DNA of 64,000 bases from Octopus bimaculoides (taxonomy: Eukaryota): NCBI RefSeq assembly GCF_001194135.2, contig NC_068983.1:117027925-117091924 (forward strand), read 5' to 3'. Shown piece after piece: positions 1-64,000 of the stretch; the first letter of the stretch is position 1, and every line of letters begins with the position of its first letter. The notes under the pieces are model-generated. The model saw only the letters and a list, made by a program, of their open reading frames with translations, searched no databases and was not told the origin of the DNA. A program made the position numbers and the translations under genes.

Positions 1-131
1 CAAGCCGTTTCAGAGATGTGCCATGGAATACGACATATTTCATATTATTAATCATGGCACTAATGAAGGGAGTGTGATGATTAATAATATGAAATATGTC
101 ATATTCCATGGGACATCTCTGAAACAGCCTG
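1..131. repeat. Imperfect inverted repeat (55-bp arms, 21-nt loop), hairpin/MITE-like; may be cut by the window edge
   Basis: 1-55 matches the reverse complement of 77-131 at 51/55 positions. Confidence 0.9.
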
Positions 132-602
132 TAGATGTGTTCTCTATATTTTTTCTGTCGTTGTTTTAGTATGTCACTTTACTACTTAATCCGCTCAAGA
201 AAAATTTTTAATTTCATCATACTAAAGTATTATAATTTTAAATGTACTTACAAAAGAAAGTTTTCTTATATTGAATCGTATTTTATGTATTACATCGACA
301 TTTGTCTATTTATGTATATTTATATTTAATTTCCATTTTATAAAGAATATATATATTTATATAAGTTTCGAATGTGTATTTCAATTATGTTCTTTTAGAC
401 TCCGCATGTGTTGCCGCCATAAAAATATTATTTTCAATATAGCTCACAACGATCACTACATCTTGCTATCTGTATATTAATGGGAGCTATTGTTAACATT
501 GACAAGCTCTAAAATAAACCATATGTTTTACATATATCTATATATACAGGTACGTCATATTTTCCGTTTTCTTTCTATTTAATCCTGAAAATATATATGT
601 AC

Positions 603-680
<78 letters not shown>

Positions 681-877
681 ACATACACGCGCGCACGCGC
701 ACACACGCATATANNNNNNNNNNNNNNNNNNNNNNNNNNNNNNNNNNNNNNNNNNNNNNNNNNNNNNNNNNNNNNNNNNNNNNNNNNNNNNNNNNNNNNN
801 NNNNNNNNNNNNNNNNNNNNATATATATATATATAGTTTTGCTGAATCATTCAATGATTCATATGCTAAATACTCTT

Positions 878-1283
878 GTACTCCTTTACTCTTTTACTGG
901 TTTCAGTCATTTGACTACGGCCATGCTGGAGCACTGCCTTTAGTCGAGAAAATCGACCCCAGGACTTCTTCTTTGGAAGCCTAGTACTTATTCTATCGGT
1001 CTCTTTTTGCCGAACCGCTAAGTTACGGGGACGTAAACACACCAGCATCGGTTGTCAAGCGATGGTGGGGGGGACAAACACAGACACACAAATACACACA
1101 CATATATATATATACATATATACGACGGGCTTCTTTCAGTTTCCGTCTACCAAATCCACTCACAAGGCTTTGATCGGCCCGAAGCTATAGTAGAAGACAC
1201 TTGCTCAAGGTGCCACGCAGTGGGACTGAACCCGGAACCATGTGGTCGGTAAGCAAGCTACTTACCACACAGCCACTCCTGCA
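878..1283 (-). mobile_element. tRNA-derived SINE, family A (bipartite, internal CA/TA microsatellite)
   Basis: Minus strand starts with a tRNA-like head (TGGCTGTGTGG box A-like, GGTTCAGTCCC box B-like); homologous to 16935-17371, 51177-51760 and 60650-61050. Confidence 0.88.
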
Positions 1284-1292
1284 ACTATAGAA

Positions 1293-1571
1293 TAAAATTT
1301 ATTTGCCAACGTAAAGAGTCAATCCTGTTTAGGACGATGTTACTACCTTTATTTTGAGCCTTAGGAAAACATCTTTTCCAACTGGCTACCGACGTACAAC
1401 TGCGTCCTTATATCTCGAACAAGGCTGCTGTTATCCCCACTCCCTTGTTCTAGGTATAAGGACGTAGCTCTGCGTCGGTAGCCAGCTAGAAAAGAGGTTT
1501 ATCTGGGGTTAAAAAAGGTAGTAAAATCGTCCTAATCAGGACTGTGACTTAACGTCGGCAAATAGGTTTTA
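1293..1571. mobile_element. Foldback/MITE-like element, ~125-bp arms around an 18-nt spacer
   Basis: 1300-1424 aligns to the reverse complement of 1443-1564 with long identical blocks (e.g. CTGGCTACCGACG, TTAGGACGAT, GTCCTTATA). Confidence 0.8.
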
Positions 1572-1859
1572 CTCTTATATTTACTGAATAATTTCTCTTT
1601 ACATTCTATTAGATTCCTACTAAGAAAGAGTATAAATTCAATGAAGTCATCATTTTCTCATGATTCATTTTTCTGTTAGAAATAAACATTATTTGATATT
1701 GTCTTTTCCTTGAACATTGTGTTAGATGTCTTAGAAATGAATATTTATAACTTACGAGATAAGATATATTTATTTTGATGTCTAACACATGCCAAAATAA
1801 AAAGACTGTGAGAAGGCATTGTTGATTAATATCGGCAAACGTATGCTATGGTACTTATT

Positions 1860-1970
1860 TTAGTAATCCTGCTGCAAAAATTATATGGACTTCGGCAGCA
1901 TTTGAACTCATAATGATAAAGCCAGATATAATTAACAACAACCGTTTTATCGCTGTGTCTACTAACTCTT
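1860..1970 (-). mobile_element. Degenerate SINE family C fragment
   Basis: Minus strand reads TGAGTTCAAATGCTGCCGAAGTC, similar to the family C box B region. Confidence 0.45.
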
Positions 1971-2544
1971 TATTCACTATTGTTGTAATTTCTGAATTCC
2001 GATGAGTACCTCATAGCTAGGGTTTACCTGAAGAAAATCAATACTGCGACACGATTTCAATTTCCGATTATACTTTTTAACTCACTTTGCTAATTTCCGG
2101 AGAAATTTATGAATGCTAGCTACGGCTACTTCGAAACCCGTTACTAAAATACTTTGCTTTTGTGTCTAGCAAAAATGAGCACGAATGCATTTTCAGAGCT
2201 CTCAGTCATATAATTCTTTCAATTTTTCTAATCATATTCTTTGTTCCCAATATTTGTCTTAAAATATCTTTTACTTTAGCCGAATTTTCCTAGGTAATAA
2301 CTTGTGAGGCATACACTCAATAGCAATAATATACAAGCCAACGACCTATGAGAATTCAAACGCTATCCAAAACATATTTATTGAATATTTCTTCTAGCAT
2401 TTAGTAGAAAATTTATTTTCCATATTAATGCATATGTTTTCTGTTATTCTAAGTGTATTCTGATAGCAATTGTACATCGTTATATTCATAGGATCAATAC
2501 ATTTTAAAATTTATACATTATCATTATTATTTTTATCATGATCT

Positions 2545-3660
2545 TCTTTCAATTTTGTTTCCATTTTTGTTACGAGTGTCTTCTCCCACCAAGCGCAAAG
2601 AAACTCACTGTATGCATTGCTAGGCCATTAAAATAAAGACACCAGATTGTTCATTTACAAAATCATGTGATAGAAAATGAAGGGTGTAAAAAGAAAGAAA
2701 ATTCACACTGTGTTTCTCAATACTTATGACGTAGCAGTTAAGACAGTTTTCTGCACTCCCTGCATGGATGGTAAGTCAGGGATCAACTTTAAATAATTTT
2801 CAGTGTCTTGTTTTGATCATTCCAAGTGCTCCTACAATCGCTGGTATTGTAACCGTCTTGAGATGCCACTTGAAATCGATTTCAATCACTAAATCTTTAT
2901 ATTTTCTGAGCTTGTTAAATTCTTTTGCCGAAATATTATGATCATGTGGTATGCTCATGTCATTCAATAAACAGATTTTTTTTTCTTGGCCTCTCACAAC
3001 AATATCTGGTTTATTAGCTATTGATGAGTGTGTTTCTGGAGAGTGGCTTTGGCACATTTATCAAGACCAAATTCCATCCCGATGTCATCACTGAACGCTT
3101 TCACAGTACTTAATAAGCCTTCAAGCTCATTATCGTCTTAAGTTTTAAGTCATCCATGTCGAATTTTCTTGTCGTCAACTTTATACTCATACCCTGTTCT
3201 GTTAAGTTCACTTGTAAGTGGTAGAGTGGTATAATTGGAAATTCATATTTCAGACTGACATGTTTCAGGGAGTTGGAACTTACAGGAAAAATTTGAAAAG
3301 ATACAACAATTCAACAATTTCAAGATCCATGAATGCAGTGTACTGTCAAAGGTCTTTTTTATAATTAATTCATGTGGATCAGAGATTTCTGCGTTTGTTA
3401 TACTAGTTCTCATGGATCACGCGACTAGGAGTTAATCTTTGCATCAATATGATCCTCACCAGCACCCTCTTTGTTTAGTGGGGAAAATATCGTTCTGTTC
3501 CGTAAAGACATATGTTGTCTCCACGTGAATGTTAAATTTTTATACATGATAGACAGACAGGTTATGGGACCGATAGTTTTTGGAAACTTAGTTACATTAT
3601 TCTTTAGAAGTAGGTAAGTAGTACCATTTGCTAACCAATCAGTCGTTTTCTTAAAATCTC
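2545..3660 (-). mobile_element. Decayed, internally deleted R4/Dong-like LINE (RT fragment + REL endonuclease + 3' UTR)
   Basis: Minus-strand peptides MDDLKL..DDNELEGLLSTVKAFSDDIGMEFGLDKCAKAT (RT) and NKPDIVV..CLLNDMSIP..KLRKYKDL..PAIVGALG (REL); 3' end abuts an ATT/ATC tract and is homologous to 5583-5780. Confidence 0.85.
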
Positions 3661-3689
3661 TGATGATTTCATAGATGAACTATTATTAT

Positions 3690-4130
3690 TATTATTGAAA
3701 GATACAAATATATTTTTTAATTCTCAACCTCGTTATAATGCTAACAAAATAACGTGGACAGGATAAATTATCTATACATTGCAGAAAAATACGTTACCAG
3801 CCAGCCAGCCATGAGACTCGAACTCACATCCATGTGATTACGTGTTAAGTGCTTTACCATTAAGCTAAACTTCCCAGTAACGAATTTTTTACAATTTTAG
3901 AACTTATAAATTTAGCTTCATAAAACGCTAACGTTAAATTCAACTTACGATGAAAGTAAACAAACAAAGTTTGTTTTAGAAGCGTTGAGATGTATTGAAA
4001 GATACAGAAATAATTTTTTTATTCATTAGCATTATCACGCGTTTGAGAATAAAAAAAAATTATTTCTGTATCTTTCGATATATCTCAACGCTTCTAAAAC
4101 AAACTTTGTTCATCGTAAGTTAAATTTAAC
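3690..4130. mobile_element. Foldback element with internal tRNA-like cassette, rearranged copy
   Basis: 3690-3920 is homologous to 30330-30553; 3932-4024 and 4043-4130 form a large imperfect palindrome of the outer arm. Confidence 0.75.
3804..3874 (-). tRNA. tRNA-Thr(CGT)-like sequence, non-canonical/pseudogenic
   Basis: Box A TAGCTTAATGG, D stem GCTT/AAGC, T stem GTGAG/CTCAT with TTCGAGT loop, T5 run just downstream; anticodon and acceptor stems partly broken, A at position 33. Confidence 0.5.
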
Positions 4131-4131
4131 A

Positions 4132-4300
4132 TTCTTCTTCTTCTTCTTCTTCTTCTTCTTCTTCTTCTTCTTCTTCTTCTTCTTCTTCTTCTTCTTCTTC
4201 TTCTTCTTCTTCTTCTTCTTCTTCTTCTTCTTCTTCTTCTTCTTCTTCTTCTTCTTCTTCTTCTTCTTCTTCTTCTTCTTCTTCTCCTTCTTCTTCTTAT
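4132..4300. repeat. (TTC)n microsatellite
   Basis: Long near-perfect TTC run read directly. Confidence 0.98.
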
Positions 4301-4549
4301 TCTTACTTTTAATCTGCATCTTTGTTACAGTCACTTGTTGAGACATAACCAGCGTGCTTGGGCGAGTGAAGAATAAGAGATGCTACAATGAGTGAAAGCT
4401 CGGGGAGAGGAGGTAGTGAAATAACTTCACGTAATACAACACAGAAATTTAAATAGATAGAGCTTCTCGTTTAAATATCTGTCTTGTATTACATGAAGAT
4501 ATTTTACTACTACTCATCCACAATTATTATTATCATTATTATTATTATT

Positions 4550-5104
4550 GAGTGAGAGAGCAGTGCATGCCATCAAAGTGACACTGGGGTACAAATATAC
4601 GAAGCCCATTATACCCATCATGACTACCCGTCTGATAAGGGTACACCAGACACATGCATCGCAACCATATGTGCGCGACATGGTGGTATCATAGCAAGAT
4701 AAACAGCGCATGACCTCGCAGGTGGAGCCCAGTTAGAATTTTCTTCAGGTCGAGTAGCCCATCCCGCTCAAAAGGTCCCTGAATAAGGTTTGTTTAAGGA
4801 TGTTGAGCAAAATACCCATGTTTCCAAAGGTGAATTATTCAAACCCCAAAGAATTCCACTCAACACATGGCTATGATGCTCCCCCACTACTTCTGCTCGT
4901 GATCAGAGATGCACATATCGTTAGCCACCAAGGGACATGCTCAACTGGTTAAGGTCAAACAACTGACAAGCAAATCTGTGGTACTGAGCAGAATATTTGC
5001 TGTAGACCATCTTTTATACCAAGACAAAACAATGTACATGATAACACTTCCAATCAATTAAGATCAGGTGCCATGAGAGCCACTGCTTGGTACTGCAGCC
5101 GGGC

Positions 5105-5106
<2 letters not shown>
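4550..5106 (-). mobile_element. ~550-bp non-coding interspersed element flanked on both sides by (TAA)n
   Basis: Colinear homologue at 36201-36738; TTA tracts at 4523-4549 and 5106-5147; strand inferred from TAA polarity. Confidence 0.8.
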
Positions 5107-5147
<41 letters not shown>

Positions 5148-5300
5148 TTACCTTCAGTGTAGGTAAAAATGCACCGGGGTCTTTAGACATCCGTCAAGTC
5201 ACATCTTTTAGAGCTCCTGGAGTCTTACATGCGTAGTAAGCTTGCTATCTGTAGCCTACGGTACCATGCTATCCATTCTCTTCAGCTATCAAATACTTTA
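5148..5300 (-). mobile_element. 3'-terminal fragment of a Dong-like LINE
   Basis: Similar to 39058-39170 (CAGTGTAGG.AAAA.TGCACCG...GTCAAGTCACA) and abuts (TTA)n. Confidence 0.65.
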
Positions 5301-5304
5301 TTAA

Positions 5305-5494
5305 TAATACGCTGGACGAAATGCTTAGCGGTATTTCACTCGTTGTTACGTTCTGGGTTCAATTTCCACCGAGGCCGACATTGCCTTTCATCCTTTCAGA
5401 GTCGATAAATTAAGTGCAAGTGAAACAATGGAGTCGATATAATCGACTATCCCTTTCTCGAGAAATTCCAGGCCTTGTGCCTATAATAGAAAGG

Positions 5495-5495
<1 letters not shown>
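5305..5495 (+). mobile_element. SINE family C with (ATT)n tail
   Basis: GAAATGCTTAGCGGTATTTC..GTTCTGGGTTCAATTTCC..GTCGATAAATTAAGT..GTCGATATAATCGAC, shared with 38800-39006, 27997-28435 and others. Confidence 0.85.
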
Positions 5496-5553
<58 letters not shown>

Positions 5554-5582
5554 CATCATTATTATTATTATTTTCATTATCA

Positions 5583-5880
5583 TCTTCTTTCAATTCCGTT
5601 TCCATTTCTTGCCGAGTGACTTCCAGCCACCTAGGCCAGAGAAACGTACTTTATACATCGGTAGGCCATTAAAAGAAACACCCAAGATTGTTCATTTACA
5701 AAGTCATTTACAAAAAGGGGAAGAAAGAAGAGAGACCCCACCGCAAGACAGGTGCTACTTAGTGGCCACTTAGATCCCTGTGCAAAAAATAAGTCCCCCA
5801 AATTCCAAGTTTTCTTACTGTACCTTTGCCCAGATAGCATCACTGACCAAACACGAATAAGCAGCAAAAGCATTTTTATT
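5583..5880 (-). mobile_element. 3' end of a Dong-like LINE (ORF end + 3' UTR)
   Basis: Homologous to 2545-2780 (CTAGGCCATTAAAA..CCA.GATTGTTCATTTACAAA); abuts (ATT)n. Confidence 0.65.
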
Positions 5881-5979
5881 CAATAATACAGACCACAGTA
5901 AAAAATAAACTAATATCTTGAAAAATACACTTGGATTGACGATTGATGTCGGAACAATTACTCAATACTCTGTTTCCTA

Positions 5980-6285
5980 CACACACGCACACTCCCTATA
6001 CGTATTGACATATGAATACAATATTTCCCAGGAACACACATCCACAACAAACGCTCACAAATACAATACACACACACAAATACAATACTACCCACGCACA
6101 AACACACGCATATATACACGCACGCACACAAACATAATATGCCCATTCTCCAGGAAAAAAAACACATTCCTACAAAAACATACACACGCAATACAATTCA
6201 ACAGTCACAACAAACACTCATAGACACATACATATATACACACATACATAGCCACATACACGTACACACGCATGCACTCGCACAT

Positions 6286-6322
<37 letters not shown>

Positions 6323-6720
6323 CCCGATAAATACAAAAACACATATATGCACACGTACACACGCATACTCACATGCACACGCACTCACCGGCCTAACAAA
6401 CGCACACACACGCACACATGCACACCACGCTGAAAACTGTAACACACACATACACATGCACATAGACGAACACACACAGCGCCCTGACAAATATAACACA
6501 CATACACACGCATACACACACACATACACACACCAACCAGACAACTATAACACACACACACATACTCATTCATACAGACACCCAAAGCACTCTGACAAAT
6601 ATAGCATACACATACACACGCATATACAATTATAATACACACGGACACACATACACAAACACATGTGCGCACACACACCACTCTGATCAGAAAAATCACA
6701 CACACATATATACACTTACA
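5980..6720. repeat. CA-rich degenerate microsatellite containing a 54-bp-period minisatellite
   Basis: CTGACAAATATA-like motif recurs at 6428, 6482, 6536 and 6590. Confidence 0.8.
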
Positions 6721-7044
6721 CGCAAATTCATACCATTCATTACTTATGAGTCATATATATAAACCCCAAAACACCAGCCAAAGCAACTAAAGCATAACAG
6801 AACCAGCTCACCAAACAAGCCTTTCTTGGCTCCACAACTATTAGAACCTTTTGATCATGTGACTGCCATCAACCACCCACATTGTTTTTACAGAGACTAC
6901 AATTCTAAGCCGCCTTTTTCAAAAACAGAACGATCTTTTGATCATGTAACTGCCATTACCAACCATATTGTTTTTCTTTAAAAAGAAGGCATTTTTGAGC
7001 CATCATCTCTGTATAAAATAGTGGTAACTGTTAAATTCCATCCG

Positions 7045-7093
7045 GATGCGAGACCCAATAACCAGATGCGAGACCCAACAACCAGATCCGAGA
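7045..7093. repeat. 20-bp tandem repeat, about 2.5 copies
   Basis: GATGCGAGACCCAA(T/C)AACCA twice, then GATCCGAGA. Confidence 0.9.
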
Positions 7094-7539
7094 ACTATAA
7101 ATGGTCTGTTATTTCTCTACTCACCTTTTTTCAATTTAAGGTGCTGCAAACAATTATGGTTTCTGATCACAGTGACATTTTAATACCCACTGATTGGCAA
7201 ACCAGACACGTGTTATCTTCCTGTCAAAAAGTCTACTAGTTGATTTGGATTTATTAAACTATTATTTCACTGATCACAGAACATCAAAATTTTTCTTGTC
7301 ATTGTTAAAGATTGTATCACTTGATTTGAAAACATTTATGTAAACTGATTTTTGGCACCACGTGGATACTCAAAGCCTCACACTTTACTTTTGAAAATCT
7401 TTTTAAATAAGTGAAACCGGTCAAGTTAATAAATACTTTAAAAAGATACCTGCATTTTCAGATTCTTTTCCTCATATCTTTGCTATACACGCGCGCGCGC
7501 GCACACACACACACACACACACATATCGTTTTTGCTGTG

Positions 7540-9075
7540 GAGATTTTGCAGTGGAGAAATGCACTGAGGTAATTTATGAAAATGAAGTAGAGTTCCTTGA
7601 AGTCAACACGAGGGAACTGGGCCTCCTCCTTAGACTAAGCTACGATAGTGACTATTTAGACGACCATGACCTCAGTAGATTCTGCCCCACCAGGTCACAG
7701 AGGGGAAGACCGCCCACCATCACCTCAGCAGTGAAGAAAAGCACCGCAGAGCGCTAGTGTGATTGGATCGTACCCACCCAAGACCCTGAAAGCAAACAGG
7801 TGAAAGGAATGATTGCACATGCAATAGGGGCTAGCGTAAGAACCACATAGTAAAGTTTAACAAGAAACTATACATGCAGATTCAAGGTGCAGCAATTGTT
7901 GTCGGTGTAGCTGGGATGTGGCCGGCCTCTTCATGAGCTGGTGGGACAGAAAACTTAAGCAATCCTTAGCAGAACAGTCCACAACTCTTCTACTTTACAG
8001 CAAGTATGTACACGATATCAATATCCTAGTTAAGACTAACTCTAGTAACCTTAATATAGAAACTGAGAGGAACATAAAGGAGAGCATCCAGCAAGTAGCT
8101 GACCCCATCTAGCAAAGTATCAAGGTAACTATAGATTACCCCACTAGGCACCCCAACAATAGACTACCCATCCTTGATACTGAACTTTGGTTAGAGACTG
8201 TGAACAACAGATTACAACTCCTCCACTCCTATTACATGAAACCCATAGCTTCGAAATATGTTGTTCATAAGAACTGAGCTTTGTCACACAACGTGAAAAT
8301 TGACATACTGATAGCAGGCTTAGTTAGGATAATGAGCAACGTGTCCCAACTATGCAATCCCTATGAAACGAAGAAACATGTACAGAACTTTATGTACCGC
8401 ATGCAGTTCTCTAGATATGATCAGAAAGATAGGGTTCGAGTATACAGGGGTGCTAGAAAGAAGTTAGAGAACATTATATGTAATGAAACCAGTGGTACCT
8501 ACCTGCCCCAGATATAGAAGAAAAGACTGCAATAGAAGACAAATAGCTTGCGACGAAACAAACAGGGTGAACACATGGTATAAAACCGACAAATATCAAG
8601 GAGTGATGTTTGTAGAGGCCGCAGCCTATGGAAAACTAGCCCGTAGATTTATGAAAGCTCCGAAAGAGACCAAACTCAACATTGAGATTGTTGAAAAGCC
8701 AGGGAACTCCATCAGATCACAACTATGTAGGACGTACCCCTTTGAGAATACCATATGCACCAATGATAACTGCATGCTATGTAGGATTAGCCCTGGCATT
8801 AACTGTATAACTAAAAATGTAGCCTACAGTATAACACGCATAGAAGGTGCTTGTAAAGACATGAACATGACATACATAGGAGAGACATCTTGAACATCTT
8901 GGACTCTTGGACATTGCGGAAAGACTAAATAAAAGAGTCCTTCCTACTCTAGCAACATGGAGACAACTTAACATCCGTATTTTATCCAAGCACCCAAAAG
9001 ACCCAAACCTCAGACAAATACAGGAGTATGTCCTCATAAATGAAACATCCCCGGTACTAAATAGGAAATATACAT
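7540..9075 (+). mobile_element. Decayed Penelope-like retroelement (RT + GIY-YIG endonuclease), Neptune-like by motif recall
   Basis: Fragments CPTRSQRGRPPTIT, YMQIQGAAI, LFMSWWDR, YSKYVHDIN, LPILD, YYMKP, VMFVEA, IVEKPG, CxxxxCxxC..CITKNVAY..YIGETS, RQIQEYVLI..LN; several stops and frameshifts. Confidence 0.88.
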
Positions 9076-9089
9076 AGTAGGTAATCATA

Positions 9090-9740
9090 CCCCCATACCC
9101 ACAGTTTATATTTATATACAGATAGTTTGTGGGCTGTCATGTAGATGTGTATTTGTGGGTGTCTGTGTGTATATATGTATATGTATATGTATATGCACAT
9201 GCATGTAGGCAAATGGATGTGAAAATAAACAGATACCCATACAGACGGATAGATTGTAGGTAATATGAACTGACAATCACACATACACACACATACGCAA
9301 ATTAAGACTGAAACACATGAACATATACACACACACGCACTTCACACAACGACATATATGGACACACACACACATCCACACATACGGAGATACGCATCTA
9401 TACATTCAGAGACAGTACATAGTCACAAAAACTCATACGCACACACACAGACAGACACACTCAAACATGCAGCACACAAGGAGACAGATATACACAAACA
9501 CACACATGCAAACATACACACACACACGCACACGCACACATAAAAACATACAAACGCGAACACAAACACATGAATATGCAGAATGCATACAAACGTACAC
9601 ACATACATATATAAATTTGCACACACACACATACATGCATACAGACACTTACTTGCATGAGTACATACATACATGCATACATACACGTGTAAGCGCACAC
9701 ACACTGACTCACACACATGCGCACAAACAAACAAAAAGAA
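9090..9740. repeat. CA/TA-rich degenerate microsatellite tract
   Basis: Low-complexity CA/TACA sequence read directly. Confidence 0.9.
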
Positions 9741-9873
9741 CGCAGCTCGAATAACGAACAGTGTCAACAACTATTGGAAAGTTTGCAAGACGCAACGGAA
9801 ATTTTAGAAAATATATATATATTTATATATATGCATATGTATATATATATGTGTGTATCTCTCTCTCTCTCTC

Positions 9874-9916
<43 letters not shown>

Positions 9917-10574
9917 NNNNNNNNNNNNNNNNNNNNNNNNNNNNNNNNNNNNNNNNNNNNNNNNNNNNNNNNNNNNNNNNNNNNNNNNNNNNNNNNNNNN
10001 NNNNNNNNNNNNNNNNNNNNNNNNNNNNNNNNNNNNNNNNNNNNNNNNNNNNNNNNNNNNNNNNNNNNNNNNNNNNNNNNNNNNNNNNNNNNNNNNNNNN
10101 NNNNNNNNNNNNNNNNNNNNNNNNNNNNNNNNNNNNNNNNNNNNNNNNNNNNNNNNNNNNNNNNNNNNNNNNNNNNNNNNNNNNNNNNNNNNNNNNNNNN
10201 NNNNNNNNNNNNNNNNNNNNNNNNNNNNNNNNNNNNNNNNNNNNNNNNNNNNNNNNNNNNNNNNNNNNNNNNNNNNNNNNNNNNNNNNNNNNNNNNNNAT
10301 ATATATGTACGTGTATATGTTTATGTATGTTGATATATGTCGGAACAATGAAAGTTCTCAATAGGTGTTGTAGATAGTATAGTCCTTATTGAAACTGAAT
10401 GCTTGTCTATTGCAACTTGGGCTTCATAGCACTAGGTTATGTAACTGTCACTTTTGTACGAGTATGATTTGAAAGTATACACTATGCTTTTGCTAGTTAA
10501 CTAAAGGTTTCAGCTGTTTATGTAATCATGAGAAAACTATGGAGGATGTGGCATCTAGTTGGATCGCGCGCTCT

Positions 10575-10715
10575 AGCAGTGCTAGCCTGGTATTCGTTTC
10601 CAGCTGAGTTGACTGGAGCAGCGTAAAATGAAGCACCTTCCTCAAGGATACAACCTGTCGTCTGATGCGGATACGGAACCTTCGATCCAACACTAACTAT
10701 TAGACCTCGCACCAT
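10575..10715 (-). mobile_element. Degenerate SINE fragment related to 33458-33783
   Basis: CCAGCTGAGTTGACTGGAGCAGCGTAAAATGAAG..CTCAAGGATACAAC resembles 33650-33710. Confidence 0.55.
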
Positions 10716-24770: not shown

Positions 24771-26524
24771 TCACAGTCTTAAAGATATTAAATATTAAAA
24801 AAAACTACAAGACTAAAAGATACTTATATGGGAAATTGTTTTGGAGAAAACGAACAAAATATATGTTTCTTCGCGTCTTTTTGCATTTCAATTCTTGAAC
24901 AGTGCAGTGTCGATGAAGCAGAAATAGTGGTGAGGCTGATCTATAAATATAGATTGATAAAGAGAACATGAACAGGAAAGAGATTCTCCAGAAGTGCTTG
25001 GTGCGGATGACATGCTGCTGAAACAACCAGAAAAGGAGAGACCTGTTAATTTGAAATGCTTATCTAAGACTGGTACATAGTATTGTGGTACAAGACAATG
25101 AAATAAGAACCAATATAGTATAAAGGATTGAGATATAATACTGTGAGTTAGTGTGACAGAAGTTTGTTCCAGGGAAAAGATTCGGGCCCCTGTGGGAATT
25201 TTATATTTGGATATTATGTAGAGTGATTCTGTGTGGAGCAGCACCTCACAATTTCACAATTCTGTTGGCAATATGCTAGGATGGATTGCACACAGCTCCT
25301 TGTGTTTTCGAAGCTCTTTAGAATTGAAGTAAGAAAAGCCAAGCAGTTTTTCTTTGGCTATAGTGATGTGGTCTGTATTAAAATCCATCCGTTATTGTGA
25401 AAGCTAACATTGATAGCAACTGTTTTCCTTAGAAGTAGGAAGTGTTCAATTTTGTAGGATTGTTTCCTTTGTAAATGTAACAATTGTATTTAAGTTCTGC
25501 TGAGGGAGAATAAAGTGTCGCATTCATAATGCAAACTATTTGCAGTTTATTTAACGATGCGCTGAAAATTGTACGTGAAAGGGACACAATCGCACGACGT
25601 TACGGTTGTGATCGAGAGATTATCCTTACGAGTGTTATTGGTTAAAAGCAACAAGGAATATGCCATTAATGCAGAGAAAGTAGAATGTATGTTACAAGCA
25701 AATTTTATGATATACACGGATATTTAGAAGATTGTTCGTTAGTAAATGTTCCAGTGACACAAGCTGCAGAGACGACTTTTTTAATGCCAGTGACAAAAGA
25801 AAAGTAGAGCATATAAACGGATTTTTATAATAGATTTTCATGGTAAATAGGATTAAAGGATTTTCATAAAAAGTGTTTTGCAGAAATTCATGAAAATGAT
25901 ATGATGATGTACAATGCAAGATTGCAGGATTCCGTTACATACTCTGTGTGATTACGTATGATTATGTGTTTGTATGCTTATGTGTTTGTACAAGCATATC
26001 CAAGCGACATTAAATGTATGCGTTTCTATGGTAATCTAGTCTGGAATCTGTTGTTTTCCAAATAACTAGAGAAAATATTTGTGATTGCTAATGCGGATAT
26101 TGAAAGAGAAGTTGTATTTGGTAAATGAAATAAATTAAGAATGCAAGTAAATGAATATCCGGTATAAGAATGTCGTCAGCATTTAATTCCCCGAATATAA
26201 ATTAATGAAAATGTAACTTAATAGTATTGAGTATTACGAATAGCAGTTTGTAAAAATTACTACTGATACAGCAGCGACTTTTATTGTATTACTCAAGTTC
26301 TTCTCACTGCTGATAACAAAATATTCTTAAAAACGTATTACCAACAAAAGAACATTTATACATTGGTATTGTTCATTTAATTCACTAGTCATTATTTTAG
26401 TGAACTTCTAATATAGAAAGGCAAAGTACACCCAACCAGATTCTTAAAGTATAAACTTGCATGTCAGACATTTTATCTGGTGTTCTAAGAATTGTGTTAC
26501 TATATATTAATGTTGTTGTTGTTG

Positions 26525-26660
26525 TTCCGGCTTTTAAAGTTCTGCCTTCAAATCACGCTGAAGTCAACGTTGCTTGCCTCTTATCCTTCGGGATCAATAA
26601 TATAAAGTACAAGTCAAGTAATGAGGACCGTTGAAATTTTGGACTCGTGCCAAAATTTGT
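26525..26660 (+). mobile_element. Degenerate partial SINE family C
   Basis: GAAGTCAACGTTGC..TCCTTCGGGATCAATAATATAAAGTAC. Confidence 0.55.
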
Positions 26661-26689
26661 TGTTCACTGTGGTCTCCCTAAGCAACAGA

Positions 26690-27185
26690 ATAGAAAACTT
26701 GAAGCACCCAGGATATCAATCACAAAAACATAGTTGACATGACAGGTCTTAATTGCTAGGATCATCTCGAGAAGCTTAAATTTTATTCTTTCCTATGCCG
26801 CCGTGGCTGCTATATCACATGGAAATTATTCCAACAGAATTGCCCAAATGATGTTGGATTAAACTTTAAAATTCACTGAAGGCTTGGTTCCTGTGCCATC
26901 CTCTACAGAAATCATGCTTGCGTCAAGTCACAGCACTTTCACTTTAACTAGTCTTAGTATCTTTAGCATCATACCATAAGACATTAACGGAGGAAAAGAT
27001 CTCATAACATTCAAACGGTTCCTGGACGAATATCACCAACAAATTCCAGATAAAGCACTGACACTCAGCTATATCTCTGCAAACAATAACACTTTACTTG
27101 AATGGGCTACGGTGCCCAAAGGATGACTGAAATATGAAAAATCATTAAATGTCCTTTCTAGGTGGCGCTATTAAGTTAGTTTATG
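26690..27185 (+). mobile_element. CR1-group LINE 3' end, decayed
   Basis: GLNC*DHLEKLKFYSFLCRRGCYI resembles the Y..RL..L.LYSL.RRR motif; KRFLDEYHQQIPDK..NNTLLEW resembles the CR1 C-terminus. Confidence 0.6.
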
Positions 27186-27189
27186 ACCT

Positions 27190-27398
27190 CGGACAATTCT
27201 GGCTGAAACTATGCTAGGTATCTAATTAATGGTACTTCGTTTGCCGTTACGTTCTCAGTTCAAATTCAGCCGACGTCGTCTTTGCCTTCCATCCCTTCGG
27301 GGTTGATAAATTAAGTACCAGTAAAGCACAGGATTCGATTAGATCGACTCGTTCCCTTCCCCAAAATGGCTGTCCTTGTGGCAAAATTTGAAAATGAA
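27190..27398 (+). mobile_element. SINE family C
   Basis: CCGTTACGTTCTCAGTTCAAATTCAGCCGACGTCGTCTTTGCCTTCCATCC. Confidence 0.8.
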
Positions 27399-27399
27399 C

Positions 27400-29130
27400 T
27401 TGTTTTTATTAGCAAAAGAAAGTGAAAATGTTCTCTAGGGTGAAAAGTGAGATACTCTTTCCAATGAAAGATAAATGGATCAAATTTCAACAAGCAGTTC
27501 TTCAAATTTGTATTCATTTATTGAAAATGATAAACAGATTTCATATATTTCAATACTTATTGGAATCTAACATTAAGAAGGCATAACAACACAGCGCATA
27601 TTCTCATTTATGTAGGAGCCAAATTTTGCGTCGAGTATCAGTCTTGCATTTATTTCTCCTTTCAGAAAAATTCCACAACAATTCAATACCTTTTAGTGAC
27701 TCTGTGTCCAATATAGTATTTAGTCGACTCCAGAAAGTTTATAATTTACTTTATTTTCATTATTAATTACGTTTGTTTCTTATTCTGTTCATTTTCTACG
27801 AGAGCTTTTTCTCTGTTTGCGAAACAAAAAAAATTCACTTTTAGCTCTAGCACGGTAAACACTTTCACTTTCATGAAACAGTAAGACAAGCAAATAAAGA
27901 ATTTCAGTTTCTTGCTACCACTTTTTATTCTTTAATATTTTTTAAAACTTCTGCAAATTTTTTGTACAACTCATATTCTCAGTTATTATTATTGTTAAGT
28001 CGGCGAGCTGGCAGAGTCGTTAGCACGCTGGACGAAATGCTTAGTGGTATTTCGGCCGTTGCTACGTTTTGAGTTCACATTCCGCCTAGATCGATTTTGT
28101 CTTTCTTCCTTTCGGGCCGATAAATAAAGTACCGGTGAAACACTGGAGTCAATGTAGTCGACTCATCCGCTCCCCCTATTTTATGCCTTGTATCTTTTGT
28201 AGAAAGAAGTATTATTATTATTGAGGTGGCGAGCTAGCAGAATCACTAGCACGCCGGACAAAATACTTAGCGGTATTTCGTTCAAATTCCGCCGAAGTCG
28301 ACTTTACCTTTCATCCTAACGGGACCGATAAAATAAGTGCCAGTTGAGCACTGGAATCGATGTAATCGACTTAACCGTACACCCGAAATTGTTGGCCTTA
28401 TACCAAATTTTCAAACCATTGTTATTATTTATAAGATTTCTTTTAATTGAAATCAAAACATTTTCCTACAAAAAGCGCGTAAAGTTAAAGATATTCTTTT
28501 CAAAATAATTTTAAAAAAAACTTGTTTCTCTTAGCAAAAGAAAGCGGAAATGTTTTCCAGGGTGAAAAGTGAGATACTCTTTAAGATGAAGGATAAATGG
28601 ATCTGATATGAGCAAATAATTCTTCAAATTTGTATTCATTAATTGAAAATGATAAACAGATTTCATATATTTCAATACTTCTTGTAATCTAACATTAGGA
28701 AGGTATAACAACACAGCGCATATTCTCATTTATGTAGGAACCAAATTTTTGCGTCGAGTATCAGTGTTACATGTATTTCTCCTTTCAGAACAATTCCACA
28801 ACAATTCAATACCCTTTAGTGACTATGTATCCTATATAGTATTTAGTCAACTCCAGAAAGTTTATAATTCACTTTATTATCATTATTGATTACATTTGTT
28901 TCTTATTCCGTTCATTTTTACGAGAGCTTTTTCTCTGTTTGCAAAAATAAATATTTCACTGTTAGCTCTAGCACGGTAAACACTTTTACTTCGATGAAGC
29001 AGTAAGACAAGCAAGTAAAGAATTTCTTTTTCTTCTTACCATTTCTTATCCATTATTATTTTTTAACACTTCTACAAATTTTTTACACAGTTTTCTTATC
29101 TTTTAAAACTTCTGCAAATTTTGCACTAAA
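27400..29130. repeat. Diverged local direct duplication: ~570-bp unit at 27400-27965 and 28515-29090
   Basis: Colinear long identical blocks, e.g. TTCTTCAAATTTGTATTCATT and AACAACACAGCGCATATTCTCATTTATGTAGG. Confidence 0.92.
27997..28435 (+). mobile_element. Two head-to-tail SINE family C copies joined through (TTA)n
   Basis: GGCGAGCTGGCAGAGTCGTTAGCACG near 28001 and GGCGAGCTAGCAGAATCACTAGCACG near 28228, each preceded by TTA repeats. Confidence 0.88.
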
Positions 29131-29599
29131 AATTTTATTTTCACTTTATATTTAAACAAGTTTAGCTATGGAACGAAATCGAAGATCAACAAAAGAAATG
29201 AGACAAAAGACGCAGAGAAGGAAATAAGTGAAACCTTATGACAACGACACAGATAAGACGAGCCAGCGTGGCTGAAAAAGAATATGCAGCATATCTACAG
29301 AATCAACATATATATGCAAAGAGAGAGAAACGCGACGAAATAACATGATTAGTTGCTTAATTTGAGAAATGGTATAAAAGAAGAAAACATCAAATGCAAT
29401 TTAGCAGTCCAATTTGCTTCCTTCGGGAAATTTCCTAACACTAGTACGATGTCATAAGACGAAATCAGAATGAAAAATTTGAACCGTGCACCATCAGAGA
29501 AATTATAAATCTTGCCTGTATATTAATGCTTTGTGCCTTAGAAATGGGCATCTATAGTTTTGTCATAATGGTAAAAAACGTCTTTGATGCGAATAATGA

Positions 29600-30290
29600 G
29601 TCACAATAATTTCGAATAATATCTGAAAATAATATAATTGAGCAGATTCCTTTACTTGATTCGATGCACAAATTACTAACCCCGAGGGAAAGATATCGTT
29701 CTACTTCAAAATTTCTTTCTACTTTTACACAGAAATGGATCGCCAGAGTACGGTCGACTTTATATTCTTCATGCCATTGAAGATTCACAATACTTGACGG
29801 AGATAATACAATACTTGATAGAAATGCTGACTAAGGGCTTATTACCTGCTCGATTTGTTCCACAAATGAGACGAGGCAGTGGCCTCCAAATACCTGCACA
29901 GAGGCCTTTGTGTTTCTTCGTCTAAGTTACGGTAGCGTTCGAAGCACAGTTTTAGCGCTTATCTGAAAGCTTTCTTCTCGTTCTTTACTCGACATGTGTA
30001 GTTTATTACAAATTTATAATTTAAACCGTAGCTTTGTGAGTTCCATATAACCAAAGTTCCGTTCTTCAGAAAAACAAACGAAAAGCTGATAAAGAAAGCA
30101 GATTTACACAATTCCCTTAGGAGATTTAACTGAGGGTGCCGAGTAGACGGTATCTGATAACGTGGACCGTTCAGAATAAATGATAGTAATAAAAGTAAAA
30201 AAAAGACAAAGTATATTAAAACGGAACAGTACTACGGGAAACTTTATGTGGGGCATAGCTACAATATGAGAATATTCTGCCAGATTTACG
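29600..30290 (+). mobile_element. Highly degenerate REL-class LINE C-terminal region (possibly NeSL/HERO-like)
   Basis: Broken frame gives CSICSTNET...NTC (CCHC-knuckle-like), then LSYGSVRSTVLALI and TIPLGD; several stops. Confidence 0.35.
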
Positions 30291-30309
30291 CTTAAAATTT
30301 ATCATTGTT

Positions 30310-30612
30310 TTTTGTCTCGAAGCGTTGAGATGTATTGTAAGATAGAGAAATAAATTTATTTCTCAAACGCGTAATAATGCTATAAATAGCGTGGTCAGGA
30401 TAAATTATCCATATATTGCAGAAAAATACGTTACCGGTCAGCCATGAGACAGGAACTCACATCTCCGTGATTACATATCAAGTGTTTTACAATTAAACCA
30501 AACTGCCCAGAAACGAATTCATCTGTAATTTTAGAACTTATAAATTTAGCTTCTTTCTGCATTATATGGATAATTTATCCTGATCACGCTATTTATAGAA
30601 TTATCACGCGTT
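30310..30612. mobile_element. Foldback element with internal tRNA-like cassette; right arm runs into a gap
   Basis: 30366-30424 vs reverse complement of 30554-30612 are 55/59 identical; homologous to 3690-4130. Confidence 0.85.
30436..30507 (-). tRNA. tRNA-Thr(TGT)-like sequence, non-canonical/pseudogenic
   Basis: Acceptor GGCAGTT/GGCTGAC 6/7 paired, D stem GTTT/AAAC, anticodon stem 4/5, T stem GTGAG/CTCAT; T loop altered (TTCCTGT), A33; T5 run downstream. Confidence 0.5.
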
Positions 30613-31100
30613 NNNNNNNNNNNNNNNNNNNNNNNNNNNNNNNNNNNNNNNNNNNNNNNNNNNNNNNNNNNNNNNNNNNNNNNNNNNNNNNNNNNNNNNN
30701 NNNNNNNNNNNNNNNNNNNNNNNNNNNNNNNNNNNNNNNNNNNNNNNNNNNNNNNNNNNNNNNNNNNNNNNNNNNNNNNNNNNNNNNNNNNNNNNNNNNN
30801 NNNNNNNNNNNNNNNNNNNNNNNNNNNNNNNNNNNNNNNNNNNNNNNNNNNNNNNNNNNNNNNNNNNNNNNNNNNNNNNNNNNNNNNNNNNNNNNNNNNN
30901 NNNNNNNNNTCATTGTTTTCGAAGATTTCAAATTCTATTCTCAGAAATGGCCATGAGCTAGCGGTCTATACCATCCCTTATTTCCTTTTGTCCTGAAAAA
31001 CACTGAATGGAACTTCTTTCCTTTTTCCTCTCACTTTCTTGGTTTTGCTTTTTTGGGTTTACAAATTCTGTAAATAGTCATTCCTTTATTATTGCCTTTA

Positions 31101-31455
31101 GGAGTTGCAATGGCCCAGTGGTTAGGGCAGCGGACTCGCGGTCATAGGATTGCGGCTTCGATTCCCAGACCGGGCGTTGTGAGTGTTTATTGAGCGAAAA
31201 CACCTAAAGCTCCACGAGGCGCCGGCAGAGGATGGTGGTGAACCCTGATGTACTCTTCCACTCTTACTTCATGTTTCTGTTGTGCCTGTAATTCAAAGAG
31301 TCAATCTTCTCATACTGTGTGACGCTGAATATCCCCGAGAACTACGTTAAGGGTACACGTGTCTGTGGAGTGCTCAGCCACTTGCACGTTAATTTCACGA
31401 GCAGGCTGTTCCGTTGATCGGATCAACTTGAAACCGCGACGGAGTGCCAACAACA
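31101..31455 (+). mobile_element. SINE family B
   Basis: Colinear with 13089-13462, with small deletions. Confidence 0.9.
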
Positions 31456-32299
31456 TTATTGCCTTTAAGAGAACCGTTTATTTTTTTAGACATACACCTA
31501 AGTCCGTTTCCTTTAGTCTTATTAAATTATCTACGCTCATTAAGGCTCTTCACTCGTCAGTTGTTTTGCAGTCAAACAGGTCCACATGATTGGAGATACC
31601 TGCATCCGTGTGAGCTGCTACCTCATTTTCATGTTGACATCCTTCAGTTTATCTTTCCTCTATCGGATAATACCTGCTTCATACCCTATTAGTGATACTA
31701 CTAAAATAATTGTTGGTATGATAATTCACACTTAGAGTTTGGACTTTAATATCTTCACTAACGGGACCCGTGGATATTTCGCGGAATTAATAGTAAACCT
31801 ATTCGGTTATTTCTGAAAACTTTATCCAAAAAACCTGAAAGCGTAGCCTGTTTTGTGTCTGTATGGAAAGGCAGTCGCTCATCTGCTATTCATTGAAAGG
31901 TGAAGGAAATTGGAATCCGATGATTAATTAAGGCACTTTATATATATACCTTATATACTTTATGCACAACTTTATAGACTAAATACGCAACACCCATAAA
32001 ATATATATTCACTCTCATTTTTTCACTCTCCCCATAAACAAACAAAAAATATATTCTGTACATATGATACAACCTTTAGTTAAATTGCATGTATCTGCCA
32101 CGTAAATAAGCGTCAATATTTCACGGAATTGCACTTATGCACATATGCTAAGTGATCGGTGATATAAAAAACTTAGTTCAATCTAGAAAAATACACTTTT
32201 CACTATCCAGTCACCACTCCACCCCCATCTTCACTACCACCACCACCATCATCGTCATCTCTCTCTCCTCTTTCTCTCCTTTCTATCCTTTCTCTCTCT

Positions 32300-32355
<56 letters not shown>

Positions 32356-33457
32356 NNNNNNNNNNNNNNNNNNNNNNNNNNNNNNNNNNNNNNNNNNNNN
32401 NNNNNNNNNNNNNNNNNNNNNNNNNNNNNNNNTCTCTCTCTCTCTCTGCCTTTCGTTAATCTCACCATCAGAGCATCACCGTTCTGTTAAAATTATTACG
32501 TTACCCCAACCTCACGTCATGGACGCCTCTCTCTCTCTCTTTCTGCCTCACTCTTCGCCTCACCCTCTTCTTATTTCTTCTTTTCCCTTTTCCTCTCTTT
32601 CCTTGCAACTAATCATGTGAAAATATTACAATTAAATTCCCTCTACCTCAGGTCATGGACGTTTCTCTCTCCCTCTTTTTCTCTTTCCTTTTTTCTTTCC
32701 CCCTCTTTTTCTCTAATTGCATGAACGCGTTACCGACTGCTAAGTAATGCAATGACAAACAGAATTATTATAAGATTTATGAACATCTTTTTTACTGAGG
32801 AAATCGTTCATTTCACTTCTTTACGCTCTCCAATATCTGTAAGTTTCGTTCCATTCTAGACTTTGGTCACCTACTAACATGCAAATGTAACATCCTAATC
32901 CTTGTTGATACGCAAATCCATCAATTCCTAAATCCAGCTCATCTCAGCTGCCAGACTACGAACTGTATTTTCACTCCATTCCAAAGAGAGATGCTTACTT
33001 AGAATTCATTCACTGGTTCTCATTTCTCTCAACTCGACATCAACAATAGTGATTTCTATTTACTCAGTATATAATCTCTCTTGTATATTCACCCAAATAC
33101 ATTTGTACCTTTTATTGATCTTATAAGTCCTCTGACCATCAGAATTTTTAAGCCATACCTCCATATCTCCTCCTACGCAACGATGTCCAACAACTGAGGG
33201 CGAATTTAGTGCTTTCCTTGTTATCGCTGTCTGTAGCCATAGTTTAACCTAACATTTTAGCTTATCCCAAAACAAATTCATTTCTGTTGTGGTTTTTCCA
33301 TTGTATTCATAATGATCATTTGGACATCTATTTTGTATTTTTGGCTTTCTTGATACGTAATTGATTTTATATGTGTTTTGTTCATAGCTATTTAATATTA
33401 ATTTTCCACAGTTCTTTGCTAAATATTTTGTACTTCGATAGCAAATAATATATATAA

Positions 33458-33783
33458 AATGGCACTCCGGCGGTTAGGACGACGAGTGTTCCAGTTGATC
33501 CAATCAACGGGACAGCCTGCTTGTGAAATTAACATGCAAGTTGTTGAGCACCCCAAAGACACGCGTACATTTATCGCAGTTCTCAGGGAGATTCACCATG
33601 ACTCAGCATATAACTATGCCAGCCCTTTCAAATATAGGTACTACTCATTTTTTGCCGGGTGAGTGAAGTAGGACAGCGTGAAATATAGTGTCACGCTCAA
33701 GAACACGTCGCACTGCCGGTTTTAGAACTCACGACCTTACAATTATAAGCAGAATACGGTAACCACTAAGCCACAGCCTTCAC
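33458..33783 (-). mobile_element. tRNA-derived SINE sharing the family B 3' half but with a different central domain
   Basis: Minus strand: TGGCTTAGTGGTT head, TTCTTGAGCGTGACACTATATTTCACG..AAAAATGAGTA centre, then the family B-like tail ending GGAGTGCCA. Confidence 0.8.
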
Positions 33784-34079
33784 AAGAGATAATGCATAAC
33801 AGTTTTCTAATGATAGAAGTCCCTAACACACTACTTTCATGATAGATAAAATCTTACATTTAAATTATGTGTGGTGCATTCTAAATGCTCGTATTTTTCT
33901 TATTTTACTTTCTGTCTAATATTAGTAGCTTGCTTACCGTTAAGTCTATTGGATTATAACTCTAACTTATTAGTAGGGCACGTAAATTATTCATAACTTT
34001 TAGCTTATTCTTGGCATTTTGCTGTTATATGTATCCCTTTAATGTTTCTACGATACACCTTCCGTATGCTAACTTCGAT

Positions 34080-35100
34080 TATTGCATTGATAACCAAGTA
34101 CTTATTATGTCAGTCATTAGTTTAATTTTCTTATCAAGGTTTCTTTTACTAGCATGATGTTAGCGATCTTAATTTTCTCTTTTTAAGGTGGCTTGGTACA
34201 TTCTTCGAAACTGAATCTAATATTGATTTCTCATATCCATTTATCCTCAGCAGAAATGTTTATAGTTGTTTATCATTTATAGCAGACAGCTTGAGTTCAC
34301 TCATATTCAATAGATGGTTTATTATCTCATAGCATTTGTGTTTTAGTCCAGTACCTTGTATCATGTCCATTAAAAAGTGTTAGTATCAAATAAAGTGGAG
34401 GCGAGAACTATTATTCCTCTTTTAGTTTGTATCTGCAATATGGTTTATCATATACTCATGACATGTTGAATATATCATACAATTGTGACGTCTTTATCAC
34501 GATTAATGTTTCCTGGATTTACGTGTGAGGTGTACTAGCAAAACTATTTTGGTAACCGATCTATTCCATGCACAGACTCTTTTGACCTCTTCTTCAGTCT
34601 TTGGTTATGGATTTGTCAGTCAGTAGGAGATCTTTACACCTAAAAGACTTCTTGCATTATCTCTTCAACTTTTCTGGACGTAGATTGCATCCATGTGTGT
34701 TTCTGCAATATTATTCCCCGTCTGAAGAATTTGATCGTTTTTAATATCGGTGATTAAAATGCTTTTACTTTCTGTTTGATGTTGATCGCGTGTTTCTCAG
34801 GATGTCATTAAAGCTCTTTAAGAGCACCTTAGGTACATCTTTTAATTATTTTAACTATATTCTAATATTTCCAATGACTGTTCTGTGTTTTTAGCAATAC
34901 TTGTGTAGTGTTCCCTTACACTTCACTTCTTCATACAACCGTTAGTATTGCATACGTTTCTATTTTAGGTTTAGCAATTTCTTGTTAAAATCATTTTGGG
35001 TTAGAGTTGAACTGTATCTTTTGTTGAGGAAATCGATGTTGATTTTAATACTAAGTTATTCATTGGGATTTGGTGAGAATCTCTTGTTTCAAGCGATTTT
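34080..35100 (-). mobile_element. Degenerate Dong-like LINE RT fragment
   Basis: Minus strand EINIRFSFEECTKATLK corresponds to MNFGLEKCTKATFKRGK at 38049-38249. Confidence 0.55.
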
Positions 35101-35134
35101 CGATTTCGATAATTTTTCATTTTATATTACCGTG

Positions 35135-35344
35135 TGTGTGTGTGTGTACGTTTGTGTGTCCGTGCCCCCCCCCACCATTGCTTTACAACCGATGGTGGTG
35201 TGTTTACGTCCCCGTAACTTAGCTGTTTGGCAAAAGGGTCCGATAGAATAAGTACTAGGCTTAGAAAGAGTAAGTCCTGGAATCGATTCGTTCGACTAAA
35301 CGTGGTGCTCCAGCATGACAAATGTCTGAAAGAAATAAAACAAC

Positions 35345-35345
<1 letters not shown>
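35135..35345 (+). mobile_element. 3' half of SINE family A
   Basis: ACAACCGATGGTGGTGTGTTTACGTCCCGTAACTTAG..GATAGAATAAGTACTAGGCTT. Confidence 0.85.
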
Positions 35346-35438
<93 letters not shown>

Positions 35439-35804
35439 ATGTATGTATAAATATAGAATAGTGGTACAAGGTACCAATGTTTACTGGAAATTGTAGTCGA
35501 TAATTTTACGACGCTATAGTAAAGCTTCACTGTATATATTCTGCCAAAGATGTGTGCGGGCAGCAAACATAAAACCCGATATTACCTCTTCGAAGAACAT
35601 AAGATAAATAGACAACCGAGAATTGGGTAATCTAGGACCTAAGTTTCGGACTCTTCAAAATATGATTGTTATCGTAAATTTAATCAGTCCTCCTCAGCTA
35701 GATTCACCAAGACAAAATTTCAACATCAGTGCCTGTATAGTCGCCTGAACGCCTAGGCGTTAACAGGACCGAGAACAGTGTAAAATATATACATCAGAGC
35801 TAGT

Positions 35805-35990
35805 TCAAATTTATAGAAACACAAAGGACGAAGACAGGTGAAGGAACAACAAGCAAGTGTATTAGTTTGTTGGTCAGCAAAAATGGAAAAAGTATTTTAC
35901 GTTTCGAGCGTACGCTCTTCAAGTGAAAGGAAAAAGAGGAAATGAATAGAGAGAGAGAGAAAAAAATCTGCATCATACATGTAGTCGCAT
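35805..35990 (-). mobile_element. Penelope-type terminal repeat with hammerhead-like motif
   Basis: Homologous to 55022-55215; minus strand CTTGAAGAGCGTACGCTCGAAACGTAAAA. Confidence 0.55.
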
Positions 35991-36115
35991 ATTTTTTATA
36001 CTATGTATTGTATCACAACACATTCCTGCCCCTTTGTCCCACATTCAATTTTACGTAACCGCCCACAAAATTGTAACCTGTCTTTATACGTCTCCTTCAT
36101 GTGATGCCACCGTGC

Positions 36116-36188
<73 letters not shown>

Positions 36189-36200
36189 TATTAATTAATT

Positions 36201-36738
36201 AAGAAAGCAACACATGCCATTATTCGTACGCCGGGGTACTAATAGACGAAGCCCAATATTCCCATCATGACTACCCGTCTGATAAGACACTTGCATCACA
36301 TCTATATGTGCGTGACATGATGATTTTTTATAATGATAAACAGCGCATGACCTAGCAGGTGGGACCCAGTTAGAGTTTTCTCAGGCCGAGCAGCCCATCC
36401 CACTCAAAGTCCCTGAGTACGGATTATTTAAGGATGTCGAACGAAACGCCCATGCTTCCCAATGTGAATTATTCAAATTCGAAAGAATTCATCTCAACAC
36501 AAAGCTATGATTCTCCCCCACTACTTCTACTCGTGATCAGAGATGCACATATCGTCAGCCACCAAGGGACATGCTCAACTGGTTATGGTCAAACAACGGA
36601 CAAGCAAATCTTGGTATTGAGCAGAATATTTGCTGCAGCCCAATTTTAACACCAAAACAAAACATGTAAATGATAGCACTTCCAAAAAGTTAAAACCAGA
36701 AGTCATGAGAGACACTGTCTGGTACTGCATCAGGGCAT
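36201..36738 (-). mobile_element. Second copy of the ~550-bp (TAA)n-flanked element
   Basis: Colinear with 4550-5106; TTA tracts at 36117-36190 and 36738-36749. Confidence 0.8.
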
Positions 36739-36749
36739 TTTATTATTAT

Positions 36750-38782
36750 ATAGTAGTGTTGCTTTTAGCACGTACTATCACTACACTACAGAGCGCAGCC
36801 TTGTGTGACTTGGGCATGTGTTGTGGTTTGTTGTGATGCTTTTTCTTTTAATGTATTGAAAGTGTTTTACGTAGGATATGTGTAGCGCTTAGTGGTGCTA
36901 TTTTCTGTATGTTATATATACTTGTCAGTCCTGGTGTTTTTGTTATGCACTTGTTTTTAAATGTTTTTATCCTACCTAATGCGCCTACTATGATAGGAAG
37001 TATTTCTGCTTTTAAACTCCACATTCGAGTTACCTCTATTTCCAGATCTTTGTATTTTGAAAGTTTATCCGTTTCTTTTAGAGAAACATTGTCAACTGTT
37101 GGTATTGATACATCGATTAGAAAGCCTTTTTGTTCTTGGTGATCTCTGACAACCATATCCGGCGTATTGTGTGTATTAGCAAATTCCAGAATATGGCTGC
37201 TTTTTCATTTTCTGTGACCTTTTCTGGCATATGCCTATACCATTTTTTTCGCTTGTTATTCCATAGTGTTGGCATAGGTTCCAATGTATATAGATTCCAA
37301 CTCTATCGTGTCTTTGAATATATTGCTTTTTTTAGCCAGGACTAGGCAGCCAGAGACAATGTGATTTATTGTTTCTCGTACATCTCCACATATTCAGCAG
37401 TTACTTGTATTTCTTTTCATTGCATGTTTTTAGTAATTTCGGGTGGGAAGGCTTTCATCTTGCACTGCAATTAAGAATTCTTCAGTGTCTGCTTTGTGTC
37501 CTGTGCTTCTCAGCCATTGTTAGGATTTTACTTTGTCTATTTCTTTTCTGTTTAGTTCAACCCGGCATTTGACATGAAAGGGCTTTTCTTGTCATTGTTT
37601 TATCACAATCCGTTGCTGCTTCAGTTTCAAGTCGGATTTCAGTTGTTTTTGTTGTTCCTTTTTTTTTTTTCTTCATAATTGTTAGGCACTATGATTTCTT
37701 TTTTGTATTTGTTCTCTTCCTTAAAGTGGCATTTGTATTAGTTTTCCTTGCTTCTGATGTAGGCATTTCTGTAGTCTTATGATCGTTATTTTGTAATAGC
37801 GTTCTAGCTGTATAAGGCCACTACCACCTTCGATGCGTTGTATATATAACCTTTCTATGTCAAATTTTTTGTGGTGCATCTTAAATCCTGTTATTATTTT
37901 TCTTGTTTTCCTGTCTATTTTGATTAGTTCATTTAGAGTCCAGTTAAGAATACTGTAGCTGCAACTTATAACTGGGACGAGTGGAGTGTTGACACGTATT
38001 ATCTTGCCTTTCGCATTGAGAACTGTTTTCTATATAAATCTAACTCGTCTATAGTGTTCTTTTCTTATCTTCTCTTTCATTGGTGTGGCATGTATCTAGT
38101 TTATTGATTCCTAAGTATGTGTATGTCTGGCTTTGGTCTAATTGTCTTATCTCATTTGCTTTATCTAGTGTGATGTTGCTACTCTTAACTAGTTTTCCTC
38201 TTTTAAAGGTAGCTTTGGTACATTTTTCTAAGCCAAAATTCATGTGCATTTCTTTGGTAAATTCATGTACGGTCTGTAGTACTGTTTCCAGCTGGTTATC
38301 ATTTGTAGCATAGTTTTAGCTCATCCATATATAAGAGGTGGCTGATTGTTTTGCCGTAACAGTTGTATCCACATCCTGTTCTGATAAAGGTGTCAGTGCC
38401 AAGCAGAAAAGGAGTGGAGAGAGCGTGTCTCCCTGGAATATTTCTCTTCTAATGGGGATGGCTCTGGTTTTTATGAGTCCCTCTTTTGTCTGGCGCTGTA
38501 GCACTGTCTGCCATTTATTCATGGAATGTTTTATATATTCCATGATGATTGGTGCGATCTTGTTCATGGCTGGTGTTTCGAGGATTTATGTGTGGAGAAT
38601 ACTATTAAAAGCCTTTCGGTAATCGATCGAGGCCATATTTTGACCCTTCTTATTTCCGCGTTTGTTTTTGTTATGGATTTATTAATAAGTAACTGATCTT
38701 TACAGCCGCATAAGCCCTTGCAGCATACCTTCTGCTCTTCTGGAAATAGGCTGTATTCTTCCAGATGTTTGCTCATAATCGG
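36750..38782 (-). mobile_element. R4/Dong-like LINE, 5'-truncated and decayed (copy A)
   Basis: CKDQLLINK, IFQGDTLSPLLFCLALTPLS, MNFGLEKC, FLIDVSIP..KLSKYKDLEIE..PIIVGALG..HILRKTLS; TTA tracts at both ends. Confidence 0.93.
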
Positions 38783-38799
38783 TATTATTATTATTATGT

Positions 38800-39005
38800 A
38801 AGGTGGTTAGCAGGCAGAATCGTTAGCACGCTGTACGAAATGCTTAGCGGTATTTCGCCCGTCTTTACGTTCTGAGTTGAAATTCCGCTGAGGTCGAATC
38901 TACCTTTCATTCTCTCGGAATCGATAAAATAAGGACCAATGAAACACTGGGGTCGATGTAATTGACTCATCCCCTCCCCAAAAATTGTGGCAACATTTTT
39001 GAGAC

Positions 39006-39006
<1 letters not shown>
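38800..39006 (+). mobile_element. SINE family C with (ATT)n tail at 39007-39057
   Basis: GCAGAATCGTTAGCACGC..GAAATGCTTAGCGGTATTTCG..GTTCTGAGTTGAAATTCCGCTGAGGTCGA. Confidence 0.9.
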
Positions 39007-39057
<51 letters not shown>

Positions 39058-39058
<1 letters not shown>

Positions 39059-42042
39059 CTTCGTAAAACAGTGTAGGAAAAATTGCACCGAAGACCTTAG
39101 TCATCTGTCAAGTCACAACAAGGACCTCAGATAGATAATACTTTCCTTAAGATGTGTGCTGTACCCAATAAGGCTGCTTTTTGCAAGACATCAATCTTGC
39201 ATGGAATTTCCAGTTTTCTTAAGAAGTTTTGTAGTTTCAATGGGATTGAACCCAAAGCTCCGATCACCAGTGGTATCACTTTTACATTACCTTCTCGCAT
39301 TCCATACAGCCTTGCTATTTCCATTTTCAATTCGGAGTACTCGGTGATTTTTTTCCACCTCTTTACTCACAAACGTTCATGTAATTTGGTATGACTACAT
39401 CAATGATCTGGCAATATTTGTCTCTCTTATTCAATATGATAAAATCCGGCCGATGGTGTTCGATTACACGATCCGTCTGAAAATCAAGGTCCCAGAGTAT
39501 CGTTACTTTTCCATCCTCCTGCATGACTTTACTTGGTACATGCTCATGCCATTTCTTTGTTACTTCGTATTGGTATTTAAGGTATAAAAGCCAATGAAGA
39601 TCCACACACACACTTTATCGTGGCGACGCTTGTATTCTTTTTGTGCAAGGCTCTCACATCCACTTACCAAGTGGGTCACATTTTCCACACTCTTTCCACA
39701 GAGTCTGCATTTATGGGTGTCAGAAGTTTTATAGATGTTATGCTTCACTGAATTCGTAGCGAGGGCCTGGTCTTGTGCAGCAATGATTAAGCCTTCCGTG
39801 GTACGCTTCAAATAACCTCGCTGAAGCCATGCCCACGATGCTGTATTATCCTTAACGTCTTGTCTTGTGTACCCCTTTCAAACTCTCCATGCCTTCTCAT
39901 TTTCAAGAAGCTCTTCCTTTCTCTTCTCCTCAGCTCTTTGGTTAAACTCTGTCTCGTCCATCATTTCATCTGCATTTACACCCATATCTTTCGCGGAATA
40001 TTGCAGCAGCTCTTCTTCATCACTATTTTTCAAATACTCGGCAAGCGTTCTCCTTTCACTCCTTTCACTCTATACTAATTAGTCCTCTGCCACCCTTCTT
40101 AGTTTTCATATACAGTCTGTTTATGTTTGCTCTAGAGTGTAGCGCCCCATGCAGCGTCATCAACTTTCTCGTCCTTCTATCCAGAGATGATATTTCCTCC
40201 TTAGTCCATTTGAGGATTGACGCACTGTATCTGACTACCGCAACTGCCCAGATATTCATTCCGGTAATCAAAGTTTTGGCATTCAGGTTGGATTTCAACA
40301 CCATCTTCACCCTTTATTGATACACCTCGCTGACCTTGACTTTCATTTCTCTGTGTAGAATGTCATCCAACTCCATAATCCCTAAATATCTCTACCCACT
40401 ACCGTAGCGTTCACCCATGGTCTCTCCTGATGGTAACTGCAATCCTCTGCAGGCTGCTTTCTTCCCTCTTTTCGCATTAACTACTGAGCATTTGGTAATA
40501 CCAAATTCAATACCGATGTCCCTACCAAACTTCAGGTTATCCATAAACAGAAGATGGGTCAATGATGAGCCTTTCTTCCCACATCGGTAACCCATCTTAA
40601 CTTTCCTAAGTGTCATTTTTTATGGGTATTAGTGTAATTACAAATAATAACGAAGAAAAAGAGTCACCTTGGAAGATTCCCCTTTTAACACTAACTTCTC
40701 CAATGAATACATTACTTGAGTACAATATGGTTTTCCACTCTTTCATGCTATGCATCAGAAAATTTATGATGTCAGCAACATCAAATATCTGCAGGCATTC
40801 AATGATCCAAGAATGAGGCACCGTATCATATGCCTTCTTAAAGACAATCCAAGCCATAGACATGTTTGTATGATGTTTTCTACAATGCCTCAAAACTGTT
40901 TTATCGATGACCAGGTGATCCTTGGTACCCTGAGAACTCTTCCTACATCTTTTTTGTTCCCGTGGTTGTATTTCTTCCTGTGCCAGGTAAGTCTATATCT
41001 TTGCCGCACATATTCCAGTGAGTATCTTCCAGATTCCGTTTAGGCATGCTATGGGACGGTAGTTACCCACTATATTCCCCTTTCTTGTATCTTTCATTAC
41101 AAGTGTTGTCCTCCCTGTCACCATCCATCTCTAATTTTTCTCGATCGGTCTTTTTCCTATTTTTCCAGTTTCCTCCTAAACATTGCTCAGTTTTTCCTAG
41201 ATCTTGCTTTGACCGCATTATGTCCCTTTCACCGTGGTTCTTTTGCTCCACCATGTTTCGTTCTCTTAAGTTGTAATTTCTCCTCAGCAAGTAGCGCAAT
41301 AGCTTGGAGAAGATTCCTTGTTTGTGTTATGTCCTCCGTTAAATCCTACTCATATCTACCCTTCTCATATTCATGAGGATTTTTTTTCTTCTGGAGCGTT
41401 CATCTAATCGGTAAGTCGTCTTCGAATTTCAAGCAATTCGTTATCTAGTTGGTTCATTTCCCCTGAATGTCCACCCACCACAGTATCAGGGTTCAGTTCA
41501 CTGTATAAAGTTCCTGTTCCTCATCCTTAACAGCCCCATAACCATTCCCCTGCTCCTCCTGTCTACTCTTCTCCCTGCTTTCAACTCCTACCTCTCTGTT
41601 TTCAACTCCGACCATCCTTTGTAGCCCATCCGCAGGGTCTCTCAGACACTCACTAATCCGAGATACTTCTACTCGAGTTAAGTAATCCTTCCTCCTAATC
41701 ACTCTCATTTATTTTCTTACATTGGACACATGTCATTTTCCTTCCAAAATTTCAAGGTACGTCGGCCTACTCAGTGACTTATTTTCAGCTTTGCTCTTTA
41801 ATGACATTCAATGAGTGTATCGTACTCTTCCTTCGTCTAGTTATGTCTGTTTTTGCGCATACCGTGTATGTGATCTGTTGTGACATAACGACCGTCCGAG
41901 GTCAGATCACTGCTGCGGGCGGTTTCGTACGTACCGGGTGGGAAACCTTCATCATGAGCAGCTATAGCTACATTCTTGTTGTTAATTCTTTCCTTGTGTT
42001 GCATCATGATTTCATGAGTCGTTCGTGGGGTTCCCACGAAAG
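39058..42042 (-). mobile_element. R4/Dong-like LINE, near end-to-end but internally deleted and decayed (copy B): N-terminal region, RT, CCHC, REL
   Basis: KKAYDTVPHSWI, RGIFQGDSFS, HLLFMDNLK, GGRGLISIE, CRLCGKSVENVTHLVSGC..KRRHDKV, RPDFIIL..IIDVVIP, PLVIGALG..LLGTAHILRKVLSI; TTA at both junctions. Confidence 0.95.
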
Positions 42043-42110
42043 TTATTATTGAGATCCGATCTCTCTCTTCCCCTCTTTATTTGTATATACACGTGCACAT
42101 GTATGTACAT

Positions 42111-42141
<31 letters not shown>

Positions 42142-42239
42142 AATAACGCGCTTGCATTGTGTCGCCTCCATAACCACAGTGATTATCACAACCACAATCG
42201 TTCTCCATATAGCATTTAAAATTTTCAATAATAATATGG

Positions 42240-42372
42240 CTCTCGGTCGGTATATTGCAGCAGATCCTCGCCAAACGTTCTCCTTTCACTCCTTATACAA
42301 GGTTCAATACTAATCAGTCCTCGGCCACCATTCTTTCTTTTCATATAAGTCTGTTTACGTTTGCAGTTAACA
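42240..42372 (-). mobile_element. Short Dong-like RT thumb fragment
   Basis: YMKRKNGGRGLISIEPCIRSERRTFGE, paralogous to 39990-40130. Confidence 0.75.
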
Positions 42373-43344
42373 ATCATCATCATCATCATCATCATCATCG
42401 GTATTATTATTATTTCCATTTATTATTAAAAGGTATTATTAAATCTTGTTTAGTTTTAACTTTTGTTTCGTACTCGAGATAATCATAAATATGTGAGTAT
42501 TGAAGGGATTAGTTGGAGGAAAAACATCAGCTTGGTCAATAGACCAAATTCTACAGGTCTGGAAATAAGTTCGTAAGATGGTGAGAAGGAGGTGAACAAC
42601 CAGGCTTCACATTCATGTGCGATCAGGAGACAAAAGAAGCCTCACACCCTTTGGATCAAATGGGCTTACTACTACTAGCGATCAATGAGAACACTGACCT
42701 TGGCTTTGGAAAGAAGCAACTCATCTTGTTCTATTTTTAATTACTGATAGAAAAAGTAATTATATATGTGTATTGTATATAATAATATAGATTTAATCAA
42801 AAGATTAAATGTGGTACTTAAAATGTTTGAGACACCAGAATTTGGTAGGGTAAAAACAAAAAATAAAATCAAGAGATTAGCTGAATAAAATTTGAAGAAA
42901 AACAACAAAAATTCAATAGGTTATAGCAGTACGTACGTTTCGCACAAACTTCATTTATTCATGTAGTGAGAACACTACATAAAATGTGCAATGAAAATGT
43001 ACTCCTCAGCTGCATAATAGAATTTCATGTTAGAAAGTCATTTTGTAGATGTGTGCAAAAACAAGAGTAAGAGAAGAAAAAATACCATCTTGACTGGGCT
43101 GCCATTCAACAGTTTATATATATATATATNNNNNNNNNNNNNNNNNNNNNNNNNNNNNNNNNNNNNNNNNNNNNNNNNNNNNNNNNNNNNNNNNNNNNNN
43201 NNNNNNNNNNNNNNNNNNNNNNNNNNNNNNNNNNNNNNNNNNNNNNNNNNNNNNNNNNNNNNNNNNNNNNNNNNNATATATACTGATAAACACATCGTTG
43301 AATTTCTAGATTTTTTCTTCCTTTACTTTTTATAAGTTTTACTG

Positions 43345-43830
43345 CATTTTACATGTAAGCAATTAAAGTAAGAAGCGGTATAAATACACGCTTAAAGACT
43401 CTGGGAGTTTGTAACATCGTATCGACCAGCGGACCACACAAGCTGCTTGACCAATATGGCGCTGCAATATCCAGCAGGCTTTCAACGCATCTGAAGCAAA
43501 CAACCATCGTGTCACCCGGGCTACCCTCCCTTCCCAGCTTACACAACAGTTTGCCTCAAATGCTTTCTATCCGGGTGGAACCTAACCCAGCACACACCGA
43601 CATTTGTCTACGGCCGCTGTGAGTATGATCAGTCAATCGCATATGAGTCATATGAACTGCCACAGTGAATACATGGGGTGGGGTGGGTAAGGGGACCTGA
43701 TCTTTAGATATCATCCTGTCGAAGTCATCGACAACAAATACGAGAAATATTTTAACAAGAGTTCTGATTATGAAATCTTCACTCTCCAACAACAGACATT
43801 TCAGGAATGAAGTCACACAGTTCCAGATAC
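43345..43830 (-). mobile_element. Degenerate CR1/L2-group LINE, RT C-terminal fragment
   Basis: VESLLDIAAPYWSSSL..VFKRVFIP resembles the RS.LEYA.PVW..SL..Q.RA.R.I.P motif. Confidence 0.55.
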
Positions 43831-43891
43831 GGCGGGATACTTGTAGCTATTGAAGCTACATGTATGTATGTGTGTATGTATTCGTAAGTAT

Positions 43892-43954
<63 letters not shown>

Positions 43955-45292
43955 CATACATATGCATATGTTGTGTATGTGCGCATGTTTGAAATCCTGT
44001 ATGAATGCCTCCACGTGTATGTGGTTCTGTGTGTGTATAGTCTCTGTGGTTAGTTCAATATTCGATTATTGCATATTGTTTCGAGTAATGAGAGTTTAAA
44101 CAATGGTGATTGTAGTTACAATTGAACTTTCACTTGATTTCATATGAATAACGTGATTTTGGAAACATCCGTTTTGATGAGTAATTGAAATGACAGAATT
44201 CAGTACTTCTTGTTTGAAACAACGGATATTAAAAAAAGGAAATGTATTCATGTTACTCCTACCATTTACCATTTTAATGAATTACAGACCATGTATGTTC
44301 AGGCGTCTGTTTACCTAATTTTTATTGTATAATAAGGCAAGAAATATATATTATTTTTGGATGAAATTAATAAAAACAGTAATTTTTAATTAAGTGGTAA
44401 ATAGGTGTTATATTTTTCTTTTCATCATTGAATATATTATTCTATGATTAACAAAGAAATTTTCAGTTGCTTTAGCAAAGTTTCATTTAATAAACATAAC
44501 TATAGATTTTAACCAACAATATTCGTAAAAAAATGTTTTTCTTATCTGAAAAAAGATATCACACAGAGTACTTCCATTCATGTGTTGGATTTCACTGTAT
44601 GAGTGCCCGCTTTAATGTTCACTGAGACCCTGCTTAAAGGCGTATGTAATTCGAACAGAACGATTCGCAGTTATAATTTGTTCTTAACTGTTAGTTCAAT
44701 AAGTAATTTACTGATCTGTGAAAATTGTCTCGTTTCACTGATGTATTATGGAATATATCTATGGATGTCAGCAAGTTATGTATGTTATTGACAGATAAAT
44801 AGAAATTGTATTTTAAAAGCAATATTTCTGTGGACAATACAAGAAGCACTCCGTGACTGATAGAATTCTGGCATCGACTTGAAACTAGTCCAACCGATTT
44901 CTTTTTCTTTCGGCTAAATGCTACTCATATTTTCTATAGTACACTATGCTGTTGAAATAAGATCATGTTTATCACGTTAGTAAAATATTAATTGAACTAG
45001 CTACACAAACCTGTAAATATGCTAAATTGTCCGCCCTATTTACTTGGAGGTTTGTTAATGATAATTTTAAACAGCGTTTGCCTTGCCAGTTAAATCGCTG
45101 GTGAAATCCCGAAACAAAATTTTAATTACACCTGCTGCATTTGCATTTTGTCTTCTCTAAGATATTCTATATAAGGACAACGTGTTTGTATCTGCCAATT
45201 ACATATATATTTGGTCAGATCAATAGATATACTAAGTAGTACACATACATACATACATACATACATACATACATACATTCATACGTACATAT

Positions 45293-45347
<55 letters not shown>

Positions 45348-45686
45348 NNNNNNNNNNNNNNNNNNNNNNNNNNNNNNNNNNNNNNNNNNNNNNNNNNNNN
45401 NNNNNNNNNNNNNNNNNNNNNNNNNNNNNNNNNNNNNNNNNNNNNNNNNNNNNNNNNNNNNNNNNNNNNNNNNNNNNNNNNNNNNNNNNNNNNNNNNNNN
45501 NNNNNNNNNNNNNNNNNNNNNNNNNNNNNNNNNNNNNNNNNNNNNNNNNNNNNNNNNNNNNNNNNNNNNNNNNNNNNNNNNNNNNNNNNNNNNNNNNNNN
45601 NNNNNNNNNNNNNNNNNNNNNNNNNNNNNNNNNNNNNNNNNNNNNNNNNNNNNNNNNNNNNNNNNNNNNNNNNNNNNNNNNNNNNN

Positions 45687-45727
<41 letters not shown>

Positions 45728-47473
45728 GTATGCATGTATGTATGCTTGAATGTGTATATATGTATGTATATATATATACACCCATGCATATATTTACATC
45801 ATATATACATATACTTAGGCATATGAATATAAACCTACACACACACACACAAACACGTACATACACAAACACACACACGCATATGTATGTAGAGAGAGGG
45901 GGACAGAGAGAGAAAGCGACAGAATGAAAAGAGCAAGAAATACATACATACAGAAAAATACATACATATATAGAACAAAATAAAAATGATTATCGTGTCT
46001 CATTGCCAAGGGAGAAGTAAGAAGCTACCGTTAAGACCTTAAAGCACTTGATTCTCAAGGGAACTTTTGAGCAAACGCGTCAAAGAAATAAAATGTCACC
46101 TTATTATAAAGTGAAAGAAATATTAGAGCGTCTATAATGTTTCTTGAATCAATACAAGACAACTTACAGTTCAACAAAATGAAATACACATTAGCTACTA
46201 TATTCGCAAATGGTACAAAAAATAGTTTTACTAGGGAGAAAAATCTAATATATTTTACATATTACGGTATACGAGGAATTATAGTTTGAGATTTCCAGTT
46301 CTATTGTGACATTAGTAAAAGAACGATCTACTTTGTTCTTTACGAACATTGAATTTACTCAGAATTGCACATTCGTGTCAGTCATGAATTCCTGTAATAT
46401 TTGAAAATAGTACGGCAGACAAGCAAGGCAATAAAATTACTACTCTAATGTCCAGGGATAGTCATTACTAAACCACAATATATAGACAAGATGTACAATT
46501 TTTATGATAACCGTTTCGTTTAGAAACATCATGCAAGAAAATTTATGACTGCAATATTTCTAAACAATGATGATGGTGGCAGCTTATCAAACCATGACTT
46601 AGGAAGAATTCAAAGCAACTTATAAATTGATCTAAAAAAACATCTCATAAAGACAAAATCCCAGAAAAATATTTGGCTTTGATAAATACTATATATTAAT
46701 GCGCATATATAGTTACTTGCGTCAGAAATTTGCTTTACAATCATGTTTTCCAGAGTTCATATCCGCAGCGTCACAGCCTTAACAAGAGTATTTTTGTAGC
46801 ATTGGATTGACAAATGGATTTTCGGGTAATTTAGTAAATGGAAACTGTACAGAAAGCGGCTGGACGAATGAAGTTCAAGAAATTCTGTGGGATATATTGA
46901 ACACCGAGACATGACAATGACAAACTAACACTGCAAAGTACCGAGTATGCTTTGTGTATGTTACACAGAGCCACAAAAATTCGATCTTAATTTGACGGCT
47001 TATATCTCTACACGATGTTAAGTCTTATATGAAAACCAACAAGGTATAATGCTTCAATGTTCAATTCATATGCTTATTGAGATCGAGATGATACAGGACA
47101 AACTCTCAGATTAGATGTCTCTAATTACACAACGCTTCAATCGTCACCTAACGTGACACTTGTCGAGATGTCGATCCAAGACTGGCCCCTTTCTAAGTCA
47201 GAACATGTCATATTTTTTAGCATAACATTTTTCATCGCACTTGACTCGAAGTGAAAATCAAGTTTAGTGTTTATTAAGTGTGACTGGATTGTGTTGGGAA
47301 GACTAATTTGTTGAGGGGTTTTAATTTACCTTTTACAATCAATATGAAACCAAAACTGCATTCAAATGTAACTATTTCATAATTAATAAGAGTCGTCTGG
47401 TGTTGCAGAGAGAATAATTTGCAGCCATTTCCAAATACACGCTCATACTCAAACTCCCCTCCTCACACGCACA

Positions 47474-47524
<51 letters not shown>

Positions 47525-47579
47525 NNNNNNNNNNNNNNNNNNNNNNNNNNNNNNNNNNNNNNNNNNNNNNNNNNNNNNN

Positions 47580-47625
<46 letters not shown>

Positions 47626-49231
47626 TGCATGTATATGTACACACGCACACACATATACGCATGTACACACGCATGTACACACACACACACATACACACAC
47701 ACATACACACACACATGCACACACACACACACAAAAGGTATGACAGAAATTGGATATATTAAAGCGAACAAAAGAAAGACTATCGGCTAAACTATTGATA
47801 GATGAAGGATTACATGCTGTGAATAAGCCTCGGTTTCCTTTTCTTTTTCTTCTAAATTGGCTTCATTTAAGAGCCAACCACTGACAAGAATCACGAAAGA
47901 GAATGAAGATCAGGTGCACATTCTCAGTATGCATATATGTGAGCCACACAAATCACCTGATCATCTTTGAAATAAAATTACCTACTGATATCTGTCCGAA
48001 AGGACAGACGAAAGGCTACTCATTGAGAGTACGATGTGATTTGAAGAAAATATGACTACTGTTTCCACGAAGTCATGCGACTACATAGAAACACCTCCTT
48101 TAGATGTAGATATTGCAGGTGGAATTCACTATTTTCTGGATTTATAAGCAATGATTAAGATCTCAACTAGTGACAATTAATTATTGTTCTTTTCTTGTTT
48201 GCTTGTATCGAATATACATTATAAGCTAATGCTCTGCTCTTAGTGCAGAGGTTTGATAGTAATATTATTTTCTTTTGTTCACATCTAGTATTCCTAAGTT
48301 ACATATTCTCTTTTATTATTATTTTACAAGCAGTCTCATAAAACATGTTATCGACAATTCCAATGTAGTTGTATATTTCATCGCCAGATGTTAATGAGAT
48401 AGTTAGATAATTGATAGATATGTCGTCAGACTGAATCATTACAATTCCTTTATCCCCCACAATCTTATTTTGTACAACACCATTAATACACTTCCATTAA
48501 GAAAGAATATAACTTTGATCAATTCAGTTGACAATAACATACTTTCAAATGCCTACTTCAATACATTGAAGCAAATGTCTACAAATGCGAAAAAAACATA
48601 GAAGAGTGTATGTCGAGAGGTCCAGGAATCTGAAATGCCATTGAAGTTGCGACAAAGACAATTTTCACTAATTCTCTCAAGGTATGTGTAAATTGAAGCT
48701 ATGTATTTGGGAAAATGATGAAATTAACCTACACGATTACCATCATTTGTCTAGTAGCCTTTCAGTTCACTTATAGGATTTTTCCTGTAGATATATTCTC
48801 AGTCTTGTCTCTTGTAATCATTTCTAATGCCTGCATGTCTTAGACAACTACGAGTGAATAAAATAAGCCAAATCTATGATGTAGTTTCGATTCAAAGCTG
48901 AATTGAGCATTTTAATTTATGATCTAGTGTTGTAGAAGCATGGATATAGAATTTTATATTTCTATCACACAGAAATTAAAATGTATTGTTATCATCTGTG
49001 ACCTCTTTAGCGACCATTTCCCATACGTGTATCCTTCTTCCCCACTTAGTCAATTGGAATGTACGAAATATTTCTGGACAATGGACATAAGATAAAGTAA
49101 AAACAGTTATACACGACTGAATAATGAATATATTGTGCGTGTGTTCATTTGACAAAAAACAAAAATGACCACCCCGAAGTATAACAATACCTGTTTCAAC
49201 ACACGGTTTCATATCAGGAATCTTGTATTGG

Positions 49232-49337
49232 GTAGGATAAGCTTATTTATATAGTGAGAATGAGTAAAATATCAAAATCTCTCTCTCCAACTCTCACTTA
49301 CTCTCTCCCCTCTCTCTGTATATATATATATATATAT
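49232..49337 (+). repeat. ~90-bp repeat followed by (TA)n; second copy at 52744-52860
   Basis: GTAGGATAAGC.TATTTATATAGT.AGAATGAGTAAAATATCAAAATCTCT shared. Confidence 0.85.
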
Positions 49338-49929
49338 NNNNNNNNNNNNNNNNNNNNNNNNNNNNNNNNNNNNNNNNNNNNNNNNNNNNNNNNNNNNNNN
49401 NNNNNNNNNNNNNNNNNNNNNNNNNNNNNNNNNNNNNNNNNNNNNNNNNNNNNNNNNNNNNNNNNNNNNNNNNNNNNNNNNNNNNNNNNNNNNNNNNNNN
49501 NNNNNNNNNNNNNNNNNNNNNNNNNNNNNNNNNNNNNNNNNNNNNNNNNNNNNNNNNNNNNNNNNNNNNNNNNNNNNNNNNNNNNNNNNNNNNNNNNNNN
49601 NNNNNNNNNNNNNNNNNNNNNNNNNNNNNNNNNNNNNNNNNNNNNNNNNNNNNNNNNNNNNNNNNNNNNNNNNNNNNNNNNNNNNNNNNNNNNNNNNNNN
49701 NNNNNNNNNNNNNNNNNNNNNNNNNNNNNNNNNNNNNNNNNNNNNNNNNNNNNNNNNNNNNNNNNNNNNNNNNNNNNNNNNNNNNNNNNNNNNNNNNNNN
49801 NNNNNNNNNNNNNNNNNNNNNNNNNNNNNNNNNNNNNNNNNNNNNNNNNNNNNNNNNNNNNNNNNNNNNNNNNNNNNNNNNNNNNNNNNNNNNNNNNNNN
49901 NNNNNNNNNNNAATTTATATAACAATTAA

Positions 49930-50115
49930 AACACTGACAGCAGCAGCAGCAGTAGTTGCAGCGGCGAAGGAGGCGCAATGGTGGTGATGACGGTGGTGGT
50001 TTTGGTGGTGGTGGTGGTGGTGGTGGTGGTGGTGGTGGTGGTAGTAGTTTTGTAATTGTGGTGGTGGTACTTTTTGTAATTGTGATGGTCACTGTCGTGG
50101 TGGTGATGGTAGTTG
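49930..50115. repeat. CAG/GGT/GTG trinucleotide low-complexity tract
   Basis: Read directly; explains the poly-G/poly-P ORFs. Confidence 0.9.
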
Positions 50116-50621
50116 TAGTTGCTGTAAATCCGTTTTGTGAGACGGAACAGTTATAATTAGATTTGCTTCAAGGTCATGATTCATTTGAACGTGATCTGTT
50201 TATAACGTGCCGTAAAAAGGATATCGCACATACATAGATAACCAACAAAAGTCGATGCGGATCATACATCAGGTTCGATAGCAAACTGTAGAGTAAAATA
50301 ACAGATGGAAAGTTAACCAAAACAAAACGAAAACACTTAGAAAGTATGAACGGGAAGATAAATCTTTTGACCGACCGGAATACGTCTCAGAAATTAAACA
50401 AGAAAGAATCGAAATTCTGTCAAAAAGCTGATTCTTTTAAATGATAAATGCAAAAACGAACTGTTTTAAATAAACCTTTACAATACATGATGATTATTTA
50501 TTTTACGTAGATTTTGTTGATGTGTGAGCTTGTTCGTAAAGATTGCGGTTTAGAGAGATTTTCAGCTTGACAAATAAAAATGGCAATCAATTTTCTGTAT
50601 TTTTCATATTTATTTTCTATG

Positions 50622-63762: not shown

Positions 63763-64000
63763 AGACATATGTATCATAAGCATAGATAAGTTCACGCAAC
63801 ACAATGTTGTGTTGCGTGATCTTGGGTACGCTCATGCTTGGTAACGCTCATGCTGTGTACTTTTACTTTGTACTTGTACTTTATGCCTTTCTTAAATTAA
63901 GGACAGAAAATGAGTCTCTCAGATGTTAAGAATATATCTCAGCTGGTGTCTGTCTATGTTTGTATGTATGTATGAATGTATGAATGTATGAATGTATGTA

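What the first reader, a model, noticed from the sequence alone, without database searches (positions are those of the whole stretch)
30310..30612. Foldback element whose inverted arms enclose a complete tRNA-Thr-like Pol III cassette with its own terminator
Seen in sequence: 59-bp arms (55/59 identical, running into the gap) bracket a 129-nt spacer. On the minus strand the spacer holds a 71-nt cloverleaf (acceptor 6/7, D stem 4/4, anticodon stem 4/5, T stem 5/5), followed within about 8 nt by a T5 run that overlaps the inner end of the arm. A second copy at 3690-4130 has the same layout. Between the copies the D stem shows a paired change (C11-G24 vs T11-A24), the anticodon is CGT vs TGT (both Thr), and both have a non-canonical A33. 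Established knowledge: SINE heads normally read through into a body, and MITEs normally lack Pol III units. Inference: this is either a TIR transposon that captured and disperses a tRNA-like gene, or a tRNA-lookalike ncRNA family insulated by DNA hairpins.
Basis: partly seen in the sequence, partly recalled or inferred. Interest (0 to 1): 0.78.

Follow-up and report, generated by a model that had tools for sequence, protein, structure and literature searches.

The report
Octopus foldback repeat carrying tRNA fossil
A real hairpin-shaped repeat in an octopus genome encloses a worn-down tRNA-Thr-like sequence; it looks like a decayed small mobile DNA element with a tRNA-derived passenger, and nothing tested here points to a working RNA gene.

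Summary
Arms 30366-30424 and 30554-30612 are 59 nt and 93% complementary, with a 129-nt loop. The right arm stops at an assembly gap. On the minus strand the loop holds a tRNA-like cloverleaf (30436-30507) followed by T5.

The tRNA resemblance is below threshold. Rfam tRNA scores 25.7 and 25.3 bits against a cut-off of 29, and ARAGORN at default settings finds nothing. The RNA does not fold better than shuffled sequence.

Between the two copies the tRNA-like part is the most diverged module (79%, against 82-87% for its neighbours). Copy 2 has one compensated pair and three broken pairs. One compensated pair is expected by chance 29% of the time.

The 59-nt arms are the inner part of a longer terminal inverted repeat. 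That repeat is shared with copy 2 and with a short foldback deletion derivative at 3933-4130. Copy 2 does not have quite the same layout: the inner 40 nt of its right arm are replaced.

The window is octopus DNA. No further copies could be reached.

Best reading: a non-autonomous foldback or MITE-like DNA element with a tRNA(Thr)-gene-derived passenger, now decayed. Family-wide claims remain untested.

The parts
30292..30365 (.). Outer part of the left terminal inverted repeat of copy 1 (module A plus a shortened outer module X). It contains a small local palindrome at 30345-30364.
   Evidence: 30314-30356 is homologous to both arms of the short foldback (3975-4019 and 4055-4098), by nhmmer and blastn. 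The outer limit near 30292 is inferred by eye from 'ACG(C)TTAA(A)ATTT' shared with the termini at 3930 and 4133, and is uncertain.
30366..30424 (.). Left inner arm (module B) of copy 1.
   Evidence: 59 nt, 93% complementary to 30554-30612. It is 82% identical to copy 2 at 3729-3787.
30422..30426 (-). T5 run on the minus strand, 9 nt downstream of the tRNA-like end. This is the first run of four or more T after the tRNA-like start, so it is a possible Pol III terminator.
   Evidence: Read directly. The 21-nt stretch GGTAACGTATTTTTCTGCAAT is identical in both copies.
30436..30507 (-). tRNA-Thr(TGT)-like sequence of 72 nt, degenerate.
   Evidence: Rfam tRNA 25.7 bits (gathering score 29), E 0.0023 for a 313-nt search, model positions 1-71. 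ARAGORN calls it only at the relaxed threshold. The minimum-energy fold is not a cloverleaf and z = +1.2.
30508..30553 (-). 46-nt leader upstream of the tRNA-like start, shared by both copies. It contains an A/T-rich TTTATAAG at about -37 to -30.
   Evidence: 87% identical to copy 2, with the first 27 nt identical. The TATA-like reading is inference only, in a genome of 33% G+C.
30554..30612 (.). Right inner arm (B') of copy 1, cut by the assembly gap.
30613..30909 (.). Assembly gap (297 N) that should hide the outer part of the right terminal repeat and the right boundary.
   Evidence: gap list. That the missing arm lies here is inference from the symmetry seen in copy 2.
3693..3787 (.). Copy 2 left arm (truncated A plus B), preceded by (ATT)5.
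   Evidence: Collinear with 30333-30424. 3693-3744 is complementary to 4026-4080 (pairs I3 and I5, 85-86%).
3788..3919 (-). Copy 2 spacer: leader, tRNA-Thr(CGT)-like sequence at 3803-3874, then T5.
   Evidence: 82% identical to 30425-30553. Rfam tRNA 25.3 bits. By eye, box A is TAGCTTAATGG and box B is AGTTCGAGTCT, both close to consensus.
3933..4130 (.). Short foldback made of the outer terminal modules only (X A, 19 nt of B', A' X'). It reads as an internal-deletion derivative, or as the rearranged right end of copy 2. It is followed by (TTC)58.
   Evidence: Arms 3963-4020 / 4053-4110 are 97% complementary and 3930-3954 / 4109-4133 are 92%.

Best explanation
This is a decayed copy of a small, non-coding, non-autonomous DNA repeat of the MITE or foldback type in an octopus genome.

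Structure. The unit has long terminal inverted repeats and a loop of about 130 nt. The loop descends from a tRNA-Thr gene with its own short trailer and T-run. The total would be about 400-450 bp.

How it spreads (inferred). The unit would be copied or moved as DNA, with its inverted ends recognised by a transposase supplied in trans. The tRNA-derived piece rides along as a passenger.

State of the passenger. The tRNA-like module is not needed for spread. A derivative that has lost the loop keeps the termini. The module is not under detectable constraint in the two copies seen.

Shown here: the foldback anatomy, its modular sharing among three loci with unrelated flanks, and the sub-threshold but full-length tRNA likeness.

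Inferred: DNA-level mobility, tRNA-gene origin, and present inactivity.
For: - The foldback is real and far beyond chance.
- The same modules occur at three places with unrelated flanks: two spacers, three B arms and three A modules.
- In copy 2 the outer module pairs across the element (3693-3744 with 4026-4080), so the inverted repeat is longer than 59 nt.
- The short foldback at 3933-4130 keeps the termini (arms 97% alike) but lacks B and the loop. This is the usual pattern of deletion derivatives in TIR families.
- Homology between copies starts 46 nt upstream of the tRNA-like 5' end and runs on through the arm. A Pol III retrocopy starting at +1 would not give this.
- A T5 run 9 nt after the tRNA-like end is the layout of a tRNA gene, not of a SINE head.
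- The tRNA model matches end to end in both copies. Two abundant SINE-like repeats of the same window give no tRNA match at E <= 1.
- Signs of decay: the tRNA-like module is 79% identical between copies, against 87% for the leader and 82% for the arm. Copy 2 has three broken pairs for one compensated pair. There is no stable fold. Copy 1 has poor A and B boxes (read by eye).
- The arms of copy 1 differ by only 7% although its boxes are already poor. Its source copy was therefore probably degenerate too (inference).
- The host is an octopus, whose genome is rich in repeats. At least four other non-microsatellite hairpins lie in the same 64 kb.
Against: - No target-site duplication could be found. 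The right end of copy 1 lies in a gap, and copy 2 is flanked by microsatellites and rearranged.
- No transposase-bearing relative with the same ends was seen.
- Only two copies of the loop were available, so 'family' rests on very few loci.
- No copy was found in 40 kb of Octopus vulgaris DNA.
- tRNA origin rests on a sub-threshold score. At genome scale (about 2.7 Gb) a 25.7-bit match would be expected a few times by chance (my scaling of the E-value). ARAGORN's relaxed call is not above chance.
Confidence: 0.55

Rival explanations
1. A live Pol III unit. The family carries a transcribable tRNA-like gene (upstream A/T-rich box, A and B boxes, T5 terminator) whose RNA has a function. Alternatively its transcription helps the element, and the hairpin arms act as boundaries.
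For: - Copy 2 has near-consensus A and B boxes (read by eye).
- Both copies keep the T5 and have no earlier T4 run.
- The leader (27 nt) and trailer (21 nt) contain stretches identical between copies.
- One compensated D-stem pair.
Against: - The tRNA-like part is the most diverged module.
- Copy 2 has three pair-breaking changes.
- The compensated pair is expected by chance with P = 0.29.
- Fold energies are no better than shuffles.
- Both copies have A33 instead of the near-universal U33.
- Box B of copy 1 lacks the G57 and A58 consensus bases.
- By my estimate, identical runs of 21-27 nt at 82% identity are expected about 0.2-0.6 times in 230 nt.
- No expression data were available.
Confidence: 0.1
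2. A retroposon. The unit is a tRNA-derived SINE (or a retrocopied tRNA pseudogene), and the palindromes come from later inverted duplication or from insertion into an existing hairpin.
For: - Octopus genomes are rich in tRNA-derived SINEs (Ohshima and Okada 1994, as cited in PMC4824008).
- SINE-like repeats fill this window.
- Copy 2 abuts simple repeats, (ATT)5 and (TTC)58, of the kind some SINE tails carry.
Against: - 46 nt upstream of the tRNA-like start are shared by both copies.
- A T5 run 9 nt after the head would stop Pol III before any body.
- There is no A-rich tail or direct duplication at the loop borders (read).
- The loop has no similarity to the other repeats of the window.
Confidence: 0.1
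3. A chance cloverleaf. The loop is ordinary A/T-rich spacer of a foldback repeat and is not derived from a tRNA at all.
For: - Scores are below Rfam's cut-off.
- ARAGORN at default finds nothing. At the relaxed setting, random sequence gives 0.6 calls per 60 kb.
The two copies are homologous, so they count as one observation.
Against: - The covariance model aligns all 71 positions with the conserved tRNA landmarks in place (U8, A14, G18G19 in copy 2, G53 T54 T55 C56, C61).
- For the tRNA model alone over the whole window the E-value scales to about 1e-4.
- In-register pairing is 83%, against 31-50% when partners are slid.
- A T-run follows at the distance typical of tRNA genes.
Confidence: 0.15
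4. An assembly artefact. The inverted duplicate next to the gap was created by the assembler.
For: - The right arm ends exactly at a gap.
- The same assembly shows a 480-bp block repeated at 100% identity across a 10-N gap at 57914-58393 / 58404-58883.
Against: - The arms differ at 4 of 59 positions and lie in one uninterrupted stretch of called bases.
- Copy 2 and the short foldback independently show the same inverted organisation away from any gap.
Confidence: 0.03

Closest known systems
MITEs and other non-autonomous TIR DNA transposons with long inverted ends
   Same: Small and non-coding, with terminal inverted repeats. It folds into a strong DNA hairpin, occurs at dispersed sites with unrelated flanks, and has a deletion derivative that keeps the ends.
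   Different: No target-site duplication, superfamily or autonomous partner could be established. The loop holds a tRNA-like unit, which MITEs normally lack.
MER6/MER6A, a Tc1/mariner MITE that carries an embedded V-SINE fragment (PMC6887750)
   Same: A composite: a TIR element spreads a piece of Pol III-related retroposon or small-RNA origin as a passenger.
   Different: According to that paper, MER6 carries a SINE that lost its tRNA head. Here the passenger is the tRNA-like part itself with a T-run and has no SINE body. MER6 has 24-bp TIRs and TA duplications, whereas here the inverted repeats are 59 nt or more and the duplication is unknown.
TRIMp3 elements: Cassandra, Helenus and Ajax, non-autonomous LTR retrotransposons with tRNA- or 5S-derived sequences (PMC10886601)
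   Same: [quoted passage not shown]
   Different: Those have direct LTRs, a primer-binding site and a polypurine tract, and they move through RNA. Here the repeats are inverted, with one tRNA-like copy in the loop.
tRNA-derived SINEs of octopus (OK, OR1, OR2; Ohshima and Okada 1994, cited in PMC4824008)
   Same: A tRNA-related sequence with A and B box-like motifs inside an interspersed repeat of the same host group.
   Different: The tRNA-like part is not at the 5' end of the repeat unit. A T5 run follows it at once, and no body or tail was found.
tRNA pseudogenes and nuclear tRNA look-alikes
   Same: A sub-threshold cloverleaf, the non-canonical A33, decayed stems and a retained downstream T-run.
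   Different: It is embedded in, and copied together with, a long inverted repeat.

Membership tests
Functional tRNA gene | Detected by tRNA models at their normal thresholds | tested here: not met
   Rfam RF00005 gives 25.7 and 25.3 bits against a gathering score of 29. There are no hits at gathering threshold in the window. ARAGORN at default finds 0.
Functional tRNA gene | Canonical cloverleaf with U33 and a stable fold | tested here: not met
   Both copies have A33. The G2 pair is mismatched in both, and the anticodon stem is 4/5 in copy 1 and 2/5 in copy 2. The minimum-energy fold is not a cloverleaf, with z = +1.2 and +0.6.
Functional tRNA gene | Internal A and B boxes and a downstream T-run | tested here: inconclusive
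   Copy 2 is near consensus, and copy 1 is degraded at several consensus positions (by eye). T5 is present in both copies.
tRNA-derived SINE | The tRNA-related head forms the 5' end of the repeat unit | tested here: not met
   Homology between copies extends 46 nt upstream of the head, and in copy 1 into the arm.
tRNA-derived SINE | The head reads through into a body and a LINE-like or simple-repeat tail, with flanking duplications | tested here: not met
   T5 lies 9 nt after the head. No tail or duplication is seen at the loop borders. Only two copies were examined.
MITE / non-autonomous TIR DNA transposon | Terminal inverted repeats | tested here: met
MITE / non-autonomous TIR DNA transposon | Short, with no coding capacity | tested here: met
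   All six frames of 30290-30612 and 3680-4135 are broken by stops. The inferred length is about 400-450 bp.
MITE / non-autonomous TIR DNA transposon | Many dispersed copies at independent sites | tested here: inconclusive
   There are 2-3 loci in 64 kb with unrelated flanks and none in 40 kb of O. vulgaris. The host genome could not be searched.
MITE / non-autonomous TIR DNA transposon | Target-site duplication of fixed length at the outer ends | tested here: inconclusive
   The right end of copy 1 lies in the gap. The short foldback is flanked by (TTC)58. TTAA lies 3 nt inside all three visible termini, but the conserved bases continue outside it (by eye).
MITE / non-autonomous TIR DNA transposon | An autonomous relative with the same ends | not testable with these tools
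   No eukaryotic genome or repeat library (Repbase, Dfam) was on hand.
Foldback (FB-type) elements | Long inverted arms built of tandem sub-repeats | tested here: not met
   There are no direct-repeat families in 30000-31000. The arms are unique sequence.
TRIMp3 (Helenus/Cassandra type) | Direct LTRs each holding the small-RNA-like sequence, plus a primer-binding site and polypurine tract | tested here: not met
   The repeats are inverted, with a single tRNA-like copy in the loop.

The most novel reading that the evidence does not exclude
Octopus genomes may hold a family of TIR or foldback DNA transposons whose loop is a complete, transcribable Pol III tRNA-like unit (upstream A/T box, A and B boxes, own terminator). 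That would be a DNA-transposon counterpart of the LTR-type TRIMp3 elements. It would disperse short Pol III genes or boundary-like tDNA modules around the genome.
Probability: 0.12. Interest if true: 0.55.

Novelty: new variant of a known kind. Interest (0 to 1): 0.27.

Why it matters
If the architecture proves to be a real, multi-copy family, it would show that DNA transposons can spread tRNA-like Pol III modules, as SINEs and LTR-type TRIMs are already known to do. That matters for three reasons:
- tRNA gene prediction, because it would be a source of false tRNA calls in cephalopod genomes.
- Repeat annotation of octopus assemblies.
- Ideas about tDNA-like boundary elements being seeded by mobile DNA.

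On the evidence available here it is an ordinary decayed repeat with an unusual passenger.

Tried and rejected
Reaching more copies (all failed):
- Exact-pattern scans with the trailer, T-arm, leader and outer-arm motifs found nothing in metagenome contigs, prokaryotic genomes or viral contigs.
- I tried to reach more octopus DNA through proteins. An RT-fragment query gave only non-octopus ENA contigs.
- A SINE-derived ORF gave two O. vulgaris loci, L002 and L003, 40 kb in all, with no copy of the element.
- A concatenated query of repeat-derived ORFs gave one O. bimaculoides UniRef protein that is not on record with DNA.
- A window ORF was not on record either.

Other dead ends:
- A whole-window Rfam scan at a permissive E-value was swamped by microsatellite 'miRNA' matches and did not list the tRNA rows.
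- The search for the missing right arm after the gap found only a 10-15 nt match in the wrong orientation, no better than shuffles.
- A TTAA or TA target duplication was considered and not accepted, because the conserved terminal bases continue outside the TTAA.
- Helitron or DINE-like and TRIM readings were considered and dropped for lack of their defining features.
- Literature searches found no described TIR element with a tRNA-like loop.

Full report
**What is there**

The window is eukaryotic: 33% G+C, 17 N-gaps and many microsatellites. It comes from an octopus.
- A repeat-derived ORF at 60399-61022 matches 'Hypothetical predicted protein [Octopus vulgaris]'.
- Another query hit an O. 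bimaculoides UniRef entry.
- The window's SINE-like repeats are 84-91% identical to copies in two O. vulgaris chromosome loci.

**The foldback**

At the reported coordinates, arms 30366-30424 and 30554-30612 are 59 nt long and 93% complementary, with 129 nt between them. The right arm stops at the gap 30613-30909. As single-stranded DNA the region folds at -62.7 kcal/mol, against -25 for shuffles (z = -10.6). The four mismatches between the arms argue against an assembly artefact. So does the same organisation at a second locus away from any gap.

**The tRNA-like piece**

On the minus strand the loop reads in this order:
- a 46-nt leader;
- a 72-nt tRNA-like sequence (30507 to 30436);
- 9 nt of trailer;
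- a T5 run.

Rfam's tRNA model aligns over all 71 positions but scores 25.7 bits, below its gathering score of 29. Copy 2 (3874 to 3803) scores 25.3 bits. ARAGORN finds no tRNA in the window at default settings. At a 90% threshold it calls copy 1 as tRNA-Thr(TGT), but simulated sequence gives 0.6 such calls per 60 kb.

Copy 2 is worse, with acceptor 5/7 and anticodon stem 2/5. Both copies have A33. Neither RNA folds into a cloverleaf as its minimum-energy structure, and both are no more stable than shuffles.

Two abundant SINE-like repeats in the same window give no tRNA match at E <= 1. The module is therefore more tRNA-like than its repeat neighbours. I accept a tRNA-Thr origin as probable but not proven.

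**Is the RNA under constraint?**

Between the two copies the modules differ as follows:

| Module | Identity between copies |
|---|---|
| Leader | 87% |
| Inner arm (B) | 82% |
| tRNA-like part | 79% |

- Of the 15 differences in the tRNA-like part, six fall in stem columns.
- Two of them form the compensated D-stem pair. Three break pairs in copy 2. One lies in a pair that is mismatched in both copies.
- A simulation gives P = 0.29 for at least one compensated pair by chance.
- With two sequences the shuffle control is uninformative, with 231 of 500 shuffles reaching the observed value.

There is no evidence of selection on the structure.

**The larger element**

The 59-nt arms are only the inner part (B) of a longer inverted terminus.
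- An outer module A (30314-30356) recurs in both arms of a short foldback at 3933-4130. That foldback's arms are 97% alike over 58 nt.
- In copy 2 the left end (3693-3744) pairs with 4026-4080.
- The short foldback consists of outer modules X and A, 19 nt of B', then A' and X'. It has the termini without most of B and without the loop, as expected of an internal-deletion derivative.
- Copy 2 is collinear with copy 1 over the left arm plus loop (3693-3919 vs 30333-30553, 82%). The inner 40 nt of its right arm are missing, and 106 nt of other palindromic sequence intervene.
- Flanks of the copies are unrelated.
- The two arms of copy 1 differ by 7%, while the copies differ by 18%. This suggests that copy 1 was made from an already degenerate source (inference).

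**What it most likely is**

I read it as a small non-coding element of the MITE or foldback type that moves or is copied as DNA through its inverted ends. It carries a tRNA-Thr-gene-derived fossil in its loop.
- The shared upstream leader and the immediate T5 argue against a SINE.
- The T5 at tRNA-gene distance suggests capture of a tRNA gene rather than of a SINE head.
- Mobility is inferred, not shown. No target-site duplication, empty site or autonomous partner could be established.
- A TTAA near all three visible termini is a lead only, because the conserved bases continue outside it.

**Comparison with known elements**
- MER6 is a mariner-type MITE carrying a headless V-SINE (PMC6887750).
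- Cassandra, Helenus and Ajax are LTR-type elements that carry 5S- or tRNA-derived sequences judged unlikely to encode functional RNA (PMC10886601).
- I found no described TIR element with a tRNA-like unit in its loop.

This is best called a new variant of a known kind, on thin evidence.

**Limits**

No octopus genome could be searched.
- Scans of metagenome, viral and prokaryotic collections found nothing.
- The 40 kb of O. vulgaris DNA that I could fetch hold no copy.
- Copy number, whether the loop is always arm-enclosed, the consensus score, family-wide covariation and expression all remain untested.

Noticed in passing
window 57914-58393 and 58404-58883: A 480-bp block is repeated at 100% identity on either side of a 10-N gap. 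This is most likely a redundant-overlap assembly artefact.
   Followed up: partly
window 879-1290, 60632-61059, 17166-17370, 35140-35317: These are copies of an abundant SINE-like repeat, 84-91% identical to copies in Octopus vulgaris chromosomes OX597836.1 and OX597820.1. This is what identified the host.
   Followed up: partly
window 31090-31450, 13094-13442, 54350-54709, 33489-33595: A second SINE-like family, about 87% identical among copies, starts with a tRNA-like 'GGCCCAGTGGTTAGGGC...GGCTTCGATTCCC' head. It gives no Rfam tRNA match at E <= 1.
   Followed up: partly
window 38000-41000, minus strand: A decayed non-LTR retrotransposon. The ORF fragment 40609-40992 matches RVT_1 (E 1e-7), and 39563-39877 weakly matches zf-RVT.
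   Followed up: partly
window 8483-8893: A 136-aa ORF ends in '...YIGETS', which is reminiscent of a GIY-YIG endonuclease of Penelope-like elements. It has no Pfam match and is not on record in the protein-to-contig index.
   Followed up: partly
window 1-131, 1352-1515, 4413-4510: Three further non-microsatellite hairpins, unrelated to the element studied: arms of 61 nt at 90%, 73 nt at 79% and 41 nt at 88%. Foldback-shaped repeats are common in this stretch.
   Followed up: no
window 27385-27963 and 28507-29084: Two direct copies of a 580-bp sequence, 89% identical and about 540 bp apart. Their nature is unknown.
   Followed up: no
window 4132-4304 and 3682-3697: A (TTC)58 microsatellite directly abuts the right end of the short foldback, and (ATT)5 abuts the left end of copy 2. 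Whether microsatellites are linked to this family's termini is open.
   Followed up: no
window 30910-30924: The first 15 nt after the gap, TCATTGTTTTCGAAG, resemble the X/A junction of the element in left-arm (direct) orientation. The score is no better than shuffles. It could hint at a rearranged right end, as in copy 2.
   Followed up: partly
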